Assembly (NCBI GenBank): GCA_048882045.1
Contig: JBHLRZ010000005.1
Span: 65,223 to 119,172 of the forward strand
Length of the DNA: 53,950 nt
Source of the DNA: Candidatus Thorarchaeota archaeon
GTDB lineage: Archaea; Asgardarchaeota; Thorarchaeia; Thorarchaeales; Thorarchaeaceae
Direction: 5' to 3'
Position numbers and translations under genes: made by a program. This document shows positions 1 to 53,950 of this stretch, one piece after another. Every line of letters starts with the position of its first letter. The stretch's first letter is position 1. The notes under the pieces are model-generated. The model had not been told where the DNA came from, made no database searches, and was given only the letters and a program-made list of their open reading frames with translations.

Positions 1-1
1 G

Positions 2-649
2 GTCGGAGCAAATGAGATCGATGTCACAATAAGAGCAAGTACACAGGGATCTCAGGATATGGTTTCTGAACTTGGAGATGAATATCATCCGACAGGTTTC
101 TCTCTGTTCCCCGCTATCGCTCTATATCGTGGCCAGATAGGTCCGAATTCATATTTTCCTCACGCACTTTCTAGAGGACTCGTCTTCAAGAAGGGTGACA
201 CTCTGGTCACTGGTGCATCTTCAGATGTGTATGGTGTCCAGTCAGAGTTGGAACGGACAATGTTCATGGGCGAGCCTAGCAAGAGGCAGAAAGAGCTGTT
301 CGATGCAATGCTGGCTGCACAGGATGCTGCTCTAGATGCAGCAGGACCTGGAGTCTACTGCTCAGACGTTGATAAGGCCGCTCGCCAGGCATTCAAAGAC
401 AAAGGTGTGATTCATCTTGTCAGACACCACACTGGGCACGCTCTTGGATTGGAAGGACATGAAAGACCATTTCTTGATCTTGGGTCCGAGGACATTCTCA
501 ACCCGGGTATGATCTTCTCATGTGAGCCTGGTATCTATGAAGAGAGTTTCGGAGGATTTCGACACAGTGACACATTCGTGGTGACTGATGAAGGAATTGA
601 AGTATTGACCAAGTATCCTCGAGACCTAAGCAGTCTCATTATCCAATGA
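2..649 (+). CDS. Xaa-Pro peptidase / creatinase family M24 protein, 5'-truncated by the window edge
   Basis: Frame is open from position 2, so the true start lies upstream. M24 motifs HHTGHALGLEGHE, SCEPGIY and GGFRHSDTFVVT are present. Confidence 0.9.
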   Translation, partial: VGANEIDVTIRASTQGSQDMVSELGDEYHPTGFSLFPAIALYRGQIGPNSYFPHALSRGLVFKKGDTLVTGASSDVYGVQSELERTMFMGEPSKRQKELFDAMLAAQDAALDAAGPGVYCSDVDKAARQAFKDKGVIHLVRHHTGHALGLEGHERPFLDLGSEDILNPGMIFSCEPGIYEESFGGFRHSDTFVVTDEGIEVLTKYPRDLSSLIIQ

Positions 650-653
650 ACCT

Positions 654-1568
654 TTAGCTGACTAGATACCTGGGATGAGGTTTGTCAGGTCTTATCCTCT
701 CTTCCATGAGGATTCCTGACAGAGCTACGTCAATCATTGCTACCGATGGATAGACTACTGGCGCCTCCTTTGCTGGTCCCATTAGTACAAAGTCTGCTCC
801 TAGTGAAACTGGCATCAGACTAGATCCTACAACTGCTGGTCTTTTTGCATCTTTGCCAAACTTTGGCACAAGTCCTGCCCATGTGCTGATAGCATTGTGT
901 GCCCCACAACCGACAGGATAACCATACTTGTCTTTGATAATGTACTGTGTTTTGCATGCTATTCCAAGAGTTGGTAGGTCCAACACTCCAGTATCAACCA
1001 ATATGTTTGTCACACCTGCCTTCTGAGCCTTTGCTATTAGAGTGTCTGCAAGCTCAACACGCTTTGAGGAGGAGGCCATCGAAGCAGAGTTGAAAGTAAG
1101 AAGTACTGCGTTTGAAAGTCCCGCATCCTTCACTACTCCATAGAGTTCATCCTTGGTCTCTGGACTCAGGGAGTTGATGACTACCCTGTCGATGAAGCCG
1201 GATTCTTTCGCAAACTGAATGCCAGCTGTGTTCACCTCGAGGGAATCTGAACCGTCTATCAAGAGTGGGAACTCAGTAGTATCTACAAGGTGACCGAGAT
1301 ATTTCTCCATGGCTTCCACTGTAGTAGCAACGACATCCAGCATCGTTCCGAGACCAGTCTTTTCTGTCAGATCCGCTAGCATATTGAGAGTGCTTTCCGT
1401 TGCTGATCTATCCATTTCTCCAGTTTCAGCATTCTTTACAAGTCGGTCCTTTGTGTAGAAGATCGAAGGGATGAGCACCGTTGGGATTTTTCCCAGGGAT
1501 CCTCCTATTCGGACACCTCCAATTTCTTGTGTTATTTGGTCTACTCCAAAGCTGAGAATGTTGTCCAT
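654..1568 (-). CDS. mtrH: MtrH/MtgA-family methyltransferase (methyl-pterin:corrinoid methyltransferase subunit H-like)
   Basis: N-terminus GGVRIGG...PTVLIPSIFY, LIDGS, VINSL, ILVDTGV, YGYPVGCGAHNA and GADFVLMGP match the MtrH family. GGAG RBS upstream. No other mtr genes nearby. Confidence 0.85.
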   Translation of the reverse strand: MDNILSFGVDQITQEIGGVRIGGSLGKIPTVLIPSIFYTKDRLVKNAETGEMDRSATESTLNMLADLTEKTGLGTMLDVVATTVEAMEKYLGHLVDTTEFPLLIDGSDSLEVNTAGIQFAKESGFIDRVVINSLSPETKDELYGVVKDAGLSNAVLLTFNSASMASSSKRVELADTLIAKAQKAGVTNILVDTGVLDLPTLGIACKTQYIIKDKYGYPVGCGAHNAISTWAGLVPKFGKDAKRPAVVGSSLMPVSLGADFVLMGPAKEAPVVYPSVAMIDVALSGILMEERIRPDKPHPRYLVS

Positions 1569-1839
1569 CTCCTAAATTAGAGTCCACACCTTTCGATGAG
1601 TCTGGATGCAATTGAATCATCAGATTCACTTGGCGATTTAATACTGTTTTCACCATCTACATATTAACTATAGTTCATATCATTCGGGAACTAACACGAC
1701 TCTTTGAATAATTCTGAATTGTCATGAAGTTTTTCTGATGAAACCAAGTCATATGAGTGCCTTTTTTGTATGAAGATCTTTTAGTTTCCTTAATGATGGT
1801 TATATACAAACTAAACGACGTCGAATCAGTGATTCAATC

Positions 1840-2880
1840 ATGAAGCACGCTAGAATTAAAACGGTCATTCTTGGAATGCTCCTCTTTATGTTGGTGACGA
1901 CAGCTGTGAATGTCAACGCCACAACGACCACTGATGACACTACGACTGAGGATGATGACACAACTACTGATACCGAAACGACTTCTTCGGATGATGATCT
2001 GAATGATAGAGAAGTTTCAGTGGTAACATCGCCTACGTTGGTGGAGATACAGTCCGAACTCGAATCTGGAGGAATTGAGGACTCCTTTAAGATTGAGGTT
2101 GAAGTCGGACCTAATGGTGCTGAATTCAAGGTCCAATTTGAGACCGAAAGCGGTACCAATGAGACAGAGCGAGAGTTTCAGGTTGAGTTTCAGGAACTTG
2201 TAGAGTATCTCGATGTCAATGACAATGGCGTCTATGATGATTCTGTTGACACGGATATCCAGATTTTGCAGCTTGTCAGCTTTGAACCACTCCTCTATTC
2301 AGTTGAGAACACTGCTGACGGTCCTGTCCACATCATTGATGTTTTGACCACAGACGGTGTGTTCGGTGCCAGAGTCTACGCTGTTGGTGCCTTTACCGAG
2401 ATCAATGGTTTGACTATAGCTCCTACTCAAGTGAAGATTGATGTCATGATAACGGGTTTCAACTTCACAGATCCAAGTTCTCAACTTGCTCTGAAGGTCG
2501 AGCTAAGCTCTGCACTAGAGACCTCCTTTGACGACTCAACTGAGGATGAGGAGGATGGTAGAGCAGTCAGTGAGGCTGAGATGGATGTTCTCTTGACAGA
2601 TGTGACTGGTTTCTTCTCTTGGAAGGAATCAGCCGAAATTGACGGAGTTACCTATCAAGTCAACTCAAGCATTCATGAAGTTTCAGCAACTGAGACTGAA
2701 ATCTTTCTGAACTATCCTCAAGGGAATGAGATTGTTCATGATCCTAAGATTGGTTTTGAGAACCTTCTTCTTACTGGAGGATTCCAACTTCCTGCAATCC
2801 TAGCTGACAATCTTTTACCCATATCCGTTGGTGTTGCTATTGTAATAGTAGGGGTTGCAGTGGTTATCAAGAGACGGTAA
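1840..2880 (+). CDS. Secreted, very acidic surface protein with signal peptide, T/D-rich linker, beta-rich domain and C-terminal membrane anchor
   Basis: Hydrophobic N-terminus ending VNVNA, then TTTTDDTTTEDDD..., a DVNDNGVYD Ca-binding-like loop, and a C-terminal TM followed by IKRR. TTATATA box near 1800. Confidence 0.85.
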   Translation: MKHARIKTVILGMLLFMLVTTAVNVNATTTTDDTTTEDDDTTTDTETTSSDDDLNDREVSVVTSPTLVEIQSELESGGIEDSFKIEVEVGPNGAEFKVQFETESGTNETEREFQVEFQELVEYLDVNDNGVYDDSVDTDIQILQLVSFEPLLYSVENTADGPVHIIDVLTTDGVFGARVYAVGAFTEINGLTIAPTQVKIDVMITGFNFTDPSSQLALKVELSSALETSFDDSTEDEEDGRAVSEAEMDVLLTDVTGFFSWKESAEIDGVTYQVNSSIHEVSATETEIFLNYPQGNEIVHDPKIGFENLLLTGGFQLPAILADNLLPISVGVAIVIVGVAVVIKRR

Positions 2881-2897
2881 TTCTTAGTATGCTACGC

Positions 2898-2925
2898 AGA
2901 AGAGAGTTTATCTCTCTTCTTTTTT
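2898..2925 (+). terminator. Hairpin plus U-tract terminator
   Basis: AGAAGAGAG-TTTAT-CTCTCTTCT followed by TTTTT, starting 17 nt after the stop at 2880. Confidence 0.75.
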
Positions 2926-3071
2926 CATTTTCATCTATTCTTTCTATAATTGGTTACAACATGAAATTCCACTGATTTAACTAATTCTGGAAATATTTCA
3001 AGATGTAACAATTTTGTTCATCAGAACATTAATAATGTAATATCTAGACGACTTCTGAGTTGTGCGTGGAC

Positions 3072-4691
3072 ATGAGGAGAGAAAGGAAACTGAGAGTGCT
3101 TATTGCACTCTTTCTATTGGTAACTTCTATAATTTCAATACGACTCCTCCCAGTAAGCTCCTTTGAGAGTGGTCAAGGAATTGCAATAACTGGAACTAAT
3201 TCAGGAGGCACTCTCGGAATGCATTTTGTAAGCATTGGAGATGTCAATGGAGACAGTATTGATGACTTTCTCGTAGGAGAGCTCTTGAACCATGAGGGAC
3301 GAGTGTATCTCTTTCATGGTCGACCTGATTCTTCATGGGAGGAGATGACTGTAGAAGATGCTGATGCTTCGTTTGTTGGAGAAGGATACAACAACTGGTT
3401 TGGAAGATGGACAGCAGGGCTTGGTGATATCGATGGAAATGGATATGCAGATTTCGCAATTTCAGCTATCCGCAATAACAATGCTGCCTCGCAGGCTGGA
3501 AAGGTCTATATCTTCCTCGGTGGATCGAACACCATCTGGGGTTTGGATACACCAGCAACTCAATCCAACATTTCAATAACAGGTGAAGCCGTTTGGGATA
3601 ATATCGGACATGGAGTCTATGGTATAGGCGATACTAATGGAGATAACTACGATGATTTCATAGTGTCTTCATTTTCAGATGAAGGAGGTCTTGATTCTGG
3701 ACAACTATACCTCTTCTATGGACGTCCTCAGGGGCAATGGCTTGATACATACTCTGCTGCAGAAGCGAATGCATCATGGATTGGCAATCCTGGAGATTAT
3801 GTATCTATGGATGCTTCTGGTATCGGGGATGTCAACAACGATGGTTATACTGATTTTGCCATTGGTGCATGGACGAATCAAACTTCGGTTTCTCATCGCT
3901 CAGTATATCTGATTCTGGGAGGAGCTGGCACGAACTGGACAATGGATCAGCCAATATCATTGTCAAACGCCTCACTCATTGGTCGTAACAACACTGGACT
4001 TGGATTGGATTTCTGGTCCTTGAATTGGGTTTCTGGTGCCGGTGATGTGAATGGTGATTCGTTTGATGACATCCTAGTTGGAGCGTATGATGAAGATGAT
4101 GGTGGTTCAAATTCAGGAACGACATACCTCTTCTTAGGACGGTCCACGGAAAGTTGGACCCACAACATTACATTCTCCAATGCAAATGCATCATTTGTTG
4201 GTGAGTCAGCGAATGATTGGTCTGGTTCTTCAGTGGGTGGTGCGGGTGACGTCAATGGTGACTCGTTTGATGATTTTGTAATCGGAGCCCCTTCTCCATT
4301 TGACATCACTGTTGCACAAGGCAGAGGTCGCGCTTACTTAATCCTAGGAGGTCCTTCTCAAAGTTTGGAGATGGATACGCCACTTGCGAATGCTGATTTT
4401 ATCTATGAACCTGAGCAAGTCAATGCTGCTTATGGTATGCATGTTCAAGGAATTGGTGATGTCAACGACGATGGACTAGATGATTTCGCGATCGGAGCTC
4501 CATACTTTGACACAGATCAGACAAATGTTGGAAAGACTTACATCATCCTTCACTATGACCAGCCATCCACATGGCCAACTACATCGACAACGGCACCACC
4601 TCCGTTTGATATAACACTCGTATTGATGGTTGCTGTTCCAGTGGTGCTCGTTGTGTTAATTGGTATTGCCTATTTTGGGAAACGAAGATGA
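3072..4691 (+). CDS. FG-GAP / integrin-alpha-type seven-bladed beta-propeller surface protein, membrane anchored
   Basis: Seven GD[VIT][ND][GND][DN]xxxD[FI] Ca-binding repeats, each followed by GAP/GAY/SA-like and G+vYl motifs. Signal peptide, P/T-rich linker, C-terminal TM plus GKRR. ATG at 3072 preferred over TTG at 3060. Confidence 0.9.
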   Translation: MRRERKLRVLIALFLLVTSIISIRLLPVSSFESGQGIAITGTNSGGTLGMHFVSIGDVNGDSIDDFLVGELLNHEGRVYLFHGRPDSSWEEMTVEDADASFVGEGYNNWFGRWTAGLGDIDGNGYADFAISAIRNNNAASQAGKVYIFLGGSNTIWGLDTPATQSNISITGEAVWDNIGHGVYGIGDTNGDNYDDFIVSSFSDEGGLDSGQLYLFYGRPQGQWLDTYSAAEANASWIGNPGDYVSMDASGIGDVNNDGYTDFAIGAWTNQTSVSHRSVYLILGGAGTNWTMDQPISLSNASLIGRNNTGLGLDFWSLNWVSGAGDVNGDSFDDILVGAYDEDDGGSNSGTTYLFLGRSTESWTHNITFSNANASFVGESANDWSGSSVGGAGDVNGDSFDDFVIGAPSPFDITVAQGRGRAYLILGGPSQSLEMDTPLANADFIYEPEQVNAAYGMHVQGIGDVNDDGLDDFAIGAPYFDTDQTNVGKTYIILHYDQPSTWPTTSTTAPPPFDITLVLMVAVPVVLVVLIGIAYFGKRR

Positions 4692-4716
4692 TGGACTGGA
4701 AACATCAATTCATGTA

Positions 4717-4751
4717 AGGAGGAGTCAATGGTAAAATCATTGACTCTTCCT
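4717..4751. terminator. Long hairpin between convergent genes, probable bidirectional terminator
   Basis: AGGAGGAGTCAATG-GTAAAAT-CATTGACTCTTCCT forms a 14-bp stem with one G-U pair between the stops at 4691 (+) and 4759 (-). Confidence 0.65.
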
Positions 4752-4758
4752 CACGTAT

Positions 4759-6657
4759 TCAAACGAGTAATATCTCGTCCAACTCGATTTCAACGTCCGA
4801 CTTTGTAGCTAGTTGGTATGCGGGCTGCATCACCTCGGAAGAACTCTTCTTGGTGAACCTGAATGGAGCTTCCGTCTGTCTAATGAATCCCCTTTCAACG
4901 AACTCCCTCATGTCTAATGGCAACCAGATCTCACTGAAGTGAGTCTTAAGATCGTAATGAGTAATCTCATCCTTCTTTTCGAGGAGTCGAAGGATAGGTT
5001 GCACAAAAGTGGCAAGGTGTTCGTCTAAGTAGTTCTCCATCTTCTCTAATGTATCTCTCATGACATCCCATGACTTGACAGGAGTGTGGATCATATCTAT
5101 GAGGATGGTTTTGAAGAACTCTGGATTGAATTCCAGCGCCTGCTCTGTAGATTCCCTGAGTGGTACGGTCTTATTGAGTAATACCTCGATGTTCGCCATT
5201 CTTCGAATCCCTGACATTATGAAGTTCAATGCAAAGTGAGGATCATCCTTGACATAGAGTGCTTTGTACGACTTGTTGATGAGATCCTTACAAAAGATGT
5301 AGTTGAGTAACAAAAGGTCCTCGACATCACGAGATCCCATATCATTCACGTCTTCATAGAAATCCATGATTGAATCATCTTTGGAAACGAGTAGTTTACT
5401 CTTAGAGAAGTATGAGTGGAAGATACTTCCATCTTTCACTCTGTTTGTTCCACTTCTGAAGTAATCTCGTGTCACAACTTCCCCCTCCATGAAAACATCT
5501 TTCTCAACAAATACACGTTGTCTTCTATATGGTTCGTCTCGAACGACAATCATGAAATCAATGTCCGATTTCTCCCAAACAGTATCGTATGACAGACTCC
5601 CTGCTACCATGAGGTTCAGAACATACTCATCTGCTTCAGTTTTCTTCACAAGTTCATCCAGTGCACTCTGGTAATCCGCCAGAACACGCTCCCTATCGAC
5701 ATCCGCTGGACCAATCCTCGTTGGTTGTACCTTTGCAGAATCGAACGAGTCCCAACTGAAGTGATAGAGCGGTTCATTGTACTCAACAACTCCCTTCTTA
5801 GTCAACTTAACAGGAGTAATTGTGCGTCTGAGGATTCGCCGTCGGTGGAGATGTTCAATCCAAAGGAGTGCCATCCCTCGAGGTCGAAATCGAGTCATGA
5901 TATCCGTCTGTGATGCTGTTCCACCTTCCTCTGAGATGAAATCCAGAATCGGTTTGTGTACTTGTACGTCAATCGAGTCGAGGTACTCATATCCCAATCT
6001 TAAAGCATTCTCAAGAGACTCCTTCGTTACTTTTGTGTCGATTAGTTCATCAAAGAGCTTCGGGAATAACTCTGGTAGATACTGCCTCCCTTTCAGGATG
6101 ACTTCTCGTGGTGGCCAGACATCGTTGAGATAGCATAATAGGTATCCGAGTTCGCTGAGACCATGCAGGAGAAAGTGGAAACTATGAGCTAGATCTTTCT
6201 TGATATAGAGATACTTCTCTGCCTTCTCAAAGTCGTATCTTACTGCACCAAAATAGACCATCTGGAGATATCTCCTATCTCCCTCTCCAACATTCTTGTT
6301 CATTCTCTTGTAATAATCGGTGAAAGAACAGTCTCGAGAGAAGACCAGTTTGCTGTATGAGAGGGACTGCATCATCCCTCTTCCTATTGAGTGCTGTATT
6401 CTCCTCAAGAACTCATTCTTGTTATAGATTTCTAGATCTATTGGTATACCTACCTCCACGAGTCTTGATGTTCGATGTTGTCCCTCATCTACAATGACAT
6501 AGGCGTTTATGTTCGACCGTTCAGTGACCTCATCATACGCCATGCTTCCATAGATGATGATAGCAAGAACTCTCTTGTCCTCCTTTGCTCGTTCGATGAA
6601 GCGAGTGAGTGCATCATCGAACTGCTTTCTAACTTGTGGATCTTCCATCTGGATCAA
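4759..6657 (-). CDS. Tandem-duplicated Pol-beta-type nucleotidyltransferase (2 x [NTase, helical domain, probable winged helix]); N-terminal copy catalytically degenerate
   Basis: The halves align. Copy 1 reads YGSMAYDEVTERSNINAY and copy 2 reads AGSLSYDTVWEKSDIDF (GS...DxD). Both contain a [AS][EY]KxLY[IV]KxD segment and end with P[VF][KR][LF]TKK...[EQ]PxY. Start is TTG 6657 or ATG 6648. Confidence 0.8.
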   Translation of the reverse strand: MIQMEDPQVRKQFDDALTRFIERAKEDKRVLAIIIYGSMAYDEVTERSNINAYVIVDEGQHRTSRLVEVGIPIDLEIYNKNEFLRRIQHSIGRGMMQSLSYSKLVFSRDCSFTDYYKRMNKNVGEGDRRYLQMVYFGAVRYDFEKAEKYLYIKKDLAHSFHFLLHGLSELGYLLCYLNDVWPPREVILKGRQYLPELFPKLFDELIDTKVTKESLENALRLGYEYLDSIDVQVHKPILDFISEEGGTASQTDIMTRFRPRGMALLWIEHLHRRRILRRTITPVKLTKKGVVEYNEPLYHFSWDSFDSAKVQPTRIGPADVDRERVLADYQSALDELVKKTEADEYVLNLMVAGSLSYDTVWEKSDIDFMIVVRDEPYRRQRVFVEKDVFMEGEVVTRDYFRSGTNRVKDGSIFHSYFSKSKLLVSKDDSIMDFYEDVNDMGSRDVEDLLLLNYIFCKDLINKSYKALYVKDDPHFALNFIMSGIRRMANIEVLLNKTVPLRESTEQALEFNPEFFKTILIDMIHTPVKSWDVMRDTLEKMENYLDEHLATFVQPILRLLEKKDEITHYDLKTHFSEIWLPLDMREFVERGFIRQTEAPFRFTKKSSSEVMQPAYQLATKSDVEIELDEILLV

Positions 6658-6668
6658 CCCCTCCTGAA

Positions 6669-9503
6669 TCAGGAAGTTACCACAACGTTCTGGAGAAACT
6701 GACCAGTGTAAGACTTCCTACACTTGATGATGTCTTCAACAGTCCCCTCAGCAATGACCTCGCCGCCCTCAGCGCCGCCTTCAGGTCCTAGATCGATTAC
6801 CCAATCAGCTGACTTGATGATGTCAAGGTGGTGTTCGATGACGATGACAGTGTTCCCTGCATCCACCAGTCTATTGACGGTCTTCAGGAGCATCTGGATA
6901 TCCTCCATATGGAGCCCAACGGATGGTTCGTCCATGATGTAGAGGTTGTCCTTCAGTTTCTTCAGCTTACCAAGCTCCTTAGCTAGTTTTATTCGTTGAG
7001 ATTCTCCGCCGCTCAATGTGGGTGCTGGCTGTCCAAGCTTCAGATAACCAAGGCCAAGTTCCATCATGGTCTTTGTTTTGTGATAGATGAGTCGCGTGTC
7101 CTTGAAGAACTTGTTAGCTTCCTCAACTGTCATGTTCAGGACCTCCCCGATGTTCTTGCCCTTGTATTTGATCTCCAGTACTTCTTCAGAGAACCGGGCT
7201 CCTTTACAGACAGGGCAGACGGTCTGAATGTCTGGCATGTACTGAAGTTCTATTCGAACAAGGCCTTCTCCGTTGCACTCTGTACAACGTCCCTCAGTTG
7301 AGTTGTAACTGAACCTCCCAATCTTGTAGCCTCGTTCCTTCGCCATCTCGGTATCTGCGAACACTCTGCGTATCTTATCGAAGAACCCAACATAGGTCGC
7401 GGGTATACTCCTGGAGTTTCTTCCGATAGGCGATTGGTCGACAATTCGTACATCCACTACATTCTCAATCCCTTCTATCCTGTCCAGCTTTCCTGGGATG
7501 ACCCGAAGGTCTCGCATGTCGTGAATGAGCTTGTTGCCGAGTACATCCTCGATTAGTGTACTTTTCCCGGATCCAGAAACACCAGTGATACAGATGAAGA
7601 CACCAAGTGGAAACTCCACGTCAATTCCCTTCAGATTGTTCTCACGGGCATTGATTACTTTCAAGGACTTGCCGTTGGGTTTCCTCGCCTTACCAAAGTA
7701 GGGAATCTGTTTCTTACCCGATAGGTAGTGACCAGTCAGGAACTTCGGATTATCCACTATTTCATCGTATTGTCCCTGTGCGATGATTCTACCACCATGG
7801 ACACCAGGTCCTGGACCTATCTCAATGATGTTGTCAGCCTGCTTGATGGTGTCCAAGTCATGTTCAATGACGATGACTGTATTCCCAGTATCTCTGAGGC
7901 GTTTGAGGATGTCCACGATTCTGTTGCTATCGCGCATATGGAGCCCAATTGAAGGTTCATCCAGCACATACAACATCCCCATGAGTTCCGACCCTAACTG
8001 AGTGGATAGCTTGATCCTTTGACCTTCTCCTGCACTCAAGGTCCTCGCGCGTCTGTTGAGCCTGAGGTAGTACAGACCAATATCCTCCAAGAGCTGAATC
8101 CGTTTCCTGAGTTCGAAGATGACCTGATTACCAGCCTTCTCCCGGTCTTTAGGAATCCTAATGGAGTCCACATACTCGAGTAGATGGTTGATGAAGTATT
8201 CACCTAGCTCATCGATGTTCTTTCCTTCTACAGTTACGAGTAATCGTTGTGGTATGAGTTTCTTGCCCTGACAGTCCGGACAGGTATGCTCAGTCATCAG
8301 CTTTCGATACCACTCATATCGCTCTCCCTTCTTTCTGTCATTCCTATAGTGCCTGTCAATATAGTTGCAGATTCCCAGAAAGCGAACCTTCTGCCCAACA
8401 TTGCGATGACGATACTTGTTCGGCCAGTCAGGCGGTTCCTGAAGGATGAACTCCTCCCTGATGCCAAACAGAATCTGGTTTCGGATATCCTCTGACAGGT
8501 CTTGCCACGCTGTCTTCAAGTCAAATCCGAGATGTTGGCCTATGCTGTATGCCCAGTACTTAGCCCACCACTTCAGTGCTCCATCGTTCATGCCCTTTCT
8601 TGGGTCTACAACGACAAGTCTTGCATCTGCCTTCATCAACATCCCCATTCCAAGACATGTTGAACATGCATTCTCTGGAAGGTTAGGTGAGAACGCCCCC
8701 GGTAGAAGGGTGTGCATCACAATGTGGTGGTCTTTGCATCCGAAGGTTTCATAGAACTTGCTTGAGATATCCTCAGATATCTTGTCATCTGAGAACTCGA
8801 ATCTGATGAATCCGCTACCGACTTGTTTGGCGTTTTCAATTGATATTGCAAATTGATGATAGAGGTCCTTCTTGATAATGATTCGATCCACTATTACTTC
8901 AATTCGATAGTCCTTCTCTTCATCAAGGTCTATCTTGTCGCTGATAGTGAATGGTTCTCCATCAATCTTGATTCTCTTGTATCCCTTCGATCGTATATCG
9001 TCGAACAGATAGGGATAGTCCTCATCATAGAACTTGTTCACTGGAGCAAGTATCTCGACACTGGTCCCTTCTGGAAGTGTCATGAGGTGATCAACAATTT
9101 GGTTTGCATTACGTGTGTGGATCTTCTTGTTGCAGTAGGGACAATAAGCCTGCCCTAGCACAGAGAAGAGGATTCTCATGTAGCTGGAGATGTCAGTCAT
9201 ACTCCCGACTGTTGATCTTGGGTTCTGTGTGCCAGTGCGCTGCTCAATTGCTACAACTGGCGAGAGTCCAAGTATTGAGTCAACATCAGCTCGTTCTAGC
9301 ATTGGTAGCATCGTACGAGAAGTTGCTGACATAGATTCGAAGAACTTACGCTGGCCTTCTGCAAAAATAACATCAAAGGCTAGAGAAGTCTTCCCAGATC
9401 CTGACACTCCTGTTATCACAGTGAGCTGGTCCCTGGGAATATCCACGTCTATATTTCTAAGATTGTTTGTCCTAGCTCCCTTTACACTAATGTGTTCTCT
9501 CAT
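6669..9503 (-). CDS. uvrA: UvrA-family excinuclease ABC ATPase, divergent paralog
   Basis: GARTNNLRNIDV, two Walker A motifs (GVSGSGKT, GVSGSGKS), signatures LSAGEGQR and LSGGESQR, two DEPSxGLH motifs, Zn-finger CxxC pairs and a C-terminal SYTGQFL. True start is ATG 9503 with a GGGAGG RBS. Confidence 0.95.
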   Translation of the reverse strand: MREHISVKGARTNNLRNIDVDIPRDQLTVITGVSGSGKTSLAFDVIFAEGQRKFFESMSATSRTMLPMLERADVDSILGLSPVVAIEQRTGTQNPRSTVGSMTDISSYMRILFSVLGQAYCPYCNKKIHTRNANQIVDHLMTLPEGTSVEILAPVNKFYDEDYPYLFDDIRSKGYKRIKIDGEPFTISDKIDLDEEKDYRIEVIVDRIIIKKDLYHQFAISIENAKQVGSGFIRFEFSDDKISEDISSKFYETFGCKDHHIVMHTLLPGAFSPNLPENACSTCLGMGMLMKADARLVVVDPRKGMNDGALKWWAKYWAYSIGQHLGFDLKTAWQDLSEDIRNQILFGIREEFILQEPPDWPNKYRHRNVGQKVRFLGICNYIDRHYRNDRKKGERYEWYRKLMTEHTCPDCQGKKLIPQRLLVTVEGKNIDELGEYFINHLLEYVDSIRIPKDREKAGNQVIFELRKRIQLLEDIGLYYLRLNRRARTLSAGEGQRIKLSTQLGSELMGMLYVLDEPSIGLHMRDSNRIVDILKRLRDTGNTVIVIEHDLDTIKQADNIIEIGPGPGVHGGRIIAQGQYDEIVDNPKFLTGHYLSGKKQIPYFGKARKPNGKSLKVINARENNLKGIDVEFPLGVFICITGVSGSGKSTLIEDVLGNKLIHDMRDLRVIPGKLDRIEGIENVVDVRIVDQSPIGRNSRSIPATYVGFFDKIRRVFADTEMAKERGYKIGRFSYNSTEGRCTECNGEGLVRIELQYMPDIQTVCPVCKGARFSEEVLEIKYKGKNIGEVLNMTVEEANKFFKDTRLIYHKTKTMMELGLGYLKLGQPAPTLSGGESQRIKLAKELGKLKKLKDNLYIMDEPSVGLHMEDIQMLLKTVNRLVDAGNTVIVIEHHLDIIKSADWVIDLGPEGGAEGGEVIAEGTVEDIIKCRKSYTGQFLQNVVVTS

Positions 9504-9512
9504 GCAATCATG

Positions 9513-9585
9513 CCTCCCGACATCAGTGCAACCACTTGCCTCCGTTCGCCATGAAGGAGCAGAGTGGCCTGATGTCAGCTTGAGG
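9513..9585 (-). promoter_or_regulatory. Structured 5' leader hairpin of uvrA that sequesters the Shine-Dalgarno sequence
   Basis: mRNA 5'-CCUC AAG CUGACAUCAG GCCACU C UGCUCC UUC AUGGC GAA C GGAG GCA AGUGGU UGCA CUGAUGUCGG GAGG-3' forms nested helices. CCUC pairs with the GAGG of the RBS, 9 nt before AUG. Confidence 0.7.
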
Positions 9586-9604
9586 TTTCTCACGATATGA
9601 GAAA
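9586..9604. promoter_or_regulatory. Perfect inverted repeat TTTCTCA-N5-TGAGAAA, candidate operator or 5' hairpin upstream of uvrA
   Basis: 7-5-7 palindrome between a TATA-like GTATATAC (~9629-9636) and the leader hairpin. Confidence 0.5.
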
Positions 9605-9674
9605 GTAGTTAGGATTCGTGTTTGGATTGTATATACATTCTATGGTCTCAGTAGGAAGTTGTTAATCAATAAGG

Positions 9675-10961
9675 TCATTCGTTCTTCTTTCTGATTATTA
9701 AAAATGCAATCGTAGTCGCAAGTACTGCTACTCCAGTCACACTAACAAATACAATTGACATATCGACTCCTTGAGGAAGATACTCATCCAGACCTATCGC
9801 AGGAATGATGACATATTCAACCAGAGAATCAGCTGGATAGAATGAACCGTCTGGTACATTTCCAGTTACAACTATTACCATATCCTCAGCTGGATACACA
9901 TAGAGAGCTTGCTCATAGTGTCCATGGGCGGAATATATTCCCAGCTCCGGCCAGACCCACCATTGGTATCCGAACATCTCATAACTGGGACTCCATGTCC
10001 ATCCTGTTTCAATTCTTGGGACTGTTGCCTCAACAACCCACTCTTCGGGCACCAGTTGTTCACCATCCCAAGTTCCATTGTTCAGCATGAGATATCCAAA
10101 TTTAGCAAAGTCACGGGGTGTCATATATAGACCACCATCTGTATGATACCACCCTCCGGCTTCTCCACCACGAATCTGAGCCCAGTATACATTATCAATA
10201 CCGAGAGATTGACCCAGATATTGGTCTGCAAACTCCAGAATAGATAAACCAGATTGCAACTCTATTATTCCTCCAAGGATTATCAGGGTTCCCGAATTGA
10301 CCCACCAAGACTCACCTGGATCATTCCACATAGGTCGGTCCAAACAATACTGAACAGCATCTTCGCTCACCCACATTTGACCTAGGTCATTCATCGGGTC
10401 GTCATAGGAGTAGTCGATTTCATGGAATTCCATACCATCTGTCCATGTGAGTAGGTGTTCAATTGTGATGTTCATCTTTCTGGAGTCCACGTTTTGGACT
10501 GTCCAACTGGAAAAGAAATCCATCATCTTGGAGTCAACGCTCTCAATAAATCCCTGTTCAATAGCTATTCCAACTAGTGTGGATGTAACGCATTTTGTAC
10601 ATGATTGAATCATATGGAGATCATTAGCTTCCCACCCTTCTCCATAGTACTCATAGACAAGGTAACCATCCCTTATCACCAACACTGAATCAATTGGATA
10701 ATTCATTTGGTCAATAGTTTGTTCAACTCTATCCAATTTCGATGAATTCATTCCGTGATTTTCCGGATAATCAACTTCCCAATCTTCTGTTGGCCAATAC
10801 GGTCTATCGATTGAAGATGTGAGATACATCTCTGTACTCTCTTCACAGGCAATTGGTTGTATTGGCGCAAGAGAAAGAATCAACATCATGAAAACGATAC
10901 ATAGTGACAGTGCAATATGTTTCGTAACAGCGCGGCGTGTCATTATCATCAAGACTATCAA
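9675..10961 (-). CDS. Secreted, membrane-anchored serine hydrolase of the beta-lactamase class C/EstB family
   Basis: SxxK motif (QSCTKCVTS), ITIEHLLTWTDG, GGLYMTPRDFAKFG and SAHGHYEQ. Signal peptide and C-terminal TM plus RKK. Confidence 0.9.
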   Translation of the reverse strand: MIVLMIMTRRAVTKHIALSLCIVFMMLILSLAPIQPIACEESTEMYLTSSIDRPYWPTEDWEVDYPENHGMNSSKLDRVEQTIDQMNYPIDSVLVIRDGYLVYEYYGEGWEANDLHMIQSCTKCVTSTLVGIAIEQGFIESVDSKMMDFFSSWTVQNVDSRKMNITIEHLLTWTDGMEFHEIDYSYDDPMNDLGQMWVSEDAVQYCLDRPMWNDPGESWWVNSGTLIILGGIIELQSGLSILEFADQYLGQSLGIDNVYWAQIRGGEAGGWYHTDGGLYMTPRDFAKFGYLMLNNGTWDGEQLVPEEWVVEATVPRIETGWTWSPSYEMFGYQWWVWPELGIYSAHGHYEQALYVYPAEDMVIVVTGNVPDGSFYPADSLVEYVIIPAIGLDEYLPQGVDMSIVFVSVTGVAVLATTIAFLIIRKKNE

Positions 10962-11104
10962 TTGTCTTGAGAATCATAAAAAACGTCATTTCTAAGCAGA
11001 AACCTCCTGATCGCTTTGTCCAATTTCGATGAACTGATTGAACAATTTCAGTAGGAATTGATTGACCCACACACTCATATATGATAACTATAGTTAATTA
11101 TTTG

Positions 11105-11389
11105 GTGGTTGCAATTTCAAAAGAGAAGTTCGTCCGAGACAAGCCTACCGTAAACATCGGTCTATATGCAGGTCTTTTCGGTTTTGTATTTGCCCTGGCA
11201 TCAGTACTGACTTACTTCTATCCCGATGCCATACTCCCTGCCTTCTATCTTTTGAATCCAGGAACAAGTTCACTAAGAGATTCCTCGGTACATACAAGTA
11301 GGATTCTGCTGAATGGTGTGGTCTATGGCTCGCTAACAGCTGTTGCTGGAGGTCTGGTGATGAAAGGTAAGAAGATCCTTCAGAATTAG
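11105..11389 (+). CDS. Small two-TM membrane protein with an EF-Tu-like N-terminal peptide
   Basis: ORF 11081-11389 with uncertain start (ATG 11081 or GTG 11105). SKEKFVRDKPTVNIG is followed by two hydrophobic helices. Confidence 0.6.
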   Translation: MVAISKEKFVRDKPTVNIGLYAGLFGFVFALASVLTYFYPDAILPAFYLLNPGTSSLRDSSVHTSRILLNGVVYGSLTAVAGGLVMKGKKILQN

Positions 11390-11398
11390 GTTTCGATT

Positions 11399-11560
11399 CT
11401 ATGGGTAATAGTAAGGTATTCCTGATAGTATTTGTGGAAGTATAATAAACATAAGAATGGAAACTGCTACGAACACAACCACTAGCACCACTACTATTAC
11501 TAGATTCTGACCTTCAAGTTTCATTCCTTCTCTAGGAGGTTCATCAAATGCGCCGCTCAA
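11399..11560 (-). CDS. Unannotated 53-aa single-TM membrane protein
   Basis: TTG start preceded by a GGGTGGT RBS. Translation MSGAFDEPPREGMKLEGQNLVIVVVLVVVFVAVSILMFIILPQILSGIPYYYP*. It is shorter than any ORF in the supplied track. Confidence 0.7.
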   Translation of the reverse strand: MSGAFDEPPREGMKLEGQNLVIVVVLVVVFVAVSILMFIILPQILSGIPYYYP

Positions 11561-11651
11561 TTATACCACCCTTTGCGTCCAATTGTCCTTATTGAAGTCT
11601 GGCCTATTACATCTTTCGAGTCTTGTATTAACACTAGAGATAAGGAGGTCA

Positions 11652-12905
11652 TTAGAGGAAGATACTATCTCCATAGAATCCAGTGCCGAAGAACACAGGC
11701 CCTCCCCACAATCCTATTCCGTCTCCGTCATCATCATACATGGGAGTTTCAGGCCAGCTGTCGTTGAGCACTGCGTACAAGTGAGCCTCGCGCATGGATA
11801 TCTTCCCGTCGTTATTGAAATCCGCCCATGCATCCCCGATACCTCCAGGTAATTTGGTTCCAATCAAAGCAGACATGAAGTGATAGACATACTCATCCCA
11901 TTGACCTTCTGTATCACATGCATAGGAGCTCTCGCCATCGTCACATGCTGTCATGATGACACGGTTTGAGGCACTGATAGCTTGGATAAACTGTCCTGAC
12001 CAGCACTGTTCCATTACAATTATCATATGATCACAAGTTATTGAATCCAACCAGCCTGCAACCTCTGTGGTATTCAGATACTGGTCACCACCATTGGGCC
12101 AGTAGGTCGTAAGTCCACTGGATCCTCCATGATTCGTTGTAAAGAAGAAGAACTTGTCATCTGCGGTCAACGTCTGATTGAGATTCTGAAAGACAGTTTC
12201 CATGGATGTCTGTGTAGCAGGATAGTCCACTGGTGTGTTTGTATCCTCTCCTACTCCATCCTTGTAGACGACATAGATATTGTCTGGAGGGTATCCGTTC
12301 AACAGCAGAATGAGGTACATGTAACTCAAATCATTCCAATATCGGAAGTATGCCTTATCAACTCTCCATCCTCCACTGTACAGAAGTGCGTACTTTTGTC
12401 CAATTGGCAATGTTTGTGTGAGATTAAGACCTTCCAAGACTGAGGAGTCGAGGAGTTTGTCCTCAAAGATTCCAGAAATCACAGTGGTTTCGAGAATCCT
12501 TTGTGACAGATATTTGACTTTGATATTTTCTTCTGAAAACGGATCGCATTCTGGATCCACTTCACATTCTACCTCGCGACATCGACCTAAAGGTTCCAAA
12601 TCTGGGACGAGATCTCCCAAAAATTCCAGCATGTTTCCAGATATCATTGAGTTATTAAGAAGCACAAAAGGATGATCAACAAGGACTAATCCCGATGGGC
12701 CTCTCACAATATACCCCTTAACTGTTACCTTTTTTCCAATATAGTCCGCAATGTTATTTGTCAGGTCTTCAACACTCATGGGAACCTCAGCAAGCGGAAC
12801 CATCGGCTGATACAATGTGAAGTAGTAGATTGTGCCTGCATTTGTCCCAAGGAGTACTAAGGCCAAAGCAATGAAGACTCTTCTATCTGCCATCTTCTCA
12901 ACCAC
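11652..12905 (-). CDS. Peptidase C13 (legumain/GPI8-like, caspase-hemoglobinase fold) with N-terminal membrane anchor and OB-fold-like segment
   Basis: Catalytic dyad TTNHGG and MEQCWSG, plus KYALLYSGG, RYWND and RVIMTAC. N-terminal TM followed by YIGKKVTVKGYI. Confidence 0.85.
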   Translation of the reverse strand: MVEKMADRRVFIALALVLLGTNAGTIYYFTLYQPMVPLAEVPMSVEDLTNNIADYIGKKVTVKGYIVRGPSGLVLVDHPFVLLNNSMISGNMLEFLGDLVPDLEPLGRCREVECEVDPECDPFSEENIKVKYLSQRILETTVISGIFEDKLLDSSVLEGLNLTQTLPIGQKYALLYSGGWRVDKAYFRYWNDLSYMYLILLLNGYPPDNIYVVYKDGVGEDTNTPVDYPATQTSMETVFQNLNQTLTADDKFFFFTTNHGGSSGLTTYWPNGGDQYLNTTEVAGWLDSITCDHMIIVMEQCWSGQFIQAISASNRVIMTACDDGESSYACDTEGQWDEYVYHFMSALIGTKLPGGIGDAWADFNNDGKISMREAHLYAVLNDSWPETPMYDDDGDGIGLWGGPVFFGTGFYGDSIFL

Positions 12906-13017
12906 TCAATCATTAACAATGAAGAGCTGACTGTTAAGCACCCTATAAGTCAAGTGAGAAATTCCTTCATTCTATAAGAGGAACCAACATAAGTAGGAAT
13001 GAGTTCAGAAGGGTACA

Positions 13018-13455
13018 ATGTTTGAAATCGAAACTGCTACATTCGATGACTTCGAGGAAATAAAGACTCTTCTCGACTCACTTGAAGTCCCTGCTGGAGA
13101 GATTGATCCGGATTTCACAAAATTCTTCGTTGTGCGGGATTCCTCCAAAAAGATTATCGCATGCATTGGTCTTGAACTATTCACAGGTACTGCACTGGCC
13201 ACATCTTTTGCAGTTGATCCTGATCACCGGGGCGATGGACTAGGTGCAAATCTTGTTGATTGGCTATTGGATGAGGCATTCAAATCGGGTTCTGAGGCTG
13301 TCTATCTTTGCACTGCCCAAGCTCCTGAGTTGTTTTTGAACATTGGATTTGTCGGAATAGATCTAGATGAGGTACCTGAGGAGATACGGAAATCCCAGGT
13401 GTTCAAGCATGACTGTCCATTTGTAGCTGCGTACATGAAGAAGAAGACCTACTAG
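13018..13455 (+). CDS. GNAT N-acetyltransferase (ArsN2/ArgA-like)
   Basis: IACIGLE, SFAVDPDHRGDGLG acetyl-CoA motif, and VPEEIRKSQVFKHDCP. Confidence 0.8.
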   Translation: MFEIETATFDDFEEIKTLLDSLEVPAGEIDPDFTKFFVVRDSSKKIIACIGLELFTGTALATSFAVDPDHRGDGLGANLVDWLLDEAFKSGSEAVYLCTAQAPELFLNIGFVGIDLDEVPEEIRKSQVFKHDCPFVAAYMKKKTY

Positions 13456-13548
13456 GAACACGCATTATGGCAAAGTCAATGATTGTTGACCTGTTAGTCA
13501 ATGAACGTAGGATTATATCCCCCCGTTCCATGCTTTATGTGACGAACA

Positions 13549-14007
13549 ATGACCTCTGACGAAGTGTTTGAAGCAATCTCGCATCCAATCAGAATTTCAA
13601 TACTGAAGGAACTTGCAAAAGATCCGATTAGGTTTGCTGACCTGAAGCGAGCACTGAAGATCAAGAGTAGCGGTCAACTGGACTTTCATCTCAAGAAGAT
13701 GGATGCAGTAATTACTACCGATAATGATGGACTGTACACACTAAATGAAAGAGGATTTGCAGCTCTTCGTGCTGTGAACATAGTTTCTAACTATGGATGG
13801 CAAAGGAGGTCGTGGATGATGAATATGTTAATGATGGCATTTCTCAACATCTACTTCTTTTTCTGGGCATTTGACCTCTATATCTTTGTAGCATTTCCGA
13901 CAATTGGTTGGGCAACCTTCTACTCGTACTGGACTTTTGTGAAAAGAAGAGTGCGCCTGAGAAATGATGGTGTTGGTGCTGGTGACGTGGAGGTGTCAGA
14001 CTTTTGA
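13549..14007 (+). CDS. ArsR-like winged-HTH regulator with two C-terminal transmembrane helices
   Basis: VFEAISHPIRISILKEL...SSGQLDFHLKKM...YTLNERG followed by two hydrophobic aromatic helices. Confidence 0.85.
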   Translation: MTSDEVFEAISHPIRISILKELAKDPIRFADLKRALKIKSSGQLDFHLKKMDAVITTDNDGLYTLNERGFAALRAVNIVSNYGWQRRSWMMNMLMMAFLNIYFFFWAFDLYIFVAFPTIGWATFYSYWTFVKRRVRLRNDGVGAGDVEVSDF

Positions 14008-14076
14008 TTATTAGCGTAGTTGTGAAGGATTATATTCCTTCCAAACTTGTTTTACCTGAGAGTGAGAGTGATTCGG

Positions 14077-14856
14077 ATGTCGGCTGTTAGTATTGAAAAT
14101 CTAGTGAAATCGTTTGGAAGTCTTGTTGCTGTCAATGACCTGACCTTGGATGTAAGAGAAGGAGAGATCTATGCTCTCCTAGGTCCCAATGGTGCAGGGA
14201 AGACAACAACGCTCAAGATGCTAATGGGACTTCTCGACCCAGACAGTGGACGAGCAAGAGTCTTCGGTGTAGATTCTCAGGAGAATCCAATCGAAGTAAA
14301 GAACCTAGTTGGTTACGTTCCCGAAGAACAACAGTTGTATGATTCATTAACTCCGAGGGAACTCTTTGATTTCATTGCTTCAATCCGTAAACTCCCCGAA
14401 GAAACGATGACCAAAAGAATGCGCGAATTTGTGAAGGCATTGGACTTCGAGCAATACTACGACAACATGATAGTCACTCTCAGCCAGGGAAATCGTCAGA
14501 AGACAATGCTGATTGCAGCCTTACTCCACAGACCCAGACTGTTGATTCTTGACGAACCATTCTCAAGCCTTGACGTACGATCTGCAAAGATCATGAAGGA
14601 CATCGTCAGAATTCATACAGAAAACGGAGGTTCTGTTCTCCTCAGTACTCACGTAATGGAAGTGGCAGAAGGACTCTGTGACCGTGTAGGAATTATTGAC
14701 GAGGGAGTGTTGGTTGCAGAAGGAACATTGGAGGAGCTCCGGAGACAATCACATGAAGAAGGAGCAACACTCGAGTCACTATTCCTTAAACTCACAGAAC
14801 AAGAGGAAGAGGTCGCTGAAGGAGTATCAGTGCTAAGGGGGGCCCTAGCAGATTGA
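14077..14856 (+). CDS. ABC transporter ATP-binding protein (CcmA/DrrA-type exporter)
   Basis: GPNGAGKTT, LSQGNRQK, LILDEPF and STH. ATG at 14077 preferred. Confidence 0.95.
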   Translation: MSAVSIENLVKSFGSLVAVNDLTLDVREGEIYALLGPNGAGKTTTLKMLMGLLDPDSGRARVFGVDSQENPIEVKNLVGYVPEEQQLYDSLTPRELFDFIASIRKLPEETMTKRMREFVKALDFEQYYDNMIVTLSQGNRQKTMLIAALLHRPRLLILDEPFSSLDVRSAKIMKDIVRIHTENGGSVLLSTHVMEVAEGLCDRVGIIDEGVLVAEGTLEELRRQSHEEGATLESLFLKLTEQEEEVAEGVSVLRGALAD

Positions 14857-16511
14857 AGCTCTCTGAGAGCTGGAAACTTGCAGGGATAATCTCTCAAGAG
14901 GTGCGATTCCAGGCTTTCTTGGAAGCTAATCCAGCTAATCTTGCCCGTGTGAAAGAGGATCCGTCTAGGATCTCTCGGGCAATAAAATCGCAGAGTAGGT
15001 TCAGCAATTTTTTCTCAGGAGTAATCATGCTAATGGTTGCTGTCCTCGCGCTAGCTGGGGCTGGCTTTGATACTGATTTGGGAACGGCTGAGTCAAGATT
15101 GGCAGTAGGTTTTGCTGTTTACCTAGCTCTTAGCTTTGTAGTCATCTTCTTCCTGAATCTGACAACTACAACTGGAATCTTCTCATCTGGTGCTATGAGA
15201 TTGCCATCTACGCTCCCTCTGACTAGGGCTGAGTTGGAGGATCTGAATTTCATGGCATTCGTTCGAGTGTTCATCGGACCAGTCTTGGGTTCTACGATTG
15301 TTTTTCCTGCAGGATGTTTGCTTGTTTTTGGTCCATTGGTAGCCCTTGTTGCAGTACTTGCGTGCGTATGCACATCGTTCATTGCGATTGGTGCACTCGT
15401 TAGAGTTTCAAAGTGGTTCCACAAAAAGACACACCAGACAGATGAATCGAAGCTGTCATCTGTTGTGCGAGTGATGGCTTCTGTTGGCGTTGTCATTGGG
15501 ATGGTCAGTGTATACAGTCTGGGAAGTTACATGCCAGACATGATCAGATTCATCACAGGGCTGTATGATCCTTCCAATCCAGCAATCTTCACGATTCTCG
15601 CCTTTATCTTTCCCTTTGCATACGGTTTTCTGGCCTCAGCGTCAATCTATGCTTCTTCTATGATTTCCACTTATGGGGTCACCATCATTTTGGTATCAGT
15701 TGCTGGCTCTATCTTATATTCAGTAGTTGCAGCGATGGCTTTCCGAAGTACTGGCAGATCGCTGAGAGCAGTTACATTGGGCGGTATCTCAAGTAGTTCC
15801 CCAGGCTTGCTACGTGAGGTTAAGGTAGAAACCGCAAGTCCGCTCATGGGAATGGTTCGAAAAGATATCAGACTAGCAACTCGTAACATTGGTTCAGCTT
15901 TCCTTTTTGCAATACCTGTCTTTCTAATCGTTGCTATCCTTCCAATGATCCAGAACTGGAAGGATGCGGCTGGTCTGCTTAGGAGCATGTCTTCTCTTGT
16001 AGCAGTTGAATACGCGAACCTGTTTGGTGGTATCTCTTTGGTGTCGATACTGATGTTCGATAGCCAGGGTGCCTCTATACACGAGGGTCTTCCTGTCAGC
16101 TCTAGGCTGGTCCTAAAGTCGAAGACCTTCATCATGATTGTTCCCTATGTTCTCAGTATGCTCGCCCTCACCTTAGTGATAATGTTGAACTCTCCAATAA
16201 CTCCACTACTTGGATTAATCCCAGTTGTTCAAATGCCAATGGGATATGCCGTGGGGATGGTCGTGGGTGGAGCAATCTTCAAAGTCCGCGGTGGTGGACG
16301 TGCTGTAGCTGTGAATGTCACATCAGACCAAGTTATGGGGCTCCTCTCAGCTTTCATCGGTTCTATAATTGGGATAGTACCTCTGCTAGGTTATGGTCTA
16401 GCTATGATGCTTACCGGGTCACAGGTCATCAGTCTCTCAACACAAGGTTTGATTGTCGTCTGTATGATAGCCGTTGCGAGAGTGTTTATTCCTCGACTGC
16501 TAAAGGACTAA
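14853..16511 (+). CDS. ABC-2-type exporter permease (about 12-14 TM)
   Basis: Multi-pass hydrophobic protein overlapping the ATPase stop by 4 nt, with a central MVRKDIRLATRN motif. Confidence 0.85.
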   Translation: MKLSESWKLAGIISQEVRFQAFLEANPANLARVKEDPSRISRAIKSQSRFSNFFSGVIMLMVAVLALAGAGFDTDLGTAESRLAVGFAVYLALSFVVIFFLNLTTTTGIFSSGAMRLPSTLPLTRAELEDLNFMAFVRVFIGPVLGSTIVFPAGCLLVFGPLVALVAVLACVCTSFIAIGALVRVSKWFHKKTHQTDESKLSSVVRVMASVGVVIGMVSVYSLGSYMPDMIRFITGLYDPSNPAIFTILAFIFPFAYGFLASASIYASSMISTYGVTIILVSVAGSILYSVVAAMAFRSTGRSLRAVTLGGISSSSPGLLREVKVETASPLMGMVRKDIRLATRNIGSAFLFAIPVFLIVAILPMIQNWKDAAGLLRSMSSLVAVEYANLFGGISLVSILMFDSQGASIHEGLPVSSRLVLKSKTFIMIVPYVLSMLALTLVIMLNSPITPLLGLIPVVQMPMGYAVGMVVGGAIFKVRGGGRAVAVNVTSDQVMGLLSAFIGSIIGIVPLLGYGLAMMLTGSQVISLSTQGLIVVCMIAVARVFIPRLLKD

Positions 16512-16600
16512 ATCGCCTCTTTGAAACAACCCACGTAACCTTACATAGCTACACTTGGTCTTAAAATAGACAAAAACGAAGTTACTTGGATGTGTAAGGT

Positions 16601-17845
16601 GTGTCCCATGACGACCTCTCAGAAAGAAGAAGGAATGTAATTCGGAGAATCCGCAGATTCTTTGTTGATCCTTCTGATTCTGTGACCTCTGAAGTTGTCA
16701 GGGTGAAAGCTAGACTTCTTTCCTTTGCTCTGCTTCTGATAGTCATTGTGTTTCCTGTTATCCAGCTGCTCTTGGGAATACTTATCGAGAACCTCGTAAT
16801 CTTTACACTCACTTGTTTGGCCTTCTTTCTAATCTATCTTCTAAGTCGAACAAGATTCGTTGTCTTTGCAGGTTGGATTATGATACTGACTCTTGCTGCG
16901 ATGCCATATTTCTTCCTACTAGTGGAATTCAATCAGGCTTCAATAAGGGTAGCTTTGAATATCATCATTTGGCCAGTAATCGCAGTTCTATTCGGAAGTC
17001 ATTGGTTGATGCCAAGGTCTATGGGTCTTCTAATTACAGGGGAAGCAATTGGTCTGATACTATATTGTGATATCAATCCTGCAATTGACATTGCTTTTGC
17101 CATAGAGCCAATTATTGATCAAACAGCCATCTCTTTGGTTGTTCTCTTCTTTACATGGGTGTTGAATTACTACATATCTGAGTTAGAAGAACACAAACAA
17201 TTCCTTGAACAACGCCAACGAGAACTTGAGGTCTACACTTCTGTGCTGACCCATGACCTAGGAAACGACATGCAGATTGTCAAAGGTCACATAGAGCTTC
17301 TCAATGAAAGGATGCAAGTACCCTCTAATATGGAATCTTATCTGTCGACAACACTCGCAGTAAGTGATAGAATGTCGAGCGTCATCAAACTATTTTCTGT
17401 TGTAGGAAGAACCAGTGAGTATGATTTCATTGATACGCTTCAAACGATGGCCAAGAATGCAAAGAAGGCACGTGGAGGAGCGAATGTAAAATTAATGTTT
17501 GACCCAATAGTAAGGTCTTCTGCTATAAGACCAGGAATCTTACTTCCACTTGTTCTTGAAAATTTAATTCGGAACACTGCAGACTACGCTGGAGATAATG
17601 CGATAGTCACTATTCGCCTGGGATTGGTTGAGAAAAACCTGCTAATCATGTACAGAGATGATGGTCCTGGAATTGATGACAACATAAAGCCTAAGATCTT
17701 TCACAAAGGTGTGACTACCAAAGGCGAAGGCAAGGGTCTCGGACTCTATCTCTCCAAAAGAATCATTGAATCCTATGGAGGTACAATCGAATTAATGGAC
17801 ACAAGCAGAGGAGCGGCATTTTTGATTTCTGTTCCAGTTCTTTGA
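16601..17845 (+). CDS. Membrane sensor histidine kinase (about 6 TM, HisKA, HATPase)
   Basis: H-box LTHDLGN, N-box ENLIRNT, DDGPGI and GKGLGLYLS. Confidence 0.9.
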   Translation: MSHDDLSERRRNVIRRIRRFFVDPSDSVTSEVVRVKARLLSFALLLIVIVFPVIQLLLGILIENLVIFTLTCLAFFLIYLLSRTRFVVFAGWIMILTLAAMPYFFLLVEFNQASIRVALNIIIWPVIAVLFGSHWLMPRSMGLLITGEAIGLILYCDINPAIDIAFAIEPIIDQTAISLVVLFFTWVLNYYISELEEHKQFLEQRQRELEVYTSVLTHDLGNDMQIVKGHIELLNERMQVPSNMESYLSTTLAVSDRMSSVIKLFSVVGRTSEYDFIDTLQTMAKNAKKARGGANVKLMFDPIVRSSAIRPGILLPLVLENLIRNTADYAGDNAIVTIRLGLVEKNLLIMYRDDGPGIDDNIKPKIFHKGVTTKGEGKGLGLYLSKRIIESYGGTIELMDTSRGAAFLISVPVL

Positions 17846-18072
17846 TTCGTCTAAGACACTGCTCCAGAAGAGTGAACCTTTGAGTCCTTGATCTGCAACG
17901 TTCTTGATCTCCTTGAGACTCTTCCACTCCAATGTTAACTTATCACCAAATCTAACATCTGTTTTGTCGTTTTAGTAGTCTGCCAATTGGAATATCGCTT
18001 TGAGTGATGACCGTCATCGACACTACTTTAAGCAGGTCATGTTCCGCGAATCTAACCAAATGAGGGTGCAAC

Positions 18073-19332
18073 ATGATAGATGATGGTCCAAGCGCATCCG
18101 AAGAAATCGGACGTTTAATCGACAAAGGTTCGAAACCTGGTCGACTTGGACTAAGTCCTAATCTATGGAGGTTGGCAGCAGTCATTGCGATTGCTCAGTT
18201 TGCCACAGCACTTTGGAAGTGGGAGTTTGGTATCTTTCTCGAAGGATTTCTAGAGCCATGGCAGATTGGTCTTGTCTTCTCCATAGCTACCTTCACGGGT
18301 CTGATTGGGAGTGTGGGATCTGGTTACATTGCAGATTTCATTGGGCGTAAGTGGACCATTTCAATAGGTTTCCTCCCAATAGTGATTGGACTCCTTGCCA
18401 TGTCCATCTTCCCAATATGGCCGTATGTAGCCATTCAATATGGTCTTGTATGGTTTGGGATGAGTACTGCAAGACTCATGGCTAGAGCCATTCCAGCTGA
18501 TGAGATTGCTGCTGATGATGGAGCAAATCCTGCCCGCAGACTCATGATGGTTATGATGCCCCTTTGGTTCGTTGATGCACTTGGTCCAACAGTTGGAGCA
18601 TTCCTACTCAGCTCAGGATATCAGTCAGGAAATCTACACTTCATTGGTTCTTTCTGTGCTTTCATCACTTTCCTCTCTTCAGTCATACTCCTGAAAGAAT
18701 CACTAGGAACTGAAGTTATCAATAAAGCTCGTTCTGGTCCCAAGATATCTCTAAGAAAATTCGGTCGAAGCTTCTGGCTTCTCGCTTTTGGTATGATCGG
18801 ATTTGTTTTCTCATGGGCAGGTTCGATTCCATTCATAGGAAATCTCAGCGTCGGACCATGGGGAGTTGATACCGTTACCTACGGGTTGACATGGAGCCTC
18901 TTCTCTCTCACTAGTGCTCTCTTTATGTATCCCGGAAGTACCCTTGCTGACAGAAACTTGAAAGTGACTCTTCTCGCTGGTGTACTTGGAAATGCTATCA
19001 TTCTTCTCTGGTTTAGTGTTGGAAGTGGGGCGTTTTGGTTGTATGTCATCAATTTCGCGTGGGCAATACCATTTGTTCTCTGGACAGGATCAGTCAAGAG
19101 CATTATTGTGCTGGTCGTATCTGAAGAAGTGAAGGGACGCGCTCTTGGAACTTATGACCTTCTGATGGGTGTTGTTTCAATGATAGGCCAATTTGTTGGA
19201 GCAACAATCTGGGAGATTTCTGGAAGCCTTAGAGTCGTCTATGGAGTAGCTGGACTGGTCGCACTTATTACATCGGTCCTTGTGTTCATTCTCCTTCGGT
19301 TCATACACATTCCTGAAAATAGAAAAAATTAA
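18073..19332 (+). CDS. MFS transporter
   Basis: About 12 TM, motif A GYIADFIGRK, and EEVKGRALG. Confidence 0.9.
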   Translation: MIDDGPSASEEIGRLIDKGSKPGRLGLSPNLWRLAAVIAIAQFATALWKWEFGIFLEGFLEPWQIGLVFSIATFTGLIGSVGSGYIADFIGRKWTISIGFLPIVIGLLAMSIFPIWPYVAIQYGLVWFGMSTARLMARAIPADEIAADDGANPARRLMMVMMPLWFVDALGPTVGAFLLSSGYQSGNLHFIGSFCAFITFLSSVILLKESLGTEVINKARSGPKISLRKFGRSFWLLAFGMIGFVFSWAGSIPFIGNLSVGPWGVDTVTYGLTWSLFSLTSALFMYPGSTLADRNLKVTLLAGVLGNAIILLWFSVGSGAFWLYVINFAWAIPFVLWTGSVKSIIVLVVSEEVKGRALGTYDLLMGVVSMIGQFVGATIWEISGSLRVVYGVAGLVALITSVLVFILLRFIHIPENRKN

Positions 19333-19355
19333 TCCCCTCGATTGATATTTAAGTG

Positions 19356-19383
19356 AGTAGAAGTCTACTGCGTAGAAATCTAC
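19356..19383. promoter_or_regulatory. Tandem palindromic operator downstream of the TATA box of the padR operon
   Basis: AGTAGA-AG-TCTACT (19356-19369) and GTAGA-AA-TCTAC (19372-19383) with 15-bp period, directly after TATTTAAG (19346-19353). Confidence 0.7.
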
Positions 19384-19398
19384 TTAGTGTTGTTGGAT

Positions 19399-19941
19399 AT
19401 GAAAAAACAGGTTAAGTTGTTCTTACCGACCCCAGAAAGGATAACTCCGATACAAGTAATCATTTTGATCCAACTGCTTGATACATCAAAATATGGTTAC
19501 GAAATTCTACGGAATCTGCGCGAAGCGTTTCAGGGAGCGTGGGAACCCAAGACTGGAACTATCTATCCAACACTCCAAGCTCTAGAGAAGAAAGGTTTTG
19601 TTTCAAGGAAAAGCAAAGAAGGGCAGATTCACTACAATCTCACAAAACAAGGTAGGGAGAAGCTAAGGGAGATGAGTGACTATGTTGCAGACTATCTCTC
19701 GTTTAATTCCAAGTTCATTGAATCAACTGTAGATAACATGCCCCCGAAATTCACACAGGAGGTTTTCACCAAGATTCACCTAGCAGGGATTGATGAGATT
19801 CTTCCTGAAGCAACCATTCTAGAGGCAATCAGCGAGCTATCTGATAATGAACTAAAGAGGACATTCCTTGAAACTCGAAAGACAATCCTTCAAAGAAAAT
19901 TGAAACTCGTCAAGAAGCATTTGAATGATTTAGAAATTTGA
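19399..19941 (+). CDS. PadR-family transcriptional regulator
   Basis: KYGYEIL, WEPKTGTIYPTLQALEKKG and YNLTKQG. ATG at 19399 preferred. Confidence 0.9.
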   Translation: MKKQVKLFLPTPERITPIQVIILIQLLDTSKYGYEILRNLREAFQGAWEPKTGTIYPTLQALEKKGFVSRKSKEGQIHYNLTKQGREKLREMSDYVADYLSFNSKFIESTVDNMPPKFTQEVFTKIHLAGIDEILPEATILEAISELSDNELKRTFLETRKTILQRKLKLVKKHLNDLEI

Positions 19942-19950
19942 GGTGTACTG

Positions 19951-21354
19951 ATGACGGAATATGATATTGTGGTCGTTGGTGCTGGTCCAGGCGGATCAAC
20001 TGCTGCAAGAGAAGCGGCAGAAAAGGGGTTCAAGACTATCTTCTTTGAGCGTGGAAGGACTCCAGGTGAGAAGAACTCGTCTGGTTGCGGTCTTGGTCCA
20101 CGATTGTGGCGAGAATTCGATTTCATGAAGGAGATCAACTCTGAGGATTGTCCATCAATACGAGAGGGACGTGCTGCCCGAAATTACATGGTGGATAGTG
20201 AGGGGAAAGTAACTGGTTACATCATGACAACACCTACGTCTTCAGTCGAATATGAACCAGCAAAAAGCTGGATCACTCTGAACTGCTATAGAAGTGATTT
20301 TGATCCTTGGCTAGCCAAACTTGCCATCGATGCAGGAGCTGAGTTAAAGACCTCTACTTTAGTCACTGGCCTCTTGAAAGAGGATGGCAAGGTAGTCGGA
20401 GTTATTGATGAGAAAGGTGAGAAGTACAAGGGTTTCGTCATCGGTGCAGATGGGGCAGTTTCCATGGTAGCTCGACAATCCGGATTGCGCCAGAAATGGG
20501 GGCAGAAACAGGTGACCTTGACCCTCCAGTATGACTTTGAATGTTCAGCATCAAAGATAGATGATGTGATGGGTGATGAAGCATTGGCAGTCTGGTGGTC
20601 TGCAACCTTTCCTGCGGCATATCAGGTGTTCTTCAATTCTAGTTTCCATATTGGCTTTGGAAACTGGATGACTTGGTGGGACAAGAATCCAGTCCACTAT
20701 CTGAACAAGGTTGTCAAACTGGATTATTTCCAGCGATTGATCAGAGTTCTCGACGCCAAACCCCGAGAGTTTCAAGCTCATCTTCTACCATGGATGGGAA
20801 TGCCAGAGAACACTCACACTGACAATGTTATTTTGATTGGAGATGCAGGTGGATTCCCATGTCCACTTGAGGCTGAGGGCATCTATCCTGCAATGGTGAC
20901 TGGAAAAGCTGCGATTGACACAGCCGCTGAGGCGATAGCCGCAGGCGATACTTCGAAGGAATTCCTCTCACTTTACGATGATAAATGGATGGCCACGTCC
21001 GTTGGAGAGGACTTCAAGTCCGGACCTGAACTTCAGAGCATCTGGATGGCACTTCCGTTCAGTCCTAGAAAATCCATGTCTTGGTTTGTCCCGTTGTTCA
21101 TGGAGATTCTAGGCGGAATCATTGATTGGTCTGAGGCTCACCCTGTGAGAATTCGACAGGTTGCACGAACTATCAGAAAGTATCTACCTCAACTGGTGCC
21201 ATTCATGATGAGAGAGGTGATTCCTCTTCTGACTTCGGTACTGGGTGAGAGTAGGATGGATATGTTGACAGATCCTGAGAAACTACTTACTGAGATGCCA
21301 GAGATTGAGGAAGCTCTAGCACTGGCTTTCATGCCTGATGAGGAGGAGGAGTGA
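19951..21354 (+). CDS. FAD-dependent oxidoreductase, FixC / geranylgeranyl-reductase family
   Basis: YDIVVVGAGPGG, ERGRTPGEKN, RSDFDPWLA, GADG, LIGDAGG and EGIYPAM. GAGGTG RBS. Confidence 0.9.
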   Translation: MTEYDIVVVGAGPGGSTAAREAAEKGFKTIFFERGRTPGEKNSSGCGLGPRLWREFDFMKEINSEDCPSIREGRAARNYMVDSEGKVTGYIMTTPTSSVEYEPAKSWITLNCYRSDFDPWLAKLAIDAGAELKTSTLVTGLLKEDGKVVGVIDEKGEKYKGFVIGADGAVSMVARQSGLRQKWGQKQVTLTLQYDFECSASKIDDVMGDEALAVWWSATFPAAYQVFFNSSFHIGFGNWMTWWDKNPVHYLNKVVKLDYFQRLIRVLDAKPREFQAHLLPWMGMPENTHTDNVILIGDAGGFPCPLEAEGIYPAMVTGKAAIDTAAEAIAAGDTSKEFLSLYDDKWMATSVGEDFKSGPELQSIWMALPFSPRKSMSWFVPLFMEILGGIIDWSEAHPVRIRQVARTIRKYLPQLVPFMMREVIPLLTSVLGESRMDMLTDPEKLLTEMPEIEEALALAFMPDEEEE

Positions 21355-21629
21355 AGCAGATGAAGATAGACCACAAGGCACTTTCTAAACGAATACTGGG
21401 AACAGGCGACTTCATCAGCATTGACAATGACAAGTGCACTCTCTGTGATCGTTGCCTCATCATCTGTGTGATGAATCTCTGGAAGAAACGTGATGATACA
21501 GTGTACATCGTTAACGACTATACCTCACAATGTCTTGAGTGCGGAGCATGTGCCCAAGTGTGTGAGAGTGAAGCAATATCATTTAGATTCCCTGCTGGAG
21601 GAACTGGGATAGTCATCGAGCAGGGCTAG
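21351..21629 (+). CDS. 2x[4Fe-4S] ferredoxin, FixX-like
   Basis: CTLCDRCLIIC and CLECGACAQVC, with the FixX-like tail FPAGGTGIVIEQG. Overlaps the upstream stop (GTGA). Confidence 0.9.
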   Translation: MKQMKIDHKALSKRILGTGDFISIDNDKCTLCDRCLIICVMNLWKKRDDTVYIVNDYTSQCLECGACAQVCESEAISFRFPAGGTGIVIEQG

Positions 21630-21651
21630 CAGTGACATAACAAGGAAGCGA

Positions 21652-23094
21652 ATGACAAACATGATAGCAGCGGTGACCAAGATCGTTGGAGACGATAGAG
21701 TCTCCAATGACAAGAAGATACTGGAGAATTACTCTGGAGACCTCTCTCCCTCATTAGTAGTCTGGCCAATGTCAACTGATGAAGTAGTCAAGATAGTGAT
21801 ATGGGCTAATTCAAACTCAGTGCCACTTGTTCCTTTAAGCTCAGGTGGACCTCGACGTCGAGGTTCATCTTTACCAAAAACGGAGAATTCTGTGATTGTT
21901 GACCTAAGTAAGATGAACAAAATACTCCGAATCGATACTAAGAACAAGGTTGTGATGATCGAACCTGGAGTCACCTTTGGACAGTTGATCCCAGAACTCA
22001 AGAAGAATGGGCTTAGACCATTGATGCCATTCCTACCCAAAGATACCAAGTCTGTTCTTGCTAGTTGTCTTGACAGAGAACCTACAACAATTCCCCGTTT
22101 TCATTGGGATCTCTCTGATCCACTCCTATGCACAGAAACTGTTTTTGGGTCTGGTGAGATCCTTCGGACTGGCTCAGCGGCAGGACCAGGCTCTTTGGAG
22201 GAACAATGGGCATCTGGACAGGCTCAGAAAAATCCACAGGGTCCCTCCCAGTTTGATCCATTCCGTATCATTCAAGGTTCTCAAGGGACAATTGGTATCA
22301 CTACCTGGATTTCAATGAAGTGTGAACTGCTACCGGAATTCCGTAATTTCTATCTCGCAGGAGCAGAAAGCCTGACTGAGTTTGAGGACTTCAATTATGC
22401 CCTACTTAGACGAAGGCTTGTTGATGAGCATTTCATGATCAATTCAAATGCGTTATCAGCTGCCTTGCATATTCCTAAAAACGTGCCAGAGTGGATTCTT
22501 GTGATCGGTATATCTGGGCACGGAATTCTAGCTGAGGATGAACTCGAGTATCGTACCAATGATACTATGGACATTGCTGCAGAGTTTAACGTCGAGATCA
22601 ACAGTACTGTTGGTGATCTCAGAGATGAGGATCTGAAGTTTTTACTTGATAGACCTAGTGGACCAAACTATTGGAAATATGCTCCTAGAGGCATCTGCAG
22701 GGAGGTCATCTTTACTACAACTCTAGATCAGGTTGAACCACTATTCTTGAGCTTCAATGATGTCGCTGATCAGGTGGGATTCCCACAGGAACAGATTGGT
22801 GCGTACGTCCAGCCTGTTGTGCAGGGGACATCCACCCACTGCGGATTTGATCTGTATGCGGATCCCTCAGATGCTGATGAGGCAGAATCTCTCAACGCTC
22901 TTCTGAGAGAAGGCAGAATAAAACTGCTTGGTGAAGGAGCCTTCTTCAATCGACCCTATGGCAGTATCACAGAAGCAGTATTTGAAAAGACATCAACAGA
23001 GATGGTTAGTGCAATTCAGAATGTCAAAAGAATCTTCGATCCCAACAATATTCTGAACCCTGGAACACTCTGCTTCAAGGAGGTGCCAAAATGA
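21652..23094 (+). CDS. FAD-binding oxidoreductase, VAO/PCMH/GlcD superfamily
   Basis: VVWPMSTDEV, IVDLSKMNKIL, IEPGVTFGQL, GSQGTIGITT and a C-terminal KRIFDPNNILNPG. Confidence 0.9.
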   Translation: MTNMIAAVTKIVGDDRVSNDKKILENYSGDLSPSLVVWPMSTDEVVKIVIWANSNSVPLVPLSSGGPRRRGSSLPKTENSVIVDLSKMNKILRIDTKNKVVMIEPGVTFGQLIPELKKNGLRPLMPFLPKDTKSVLASCLDREPTTIPRFHWDLSDPLLCTETVFGSGEILRTGSAAGPGSLEEQWASGQAQKNPQGPSQFDPFRIIQGSQGTIGITTWISMKCELLPEFRNFYLAGAESLTEFEDFNYALLRRRLVDEHFMINSNALSAALHIPKNVPEWILVIGISGHGILAEDELEYRTNDTMDIAAEFNVEINSTVGDLRDEDLKFLLDRPSGPNYWKYAPRGICREVIFTTTLDQVEPLFLSFNDVADQVGFPQEQIGAYVQPVVQGTSTHCGFDLYADPSDADEAESLNALLREGRIKLLGEGAFFNRPYGSITEAVFEKTSTEMVSAIQNVKRIFDPNNILNPGTLCFKEVPK

Positions 23095-24362
23095 CTTTGG
23101 ACCAATTTGAAGAGATGATGGATAGCTGTGTTCGCTGTTCGAAATGCAAGTACATACCGCAGATAGCGATCAAGAGTCAGAGGTTCTCCCATATCTGCCC
23201 ATCCATACAGTACTATAATTTTCACGCATACTCGGGTGGTGGGAGAATGATCATGGCAAGCGCGTATCACAAAGGCCGGATTGAATGGACCCCTGAAATG
23301 CTTGATATACTCTACCAGTGTACAAACTGTGGTGGTTGTGAGGTTTCCTGCAAATGGGTCTATGATTTCGAACCGAATGAGGTCATCCATGAGCTTCGTG
23401 TTCAGGCAGTTGAGTCTGGTGTTGGACCCATGCCTGCACATAAGAAGTACATCGACCTTGTCAAGCGAAGCAACAATCCATATGGTGAGCCTATAGAGAA
23501 AAGGTCAGATTGGCTTACTGACCATATTGAGATTGATCGAGATTCAAGCACCCTCTATTTTGTTGGATGTACTGCAGCTCTCCGGAGAGAGGAGATAGCA
23601 CTCAGTACAGCGACAATTCTGAATGCAGCAAATGAACCGTTCAGAATACTTGGTACTGATGAGATTTGCTGTGGTAGCCCTGTGTATCGAGTTGGTGATA
23701 GGAAGACAGCGTTAGACATCATGGAACGCAATGTGTCACTCTTCAAGGAGCAGGGAGTGAAGAAGATAATCACAAGTTGTTCTGGATGCTTCAACATGTT
23801 AAAGACAGAGTATCCCCGTTATGTCGAACATAACTTCGAGGTGATTCATACCTCACAGCTTTTAGCTCAGCTCCTGAAAGATGGTCGATTAAAGCCGACC
23901 AATGAAACTCCACTCAAGGTCACATTTCATGATCCCTGTCATCTTGGAAGAATGTCAGAACCATACGAACCCTATGATGGTGAGAAAGTTGAGCTTCTCT
24001 CCCAGGTCTATATCTGGGATCCGCCTAAACCATTAAGACAGGGAACACTTGGTGTCTATGACGCACCACGCGAGGTGTTGAAACACATCCCCGGCGTAGA
24101 GCTTATTGAGATGGAACGAATCCGAGAATACTCCTACTGTTGTGGTGCAGGAGCAGGATGCAAGTCTGCTTACCCCGATTTCGCACTTTTTGCTTCAAAT
24201 GAACGAGTCATAGAGGCAGAGAGCACTGGTGCAGATACACTAGTATCAGCCTGCCCATTTTGTAAGACCAGTCTACAGGAAGCACTGAATCAAAGAGAGA
24301 GTCCAATGGACTTCCTAGACCTGACACAACTTGTGTTAAGGAGTCTAGGAGGGGGTGAGTAA
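23091..24362 (+). CDS. Fe-S oxidoreductase, HdrD/GlcF/GlpC family (4Fe-4S dicluster plus two CCG domains)
   Basis: CVRCSKC, CTNCGGCEVSC, YFVGC, EICCG, SCSGC, FHDPCHLGR, YCCGAG and ACPFC. Confidence 0.9.
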   Translation: MTLDQFEEMMDSCVRCSKCKYIPQIAIKSQRFSHICPSIQYYNFHAYSGGGRMIMASAYHKGRIEWTPEMLDILYQCTNCGGCEVSCKWVYDFEPNEVIHELRVQAVESGVGPMPAHKKYIDLVKRSNNPYGEPIEKRSDWLTDHIEIDRDSSTLYFVGCTAALRREEIALSTATILNAANEPFRILGTDEICCGSPVYRVGDRKTALDIMERNVSLFKEQGVKKIITSCSGCFNMLKTEYPRYVEHNFEVIHTSQLLAQLLKDGRLKPTNETPLKVTFHDPCHLGRMSEPYEPYDGEKVELLSQVYIWDPPKPLRQGTLGVYDAPREVLKHIPGVELIEMERIREYSYCCGAGAGCKSAYPDFALFASNERVIEAESTGADTLVSACPFCKTSLQEALNQRESPMDFLDLTQLVLRSLGGGE

Positions 24363-25943
24363 ATGTTGGAAGACAATGTCTACAAGAAGCTAGGTGGGAC
24401 TGTCGGTGAGCGATTCATCACTCGAGCTCCTGCCATATTGGACACCTATGCATTTCAGTGGGGTTATGAAATCGAAAGTGTGCAGAGGGGTGAAGAACCT
24501 TCGAGATTCGGAATCAGACCTGCGGCTGTGGTTCTTCCTAAAACAGCTGAAGAGGTCCAAGCTATCGTAAGGATTTGTAACGAGCATGAAATCACCTTCA
24601 AAGCCTTCAGCACTGGTATGGGCCCTTGGGCTGGTGTATCTCATCCAAGGTCAATCCAGATTGACCTCAGACGGATGAATCGCATCATTGAGGTTGACGA
24701 CAAGAATATGTATGCAGTAATTGAACCCTATGTCACAAATGCAGAGTTACAGTCTGAACTTTTCAAGTACGGTCTGATGCACCACGCACAAGGTGCTGGA
24801 CCTCAGACATCTCCACTAGCAAGTCACACAGCATTTGTTGGCCCCGGATTCACCTCACCGTACACAGGATTCTCAGGTAGAAACCTACTTGGTGTTGAGT
24901 GGGTCATGCCTAATGGAGAACTGCTACGTATTGGTTCCTATGAACAAACGGGCAAGTGGTTTAGTGGAGATGGACCGGGTTTCAGTATGCGCGGGATTAT
25001 CCGAGGCTGGATGGGGTCATATGGTGGCTTAGGTGTTTTCACCAAGGCTGCAATAAAGCTCTACTCATGGCCTGCTCCAAAAGACTTCAAGTGGGAGATC
25101 AGTGGAACTGTACCTCATTATAACTGGAAGGTCCCTCCATACTGGAAGATGTTCGTTCTGAACTTTCCAGAGTGGGAGCAGTTCGAACCAGCATTCTATG
25201 AGGTGAATGACCACGATGCGGTGATGATGGCTACCTGTTCCTCCGCTGAAGGATTGGCTGGTCTCTTTACAGACACAAAAATGGAGGCCATCGAGGTCAT
25301 CTTTGGCGGAGTTTTACTCCGTGCGCAGAGGCTCTTCATAACCCTGGTAACAGCTCACACTGAGAGAGAATTCAACTATCGATGTAGGCTCATAAAGGCA
25401 ATCACGGAAAAGCATGGAGGAACCGATTTGATTGAGGATGGAATCATTGCTCCACGTGATTCTCATTATGCAGAGTCTGTCAGAAACATGCTCGGAGGGC
25501 ATGCATTTAGATTTTCCAACTGTTTTCAAAGCACACATGGCGGCATGGACAGTATCTCTTTGGCAGTGAAGATTGCCAAAGTCAACCAACCAATCAAGTT
25601 CAGGTATATCGAGAAAGGTGTCATTGGGGATGACAGAGGAGAGGGTGTCTGGACAACTGCTTATGAAGGTGGACATACTGCTCACCTTGAAGTTCCCACG
25701 GTCTACAGTGCTGCTTCTGTTGAGTCGTGCAAGGGTTACACTGAATATCAAGATGAGTGCAATGAGGTGGATCTAAGGGAGGCGCTGGGTATGCCTTTCT
25801 TCATTGTCGGTGATAAAGTGCATGACTACTATGGTCCTCGCACAATGAACTATCCAAAATGGCTTCGAAAGATCAAAGCAACATTCGACCCAAAGGGAGT
25901 AGGTGATGCGAGTCATTACATCTCTGCGGGTTCTAAGGAGTAA
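24363..25943 (+). CDS. Second FAD-binding oxidoreductase, VAO/PCMH superfamily
   Basis: VVLPKTAEEVQAIV, FSTGMG, IDLRRMNRII, RNLLGVEWVMPNGE, GGLGVFTK and KIKATFDP. Confidence 0.9.
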   Translation: MLEDNVYKKLGGTVGERFITRAPAILDTYAFQWGYEIESVQRGEEPSRFGIRPAAVVLPKTAEEVQAIVRICNEHEITFKAFSTGMGPWAGVSHPRSIQIDLRRMNRIIEVDDKNMYAVIEPYVTNAELQSELFKYGLMHHAQGAGPQTSPLASHTAFVGPGFTSPYTGFSGRNLLGVEWVMPNGELLRIGSYEQTGKWFSGDGPGFSMRGIIRGWMGSYGGLGVFTKAAIKLYSWPAPKDFKWEISGTVPHYNWKVPPYWKMFVLNFPEWEQFEPAFYEVNDHDAVMMATCSSAEGLAGLFTDTKMEAIEVIFGGVLLRAQRLFITLVTAHTEREFNYRCRLIKAITEKHGGTDLIEDGIIAPRDSHYAESVRNMLGGHAFRFSNCFQSTHGGMDSISLAVKIAKVNQPIKFRYIEKGVIGDDRGEGVWTTAYEGGHTAHLEVPTVYSAASVESCKGYTEYQDECNEVDLREALGMPFFIVGDKVHDYYGPRTMNYPKWLRKIKATFDPKGVGDASHYISAGSKE

Positions 25944-25949
25944 TAAGAC

Positions 25950-27041
25950 ATGGATGAACAAACAAATACTGTAGTAAAAGAAGGTTGGACTGGTCCAGGA
26001 CGACGTGACAGAACAATTCTTCCAATGAAACCTGAAGACGATGCACTACACATTGATGTAGGTGCGAAGAACCAGTTCGAGTGGTGGTATTTTGACGCGA
26101 ATTTAGAAGGAGGCTATACTTTGGTGGCGTTCTTCTACGCCGCATATCCAAACCCAGGCCTTGATACGGGAAAGATTGCTGTAGAACTCACACTCTTGAG
26201 ACCAGATGGTACCAAGACCCAGAAGGTCATCAAATTCAAGAAAACACAATTTTATGCATCGACAGAGGAACCTCACGTCACGATTGGTAACAACACTATG
26301 AAATCAACGTTCAATGATGATGGTCTTCCAATTTATGAGATCTTTCTTGAAGATGAAGATCTGATGTTCGATTTGACCTACAAAGCTGAGGTCAAACCTT
26401 GGATGCCTGGTGATGGCTACTCACACTTTGCAAACCTTGGTTACTTTGCATGGTGTGTTCCACTCCCCAGAGCTTCGGTCACGGGATACATCCGAGATGG
26501 TGATAAGACGCTTGAAGTTTCGGGAGTAGGATATCACGATCATAATTGGCTGGATTTCTCATTCAGTAGTATCATCGAGTATTGGATGTGGGGCCGTGTT
26601 TATTCTAAGAATTACTCTGTTGCCTACGCATTTATTCAATGCAACGAGAAGGTCGATAGGTATGCAGTGAATGTACTCATGGGTGCGAAAGACAATGAAG
26701 TGTTTCTGAGTACTGGTGAATTTGAACTTATACAGGAAGACTTTCAGTACAGTGAGATCGCTGGCCACAGTTTTCCACAATCAATCACCATCAATGTCCC
26801 TGGAGAATTGGAGGTTAAACTCGATGTTGCGAACATCCTCGAGGAGGTGAATATGCTAGATAATTTCAATCCCGTATTAGCATTCATCGCAAAGCACATA
26901 CTCAGGATGAAACCAGGATACTTTAGATTGAGATCTGACTTCACAATGAAAGTAACTCGCGATCAAGTCGAAACAGTAGAGACTGGAAGCACTTCACACG
27001 AAATTGTAACCTTCAAACAATTAGGTAGTTCAAAGGAATAA
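25950..27041 (+). CDS. CrtC/AttH-like lipocalin-fold protein (hydroxyneurosporene synthase / hydratase-like)
   Basis: FEWWYFDA and GVGYHDHNW..YWMWGR motifs typical of CrtC/AttH-like tandem beta-barrel proteins. Confidence 0.75.
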   Translation: MDEQTNTVVKEGWTGPGRRDRTILPMKPEDDALHIDVGAKNQFEWWYFDANLEGGYTLVAFFYAAYPNPGLDTGKIAVELTLLRPDGTKTQKVIKFKKTQFYASTEEPHVTIGNNTMKSTFNDDGLPIYEIFLEDEDLMFDLTYKAEVKPWMPGDGYSHFANLGYFAWCVPLPRASVTGYIRDGDKTLEVSGVGYHDHNWLDFSFSSIIEYWMWGRVYSKNYSVAYAFIQCNEKVDRYAVNVLMGAKDNEVFLSTGEFELIQEDFQYSEIAGHSFPQSITINVPGELEVKLDVANILEEVNMLDNFNPVLAFIAKHILRMKPGYFRLRSDFTMKVTRDQVETVETGSTSHEIVTFKQLGSSKE

Positions 27042-27072
27042 ATCACTCAAATCTGCTGAGTGATACAATTCA

Positions 27073-27603
27073 ATGGATACAATACCTTATCTGGCGACAA
27101 TTCCAACCTCAATACATCTGTTGAGGTCGGAGCACTTGACATACTCGAATAAAGAGTTGAAGAAATATCTGAAGAGTTTGTTGAAAGAAAAGAATGATCT
27201 ATCCACTTTCTCATTCGAATATCTATCGGGACACACTGCGTATCATACACGTCTTAAGATTATAGTAACCTCTGAGAGGATAGTACATAGGAGAATCCGT
27301 AGTGGTGTCCCAGTTGGTGGTCCTGAAGAGGAAAAAGAAGCAGTTGTTCAAGAGCTAGAGTTTTCAGCTGAGAAATTGGTCGCATTCGTAAAAGAACTAA
27401 TCGAGAAGAAGATATGGGATCTCGAGAACTGCACGACACGGGCACTTCCTAATATGGCGTTGTTTACATTTTCGATTCGTAAGAATGATGAAATTGTATT
27501 CAAACAAGAGGTTTGGGAGATCTGTAGAAATGATGACGATAAGACAAGGGAACTAATACGTGTTCTATCAGCATTAATCCCCGAAGAGTTGACTCCCCCA
27601 TAA
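27073..27603 (+). CDS. Hypothetical soluble protein
   Basis: 176-codon ORF filling the gap between same-strand genes. True start may be TTG 27136 (GAGG/GGAG upstream). Confidence 0.7.
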   Translation: MDTIPYLATIPTSIHLLRSEHLTYSNKELKKYLKSLLKEKNDLSTFSFEYLSGHTAYHTRLKIIVTSERIVHRRIRSGVPVGGPEEEKEAVVQELEFSAEKLVAFVKELIEKKIWDLENCTTRALPNMALFTFSIRKNDEIVFKQEVWEICRNDDDKTRELIRVLSALIPEELTPP

Positions 27604-27637
27604 GATGAACAAATCTGCAGAGTAAGGGTGAAGCGCA

Positions 27638-28075
27638 ATGCTGTTTGAACTTAGTCCAATCGGTTCTGTGGAAAAGAAGGATGGAGAAACTGTTCAACTC
27701 CTTATTCACCCGGAATATTGGGATGCAACCATTAGAATTGAGGAGTTCTCGCACCTGCATGTGATCTGGTGGGCTGATGGACTTGACACTCCTGATAATC
27801 GTAAACATCTGAAGGATGTGCCACCTGCAGATGGAGCTGAGATGTCCGGTGTATTTGCAAGTAGGTCTCCATTGAGACCAAACTTGCTATGTCTGTCCAT
27901 TGTCAAGCTGGAAAAAGTGGATAATGACAGAAAGGTCTTGGTAGTTGATCAGATATCAGCAAATGATGGGACTCCGATTCTTGATATCAAACCTTACATG
28001 CCTTCCTCTGACAAGGTAGACGATGCTCAGGTTCCAAAGTGGTTCAGAAATCTGAAGAAGAGGTATACGAAATAA
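27638..28075 (+). CDS. tsaA: TrmO/TsaA (YaeB)-like SAM-binding tRNA m6t6A37 methyltransferase
   Basis: PIGSV, EEFSHLHVIWW, GVFASRSPLRPN and DGTPILDIKPY. Confidence 0.85.
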   Translation: MLFELSPIGSVEKKDGETVQLLIHPEYWDATIRIEEFSHLHVIWWADGLDTPDNRKHLKDVPPADGAEMSGVFASRSPLRPNLLCLSIVKLEKVDNDRKVLVVDQISANDGTPILDIKPYMPSSDKVDDAQVPKWFRNLKKRYTK

Positions 28076-28080
28076 TGGAT

Positions 28081-29367
28081 TCATGTATACTCATCAGGTG
28101 AGGCACGCATCTCCATATCGACCTCTGTGCTTCCCATCCTATCTATTCTTGCTTCGAGGTTAGTGAGTGCTGAACAGGTGCCAGTCTTGAGTATCTCTGC
28201 TACAGTTTCTTCCATTGATTTGTCAATGACGAGTTGCTTTCCGAGCTCTGCGTTCTCATGCAATATTTTGAGATCATCTACTCCTCTTTCAATCCGGGCA
28301 GCAAGCTCCCAGTAGGGCCTTGTCGCTTTTCTGGGCAATCCCAGATGCATGCTCATCCTAAACACAATATCAAGCAGAACTCCTAGAACATTGTTATTGG
28401 ACTCATACTCGTGGGGAACACTATGCCGCACAGAGCGGTCTCGGATTCGAACATTCTTACAAACCTGAAAACCTGATGTCATTACATTTACTGGTAGTCT
28501 TCGCCAAATGGGTTGACCATATGTGTTGTTGTTCTCGTAGATCCTTTCTATCGAGTCATAGTTATCAGGAAACCGTCTCTTGATGACTCTCATAAAGTAG
28601 TCCTTCTGTCGACCTGGTTTCAAAGTCATTCCTCCCCACTGGATGAATTCGCCTTTTGCATCCTTTGTCTTTCTGGCAAGCTCTCTCATGTTCTCGATAT
28701 TGTCGCCAATCGTTGGGATTATTGGAGTAGCCATCACACCTCCCTTGAGTCCAGATTTTCGAATCTCTTTTAGAGCTGCAAAACGCTCCGATGAAGTTGA
28801 AGCATTTGGTTCGAATATCTTCTGGACATCGTCATTAGCCAGAGTGATTGTGAAAACTATGTTTGCAAAGGCTTCCCGATGAATCTCCCTCAGAATATCC
28901 ATGTATTCAAGGACAAGGTCTGATTTAGTCAGGATGAATACTGGCATACCATAATCAAAGAGTGTTTCTAAGATATGACGTGTCACATTGTGTTCTCGTT
29001 CAGCCTGCTGGAATCCATCACTCACTCCACCACAGGCTCCTATCACTATTCTCCTTGGAACTTTCCCTGCTAGTCTTTTCGCATCTTCCTCATCCAAAAA
29101 TGACCAGAGGGTTTCGGTTTCAAGTTCTGACTGAGATGTGTATCCCATTTTCTTCAATTCTTTGCGAAGAATTTCAGCTGCATTCTCTTTAATTCTGATA
29201 TGAGAATAGAAGTTATCGACATGATAGTACTCTGAATTTCCGTCACAGTAGACACAACCGTGCTCACATCCTCGATATGCGTTCAAGCTCCTATTCATAT
29301 GGAACCAGCTGTCAGCTACATGTGGTTTTGATAGCAGGGATCTTGCCTTCACGCACTCATATTTCAT
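28081..29367 (-). CDS. Radical SAM protein, SplB/Rv2578c-like (putative DNA repair)
   Basis: LNAYRGCEHGCVYC, ILTKSDLV, FEPNASTSSERFAAL and PIIPTIGD. Confidence 0.85.
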   Translation of the reverse strand: MKYECVKARSLLSKPHVADSWFHMNRSLNAYRGCEHGCVYCDGNSEYYHVDNFYSHIRIKENAAEILRKELKKMGYTSQSELETETLWSFLDEEDAKRLAGKVPRRIVIGACGGVSDGFQQAEREHNVTRHILETLFDYGMPVFILTKSDLVLEYMDILREIHREAFANIVFTITLANDDVQKIFEPNASTSSERFAALKEIRKSGLKGGVMATPIIPTIGDNIENMRELARKTKDAKGEFIQWGGMTLKPGRQKDYFMRVIKRRFPDNYDSIERIYENNNTYGQPIWRRLPVNVMTSGFQVCKNVRIRDRSVRHSVPHEYESNNNVLGVLLDIVFRMSMHLGLPRKATRPYWELAARIERGVDDLKILHENAELGKQLVIDKSMEETVAEILKTGTCSALTNLEARIDRMGSTEVDMEMRASPDEYT

Positions 29368-29490
29368 TTAGCAGCACTCGTCTGGTTGGTTTTTTCATAT
29401 ACCACATGGACCTTTTAAAAATCGAATTGAAGACCGGACACATTTACTTATCAATGTCTTTGTGAGAGTCTTTAGGTACAGGTGTAGTCT

Positions 29491-31221
29491 GTGACAGATG
29501 ACAAAGAAGACACATCATGGCTCCGTCGAGTGATGGAAGTAGTCCGTGATGGATTCGTTGTCATTCAAGATGAGGAGATCGTTCTAACAAACAGTGCGTT
29601 CACTGATATGCTTGGATACGAACGTGATACCCTTCTGGAAACAGAATTTGAAGACCTTATAGACCGAAAATCCAAGAATCGAGACAAGGAATTGATTGAC
29701 GCGCTCATTTTTGGAGAAAATCCTGAACGATTCATTACTCGACTTGCCGCAAAGGATGGCAATGTACTCCATGTCGAGATCACACCGACAATTTTCGAAT
29801 TTAAAGGTGCACCAGCTGTAATTGCTACTGTGGAAAACATCACATCTCAGATGGAACTTGAAGCTACAGTTTCGGAGTTGCAGAATCGATTTGCCACACT
29901 ATATGATATGTCACCTGTCGCTTACTTTACTCTCAATAGGAGTGGTATCATTGAGCAAGTCAATGAGGCTGCTGAAGAACTGCTTGGTTGTGAAGCTGAG
30001 GTTCTGATTGGTCAGAGCCTATCGATGTACCTCCCAGAACCGGAACCACTCTATGACCCTGGAGCAGACATTGTGAAGGAAGTCCTTCGTGGGAATCCTG
30101 TCACTGGTCTGGAGATTCAGATGAAACGTAGAGACGACCGACTGATCTGGGTTAACATATCTTCGCGTGCATTGGTTTCAGGGCAACACAGACCTGATGA
30201 GATTGGCATTACCGCCTTTGACATCACCTCGAGACGAAACTTCGAGGAGAAGCTACGTGAGGAAAGTGAAAGGGCCAACTTGTACATGGAAGTCATGAGT
30301 AGTGACTTGAACATGACAAATCAGAATGTGCTTTTTGCCATGGAAGACCTCAGTATCTCCCTTGACCTACCAGAGCGACTGAAAGGTGTCCTCAGTGAAA
30401 CCTCTTGGAGCGTGAGAAAGGCAGGAAGGATGATTGCAAACATGGGTGTTCTTATTTCCCTTGATCATGATCCTCCTGAGAAGGTCCTGACCCGATTGCA
30501 ACCGCACTTCAACAAAGCCGTTCGCGAAGCTACACGGGATTTTGAATGGAAGACAATCGATATCAAGTCGAATATCCAGGATCAGACTTTTGATGTCATT
30601 GGCCATGCATTTCTGTGGTATGTCTTCTTCAACATCATTCACTATTCAGCAAGTGCAGATACCAATTCGAAGGTCAGTATTGAGATTAATGCAGAGCTCA
30701 CGGAAGACAATGAAATGGTTCGAATAGAGTTCTTGGACCGTGCTCCAGCTCCTTCTGATGATTTGAAGGATCAAATATTCAGAAGGACTGGTGACGCTAT
30801 GGATGAGTTTGCAGGTAAGGGTCTGAGCCTAACTGTTGTTGACCGTTTCGTCGAAGACCTTGGTGGTAGAGTGTGGGTTGAGAACAGGGTCAAGTCCAAT
30901 CCAGCAAAAGGGACAAGGTATATTCTGTTGATTCCTGCTTGGAAGGACCAACTTAAAGTTCCGCCAATTGTATTCTATAAATCTGAACACTGCGTATTCT
31001 GTGGACCTGTGTTTGACTCGTTGACAATGATACTTCGAGAACTTGGAATTGGTCAATCAGCCATACAGTTGGTAAACGTTGATTCTACGGATTCAGATGT
31101 CAAAGAGGAAGATCTTCCTGCGTTGCCAACAATTCACTTGGGCAAAGATCGTCTCTCAGGATTCATAGCTGAGGATGATCTTAGAGTCGCTATTTCTACG
31201 ATGCTACTCACTTCTGGGTAA
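29491..31221 (+). CDS. PAS-PAS histidine pseudokinase with C-terminal CxxC thioredoxin-fold domain
   Basis: Two PAS domains. H-box EVMSSDL lacks the His, and the ATP-binding boxes are degenerate (N-box NIIHYS, G1 DRAPAP, G2 GKGLSL). C-terminal FYKSEHCVFCGP...LPALPTI. Confidence 0.85.
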   Translation: MTDDKEDTSWLRRVMEVVRDGFVVIQDEEIVLTNSAFTDMLGYERDTLLETEFEDLIDRKSKNRDKELIDALIFGENPERFITRLAAKDGNVLHVEITPTIFEFKGAPAVIATVENITSQMELEATVSELQNRFATLYDMSPVAYFTLNRSGIIEQVNEAAEELLGCEAEVLIGQSLSMYLPEPEPLYDPGADIVKEVLRGNPVTGLEIQMKRRDDRLIWVNISSRALVSGQHRPDEIGITAFDITSRRNFEEKLREESERANLYMEVMSSDLNMTNQNVLFAMEDLSISLDLPERLKGVLSETSWSVRKAGRMIANMGVLISLDHDPPEKVLTRLQPHFNKAVREATRDFEWKTIDIKSNIQDQTFDVIGHAFLWYVFFNIIHYSASADTNSKVSIEINAELTEDNEMVRIEFLDRAPAPSDDLKDQIFRRTGDAMDEFAGKGLSLTVVDRFVEDLGGRVWVENRVKSNPAKGTRYILLIPAWKDQLKVPPIVFYKSEHCVFCGPVFDSLTMILRELGIGQSAIQLVNVDSTDSDVKEEDLPALPTIHLGKDRLSGFIAEDDLRVAISTMLLTSG

Positions 31222-31225
31222 TTGA

Positions 31226-32176
31226 TCAATTCTTCTTCATATACAGCCTAAGTAGATCGTTCATGAACTCGTTACTCTTGTGAATGATTACCATCGGGTC
31301 TTCTGTGATGAAGGCAAAACGGTATGTAACTGCGGCATTTGGCTTTGCCCACACAATATAGGTTGGAGTGTCTAGGAAGACCTTTTCATATTCCTTGCAT
31401 ACTTTGTCAAAGTGTTTTCTCATTGCTTGATGGTCGTGATTCATATGTATGGTCAGATCAAATGTGTATCTATAAGCTTCAATGTCAGTGGCTATATCTT
31501 TCAGTTTGTCTAACGCTCTGTCAATCTTCCTGATGTAGGATGGACCCATACCCTCATCAAGTGACATCTGGACCTCTTCTTCCCTTGATTCGATGAGCTC
31601 TTCCACATTAATCCGAAAATTGGTGACCTCACTACCAACAACTTTGCTGTTGGGCACAAGTTGAATTGTTTCGTCAGCCATCAGCACTCTCGTGTAGTTC
31701 AGAGTGACTTCCCTTACCACTCCTTCAACAGATCCTATCCTGACATAGTCTCCCACACGAAATGGACGAGCCGCGAGTACGTATAAGCCACTCACGATAT
31801 TGCCAAGTGCCTGAGAGAAAGCAAGTCCTAGAGCAGTTCCAAAAATTGCAGTCAATGAGAGGATAGTCGCCAAGTTGGCTTGAAATGTACTCACAACAAT
31901 CATGACAGCAGCAATGAAGAAAATCAGTCGCATGACCATCACGATTCCCGTAGCAGCTTCGGGACCCATTCCCACTGCACGAAGTGACCTGCGTGTTAGG
32001 CTTGTGACAAGCAAATAGATTAACATGAGCACTATGAGTGCCCCTATTAGGAGTATATACGGGAACAGAACCTCCCAGTAGAACTGGATGAATCCGATTG
32101 GATCTGTAAAAAAACCAGGAGGTGTCGGCATGGGAGTAGTCGTCGTGGTCTGCATCTGCTTTCTGCTTCTCCTCAT
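31226..32176 (-). CDS. mscS: MscS-family small-conductance mechanosensitive channel
   Basis: GLAFSQALGNIVSG, RPFRVGDYVRIG..EGVVREV and VPNS. Start is ATG 32176 or 32155. Confidence 0.85.
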   Translation of the reverse strand: MRRSRKQMQTTTTTPMPTPPGFFTDPIGFIQFYWEVLFPYILLIGALIVLMLIYLLVTSLTRRSLRAVGMGPEAATGIVMVMRLIFFIAAVMIVVSTFQANLATILSLTAIFGTALGLAFSQALGNIVSGLYVLAARPFRVGDYVRIGSVEGVVREVTLNYTRVLMADETIQLVPNSKVVGSEVTNFRINVEELIESREEEVQMSLDEGMGPSYIRKIDRALDKLKDIATDIEAYRYTFDLTIHMNHDHQAMRKHFDKVCKEYEKVFLDTPTYIVWAKPNAAVTYRFAFITEDPMVIIHKSNEFMNDLLRLYMKKN

Positions 32177-32265
32177 TATTTGCCAATATATGAATGATAC
32201 CCATTGTAGGTTGGTACAATTGATGGAATCTGAGTAGTATTAATAGGGCAGAATGACTCCTAGAA

Positions 32266-33369
32266 ATGTTTGAGATGCTCGAAGTTCCTACCTATACTGA
32301 CAAGGTTCCGTGGAAACCAATCCTTGCAAAAGTATTGGTAGTGTTACTATTCCCTCTTATTTGTAGCTATGGCTATAGTCGTTTCTATTATGCATCCATC
32401 CTGTTTTTTTCTGGAATTTCTTCACTTACTACACTCGACTCGGTACTCATGATCCTTGTTTCAATTCTTCTTCTACTTCCAGGAATCTATATTGAAAGAA
32501 GAATCAAATCAAAGCCGATTACAACCAGAGTCCGTAAATCTGTTCTTGCTGTGGTTTTTGCAACATGGCTGTTTCCTTTTCTAGGATTCGTCTATGCTCC
32601 GATCGCGCCTTATCTGTTTTTGTATCTCTATATCCCTCTCATTACCATGCCAATACTCTCAAACTCATTCTTCATAATATTGCCATTACTCCACCGGGAG
32701 TTTATCCTCCGGCAAACTCCGGAGAAATATCAATCTAGAAGTTTTGTTGAGCTCTCAAGATTTTTCAAGCAGCAGTTCGGGAGGAGAAGGTTCTTGCCTC
32801 TCATAATTTGGTCAGGATTGCTATTCTCTCCATTGCTTGTATTTGGACCCTGGGAAATCAATATTGAGTCTCTCCTATACAGTATCACACTCGTCATGGA
32901 CGGTCCACTTCTCATTGAGAGGTTCAATATCAACCAGTTCCTTTACACGATTTCAATGGTCTACATGATGCCTAGTGCCTTCCTGATATTCTCACTGCGA
33001 TTTGTCTTTATTCGAGACGTCTTCCGTTTCAATAAGGGGAACATAACACAATCCCGTCTGATCTCGATGGGAGTCCTATCAGAGATTGCGCCCGCGGCTA
33101 TGTTGACTCTTCAGCAGTTTGCCACCATTATGGTTATTGAACTACCCTTCGGATACTATAGTTGGATTCTACCAACACCGTTGTTCCCACTACTTGGATA
33201 TATCTTTGTCAGATTGAGTAGGTCCACAATCCCATCTGATGCCCCGTGGGATGATGATGAGCACATAATGTGGTTTGAAGAAAAACCACAAGATCAACCG
33301 AGGGATCCAAATATCAAGGTCCCAATATCTTACATGATCCGCTCACTAATACGAAGGCTACGGAGGTAG
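32266..33369 (+). CDS. Hypothetical multi-pass membrane protein, possibly with an internal duplication
   Basis: About 8 hydrophobic helices in two similar blocks, followed by a polar tail. Confidence 0.75.
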   Translation: MFEMLEVPTYTDKVPWKPILAKVLVVLLFPLICSYGYSRFYYASILFFSGISSLTTLDSVLMILVSILLLLPGIYIERRIKSKPITTRVRKSVLAVVFATWLFPFLGFVYAPIAPYLFLYLYIPLITMPILSNSFFIILPLLHREFILRQTPEKYQSRSFVELSRFFKQQFGRRRFLPLIIWSGLLFSPLLVFGPWEINIESLLYSITLVMDGPLLIERFNINQFLYTISMVYMMPSAFLIFSLRFVFIRDVFRFNKGNITQSRLISMGVLSEIAPAAMLTLQQFATIMVIELPFGYYSWILPTPLFPLLGYIFVRLSRSTIPSDAPWDDDEHIMWFEEKPQDQPRDPNIKVPISYMIRSLIRRLRR

Positions 33370-33374
33370 AGATC

Positions 33375-34829
33375 TTACTCGGTATCGAATACCAAGGTCT
33401 TGATGACGACCGGCACGACCACATCTTCGATGATGGGCTCTCCAATGTCTAGGAAATCTCCTTCCTGCACCTTAATCTCATCGATAGAGAGAATCTCGTT
33501 TGATATTCCAGTCTCTCTCTTCATTACGTTCCCGACACTGTTTCCAATGTCTGCGTCAAAACACATGAAGATGGGGGATTTGCTCTTGACACTATTAGGT
33601 AGTGCGGCAACAACTCCTATTGCGAACTGCCTGAGATTTTCATAAGATGGTCTCACAGTGTCATTGAATGCGAGAATCAATGGGTCCACACCTTCCTGTA
33701 AGTCAAACCTTGAAATCGCGGCTTCAATTGATTTCCTTACTTCCTCCGAAGATGCTTTTCGAGACTTGATGTGTGGAACGACTACTGGTAGGTTCCTCAG
33801 GGGATATTGGAGACCAGAAGAGAGGAACGTTGTTGAACCACTGACCTGAAGGCTGAAGTTTCCAGCTCCTATAACTGTAGCTCGAATACGGTGTTCTGGC
33901 TTCTCTATTGGCAGACCCAAGGCTGTTGCTTTCTCAAAGATTGCCTGAGCTAGGTATGATCCAAGATCGTTGAACTCTCTATCCTCAGTGTTATAGATAA
34001 ACTCAGCAACTCCTCCAGAGAATGTTATGCAATCTAGAGGCGTATCGAAGTCCAAGGGTGGCGCCATCATCAACATTGAGGTTATCTGTGAGGTTTGCTT
34101 TCCTTGTATACATTCAGTCAAAGCGCCAGCGAGGGCATCTGCTAGAACACGTTTCTGCTCATCCTGCAGAGTGTCACCAAGGTCTAGGTTGCAACAGACC
34201 ATCTGTCCTATTTTTCGTCCAGTTTCCTCAAGGCGAATAATGGTGTTCGATTCATCGACAGCAACAAGGCGCCCACCTACATTAATGGCAGTAGTTGCAA
34301 CAACACGCCCATCCTTGCAGACTGCTATGTTGGAACTGCCACCACCAATATCGACATTCATCACTGTTTCTCCTGTTTCTGCTGAACGCGACACTGCACC
34401 TGATCCATAGGCAGCCAGAACACTTTCGAAATTGGGTCCTGCTGTTGCAGCAACGAACTTACCCACTTCTCCTGCAAGCTCACTGACAATCCACTCTGCA
34501 TTCTCCTTGCGAGCAGTTTCCCCTGTGATGATCACAGCACCAGTATCGATGTCAGAGATATCGAATCCAGCATTCCTGTAATCTGCTAGAAGGAGGTCTC
34601 TCAGAGCGACGAAATCAACATTGTCTGGATCCTTGAAAGGAGTGAAATGGATCGGACCTGAATGGAGAATCTTTCTCTCCTTGATCTCGAACTTCTCTGT
34701 GCGTGACTTTTCATTCTTCTCAAGAACTATCTGACTGAACACAACATGTGAAGTTGAGGAACCAATGTCCACACCTACACTGGTTAGTTCCTTTCGCCTT
34801 GTCTTGACAATCATCGATGTGTTCACCAA
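33375..34829 (-). CDS. eutA: EutA-family ethanolamine ammonia-lyase reactivating factor (ASKHA ATPase)
   Basis: SVGVDIGSSTSH, DTGAVIITGETARKENA, FVAATAGPNFES, NVDIGGGSSN, TFSGGVAE, IRATVIGAG and VVPVVIKTLVF. Confidence 0.9.
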   Translation of the reverse strand: MVNTSMIVKTRRKELTSVGVDIGSSTSHVVFSQIVLEKNEKSRTEKFEIKERKILHSGPIHFTPFKDPDNVDFVALRDLLLADYRNAGFDISDIDTGAVIITGETARKENAEWIVSELAGEVGKFVAATAGPNFESVLAAYGSGAVSRSAETGETVMNVDIGGGSSNIAVCKDGRVVATTAINVGGRLVAVDESNTIIRLEETGRKIGQMVCCNLDLGDTLQDEQKRVLADALAGALTECIQGKQTSQITSMLMMAPPLDFDTPLDCITFSGGVAEFIYNTEDREFNDLGSYLAQAIFEKATALGLPIEKPEHRIRATVIGAGNFSLQVSGSTTFLSSGLQYPLRNLPVVVPHIKSRKASSEEVRKSIEAAISRFDLQEGVDPLILAFNDTVRPSYENLRQFAIGVVAALPNSVKSKSPIFMCFDADIGNSVGNVMKRETGISNEILSIDEIKVQEGDFLDIGEPIIEDVVVPVVIKTLVFDTE

Positions 34830-34941
34830 ATTAATTTGTGCCCTTTGTTGTTTCCTTTATAGGTTGACGGTAACGCGCAAGATATGAACTAAAACGTGTA
34901 ATTCATATTTTCGTTCTCACTTAATTTGTGCGGAGAAAATC

Positions 34942-35454
34942 ATGGATACGATTAGGACAATCCGTGAACGAAGGAGCATAAGGAAATACAAACCAGACCC
35001 AATAGGCGAAGAAAAGTTGCATACAATTCTGCAAGCTGGACGTTGGGCACCTTCCGCTTCGAACAAACAGCCATGGCACTTCATTGTCGTTCAAGACACA
35101 GCTATGCGTGAGAAACTTGCAGAGATCCACAACTATGGCCGATTCATGCGTGAATCACCAGTCGTAATTGTGGTATTGGGTGACCCGAAAAGACATCCAA
35201 GATACCACCTTGCTGATCCACATCAGGCTGTCCAGAACATGTTGCTGACAGCATATGCGCTAGGTTTAGGGACTTGCTGGGCTGGTGTACGTGATACCGA
35301 TTTAGAACCCAAATTTCGGGCAGCATTAGATATCCCAGAAGATTTACGTGTTGTTTGTGCTGTCGCTTTAGGTCATGCAGACCAAGAGAGAACAAGCTCA
35401 CGCATTCCTCTGGAAGAAATTGTATCTTGGGAGAAATATGGTTCAAAACAGTGA
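34942..35454 (+). CDS. Nitroreductase family protein
   Basis: RRSIRKY, WAPSASNKQPWHF and QNMLLTAYALGLGTCW. Confidence 0.95.
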   Translation: MDTIRTIRERRSIRKYKPDPIGEEKLHTILQAGRWAPSASNKQPWHFIVVQDTAMREKLAEIHNYGRFMRESPVVIVVLGDPKRHPRYHLADPHQAVQNMLLTAYALGLGTCWAGVRDTDLEPKFRAALDIPEDLRVVCAVALGHADQERTSSRIPLEEIVSWEKYGSKQ

Positions 35455-35457
35455 TGA

Positions 35458-35874
35458 GTGGTAACGGAAATGATCGGCGAATCTGACTTGGAAACTCTAC
35501 TAAAACACATGGAACCTAAGCATATACAAGGTGAGTATGTCTTTTGTTCTATCGACCCGTCTGATGTGTCCCTATTTGGTTCTCCTCTTCTAACCTTTCA
35601 GGAAGCTGAGGGCTTGACAGTTGTTCTACTACGAGAAGTAGCAGAATTGAACAAGCTTCAATTTGAGAAGATATGGGGCTTGATCACACTCCAAGTCCAT
35701 TCAGATTTGAGTGCTGTTGGATTCCTTGCAGAAATCTCTCATCATCTGGCTAAAGCAGGTGTAAGTGTCAACATCGTATCAGCTTACTATCATGACCATC
35801 TTTTCGTACCATTCTCCAAGGTTGACAAAGCTATGGAGATTCTGACCTCACTCTCTGCAATGTATTCAGATTGA
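35458..35874 (+). CDS. Tandem ACT-domain protein (ACT_3/ACT_7 type)
   Basis: GESDLETLL..MEP, EAEGLTVV, ITLQVHSDLSAVGF and SAYYHDHLFVP. Confidence 0.85.
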   Translation: MVTEMIGESDLETLLKHMEPKHIQGEYVFCSIDPSDVSLFGSPLLTFQEAEGLTVVLLREVAELNKLQFEKIWGLITLQVHSDLSAVGFLAEISHHLAKAGVSVNIVSAYYHDHLFVPFSKVDKAMEILTSLSAMYSD

Positions 35875-36357
35875 TATCACGACCTCCTTTGCCTTCTTTC
35901 CACTCATGTAATCAATGTCAATCCTTCCAATATTGACTCGTTCTACAGATTTCTCAGTGATTTGCTCATCAGACACCTTCTGAGGGTCGGATTCTAGTTG
36001 ATTGATCATGACTGAGAGAGCATGTCGTTTCTCTTGAGAGTCCTTTACAAAAGTGACTCTTCCTCTAAACTGAGTAGTGGCATATAGATGGTCACAAGAA
36101 CCGTCTGCATATCCATGGTCTTCCAGCGCTTGTCCCCATACAATATCATTCTTCTTGAGAATGTCAATTTTCTTGCCTTCTTGTGCGCAATGAAAATAGA
36201 TACAGCTCTTCTCCCTGTCATATCCATGACTGAGAGTTGCGATGTAAGGTTCATTATCCATACTCATGGCAACAGTGACATACTTGACAGACTCCAAGAT
36301 TGTTATCATCTCAGCCTTGTTTTTGATTTCCTTCTCTTTCCGACGAATTTCTCTCAT
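35866..36357 (-). CDS. Pyridoxamine 5'-phosphate oxidase-like flavin-binding protein (NimA-like)
   Basis: MREIRRKEKEI, PYIATLSHGYD, IYFHCAQEGKK and MSGK. Confidence 0.9.
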   Translation of the reverse strand: MREIRRKEKEIKNKAEMITILESVKYVTVAMSMDNEPYIATLSHGYDREKSCIYFHCAQEGKKIDILKKNDIVWGQALEDHGYADGSCDHLYATTQFRGRVTFVKDSQEKRHALSVMINQLESDPQKVSDEQITEKSVERVNIGRIDIDYMSGKKAKEVVISI

Positions 36358-36431
36358 GGGCGACGAGTATGGGGACCAACCGTTAAGGGTTTCGAAGTAA
36401 GGCTTTTCTGCGATTGAGGGTTCGACAGTCT

Positions 36432-37382
36432 ATGGTTTCTCTTCAGGACATTCGTGATGCGCACAATAGAATTCACGACAGAATAGTCAAGACTCCTGTC
36501 ATGACTTCGACATCTTTGGATAGGATTACAGGCTGCTATGTCTTTTTGAAGTGTGAAAATTTTCAAAGAGTCGGCGCATTCAAGTTCAGAGGAGCACTGA
36601 ACACAGTCTCATTACTTACAGAAGAAGAAAGAAAGAGGGGCGTGATAGCACATTCTTCTGGGAATCATGCCCAAGCATTGGCTCTAGCAGCATCCATGGA
36701 AGGTGTCAAGGCTACAATCGTCATGCCAAAGAACTCACCCAAGGTCAAGGTTGATGCCACAAGGGGGTATGGTGCTGAAATCGTGTTCTGCGAGAATTCC
36801 TCTGAAGCCAGGGTCCAAGTTGCTGACGAACTGGTCAAGACTCATAACTATACACTAGTGCATCCCTATGACGATGAAAGAATAATTGCTGGTGCTGGGA
36901 CTTCAGCATTGGAACTTATCGAAGAAGTTGGCCATTTAGACTACCTGTTTGCACCGGTCGGAGGTGGAGGACTTCTTAGTGGGACATCAATTGCTACCAA
37001 GGGTCTCAATCCTAAAACTACAGTCGTTGGTGTCGAGCCTGAGATGGCTGATGATGCATATCGATCTTTTAGAGATGGACAGATCTATCCCAGTTTATAC
37101 CCAGATACAATTGCAGATGGACTGCGAACACAACTTAGTGAATTGACCTTCAAGATTATTCGAGAGAATGTAGACAACATAATCACAGTGTCTGAGGAAG
37201 AAATTGTAGAAGCAATGCGGTTTCTATGGGAAAGAATGAAAATGGTTGTCGAACCATCAGGAGCAGTTTCACTCGCAGGTCTGCTGAAACTGAAGGATAG
37301 TATTTCCGGTAAGAAGGTTGGAGTAATTCTAAGTGGAGGAAACGTGGACCTCTCAGAATTCTTTCAGAAGTTTGAGAATTGA
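36432..37382 (+). CDS. PLP-dependent serine/threonine dehydratase / serine racemase family
   Basis: LKCENFQRVGAFKFRGA, HSSGNHAQ, PVGGGGL, VEPSGA and LSGGNVD. ATG at 36432. Confidence 0.95.
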   Translation: MVSLQDIRDAHNRIHDRIVKTPVMTSTSLDRITGCYVFLKCENFQRVGAFKFRGALNTVSLLTEEERKRGVIAHSSGNHAQALALAASMEGVKATIVMPKNSPKVKVDATRGYGAEIVFCENSSEARVQVADELVKTHNYTLVHPYDDERIIAGAGTSALELIEEVGHLDYLFAPVGGGGLLSGTSIATKGLNPKTTVVGVEPEMADDAYRSFRDGQIYPSLYPDTIADGLRTQLSELTFKIIRENVDNIITVSEEEIVEAMRFLWERMKMVVEPSGAVSLAGLLKLKDSISGKKVGVILSGGNVDLSEFFQKFEN

Positions 37383-37383
37383 A

Positions 37384-39654
37384 TCATTTAGAATTGACAA
37401 CTTTGATCTTGGGTAACCAGACTACAAATTCAATTCCTTCGTTGGGTTTTCCCTCCACTCTGTCCCTTGTACCAATTTGTCCATCATATTTGTCACAGAT
37501 CTGCTTCGCCTGATGCAACCCTACTCCACCATACCTTCTGGTCACATCAAAGATCGAGGTTCGTAGTGATTCGGTGATACCATGACCATTATCACCAATT
37601 GCTATCTCATATCCATCCCCTTCCTCGCTTAGTCTTACCCAGACTTTTTTCTCGGCATTCGGATTGTGCTCCACTGCGTTTTCAATCAAGTTAGAAAGCA
37701 TCTGTTCCAGATATTGATCTGCATTGACAATTGCATCTTTGGCTTCAAAGGATATTTCAAAATCCACTTCATGATGTAGCTTTTCTTGTTTTTCTATTAG
37801 TGTTTGAATTGCTGACTTCAGTTTTCTTGGTCGTAGTGGAACAGACATCAGAGTTTCTGTCACCTTCACTTTTGAGATCATGCTCTGGCATCTCTCCACT
37901 GCAGATGTGATCTGCTCAAGAAGTCTCCTTGTTTCGGAATCAACGAGTTTTGCCTCCATGACCATTGAACTCCCCAGAATGATCTGAAGTTGGTTTCGAA
38001 AATCATGACTCATTAGATCGAGATATAACATTGCCCTTTCTTTCTGTGTCTGGATATGTCTTTCAGCCTCGAGTCGGTCTGTCACATTGATTGCTACAAG
38101 CTGAAGTGCTGGTACTCCTTCAAACTCGACTCGTCGCCCAAACATCTCAAGGAATTGCATGTCACCATCCTTTTGGAAGACACGTATCACCATAGGAATT
38201 GAACGGGGTTCATCGCCAGCCATGAGTTCCTGTAGTCGAACCATCACCGCTTCCCAGTCATCTGAATGAACCATCCTTTGAATGTCTGCTGCAGTGAACT
38301 CGAGAACCTCTGCTACGGTGTGTTCAAGGAAATTGGCAAAGGATGGATTCACGAATTTTACTTGTAAGGGCACAGGGTTGATGATCATAATGCCTTGGAA
38401 TGATTGGTCAATAAGGGTTCTATATTTCGCCTCTGAGGTTCTCAGAGCCTTTTCAGCTGCTCTTCTCTCCTCAATGTTTCGTGCCACTCCCAAAATGCCT
38501 GTCGGTTTTCCTTCTTCGTCACGCATGAAAGTCCGTGCAACCTCGACCCAGACAGTAGAACCATCCTTCTTCTTTAACTGAATGGTTAGTGGAGGTGACT
38601 CTCCTCTCGTCTGTGTCTGGTCAGAAATCTTCTCCTCTTCAAGTGCAATCTTTACAGCTTCAATCGCCACCCAAACTGATTCCGGTGACATTAGCTCAAT
38701 TAACGAAGTTTCTAAGAGTTCGTCTGCCTTATATCCTAACAAAAGCTCTGTTGATGGACTCACATATGTGACGTTCAATTCCAAGTCTGAGGTGAAGATT
38801 ACGTCTGTTACATTCTCAGCTAGCAATCTGTAGCGATGCTCGCTGTCTAGAAGGGCAGCCTCTGTGAGTCTCTCTTCTGTCCGCTCTAAAATCTGACTTA
38901 GATATCCCTTGAGACTACCTCCATTCTCAAGTCCCAATGGAGTGGTCCATGTATCTAAAACTACTGTCCCCTCTCTAGTAGTTTCATAAAGCCCGTCCTC
39001 TGTGACTGTATCGAAATCGAAGAGGCTCTCATATTGCACCGCTTCGCCTCTGATCAGTTTCGCTTTCATGTCATTTGGAACGTTTGGGTCATCGAACAAA
39101 CTAAAACCTATGACACTCTCCCGATCAGAAATTCCAAAGATGTCCAAAGCCGCCTGATTTATTGTAATGAGAACTCCCTCTTCACTGAAGAGCTCGATTC
39201 CCAGCTGGGACTCGTCGAATATACGTCGCATCATTTCAGTGCTTTCCTCTAAGGCCATCCGCGATTCCTTAAGCTCAGAAATGTCTGTGATTACTGCAAA
39301 CGAGCCACTATGCCTTCCGCTTTCATCTATTATTGGTGCGCCTGAAACGATTGTGGGGACTTTATTGCCTGTGCTTGTTGTCCATACCAATTCATACTGG
39401 GTTGCTTCACCTTCAGTTCTCTTTCTGATGTTCTCTCGAACGATCTTTCTGTTTATTTCATCGACGAAATTGATTAGAGGTCTTCCCACGATCTCGGTAG
39501 GAGAATATTCCAACATCTTGGCGAGCTTCGCATTGACATAAATGAAAACACCAGTATCATCAATGATGCCTAGTCCGTCATTCATGGTTTCAACTATTGC
39601 TCTGTATCTGAAGGCTTCCTCTTCTTGACTTATCTCATCATGGGAGTTTTCCAT
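37384..39654 (-). CDS. Soluble multi-PAS (4 PAS) histidine kinase
   Basis: Four PAS/PAC repeats, H-box MSHDFRNQL, N-box NLIENAVEH, DNGHGI and GVGL. ATG at 39654 preferred over the ORF-track start. Confidence 0.9.
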   Translation of the reverse strand: MENSHDEISQEEEAFRYRAIVETMNDGLGIIDDTGVFIYVNAKLAKMLEYSPTEIVGRPLINFVDEINRKIVRENIRKRTEGEATQYELVWTTSTGNKVPTIVSGAPIIDESGRHSGSFAVITDISELKESRMALEESTEMMRRIFDESQLGIELFSEEGVLITINQAALDIFGISDRESVIGFSLFDDPNVPNDMKAKLIRGEAVQYESLFDFDTVTEDGLYETTREGTVVLDTWTTPLGLENGGSLKGYLSQILERTEERLTEAALLDSEHRYRLLAENVTDVIFTSDLELNVTYVSPSTELLLGYKADELLETSLIELMSPESVWVAIEAVKIALEEEKISDQTQTRGESPPLTIQLKKKDGSTVWVEVARTFMRDEEGKPTGILGVARNIEERRAAEKALRTSEAKYRTLIDQSFQGIMIINPVPLQVKFVNPSFANFLEHTVAEVLEFTAADIQRMVHSDDWEAVMVRLQELMAGDEPRSIPMVIRVFQKDGDMQFLEMFGRRVEFEGVPALQLVAINVTDRLEAERHIQTQKERAMLYLDLMSHDFRNQLQIILGSSMVMEAKLVDSETRRLLEQITSAVERCQSMISKVKVTETLMSVPLRPRKLKSAIQTLIEKQEKLHHEVDFEISFEAKDAIVNADQYLEQMLSNLIENAVEHNPNAEKKVWVRLSEEGDGYEIAIGDNGHGITESLRTSIFDVTRRYGGVGLHQAKQICDKYDGQIGTRDRVEGKPNEGIEFVVWLPKIKVVNSK

Positions 39655-39722
39655 TTGCGGTCTCACTCGGAACTCATTTACAAGTGTTAGACAATGAAAC
39701 CTGAAATTCCATATAGGATTCA

Positions 39723-40418
39723 CTAGGATGTACTGAAGAGTTCCTTCGTAACTCTGGCTATCTTGGCTTCGCCCCAACCACTGATTCTCCCAAGAAGCCG
39801 ATGAGGTAAATGGACGAGCTTCTTCCCATTGTGTCTGTTTACACCCTCATACACCGAAGCGGCTGCTATCACTTCTGGCGCTTCCTCACATCCGAATGAG
39901 GGATTTCTAATTAAGGCTAATGCCTCTGCCTCAACACTCGAAAGCCACATGTCGATAGTTTCTGACTCCACATCAAGAGCTCCCCTGATCTTAGAGAGTA
40001 TTGTAGGTATGAGTGATGATGGTGTGTCATTGTCTGTTATATCGATTGCAGTCAGCTTTCTTATGTCGAGATGAGTTCGATTGTCAAAGAATCGTTTCCA
40101 GACTTTCTGTATCCTATGGACTGACAGATCTGTCGCCTCTTTGAATCTGGTGAAGACAATCGTTATAGCTGTCCTACTCTCAAAGTGTAAGAATGAGTCA
40201 TACAGTGCAGCAGACGCTACTGCTAGTGGATGCAGTGCTCGAGTTTCGTTTGGTTTGAGTTGTCGAACGAGCTCTCTTGCTGTCTCTTCGATCTCTGGAA
40301 ACCATGGAGTAAGCTGTGAAACCTCTTCGTCTGAAAGAACTGATTCGAGTAGACTTATGGCCTGTACAACATAGTCCTCCTTCTCTAGGGTTTCCCTCTT
40401 GCTCTGTATGACCGACAT
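39723..40418 (-). CDS. Tandem cyclin-fold / TFIIB-core-like protein lacking the N-terminal Zn ribbon
   Basis: Two repeats with TFB-like helices HPLAVASAALY and APEVIAAASVY, each followed by an HTH-like end. No CxxC ribbon. ATG 40418 has a GGAG RBS. Confidence 0.65.
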   Translation of the reverse strand: MSVIQSKRETLEKEDYVVQAISLLESVLSDEEVSQLTPWFPEIEETARELVRQLKPNETRALHPLAVASAALYDSFLHFESRTAITIVFTRFKEATDLSVHRIQKVWKRFFDNRTHLDIRKLTAIDITDNDTPSSLIPTILSKIRGALDVESETIDMWLSSVEAEALALIRNPSFGCEEAPEVIAAASVYEGVNRHNGKKLVHLPHRLLGRISGWGEAKIARVTKELFSTS

Positions 40419-40735
40419 GATTCCGTCTCCTTGTGTATGACTTGCAGAAATCAATGAAAGCGGTTTTGCCTCTTCAGGATGAGCATTGAATACACTGAGT
40501 TTAGTGCGAAAAGGTGTATGCGTATTTGGTATGAGTAAAAAAATCGAAAAAAGCGATTTTGGATAGAAAACAGGGTTTTGGTGTTTTTACTTCTATCACT
40601 TGGTGCTGTTTTTGCAATGTGGGATACTTGGCGATTACGTTCGGTCATCTCCCTGAGACGGAAGTTTCTGTTTGATAGAATGATATGTTTTGGAAACTGC
40701 TAATGGCAGACAACGAGAAACTATACGTGTAGTAG

Positions 40736-41830
40736 ATGACACGCTGGATAATGCATGTCGACATCGATGCGATGTTTGCATCCGTCGAACAATACAGGAA
40801 CCACCCAGAGCTAGCTGGAAAACCAGTCTGTGTTGGGCATGATCCAAAGGGCGGAAAGGGGAGGGGTGTTGTGAGAGCCGCATCATATGAAGCACGAGCG
40901 AAGGGTGTCTACGCAGGAATGCCTGTGTCTCAAGCATATCGACTCTGTCCTGATGCTGTATTTGTGCAAGGCGAGTTTGAGAGCTATGGAGTAGCCTCAG
41001 ACGAGTTCATGGAGCTCTTAAGAGAACATGCTGACGGTGGGCGGATTAGAAGAGCAAGTATCGATGAAGCTTACATCGAGGTCACTGAGGCGGTGAAGCT
41101 CTTTGGCGGACCCCACAAGGTGGCATCGATGATACAGGAGTCCATCTGGGAGAGTGCTAGGTTACCCTGTTCGATTGGTGCTGCGCCAAACATGGCAGTC
41201 GCCAAGGTCGCCACAGGAATGAACAAACCTAGGGGCATTACAATCGTACATCCTGAAGAAGTTCTCAGATTTCTTGAGCCGCTTCCAGTTGATGTCATCA
41301 ATGGGATAGGGAAGAAGACAGCTGACCGTCTAACAAAGTTTGGAATTACCTCACTGGGCCAGATTCAACAGATGTCAATTCCAGAGTTGTGGCCAGCCAT
41401 GGGTCGGGGCTCAGGGTGGTTGTATCGAAGAGCCAGAGGAATAGATGAACGATCCATCATCGACAATGGTCCAAGAGTGAGAAAGTCCATCAGCAAGGAC
41501 CGGACCTTCATGGAGGACATCGAGCCTGATAACATTGAGTATCTTCATGAAACCCTCAAGAAAATGTGTGGAAGGATAGGGGACCGGTTGAGACAGAAAG
41601 CTCTCCGGTTCAAGACTGTCACCATCAAGATACGATATAACGATTACAGCACCATTCAGAGGAGTAAAACCATTCCTGTGGAGACAGACGAACAGGAGAT
41701 GTTGGAGCGATTGGCTCTGGAGATCTTTGACCAGAGGAGAGACCTAGAGAGATCTGTACGGTTGGTAGGCGTGAAAGTTTCCTCACTAAGTGAAGCGTCT
41801 GAGCAGCTATGTCTGACTGAGTTCCTTTAG
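40736..41830 (+). CDS. dinB: DNA polymerase IV (Y-family, DinB/Dpo4)
   Basis: HVDIDAMFASVEQ, AASYEAR, SIDEAY, GIGKKT, and the little-finger segment KTVTIKIRY...VRLVGV. Confidence 0.95.
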   Translation: MTRWIMHVDIDAMFASVEQYRNHPELAGKPVCVGHDPKGGKGRGVVRAASYEARAKGVYAGMPVSQAYRLCPDAVFVQGEFESYGVASDEFMELLREHADGGRIRRASIDEAYIEVTEAVKLFGGPHKVASMIQESIWESARLPCSIGAAPNMAVAKVATGMNKPRGITIVHPEEVLRFLEPLPVDVINGIGKKTADRLTKFGITSLGQIQQMSIPELWPAMGRGSGWLYRRARGIDERSIIDNGPRVRKSISKDRTFMEDIEPDNIEYLHETLKKMCGRIGDRLRQKALRFKTVTIKIRYNDYSTIQRSKTIPVETDEQEMLERLALEIFDQRRDLERSVRLVGVKVSSLSEASEQLCLTEFL

Positions 41831-42028
41831 TTTTCCCTCATCCACAGCAGTTACTGCCTCTTTCACTCTATTATTCAGTTTGTCAATGAGCCTAGCTATT
41901 TCCTCTAAATACTGAGGATTGCTCTCTTCTTCCAAGAGGGTTGCATATCCCATGATGTTGTGAGTTATTCCTGTTATGTCATGAGACAATTTGTGAATGA
42001 ATTCACTAGCAACAGTTTCTGAAATCAT
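41807..42028 (-). CDS. Stand-alone HisKA/DHp-like protein (73 aa)
   Basis: FIHKLSHDITGITHNIMGYATLLEEE is an H-box helix followed by a second helix, with no ATPase or sensor domain. GGGAG RBS before ATG 42028. Confidence 0.7.
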   Translation of the reverse strand: MISETVASEFIHKLSHDITGITHNIMGYATLLEEESNPQYLEEIARLIDKLNNRVKEAVTAVDEGKLKELSQT

Positions 42029-42118
42029 ACGAATGCTCTCCCTACAACCATGCTCGGATGAACCTAGCATTATCATATCCTCATCGTCAGTAATAGGTTT
42101 TCTCGTGGTTGGAACTGT

Positions 42119-42874
42119 ATGTATTTTAAAATGGTCGGATTTGCGATTAAATGGGGACTACTCACATTGAAACCTCCTGTGCGGAAAGCAATCCTTCTCA
42201 AGCGACCAAATCGCTTCCTGGGTATTGTAGATATTGATGGTGTTCACACTGAGGTCTTTATTCCGAATCCAGGTCGAATGCATGAGCTGATGGTTCCTGG
42301 CTATGAGGTGTTCATTCGAGAGAATCCAGCACCTCATCGAAAGACTAACTATGATATGGTTGGGCTCGAATACAACGGGGTTTTGGTTTCAATTGATTCC
42401 AACCTTCCCAATCGGTTCATCAAGAAGCTTCTGAACAATCATGAGCTTGTGTTTTTCAAAGACTACAAACAAGTCAAATCGGAACCTCGGGTATACGGGG
42501 GTAGGTTCGATTTCAAACTCGAAGGGCCCAGTGGGATTACGTTCATCGAGGTGAAATCCTGCACACTCATTGAAAATGGTAGAGCAATCTTCCCAGATGC
42601 TCCGACAAAAAGAGGTGCAAGACACCTTCGTCATTTAGCTGCATCTCTTCAGGACGGAACTGCATCACGAGCTGCAGTCCTATTCGTTATCCAGAGACCA
42701 GATGCATATGTCTTCTCTCCAAATGATCCGACTGATTCCGCGTTTGGTGATGCGCTTCGTTTTGCACACTCAAATGGAGTTGAGATCATTCCTCTCACCA
42801 CGGAAGTGGTCGATTGGGAGCTCAAACTATTGCAGAGAATCCCCATCGAACTCGATTATTATTTGGACAAATAG
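42119..42874 (+). CDS. sfsA: SfsA sugar fermentation stimulation protein (OB fold plus PD-(D/E)XK domain)
   Basis: RPNRF, IPNPGRMHEL, RFDF, FIEVKSCTL and FPDAPTKRGARHL. Confidence 0.95.
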   Translation: MYFKMVGFAIKWGLLTLKPPVRKAILLKRPNRFLGIVDIDGVHTEVFIPNPGRMHELMVPGYEVFIRENPAPHRKTNYDMVGLEYNGVLVSIDSNLPNRFIKKLLNNHELVFFKDYKQVKSEPRVYGGRFDFKLEGPSGITFIEVKSCTLIENGRAIFPDAPTKRGARHLRHLAASLQDGTASRAAVLFVIQRPDAYVFSPNDPTDSAFGDALRFAHSNGVEIIPLTTEVVDWELKLLQRIPIELDYYLDK

Positions 42875-42950
42875 TACGATGCTACGTAAACCAATAGGCT
42901 AAAAGGACGTCCGTCAGAATCCTGCCCTACAGGCGGGAGCGTAACCATCA

Positions 42951-43850
42951 ATGATTGATCGTGCAGAAATTGAACGGATGAAAGGTGATGAGCTAATCAA
43001 TTTGGCTCGCGTCTTGAACGTTCCTATCACTAAACGTACCATCCAAAGAAGCTGGCTTATAGATGAACTCATTGAAAAAATGCCCGAGTTCCCCTCCAAA
43101 CCCAAACTTAAGAATCCAGGTATCCTGTTGCAAGGTGTAACAAAGAACTTTGGGAAGTTATGTGCAGTCAAGAAACTAGATCTCGCAGTTCATCCAGGGG
43201 AAATTCTCGGACTTGTTGGGCCCAACGGAGCTGGGAAGACTACGACTCTAAGGATGCTATCCGGGATCATTCGTGCAACGAGTGGTGAAATCTATGTCAA
43301 TGGGTATAATATTCGCAAGGAGCCTATTAAGGCAAAAGCAAGCATTGGTTATATCCCTGAAAAACCAACATGCTATCCGAGTCTCACTGCACGAGAATAC
43401 ATCGCCTTCGTTTCGAGAGTATATGGAGTTCCACATGAGACTGCTCTGATTCGTACACGCAAGTTTGTTGACCTCTTTGACTTTGACGAATTCATCGATT
43501 CCTACATCGGAACCTTGTCAAAAGGAAACCTTCAACGAGCACTTCTAATTGGGATATTTGTTCGAGAACCGCCTTACATACTCGCATTAGATGAGCCAAT
43601 CTACGGACTCGATCCTAGAGGTGCATGGAATCTGAAGAAACATCTCAGAAGACTTCGAGATGAGGGTTCTGCAATTCTCATTTCAACTCATATTCTTGAG
43701 GTTGCAACAGACCTCTGCGATAGATTTGCAATTATGAACGAGGGAAATGTTGTAGGGCTAGGAACCTTGGAAAGTTTGATGGGACGATACCCAGATGCTA
43801 ATTCGCTTGAAGAGGTTTTTCTAGGTCTTACTGGAGGCATTCCTGAGTAG
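42951..43850 (+). CDS. ABC exporter ATP-binding protein with an extra N-terminal HeH/Rho-N-like helical domain
   Basis: GPNGAGKTT, LSKGNLQR and LDEP, preceded by a ~50-aa extension IERMKGDELINLARVLNVP...RSWLIDELIEK. Confidence 0.9.
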   Translation: MIDRAEIERMKGDELINLARVLNVPITKRTIQRSWLIDELIEKMPEFPSKPKLKNPGILLQGVTKNFGKLCAVKKLDLAVHPGEILGLVGPNGAGKTTTLRMLSGIIRATSGEIYVNGYNIRKEPIKAKASIGYIPEKPTCYPSLTAREYIAFVSRVYGVPHETALIRTRKFVDLFDFDEFIDSYIGTLSKGNLQRALLIGIFVREPPYILALDEPIYGLDPRGAWNLKKHLRRLRDEGSAILISTHILEVATDLCDRFAIMNEGNVVGLGTLESLMGRYPDANSLEEVFLGLTGGIPE

Positions 43851-45437
43851 GTGGTGCTGATGTCCACGTTCAAGCTTCTCAAGAATGAAGTTAGAATGTT
43901 GTACAATCAGTTCAAACAAGCAGTGACAGCTCCAAGCATGATCATGTTCTATTGCATCACTTTCTTTGGAATCCTATTTGTGAGCTCTGTCATTTCTAAT
44001 CTAGTAGCATTTGCTCCTTTACTTGGAAACTTGAGTCAACTGGTAGAAGAGAGTATCGATGTTTGGATGATCTACGCAGCAACAGCCGTCGTCAGTGCAT
44101 CTTCAGTTGTAAGTGGATACTTCGGGATAGGTCCTGCAGCAATTCTTACAGATCAGGATGAGGGCATATTGATGTCGATGCCAGTGAAACCCCACCAGCT
44201 CTTTCTCAGCCGCTATGGTAGACGTATCATTCGCAAGGTGACCTTCATAATCCTAGGACTCTTGGCAGTCCTCCCACTACTCAATTCCGCTGGATTGCTT
44301 TTCATGAATGCAATCACAGTACTAGTGATTGTAATTATTTTTCTTGAAACAAACTACCTACTTGGTGCTATCAGTTCATACGTGCGCCTCTGGGTGGCAA
44401 GAAGGACTCAACACCCACTCCGTCATGTCTGTGTAGTGGTCCTTGGGGTTATCACACTACTGCCTGCAACTCCCTGGTTGATAGAGAATTTCAGAGTAGT
44501 GTTGGTGGTTCCCTCCAATGCCCTTGCTCTCTCACTCACTGAGTATACTGGCCTATTCACTCAAGGAGTCAACCCTATTCTTGGTGTTATTCTTATAGTC
44601 ATTGATTTCGCGATTTGCCTACTTTTAATGGCGAATCTCACAGGTTATGAATACTATGAGGTTTTCTCTGCAATCAAAGGCAAGGAGCAGACAGAGGGTC
44701 GATTCAGTAAGGTGATTCGGGGAGACATCGATTTCTCAAACTCGCGATTCACAGATCCTATGATCTGGATCATGCTGAAGGACTTCTGGAGTCGTCTCCG
44801 ATCACCACTGCAGATCTGGAAGTATGTGTATGCTGCGTTTGGAACCGGATTTGTTCTCTATCTTAATATATTTCATCCAACTTGGTTCCCAACATTCAAC
44901 ATTCCTATAGAGCTAGCCTTTGCTGTCGTTCCAGCGTTCGTCCTCATGATGATACTGTTTATCCAGATGGGAAGTGTTACTGCCCTTCTGAGTTTCGTCG
45001 ACGAACGCGACAACGTGTATCTCCTCAAAAGCTCTCCTTTCCGGTCTCGTGACATAATTCTAGCAAAATACATACTGAGCCTCTTCGAGGTTTCAATCGC
45101 TGTTGTTCCAGCATGTGGTTTTCTGATTTACTTGCTTCACATAGAGGGATATCTGGCTATCATCACCCTCACAGGCCCACTCGTCTTACTTTTCACAGCC
45201 TCCGGGAATGCAGTTGGGGCATACGTGCCAGTCATGACAAATGATCCCAAAACACTCCCAGTCCCTCTCGCGTTTTCATTCCCCATCATCAATCTTGGTC
45301 TAGGTACAGTCATGGTGTACCTTGTTGCACTCTTCGCTGATAGCTGGATGGTGATGGTGCTTCTTCCTCTATACACTCTGAGCCTGATTTACTTCTTCCT
45401 TGCGGTATCAGTCCACGCTCTGAACACCTACAAGTAA
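43851..45437 (+). CDS. ABC-2-type exporter permease
   Basis: Multi-pass protein with LLKNEVR, IMLKDFWSRLR and LLKSSPF..RDIILAK. Start is GTG 43851 or ATG 43860. Confidence 0.85.
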   Translation: MVLMSTFKLLKNEVRMLYNQFKQAVTAPSMIMFYCITFFGILFVSSVISNLVAFAPLLGNLSQLVEESIDVWMIYAATAVVSASSVVSGYFGIGPAAILTDQDEGILMSMPVKPHQLFLSRYGRRIIRKVTFIILGLLAVLPLLNSAGLLFMNAITVLVIVIIFLETNYLLGAISSYVRLWVARRTQHPLRHVCVVVLGVITLLPATPWLIENFRVVLVVPSNALALSLTEYTGLFTQGVNPILGVILIVIDFAICLLLMANLTGYEYYEVFSAIKGKEQTEGRFSKVIRGDIDFSNSRFTDPMIWIMLKDFWSRLRSPLQIWKYVYAAFGTGFVLYLNIFHPTWFPTFNIPIELAFAVVPAFVLMMILFIQMGSVTALLSFVDERDNVYLLKSSPFRSRDIILAKYILSLFEVSIAVVPACGFLIYLLHIEGYLAIITLTGPLVLLFTASGNAVGAYVPVMTNDPKTLPVPLAFSFPIINLGLGTVMVYLVALFADSWMVMVLLPLYTLSLIYFFLAVSVHALNTYK

Positions 45438-45441
45438 TAAC

Positions 45442-47355
45442 TCAATCTTTTCTCACAAGTCTGAGTGCATTCGCAATGACAGCAAAGGTCAGTCCCATAT
45501 CTCCTACCAGAATGGCAAACCATAGATTCACAAGTCCCAAGGTCGCTAGGATTCCTGTTAGTAGTTTAAGAGATATCGAGATGCTTATGTTCTGACGTAC
45601 AATAGACATCGTCTTCTTTGCTTTCTTTATCAATATAGGAATCTTCCCAAGGTCTTGATCCATAAGTGCTACATCAGAGGTTTCCAAGGCTGCGTCTGAT
45701 GCGACTGCACCCATCGCGATGCCAACGGAAGCTGCAGCGAGAGCGGGAGCATCATTTATGCCATCGCCAACCATGAGTGTGGTGCCTTTGCTCTTGAGTT
45801 CGTTGATAGTATTCACTTTCTCATCAGGAAGCAAATCAGCTTTACATCTATCTATCCCAATCTCTTGTGCAATCTCTGTAGCAATGTCCTCACTATCTCC
45901 GGTGAGCATGATAGTTTCGATACCCATTTCTCGAAGTTCTTTGACTGAATCTTTAGCTCCGGGTCTTAATTTATCAGACAAAATGATTGTACCGAGATGT
46001 TCTCTCTCCTGAGCAACGTACACCATGGTCCCATATCCACAGTTGTGTTCCATCAATGAGTCGAGTGGAATCTGCTCATCATCAAGCAGACGACGGTTTC
46101 CTACCAAGAAATGTTTGTTTCCAATTTGGCCGCCTACACCCTTTCCAGGAATTGCAGTGAAGTCACCGGTTTCCGAGATGCTAATCTCTTCATTTTCCAA
46201 GCTTGCGACCAAGGCTCGAGCTATTGGATGTTCCGACTTCTGTTCAAGAGAAGCTGCTGCAGAGAGTATCTCGGCTCTGGTCGTGTCATTGTGTAGACAG
46301 ACATCTTTCACAGATAGCTCTCCCTCAGTAAGTGTACCAGTCTTGTCGAACGCCACGAAATCTGTCTTGGCCAGTTCCTCAATGTGAACTCCGCCTTTCA
46401 CGAGTACTCCGCTTCTGGCTGAACCCGCAATAGACGACACCATGCTCACTGGTATCGAAACCACGAATGCGCACGGGCAGCTAATTACTAAAAGGGTGAG
46501 TCCTCGATAAATGGCCTCATTGAGAGTTGCTCCTAGGACATACGTGAATAAGCCCAGTAGTATGGTGAGTGTTACCATTATCGGTGTATATACTCTGGAA
46601 AATCGAGAGATCAGCTTCTCTGTGGGTGCTTTCTTCTTCTTTGCCTCTTCTACCAGTGTGACGATTCTAGAAAGGACAGTATCATGGGTATCATGGGTAA
46701 CCTGGACCTCTATATATCCCTCATTATTGATTGTCCCTGCATATACCTGGTCGCCAATCACTTTAGTCACTGGTACTGACTCGCCAGTTATCGGGGCTTG
46801 ATTAACCGAGGTTGAGCCAGCTATGATTGCTCCATCTAAACCGATTCGAGACCCCGGTCGTACTATCAAGACGTCGCCTACTTGCACTTCAGTGGGAGGC
46901 ATGCACGCCTCTGCACCCTTCATCTTGATTGTAACAGTTGGCGGTTCTAGCTGTACTAGACTCTGAATCTCCTTCCTGACCTGATCCTCTGCTTTTTCCT
47001 CTAAAAGCATAGAAATGAAAAACAGAAACATCACCGCTGCTCCTTCAGCTGGTGCTCCGATTATCATCGCACCAATGGATGCAGAACTCATCAGGAAGTG
47101 CATGTCAAGTTTAAGCTTCAGCAGTCCTCTCACTCCACGTGGAATGATGAATTGACCAGCGGACAGCATTGACACAATGAAGACAATATAGATCCAGAGT
47201 ACGTCGAATGCCAGGATGCCCATGGCTAGTCCAAGCACAAGTGTAGACGCTGAGAGTAGAGCCATCTGATACTTGTACTTGCTTGACTTCACTGTTTCAG
47301 GACCTGTTGTTGCGCCACAAGTAGCACAGGTTGATTCTTCAGTCTCCAGCAACAT
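45442..47355 (-). CDS. Heavy-metal P1B-type ATPase (Zn/Cd/Pb; ZntA/CadA-like)
   Basis: N-terminal CATC, TGES, SCPC, DKTGT, SEHP, GDGINDAP, and C-terminal K and DMG residues typical of P1B-2. Confidence 0.95.
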   Translation of the reverse strand: MLLETEESTCATCGATTGPETVKSSKYKYQMALLSASTLVLGLAMGILAFDVLWIYIVFIVSMLSAGQFIIPRGVRGLLKLKLDMHFLMSSASIGAMIIGAPAEGAAVMFLFFISMLLEEKAEDQVRKEIQSLVQLEPPTVTIKMKGAEACMPPTEVQVGDVLIVRPGSRIGLDGAIIAGSTSVNQAPITGESVPVTKVIGDQVYAGTINNEGYIEVQVTHDTHDTVLSRIVTLVEEAKKKKAPTEKLISRFSRVYTPIMVTLTILLGLFTYVLGATLNEAIYRGLTLLVISCPCAFVVSIPVSMVSSIAGSARSGVLVKGGVHIEELAKTDFVAFDKTGTLTEGELSVKDVCLHNDTTRAEILSAAASLEQKSEHPIARALVASLENEEISISETGDFTAIPGKGVGGQIGNKHFLVGNRRLLDDEQIPLDSLMEHNCGYGTMVYVAQEREHLGTIILSDKLRPGAKDSVKELREMGIETIMLTGDSEDIATEIAQEIGIDRCKADLLPDEKVNTINELKSKGTTLMVGDGINDAPALAAASVGIAMGAVASDAALETSDVALMDQDLGKIPILIKKAKKTMSIVRQNISISISLKLLTGILATLGLVNLWFAILVGDMGLTFAVIANALRLVRKD

Positions 47356-47677
47356 GGTCTCTTGCCCTCTGTAAGATGTCTATGATACAGTTGTCTTCTA
47401 TGCTGTAATAGACGTGTTTTCCCTTCTTTCGGGGTTTTACGAATCCCTGTTCCCTCAACCTTGAAAGATGATGACTTACCAGACTTATCTCAAGTCCTGT
47501 GCTTTCTGCTATATCACTCACAGATAGACTCTCTTTCCTGTCTAGTTGCGAGAGAATGAGTATCTTGGATGGCTCTGACAATGACTTGAAGATTTTTGTT
47601 AGGTCTTCCATCTCATTCTCAGTGAATTCAGATTTACCCGGGGACGACTTGGATTTTAGCACGTGCATCACAATCAT
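47339..47677 (-). CDS. ArsR/SmtB-family metal-responsive repressor
   Basis: FKSLSEPSKILIL, VSHHLSRL, RKKGKHVYYS and an alpha5-like DNC-x10-H. Start moved to ATG 47677 (or 47668) because the operator occupies the first ORF codons. Confidence 0.9.
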   Translation of the reverse strand: MIVMHVLKSKSSPGKSEFTENEMEDLTKIFKSLSEPSKILILSQLDRKESLSVSDIAESTGLEISLVSHHLSRLREQGFVKPRKKGKHVYYSIEDNCIIDILQRARDHVAGD

Positions 47678-47701
47678 TTGAACGTTTGAACAAACGTTCA
47701 A
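47678..47701. promoter_or_regulatory. SmtB/CzrA-type operator of the arsR-P1B ATPase operon
   Basis: Perfect 11-2-11 inverted repeat TTGAACGTTTG-AA-CAAACGTTCAA abutting ATG 47677. TATA-like TTAATA on the minus strand at ~47710-47715. Confidence 0.8.
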
Positions 47702-47765
47702 CCTTGACATATTAAGACTTTCCTTCGCGGAATAGTGGATATTTTATATATCATCAGGCGAACTA

Positions 47766-48473
47766 ATGATGAGGGGAAAAGTTTTGACAGAGTGGCTTGA
47801 ATATGCTTCAGATTGGGGATATTGGATTAATCCTGACACTTTCTTCACTCCAAGAATAAAGAAGTCGATTCGTGTTGGAGCTATATTCTTCATAAAGAGC
47901 AAAGAGTTTGTGGAGGACCTCGGAAGAGAAATCATCATGACGACATATGGGATTGCCAGGTCTCATGGGATTGAGGAGATGGACAAACGAGATGCGAGTA
48001 AGATTCTAGCAAAACAGATGTATGAATACATGCGATCTAAGAAGAAGTATCCGCCAAAGACGTCTGTGAAGAAAGTGTTCTCAAATGGGAATGTTGACCT
48101 AGCGTACAATCCAACGGACTATGACAAGTTCATTATTCGTCTGACACCTGCTATGGTCGGTGGGAATGTGGAGGACTTTCTCGACTTGCTTGAAGAATTC
48201 AAGGAAGATTCAACCGATGACTCAGAATTTAGTTGGAGGGTGGAACCTGCAAAATCGAGTCGCTCGACATGTCGAACATGTGGGCAGAAGATAGACCAGG
48301 ATACACTACGTCTTGGAGAACCGAGTTTCTTTGACGACCAAGTCACATACAGGTGGCATCATTTGACATGTCAGACTAATCAGCTTCGATGGCTTGATCT
48401 CAAAACAATAGACGGTTATTCTGAATTGACTAGAGAACAGAAAGACAAGATTCAAGCTATGAAGGGTAGTTGA
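47766..48473 (+). CDS. Protein with an unknown N-terminal domain and a C-terminal PARP-type zinc finger
   Basis: WRVEPAKSSRSTCRTCGQKIDQDTLRLG...RWHHLTC...IDGYSELTREQKDKI matches zf-PARP (CxxC...HxxC). Confidence 0.85.
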   Translation: MMRGKVLTEWLEYASDWGYWINPDTFFTPRIKKSIRVGAIFFIKSKEFVEDLGREIIMTTYGIARSHGIEEMDKRDASKILAKQMYEYMRSKKKYPPKTSVKKVFSNGNVDLAYNPTDYDKFIIRLTPAMVGGNVEDFLDLLEEFKEDSTDDSEFSWRVEPAKSSRSTCRTCGQKIDQDTLRLGEPSFFDDQVTYRWHHLTCQTNQLRWLDLKTIDGYSELTREQKDKIQAMKGS

Positions 48474-48626
48474 AACATACGCAGCATCAGTCTGTCTGCA
48501 CAAGTAACCTATATCTGGCTATTACATGAGTGTGATTTGGCGCAAGAGCAGATTTGATAGATTCTAGCCAGATCCGAGGTGACGCCTGCCACCATTAAGT
48601 CTGTTGAACCTTAGGCGGAGCAAGAC

Positions 48627-50396
48627 ATGCCGGACCCGCACATGAATTCCACAAAGCATGATGAAACATACGAAAGTATGATTCAGATGGCAAACGATGG
48701 AATCATTGTCATCCAAGAAGACACCATCATGTTTGCGAATCCTGCCTTTGGGAGAATGCTTGGCTATGGGAAGGAATCACTTGTTGGTCTTCCATTGACT
48801 GACCTTCTAGAAACTACAACAGCTCACCTATACTCGGAAGTCCAAGAGAAATTCGATTGGGGTGAATGGGGACGACCCAGCTTCAGAATCCGATTTCAAA
48901 AGAAGGATGGTTCGGTCCTAAATGTAGAGGTCAGTACTTCTGACCTTATTCATAATGGAAGACCAGCTATCCTGGGGATTGTAAGAGATATAACACACCA
49001 ATTGGAACTGGAGGCTGCAATTGATGCATCTGAGACACGATATCGCGCACTCTATGACTCGTCACCAATTGCCTACTTCTCACTTAGTCTCATTGGAAAT
49101 ATCCTTCAGGTAAACAGAGCCGCTGAAAAATTACTGGGGTATGATTCCAAAGAACTGCTCAGGAGAAATCTCGCATCTTTCTTACCAAGTGAGGATCAAG
49201 AAAAAGTGATTCGTCAGGTTGTATCAGAAGTTGCGCAGGGGAAAAGTGTTGAAGACTTTGAAATGCAGATGAAAAGGGCTGATGGTCGTTCTCACTGGGT
49301 CAGTGTGACTGCAAACCTTCTTGAGTATCCTGACAAATCTTCGACCATTGCTCTGATGGCTCTTGACGCAGACCGTAGAAAGAATGCAGAGACAAGGGAA
49401 CAGGATGAACGAGCTCGAGCGAATCTATATCTTGAGATCATGACGCACGACCAGAACAACATCAACCAAAGTTTACTCTTCTCACTCGGGCTGCTAGAGA
49501 ATTCTCCTGATACTCCTGAGAAGTTCAGATCATTAATGTACGAATCAAGCTGGAATGTCCGTCGATCTGGGAGGATGATTGCGAATCTTCGTGAGCTCCT
49601 CCGGCTAACGAATGATCCGCCAACACGCGAAAAGGTGGACTTCAATAAATATCTCAAGTCTGCCATTGAGAATGTACAACGTGACTTCCACTGGAAGACC
49701 CTCAAGGTAAATTCCAATGTCAAGGATGATATGTTTGAGGTTGCTGGACATGACTATCTAGCACATGTATGTTTTAACATTCTGCACAACGCCCTGACTT
49801 ACGATGAAAGTGAAACAGTCGAGGTTGATATCAAGGCTGAAATCGTAGAACAAGTGAAGATGGTCAGAATAGAATTCGCGGACAGAGGTCCTGGGGTCCC
49901 TGATAATGCCAAGGAGTTCATCTTTCGCCGAACCGGTAGTCCAGAGGACCAGATTGTTGGGCGTGGTCTTGGCCTCACTCTGGTGGACCAGATTCTAAAG
50001 AACATCGGAGGAATGATCAGGGTTGAAGACCGCGTCAAAGGAAATCATACTCAGGGTGCGAATTTCATTGTTCTGCTACCACTGTGGGTTGAGCAACCAG
50101 AACTCCATTGTGGAAGACAGACCTGTATAACATTCTACAAGTCCAACCATTGTGTCTTTTGTGACCCAGCCATGGAGATTCTTACTTCGGTCTTGGAGTC
50201 TTTCGGAGTTCCTCAGGGTATGGTGGAAACAATCAATGTTGATGACCCGATAGCGAATTTAACAGAAAATGACCTTCCAATGCTCCCATACATCAAGATT
50301 TGTGACGAGGAACTCAGTGGTTTCATTTCTGAAACTGCCATTCGCAGTGCTGTGATGAACCTCATGGTCACTAACTGCTATCCTGATTTTGCATGA
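48627..50396 (+). CDS. PAS-PAS histidine kinase with C-terminal CxxC thioredoxin-fold domain (catalytically intact)
   Basis: H-box EIMTHDQNN, N-box NILHNAL, DRGPGV and GRGLGL. C-terminal FYKSNHCVFCDP...LPMLPYI. Full-length paralog of 29491-31221. Confidence 0.9.
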   Translation: MPDPHMNSTKHDETYESMIQMANDGIIVIQEDTIMFANPAFGRMLGYGKESLVGLPLTDLLETTTAHLYSEVQEKFDWGEWGRPSFRIRFQKKDGSVLNVEVSTSDLIHNGRPAILGIVRDITHQLELEAAIDASETRYRALYDSSPIAYFSLSLIGNILQVNRAAEKLLGYDSKELLRRNLASFLPSEDQEKVIRQVVSEVAQGKSVEDFEMQMKRADGRSHWVSVTANLLEYPDKSSTIALMALDADRRKNAETREQDERARANLYLEIMTHDQNNINQSLLFSLGLLENSPDTPEKFRSLMYESSWNVRRSGRMIANLRELLRLTNDPPTREKVDFNKYLKSAIENVQRDFHWKTLKVNSNVKDDMFEVAGHDYLAHVCFNILHNALTYDESETVEVDIKAEIVEQVKMVRIEFADRGPGVPDNAKEFIFRRTGSPEDQIVGRGLGLTLVDQILKNIGGMIRVEDRVKGNHTQGANFIVLLPLWVEQPELHCGRQTCITFYKSNHCVFCDPAMEILTSVLESFGVPQGMVETINVDDPIANLTENDLPMLPYIKICDEELSGFISETAIRSAVMNLMVTNCYPDFA

Positions 50397-50409
50397 AAAA
50401 GAAGTGGTA

Positions 50410-50425
50410 GAGGGGTGAACCCCTC
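50410..50425. terminator. GC hairpin between convergent genes
   Basis: GAGGGG-TGAA-CCCCTC. A-rich run at 50396-50403 reads as a U-tract on the minus strand. Confidence 0.55.
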
Positions 50426-50440
50426 AAATTGTTGTATACT

Positions 50441-50803
50441 CTAGAAAGTCATGACTGTGTCATGCTTGAGAGCATCGTCAATCATGGTGGCTGCACCAGC
50501 AATCTCGATGCGTGGGTCTCTCAGGTCCTCTTGTGCAATGCCTCTGAACTCAGTAGAGTTTGAACAGACCTGAACCTTTCCACCAGCTTCCAAGAAAGCA
50601 TCGATCAAGTCAGGCAGTGGTGGGAAACCAGGTGCTTTGACCTTCTCAGCCATTCCTTTCTTCACCAACATAACACCATCCATCATCAAGAAGATGTTGG
50701 CATCGATGTCTTGTGCTTGGGCTGTGGTACCAGTGACGAAAGGTCCGTAGCATCTTTCGGCAGCTTCGGGACCCCATTGCCCGATTATGTATAGACTTGG
50801 CAT
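50441..50803 (-). CDS. DsrE/DsrF-like (TusD-type) sulfur-relay / peroxiredoxin-like protein
   Basis: ERCYGPF, IFLMMDGV, GGKVQVCSNS and IAGAATM. Confidence 0.85.
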   Translation of the reverse strand: MPSLYIIGQWGPEAAERCYGPFVTGTTAQAQDIDANIFLMMDGVMLVKKGMAEKVKAPGFPPLPDLIDAFLEAGGKVQVCSNSTEFRGIAQEDLRDPRIEIAGAATMIDDALKHDTVMTF

Positions 50804-50819
50804 ATTTTATTCATCTCCA

Positions 50820-51224
50820 TTAAAGGACTGCAAGTTCTGCGTAGTAGAGAACAAGTCCAAGCAGCAAGAACAGTGTCACCAAGAGGTTGGTGTTGTGAGA
50901 GCTGTGGAATGGTCCTCCTTGCATTGTTTTCATTAAAATTGGTAGAACCTGTACAAACTGCATCAAGGTTGCAAGCAGAATGAACACGAGATCCACGATC
51001 AATAGTATGAATAGCAAATCAAGACCCAACACTTGGAATCCTGGAAGAACAAGACCAACGACAAGGCTGATCAAGCCCACGAACATACCAAGCATTAGCA
51101 TCATGACCTGCGTCATCAAGTAGAAGCCCATCCTCCTAGCCAACATAAAGCCTGAGAACATCACGCTTATGTTCAACGCGAAAAGGATGAACAGAATCAA
51201 TTGGAAAAGTGCCATTATGTTCAC
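50820..51224 (-). CDS. Small 4-TM membrane protein co-transcribed with the DsrE gene
   Basis: Four hydrophobic helices, HSSHN loop, and a 16-nt gap to the DsrE gene. Confidence 0.75.
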   Translation of the reverse strand: MNIMALFQLILFILFALNISVMFSGFMLARRMGFYLMTQVMMLMLGMFVGLISLVVGLVLPGFQVLGLDLLFILLIVDLVFILLATLMQFVQVLPILMKTMQGGPFHSSHNTNLLVTLFLLLGLVLYYAELAVL

Positions 51225-51375
51225 CTGTAATTATTCTCAGCCGAATTGTAGTAATTAATAAAGATGACTAAACGGTAGTGGGTTTGATATGCTGATGATG
51301 GATTTTTGGACCGGCTTAAGTTTCAAAGAATCGGGATGAACATTATCGTTACAACAAAAGGAATAAAACAGCGCC

Positions 51376-51398
51376 TCAGTCGACAAAAAGTCGACTGA
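51376..51398. promoter_or_regulatory. Perfect inverted repeat immediately before tusA (candidate operator)
   Basis: TCAGTCGAC-AAAAA-GTCGACTGA, ending 2 nt before ATG 51401. Confidence 0.6.
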
Positions 51399-51400
51399 CA

Positions 51401-51637
51401 ATGACACACGACATAGCAAGAACATTCGATGCAAGCGGACTGAGATGTCCAATGCCTATCTTGAAGGCAAAGAAGGAAATTCTAGAGATCCAGATCGGTG
51501 AGATCTTGAAACTCATTGCTACCGATGTTGGAACCAAGAAGGACTTTCCTGCATGGTCTTCCAGGACCGGAAATGAGATTGTTGAAATGGTGGAAGAAGG
51601 CGACAAGCTCATCTGGTATCTAAAACGTGTCAAGTAA
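51401..51637 (+). CDS. tusA: TusA/SirA-family sulfur carrier
   Basis: DASGLRCPMPILKAKK, LIATD and DFPAWS. Confidence 0.95.
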   Translation: MTHDIARTFDASGLRCPMPILKAKKEILEIQIGEILKLIATDVGTKKDFPAWSSRTGNEIVEMVEEGDKLIWYLKRVK

Positions 51638-51663
51638 CATTTGGAATATCAACTAAACTGCTG

Positions 51664-51729
51664 AATCTCCCTGGAGGTCCGAAGACCTCCAAGGATTAGC
51701 CGATGGCGATGATACTCAATATCTCGCCA
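51664..51729. terminator. Two hairpins between the convergent tusA and flotillin genes
   Basis: GGAGGTC-CGAA-GACCTCC (51673-51690, extendable) and the imperfect TGGCGA-TGATA-CTCAA-TATC-TCGCCA (51704-51729). Confidence 0.6.
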
Positions 51730-51730
51730 A

Positions 51731-53065
51731 CTATTTCTTCATCACTTGTTTTGGTTCCTCAGCAGCCATATCGCCCAAGGCGTCCTTCATGAGTCCTTTG
51801 AAATCAAAGCCCATCATGCGTGCCATGAGCATCATTGGCAATAGGACATTCCCAAAGACCTGGAAAGCCTGAGCTCCTCCACCGCCCTCTTCAGCTCCCT
51901 CTCCGTTCGTTCCTGCTCCACCAAACAGTGTGACATCACCAATGTCTATCTGGCGGTAGATCTCAGGAAGGATCTGTAGGAAATCCCTTGCAAATGCCTG
52001 AGGCGTGTAGTCTCTTGCAGCTTCGAGGGTCTTTTTAATACCCTCAGCTTGAGCTGTTGTGACTTTGAGGATCTTACCAGCATCAGCCTCAGCTACCATA
52101 CTGATCTTTTCAGCCTCAGCTTTAGCCTCTTGAAGAATACGTTGTGCTTGGACCTCGACTTCTTCCTTGATTCTTCTTTGCTTTTGAGCTTCCGCCCCAA
52201 GCTTTGCAACCTCTAAATCCTTAGCCGCCTCGACTTCTGCCTGTTGCTTCTCATACTTCTTCTGCATCAAGTCTTTCTGAAGTGCTATCTCGAGAACGCT
52301 CTGTTCACGCTGTTTCTCAGCTTCTTGGATGTCCCTTAGCTGTGACTGCTCCTGCACACCTATCAGTTTGTCACGAGCAATCTCTTGCTCACGGACTATC
52401 CTTGTTTTCTCAACGTTCCGAGTACTGGTTACTTGCTCTGCTTCAATCAATGCAATCTGAGCCAGTCGTTGCATCTCAGCTTCACGAGGCTTTGACATGT
52501 CTCTCAGGAATGTTTCATTGACCACCACGACATCAATTAGCTCTACTGTCACTATTTTGAGACCCCATTCTGAAACGATGTCGATTAGTTCCTTCTTGAT
52601 AGCTTCAATGATGAGTTGTCGCTCCTCAAGAATTTCCTCAACAGAAAGTTGCGCACAGGCTGTACGAATGACTGACTCAATGATTGCTGTCAATCTGCTT
52701 GGAATCTCTTTCCAGGTTACGTTATTGATTGTAGAAATAGCATTCTCTGCTTGCCATTGCAGCACAGCGCTGAGTTTAATCTTCTGCTTCTCTTTGGACA
52801 GGACCGACTCTGCTGAGATATTCAACTGTTGAACAGTCCTGTCTACAGCAAGAATACGATCGAAGAATGGAATGCGAACTACCATACCACCCTCGCCCTG
52901 CTTGATCGCCTTACCGCGTCTCAAATGGACATAGAAGATGTTGGGATCAAAAATCCTCACGTACTTCTTTACGTAAATGAACAGTAATGAAACAATTACG
53001 ATGAACAAAACGGCCAATGAGACTGCGAGATTACTGAAAAACCAATCAAATACTGATACTTGCAT
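51731..53065 (-). CDS. SPFH/band-7 flotillin-like membrane scaffold protein
   Basis: N-terminal TM, SPFH domain (IPFFDRI, VLSKEK, ESVIRT..AQLSVEEILEER, WGLKIVTVEL) and a long E/A-rich coiled coil. Confidence 0.9.
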   Translation of the reverse strand: MQVSVFDWFFSNLAVSLAVLFIVIVSLLFIYVKKYVRIFDPNIFYVHLRRGKAIKQGEGGMVVRIPFFDRILAVDRTVQQLNISAESVLSKEKQKIKLSAVLQWQAENAISTINNVTWKEIPSRLTAIIESVIRTACAQLSVEEILEERQLIIEAIKKELIDIVSEWGLKIVTVELIDVVVVNETFLRDMSKPREAEMQRLAQIALIEAEQVTSTRNVEKTRIVREQEIARDKLIGVQEQSQLRDIQEAEKQREQSVLEIALQKDLMQKKYEKQQAEVEAAKDLEVAKLGAEAQKQRRIKEEVEVQAQRILQEAKAEAEKISMVAEADAGKILKVTTAQAEGIKKTLEAARDYTPQAFARDFLQILPEIYRQIDIGDVTLFGGAGTNGEGAEEGGGGAQAFQVFGNVLLPMMLMARMMGFDFKGLMKDALGDMAAEEPKQVMKK

Positions 53066-53270
53066 TTGTTTTCCTTCTCACATCTTTCTCTCTTTTTTCG
53101 TGCCCTCGATTACTTCCTACCTCCCATTGAGTGAAGAATCCTAGTTTCCACTTATTGAATATCAGCTGTGTCCTGCGGGTCTTCTCTCTCAGCGATTTGT
53201 AGGCCATCCTACGAACGCACTTGTGAAACCTTTAGTTTGAAGGAATATAAAGCTGCGCAGGAAAAGGGCA

Positions 53271-53950
53271 CTATTTGCCCTCCTTTACCTGTTTACTCTG
53301 ATTCTGTAACCATTTGATGATGTCTTTCCTTGGGTCCACATAGACAAACTTGCTATCTGCTGAAACTATGAACAGGTCTGTTCCCTTTTGAAATACAACA
53401 CCTTTCTGAAACGGTCTGGCATGAAAACGTCTAAGTCCCATGTCAGTTTCAAGTCGTACTTCTCCAAATCCGTCATTGATGGTTGAAACTGCCTCGACCT
53501 CTCTCCCAACTATTTGTCGTGGTTCAATCATAAAACCGGATTCGACAAATGCTTTACTCAGCACTGTGCGTACGGAATAGACAATTGCAGTAACTCCCCC
53601 TACATGAATGAAAATCTTGACCATCAATGGTATCAAGAAACCCTCGTAATATAGGAGAGATCCAAGAAATCCGAACACAACCAAGGTTGTACCAATTGTC
53701 ACTCCTAGAGGTGCTCCTCTCTCCACCTCGAAGAATCCTGACTTCTCCACATCTATATCATGATCAAGATCGATATCGTGGTCTTCCACAATTCCAGATT
53801 TGTCGTCAGGAATGTCATGGTCCACCTCCATGAATCCAGACTTATCATCGGGAATATCGTGATCCAAATCATGGTCCAAGTCATGATCTAGGTCATGATC
53901 CAAATCATGGTCCAAGTCATGATCTAGGTCATGATCCAAATCATGGTCCA
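53271..53950 (-). CDS. NfeD/YuaF/YqiJ-like flotillin partner with His/Asp-rich repeat region, 5'-truncated by the window edge
   Basis: (DHDL)n tract, two TMs, and an NfeD-like OB fold (IVGREVEAVSTI..GFGEV). Lies upstream of the SPFH gene on the same strand. Confidence 0.8.
   Translation of the reverse strand, partial: DHDLDHDLDHDLDHDLDHDLDHDLDHDLDHDIPDDKSGFMEVDHDIPDDKSGIVEDHDIDLDHDIDVEKSGFFEVERGAPLGVTIGTTLVVFGFLGSLLYYEGFLIPLMVKIFIHVGGVTAIVYSVRTVLSKAFVESGFMIEPRQIVGREVEAVSTINDGFGEVRLETDMGLRRFHARPFQKGVVFQKGTDLFIVSADSKFVYVDPRKDIIKWLQNQSKQVKEGK
53856..53950 (-). repeat. 12-bp coding tandem repeat (DHDL)n with a 36-bp higher-order unit
   Basis: Plus-strand unit ATCATGGTCCAA-GTCATGATCTAG-GTCATGATCCAA occurs exactly at 53868-53903 and 53904-53939, and restarts at 53940 up to the window end. 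Confidence 0.95.

Follow-up and report, generated by a model that had tools for sequence, protein, structure and literature searches.

The window analysed here, a stretch of 53,950 nucleotides from a Candidatus Thorarchaeota archaeon, carries a gene for a UvrA paralog, a gene for a protein with two nucleotidyltransferase (NTase) units directly downstream of it and, in front of both, a conserved leader and a TATA-like box (Table 1). The original prediction, made from the letters alone, had described uvrA followed by an ORF with two NTase-helical-winged-helix units, and the ORFs were found as described. Residues 1-316 and 317-632 of the tandem protein are 26% identical over 300 aa (E 5e-28), the internal duplication is real, and each unit of the AlphaFold model (pLDDT 90.9, pTM 0.89) comprises an NTase, a helical part and a winged helix. 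The predicted gap of 11 nt between the genes and length of 632 aa hold if translation of the NTase starts at the TTG; the ATG, which gives a gap of 20 nt and 629 aa, is the more probable start, because the homologs and an identical database protein (P0003, 629 aa) begin at MEDP, that is, at this ATG. uvrA itself starts with the ATG at 9503, with GGGAGG read 9 nt 5' of the start. Neither uvrB nor uvrC was found in the window, as had been stated; both lie on contig C4 of the same assembly.

Table 1. Features of the uvrA-NTase locus, with positions in the window.
Feature	Position	Strand	Remarks
TATA-like box TGTATATAC	9629..9637	-	about 25 nt upstream of the leader; putative promoter
Conserved 5' leader of uvrA (~100 nt)	9504..9606	-	from an alignment of 10 Asgard loci
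P1 palindrome/hairpin CTCA-N5-TGAGA	9586-9604	-	upstream of uvrA in 10/10 fused-type loci
Anti-SD ACCUCA	9581-9586	-	predicted to pair with SD GGGAGG 9513-9518
CAUCAG	9569-9574	-	predicted to pair with CUGAUG 9521-9526, around a variable hairpin
uvrA paralog, NTase-associated clade	6669..9503	-	944 aa; full class-I domain plan; ATPase motifs intact
Tandem NTase gene	4759..6657	-	probable start ATG 6648 (629 aa); TTG 6657 (632 aa)
Unit 1 (residues 1-316)	5710..6657	-	degenerate NTase, helical domain, very basic winged helix
Unit 1 NIN (in place of DxD)	6505-6513	-	GS retained
Unit 1 winged helix	about 5758-5955	-	
Unit 2 (residues 317-632)	4762..5709	-	intact NTase, HEPN-like helical domain, winged helix
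Unit 2 GS	5596-5601	-	
Unit 2 DID	5557-5565	-	
Unit 2 winged helix	about 4804-5001	-	

The UvrA paralog has the architecture of a class I UvrA, with two ABC modules, zinc modules with their Cys pairs (CxxC), a UvrB-binding-type domain and an insertion domain. It passed the cut-offs of the curated class I families, TIGR00630 with 1110.4 bits (cut-off 729.8) and NF001503 only barely with 1147.8 bits (cut-off 1147), and Pfam identified UvrA_inter at residues 133-237 (E 1.8e-24) as well as UvrA_DNA-bind (E 1.3e-12), so that the UvrB-interaction domain is kept as anticipated. Walker A (GVSGSGKT and GVSGSGKS), signature (LSAGEGQR and LSGGESQR) and Walker B motifs (LDEPS and MDEPS) are each present twice, and the two strings to which the prediction had drawn attention, EGQRKFFESMSATSR and LSAGEGQR, are both found in the protein. 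Length and domain plan are those of canonical class I UvrA (structures 2r6f, 3pih, 3zqj and 9gxk), including the two ABC modules, the zinc modules and the UvrB-interaction-type and insertion (DNA-binding) domains; however, the window protein is accessory and NTase-paired, and it scored lower against all solved UvrAs (930, 879 and 913 bits against solved class-I UvrAs, compared with 1186, 1151 and 1075 bits for the uvrB-linked copy). It is not an ortholog of the NER UvrA, as it neither groups with E. coli UvrA nor is linked to uvrB or uvrC. Compared with seven canonical sequences only, the NTase-linked clade carries His for Cys at E. coli position 256 (zinc module) and Glu for Gly160.

Class II UvrAs (DrrC, Ecm16 and D. 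radiodurans UvrA2) are about 800-850 aa long, lack the UvrB-binding domain and act alone. The window protein, with its 944 aa and its UvrA_inter domain, falls outside this class, and the UvrA2 structure 2vf7 and the ~810-aa UvrA-like chain 7sh1 were weaker matches, only from about residue 270 on. Like the class II proteins it is a paralog that coexists with a canonical UvrA; unlike them it retains the UvrB-binding-type domain and has an apparently obligate enzyme partner. The suggested analogy with DrrC thus stands as far as a UvrA paralog beside a canonical UvrA is concerned but is loose, because DrrC-type class II proteins are without the domain kept here. Some class II-type UvrAs give DNA ATP-dependent protection against intercalating natural products, for which Ecm16 is the precedent (bioRxiv 10.1101/2022.02.02.478902).

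The genome, a Thorarchaeota MAG, contains four uvrA genes, one uvrB and one uvrC. A uvrB-uvrA-uvrA-uvrC cluster is located on the separate contig C4, therefore the window uvrA is a paralog, an accessory copy beside a complete canonical set. In quick LG+G4 tree searches, in which the canonical side held only one experimentally known sequence (E. coli), all NTase-linked UvrAs formed one clade (SH-aLRT 100, stem 0.61) that leaves out UvrA of E. coli, the copies linked to uvrB and the N-halves of the double UvrA of Poribacteria, in agreement with the proposal that this is not the canonical copy of the genome. Within the tree, a bacterial clade stands apart from an Asgard clade, and the latter has a single Paenibacillus paralog as its basal branch.

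The adjacency of the NTase gene to uvrA, which the prediction had put forward for a gene-neighbourhood check, proved recurrent for fused and single-unit proteins alike, in Asgard archaea and in many bacteria. Of the two outcomes that would have overturned the prediction, an NTase not recurrently next to uvrA and a sole, canonical uvrA, neither was obtained, and its interpretation is partly supported. The fused NTase lies directly downstream of uvrA in 10/10 Asgard genome loci, and a single-unit NTase (~312 aa) overlaps or abuts the downstream uvrA in 14/14 other Asgard loci. Among metagenome loci fished with bacterial single units, uvrA starts at most 400 nt downstream in 50 of 69, while in Poribacteria it lies within 1 kb of the NTase in 39 of 70 loci, within 6.6 kb in 9 more and over 9 kb away in 17. 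The pairing, found at over 100 independent loci of two domains, is far beyond chance and was seen in Asgard archaea, Chloroflexota, Planctomycetota, Acidobacteriota-like bacteria and sponge-symbiont Poribacteria. In most lineages the ~312-aa single-unit NTase, which presumably works as a homodimer by analogy with KNTase, is encoded just upstream of uvrA; in the Thorarchaeota/Heimdallarchaeota lineage two units are fused and the gene lies just downstream. Within the sampled Thorarchaeota family, a UvrA at least 76% identical to that of the window was found in 11 of 81 genomes, and all ten of these that were also sampled for the NTase carry it, 12-22 nt away; the other UvrA-positive genomes of the family held only the tandem copies at 42-45%, except for three with a UvrA at 54-56%, two of which were shown to be linked to a single-unit NTase. 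The window contains a representative of a conserved two-gene module that is widespread, and we consider it highly probable that the uvrA paralog and the NTase form a functional unit. A fusion of UvrA with the NTase was absent from the best 150 of 1449 profile hits, the longest protein listed being 657 aa, a plasmid collection gave no match to a bacterial single-unit NTase, and our literature searches found no published description of the UvrA-NTase pair.

No third conserved gene accompanies the pair. Across the Asgard loci only uvrA and the NTase are common, the bacterial metagenome loci showed no recurrent third partner (several apparent clusters were antisense ORFs over the NTase), and neither a nuclease nor a ligase or polymerase is a conserved neighbour of the pair. 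In 6 Asgard operons of the single type, ArsR-HTH + GyrI-like (drug-binding) regulators are the immediate upstream neighbours, an MFS transporter follows in one, and in 3 Heimdall-type loci uvrA and the NTase are separated by an alpha/beta hydrolase; these neighbours may be hints of small molecules. A UvrD helicase follows uvrA in 25 of 70 Poribacteria loci.

Of the two NTase units only the second has an intact active site. Unit 2 reads G353-S354 ... S364-D365-I366-D367 and conforms to the Pol-beta NTase motif hG[GS]...[DE]h[DE]h, which unit 1 (G37-S38 ... S48-N49-I50-N51) lacks despite its GS; the SNIN and GS...SDID of the prediction were read exactly in the sequence. Pfam recognised Polbeta (41.7 bits, cut-off 26.9) and NTP_transf_2 (29.4 bits, cut-off 21) in the tandem protein. 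The two fused units make up a single-chain pseudo-dimer, in which the metal-binding DxD is left in unit 2 alone. Among 41 Asgard fused proteins the Asp pair of unit 1 is retained in 7% and 2%, and the second Asp of the "live" site is also lost in about 10% (e.g. SDIG, L019). In 129 single units GS, S-D-x-D and other positions are 99-100% conserved, which argues for catalysis; the loss of the live-site Asp in fused proteins, together with one single-unit NTase that reads NLD, suggests that catalysis may not always be needed. The antibiotic NTases known to us have no winged helix; here the wing is among the best-conserved parts of the family, which points to DNA or protein contact as central. 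Fusions of the unit to ECF sigma-factor domains were also found and hint at a role in regulation. An attempt to tell cis from trans construction of the live site (as in KNTase) by residue retention led to no conclusion because the lineages conflict; Q268 is retained with the live unit in Asgard archaea but with the dead one in Poribacteria, and only unit 1 of Poribacteria has lost K224.

The nearest structure to the tandem NTase is the YgxA-like protein 3c18 of Exiguobacterium (Z 18.0 over model residues 328-618, 278/290 residues), which was found by sequence profile too (E 2.3e-10). The YgxA-like family (PF14540, PF22339 and PF18576 HTH_52) has the same three-domain plan as the NTase unit, and unit 2 displays this plan; in 3c18 the second metal-binding Asp position is Leu, and the NTase domain of the family is catalogued as "NTF-like". 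Neither PF22339 nor PF14540 was reported for the tandem NTase (P0001) at E 0.01 or better, and in some homologs PF22339 appeared as a precomputed or sub-threshold match only (24.1 bits vs 27). We know of no link between YgxA-like proteins and uvrA, and a literature search found no functional characterisation of YgxA.

Further structural matches were the ANT(4') enzymes (Z 14.1-14.3, 236-241 residues aligned, rmsd 3.5-3.6 Å, about 13% identity; by Foldseek E 4e-9 and TM 0.71-0.73 on the target), LinB (Z 11.6), the HEPN protein 1wol (Z 10.0 over model residues 444-552) and HxlR (Z 7.6 over model residues 552-620). In the kanamycin nucleotidyltransferase ANT(4')-Ia, in ANT(4')-IIb and in LinB/Lnu a Pol-beta NTase domain is followed by a HEPN-like helical domain, as in the tandem NTase, and the GS...DxD motif is common to the latter and the ANT(4') enzymes; the protein thus has the KNTase/ANT(4') fold of an NTase with a C-terminal helical domain, and the analogy with KNTase drawn from the sequence is supported (Z 14). 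ANT(4')/KNTase enzymes are dimers that bind the substrate between their subunits. The tandem NTase differs from them by the extra winged helix, the fusion of two subunits and the one dead site, and none of the curated resistance families in Pfam and NCBIfam matched it at cut-off, the sole match to a resistance model being Lnu(F) with 16 bits against 450. MNT-HEPN complexes were also among the structural matches, with Z about 8 for each part. Type VII MNT-HEPN systems (MntA-HepT) likewise bring together a minimal NTase and a HEPN-like helical bundle; in the tandem NTase, by contrast, both parts are in one chain and the partner is UvrA. It was not assigned to these toxin-antitoxin systems, as the HEPN motif Rx4-6H is absent, with no His in the 4-6 residues that follow the conserved Arg ("PxRE"; R184 in unit 1, R501 in unit 2), which holds for single units too, and the MntA model gave 19.1 bits against a cut-off of 60.

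Fused NTases with one decayed site are of two kinds, with the dead unit first in Asgard archaea and second in Poribacteria. A single ancestral fusion, in which all first units would form one clade, was rejected by the AU test (p 0.0023, for a first-unit grouping that was named after the tree had been seen), and fusion and loss of one site arose independently in the two groups. Two independent fusions, each with one live site kept, represent a natural experiment and indicate an asymmetric dimer as the functional form of the enzyme.

The leader of uvrA shows conserved pairing. RNAalifold applied to the leader alignment yielded 24 pairs, of which 6 have compensatory changes; 97.5% of the cells are paired, compared with 29-44% when the partners are slid, and covariation reached 0.257 vs 0.132 in shuffles, with 0/500 shuffles as high. 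No match to the leader was found in Rfam. The predicted RNA would sequester the ribosome-binding site of uvrA, and the module is probably transcribed behind this leader, a TATA-like run being present at the matching place in 10 related loci. The P1 palindrome, just downstream of the TATA-like box, is invariant without covariation in the 10 fused-type loci and is missing from most single-type loci. We regard the leader as a new cis-regulatory RNA candidate of Asgard archaea.

The best explanation overall, which we hold tentatively and rate as possible though short of probable, is that the module serves in the response to DNA damage or genotoxins through a "dislodge and inactivate" resistance. 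The UvrA paralog and the NTase would act in one pathway, in which UvrA would use ATP to find, or pry off, an abnormal thing on DNA, the winged helices would hold the NTase at the DNA or at UvrA, and its live site would transfer a nucleotide (AMP or other NMP) to a hydroxyl group. A DNA-binding xenobiotic or genotoxin would be the most likely target, giving the combined resistance; that the substrate of the NTase is a small-molecule genotoxin is itself somewhat doubtful. The dead unit might complete the substrate cleft of the dimer as its second half and make a further contact to DNA or protein, and its role as a binding or allosteric module, as the prediction had it, is plausible. A broader and rather unlikely reading sees a new cross-domain UvrA branch in which recognition of DNA damage or adducts is coupled to nucleotidyl transfer onto a DNA-bound toxin in situ, a lesion, a DNA end or a repair partner; the independent fusions would each have let one site decay because a single composite active site suffices.

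The UvrB-interaction-type domain, kept here unlike in the drug-resistance class II UvrAs, points to hand-off to UvrB and true repair, as does the UvrD gene after uvrA in Poribacteria. The module might thus be a specialised NER branch, with the UvrA paralog specialised on one class of lesions, which it would pass to UvrB, and with a macromolecule instead of a drug as the target of the NTase; the latter could nucleotidylate lesions, DNA ends or DNA-protein adducts, or switch the pathway by AMPylating UvrA or UvrB, in the way MntA modifies its HEPN partner. The retention of all DNA-binding modules in UvrA, the two winged helices per NTase dimer with their highly conserved wing, the HEPN-like helical domain with MNT-HEPN complexes among the structural matches, and the single uvrB of the genome, to be shared by all paralogs, agree with this. 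However, the best full-unit matches besides 3c18 are small-molecule NTases, drug-sensor regulators, a transporter and hydrolases recur nearby, and conserved enzymes of the nuclease, ligase or polymerase kind do not adjoin the pair, and we regard such a branch as unlikely. Improbable in our view is that the NTase-winged-helix protein mainly regulates the operon by sensing a ligand and binding DNA, with UvrA as the sole effector, its NTase fold serving as a nucleotide or ligand pocket and its binding site being, for example, the CTCA-N5-6-TGAGA palindrome at the transcription start. A winged helix in each unit, the invariant palindrome in 10/10 fused-type loci, the ECF sigma-factor fusions, the related YgxA family with its degenerate "NTF-like" NTase and the loss of catalytic Asp in some members would fit a regulator; the near-complete conservation of GS and DxD in single units, the separate ArsR/GyrI-like regulator of the single-type Asgard operons and the scarcity of the palindrome in single-type loci would not, and a plain repressor would not usually be so tightly coupled in translation to an enzyme-sized partner across two domains.

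An anti-phage or anti-mobile-element defence pair, with an ABC-type ATPase as sensor and the NTase as effector or signal generator in the manner of Hailong HalB, which makes oligodeoxyadenylate, might be seen in the patchy, accessory distribution of the module (the 11/81 family genomes) and its variable flanks, in the presence of HalB among the structural matches (Z about 10) and in the PADLOC matches of UvrA to the UvrA-like mad3/mad8 models of the MADS system (mad3 E 1e-79). We nevertheless consider it very improbable, since the UvrA match is plain ABC homology and the NTase matched only generic MNT-type candidate models (PADLOC, E 5e-8), the UvrA tree is not scrambled between Asgard archaea and bacteria as is typical of defence genes, the plasmid collection was without matches, and no nuclease, pore or TIR effector is conserved nearby. 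Least credible, and extremely improbable, is an adjacency without functional meaning between a redundant NER UvrA copy and an unrelated NTase; the pairing has been kept across Asgard archaea and several bacterial phyla despite inverted gene order, independent fusions and inserted genes, and both genes share presence and absence in the Thorarchaeota family sampled.

UvrA paralogs are common, but few have a role that has been worked out, all of these being, to our knowledge, stand-alone class II proteins that protect antibiotic producers. The module described here offers a testable unit, a separate UvrA clade with the whole NER architecture and a nucleotidyltransferase partner. If both proteins work together, nucleotidyl transfer would be a new chemical step tied to the sensing of DNA damage. 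Moreover, searches of genomes for DNA-toxin resistance or for unusual repair pathways may use the module as a marker.

The 3.6-Mb assembly (93% complete), whose contig C5 contains the window, carries four uvrA-type genes and a single uvrB and uvrC. On contig C4 the genes are arranged as uvrB-uvrA-uvrA-(gap)-uvrC, with the two uvrA products scoring 1330 and 1274 bits against TIGR00630, and the window UvrA scored 1110 bits. Since uvrB and uvrC are present once and lie beside other uvrA genes, the window uvrA, proposed in the original prediction to encode a divergent UvrA, is indeed a paralog and not the uvrA of nucleotide excision repair (NER). The tandem uvrA pair recurs in nearly all genomes of the sampled Thorarchaeota family, which suggests an obligate UvrA heterodimer. 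The product of the fourth gene is a double UvrA: it contains four Walker A motifs, and its halves, each of approximately 820 aa, are very divergent (35-40% identity to E. coli). A gene resembling it lies near the single-unit module of Asgard locus L124. Fused UvrAs of Poribacteria (L093-L095, L102-L112; 1850-1975 aa) consist of a full, very canonical N-half and a C-half that covers only model positions 2-285 and 404-923, the middle part missing.

UvrA trees (IQ-TREE quick search, LG+G4) were inferred from the own-genome paralogs, Poribacteria UvrAs, database relatives, NTase-adjacent UvrAs and E. coli UvrA (NC_000913), the sole experimentally known reference. All UvrAs linked to a nucleotidyltransferase (NTase) formed one clade (clade B; SH-aLRT 100, stem 0.61), which spans Asgard loci with fused or single-unit NTases, bacterial metagenome sequences and Poribacteria. 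Excluded from it were the Asgard copies linked to uvrB, the N-terminal halves of the double UvrAs of Poribacteria, and E. coli UvrA; the window UvrA is thus separated (SH-aLRT 100) from E. coli UvrA and the uvrB-linked copies and is not orthologous to NER UvrA. Against each of the solved class-I UvrAs the uvrB-linked copy scored higher (1186/1151/1075 bits) than the window UvrA (930/879/913 bits). The latter retains both Walker A, both signature and both Walker B motifs as well as the zinc-module cysteines, and clade-wide substitutions include Cys to His at E. coli position 256 and Gly160 to Glu, compared with seven canonical sequences. Pfam found a DNA-binding domain and, as anticipated, the UvrB-interaction domain; because class II UvrAs lack the UvrB-binding domain, the window pair is not a class II member.

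Positions of the features discussed (bare numbers, window positions; G000:C4 and G000:C5, contigs of the source assembly; L-numbers, related loci)
Feature	Position	Strand	Details
Tandem NTase ORF	4759-6657	minus	downstream of uvrA
uvrA	6669-9503	minus	944 aa; GGGAGG 9 nt before ATG
Candidate leader RNA, palindrome, TATA-like box	9504-9637	minus	
Beta-lactamase-family serine hydrolase	9675-10961	minus	PF00144, E 3e-31; just upstream of uvrA promoter
Peptidase C13 (legumain-like) protein	11652-12905	minus	beyond the hydrolase
Canonical NER cluster uvrB-uvrA-uvrA-uvrC	G000:C4:104920-115722		loci L001, L002, L009, L011; two diverged tandem uvrA
Double UvrA	G000:C5:58985-63811 (L114)		1643 aa; 1.4 kb left of window
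ArsR/GyrI-like regulators	L117:7313-8182, L124:9255-10136, L120:8862-9794		also three more Asgard loci
Inserted alpha/beta-fold hydrolase	L019:9164-10000, L021:4421-5200, L022:9159-9937		278 aa; GESYGG nucleophile elbow
Single-unit NTase, S-N-L-D	L115:8229-9185		

The tandem NTase was described as a 632-aa protein starting 11 nt after uvrA; these values hold for a TTG start, but a start at the ATG at 6648, 20 nt past the uvrA stop, is indicated by the homologs and by P0003, an identical protein of 629 aa in the database, all of which begin MEDP. The two-unit architecture was confirmed, as an alignment of the halves spans 300 residues (26% identity, E 5e-28) and Pfam detects a Pol-beta-type NTase domain in each, and the motifs read as reported, GS...S-N-I-N in unit 1 and GS...S-D-I-D in unit 2. 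In the AlphaFold2 model (pLDDT 90.9, pTM 0.89) each unit comprises a minimal NTase, a HEPN-like helical bundle and a winged helix. The best structural match was the YgxA-like "nucleotidyltransferase-like protein" 3c18 (Z 18.0 over 278 of 290 residues, winged helix included), which was also matched by sequence profile (E 2.3e-10). The NTase and helical domains matched ANT(4')/kanamycin NTase (Z 14) and LinB (Z 11.6), the helical domain alone the HEPN protein 1wol (Z 10.0), the winged helix HxlR (Z 7.6), and the NTase domain with part of the helical region Hailong HalB (Z about 10). The HEPN Rx4-6H motif is absent from the units, and the protein is not a member of the curated antibiotic-NTase families. 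Across 129 single units, conservation reaches 99-100% for GS, S-D-x-D and several positions in the helical domain and the wing, so the family looks catalytically active. Some members may be non-catalytic, since the first Asp is lost (S-N-L-D) in the single-unit NTase of L115, a locus whose UvrA groups as sister to the fused-type UvrAs, and the "live" unit of the fused protein in L019 reads SDIG.

The NTase family (~210 clusters at 50% identity, E <=1e-30) repeatedly adjoins uvrA in Asgard archaea and bacteria, in fused and single-unit form. In all ten Asgard fused loci (Thorarchaeota, Heimdallarchaeota and one Promethearchaeati MAG) a uvrA (73-93% identical) immediately precedes the NTase gene in the same orientation, and no other neighbour is common to all ten; the two upstream window genes, for the beta-lactamase-family hydrolase and the peptidase C13 protein, are not kept beside the module elsewhere. 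In three Heimdall-type loci uvrA and the NTase gene are separated by a gene for an alpha/beta hydrolase. For both window proteins the best homologs are those of Asgard MAGs, Thorarchaeota among them. Within the window's family, 11 of 81 genomes encode a UvrA at least 76% identical, and in the ten also sampled for the NTase its gene always lies at a distance of 12-22 nt. Three further genomes have a UvrA of 54-56% identity, linked to a single-unit NTase in the two cases where this was shown, and the others in which UvrA was found show nothing but the tandem canonical-type pair (42-45% identity). In other Asgard genomes a single-unit NTase (311-325 aa) overlaps or abuts a downstream uvrA (14/14 loci), whose product (948-965 aa) falls in clade B. 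Single units also occur in Chloroflexi, Planctomycetota, Chthonomonadales and others, with Atlas clusters extending them to Acidobacteriota and Bacillota. Bacterial single units used as queries retrieved 69 metagenome loci with room for a downstream uvrA; its start lay <400 nt away in 50 of these, and several further loci had uvrA within 2.4 kb. The fused NTase of Poribacteria (624 aa) lies upstream of uvrA, at <1 kb in 39 of 70 loci, 1.3-6.6 kb in nine and >9 kb in 17; genomes in which the two are apart carry the clade-B uvrA at another site. A UvrA-NTase fusion was not seen among the best 150 of 1449 profile hits. Because the pairing persists through differences in gene order, independent fusions and insertions, it provides strong evidence for a functional link.

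In the Asgard fused proteins (n=41) unit 1 retains the two Asp in only 7% and 2% and has also lost other family-invariant residues, and unit 2 retains nearly all. The polarity is reversed in Poribacteria (n=36), where unit 2 lacks GS, Ser and both Asp. In the unit tree both Asgard units grouped together with one Asgard single unit, and Poribacteria unit 1 fell among bacterial single units; a single fusion, with all first units in one clade, was rejected by the AU test (p 0.0023), the grouping having been named after the tree had been seen. On these grounds duplication-fusion and decay of one site occurred independently in the two lineages, a pattern that fits an enzyme working as a dimer and needing only one active centre.

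The uvrA leader of ~100 nt is conserved from Thorarchaeota to Heimdallarchaeota. Its predicted fold begins with a hairpin formed by the invariant CTCA-N5-6-TGAGA palindrome, followed by pairing of anti-SD ACCUC with SD GGAGG and of CAUCAG with CUGAUG, and includes a variable hairpin with compensatory changes. Six pairs are changed on both sides, 97.5% of the alignment cells are paired versus 29-44% with partners slid, and covariation exceeded all 500 shuffles; no matching Rfam family was found. This leader, predicted to sequester the SD, and the palindrome are both kept in 10/10 fused-type Asgard loci. Because the palindrome closely follows a TATA-like box, a function as DNA operator is equally conceivable, and the element is a candidate riboregulator, operator or both.

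Thus, a full-length, motif-intact UvrA paralog and a KNTase/YgxA-type NTase with winged helices form a conserved accessory operon, in which the window NTase is fused and has a single live site; we infer that the two proteins act together. Our first-ranked reading is a response to toxins that bind DNA: UvrA would detect or displace such a toxin, which the NTase would nucleotidylate. This reading draws on the resemblance of the fold to antibiotic NTases, on the ArsR-type HTH and GyrI-like (drug/effector-binding) regulators directly upstream of single-unit NTase-uvrA operons in six Asgard loci, on an MFS transporter gene (after uvrA in L117) and hydrolase genes within the operon or next to it, and on the precedent of Ecm16/DrrC, the UvrA-like Ecm16 conferring resistance to DNA intercalators (bioRxiv 10.1101/2022.02.02.478902). 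Three observations speak against the toxin reading: the window UvrA retains a UvrB-interaction-type domain; in 25 of 70 Poribacteria loci (L023-L092) the gene after the clade-B uvrA encodes a UvrD-type helicase; and the conserved winged helices fit a true repair branch, with DNA or a partner protein accepting the nucleotide. Of the 70 Poribacteria loci, 31 encode a 253-aa MNT-HEPN fusion protein, located ~2 kb before the fused NTase gene. An ECF sigma-70 factor (regions 2 and 4) fused N-terminally to one NTase-helical-wHTH unit (database proteins P0332, P0111 and P0372; 513-521 aa) hints that the unit can serve as a regulatory or sensor module; for the module as a whole, a role as regulator is less likely than the toxin response, as is one in defence. 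Our literature searches found no paper describing the UvrA paralog-NTase pair. The pair belongs among the UvrA-paralog accessory systems, and has a fair chance of concealing a new reaction.
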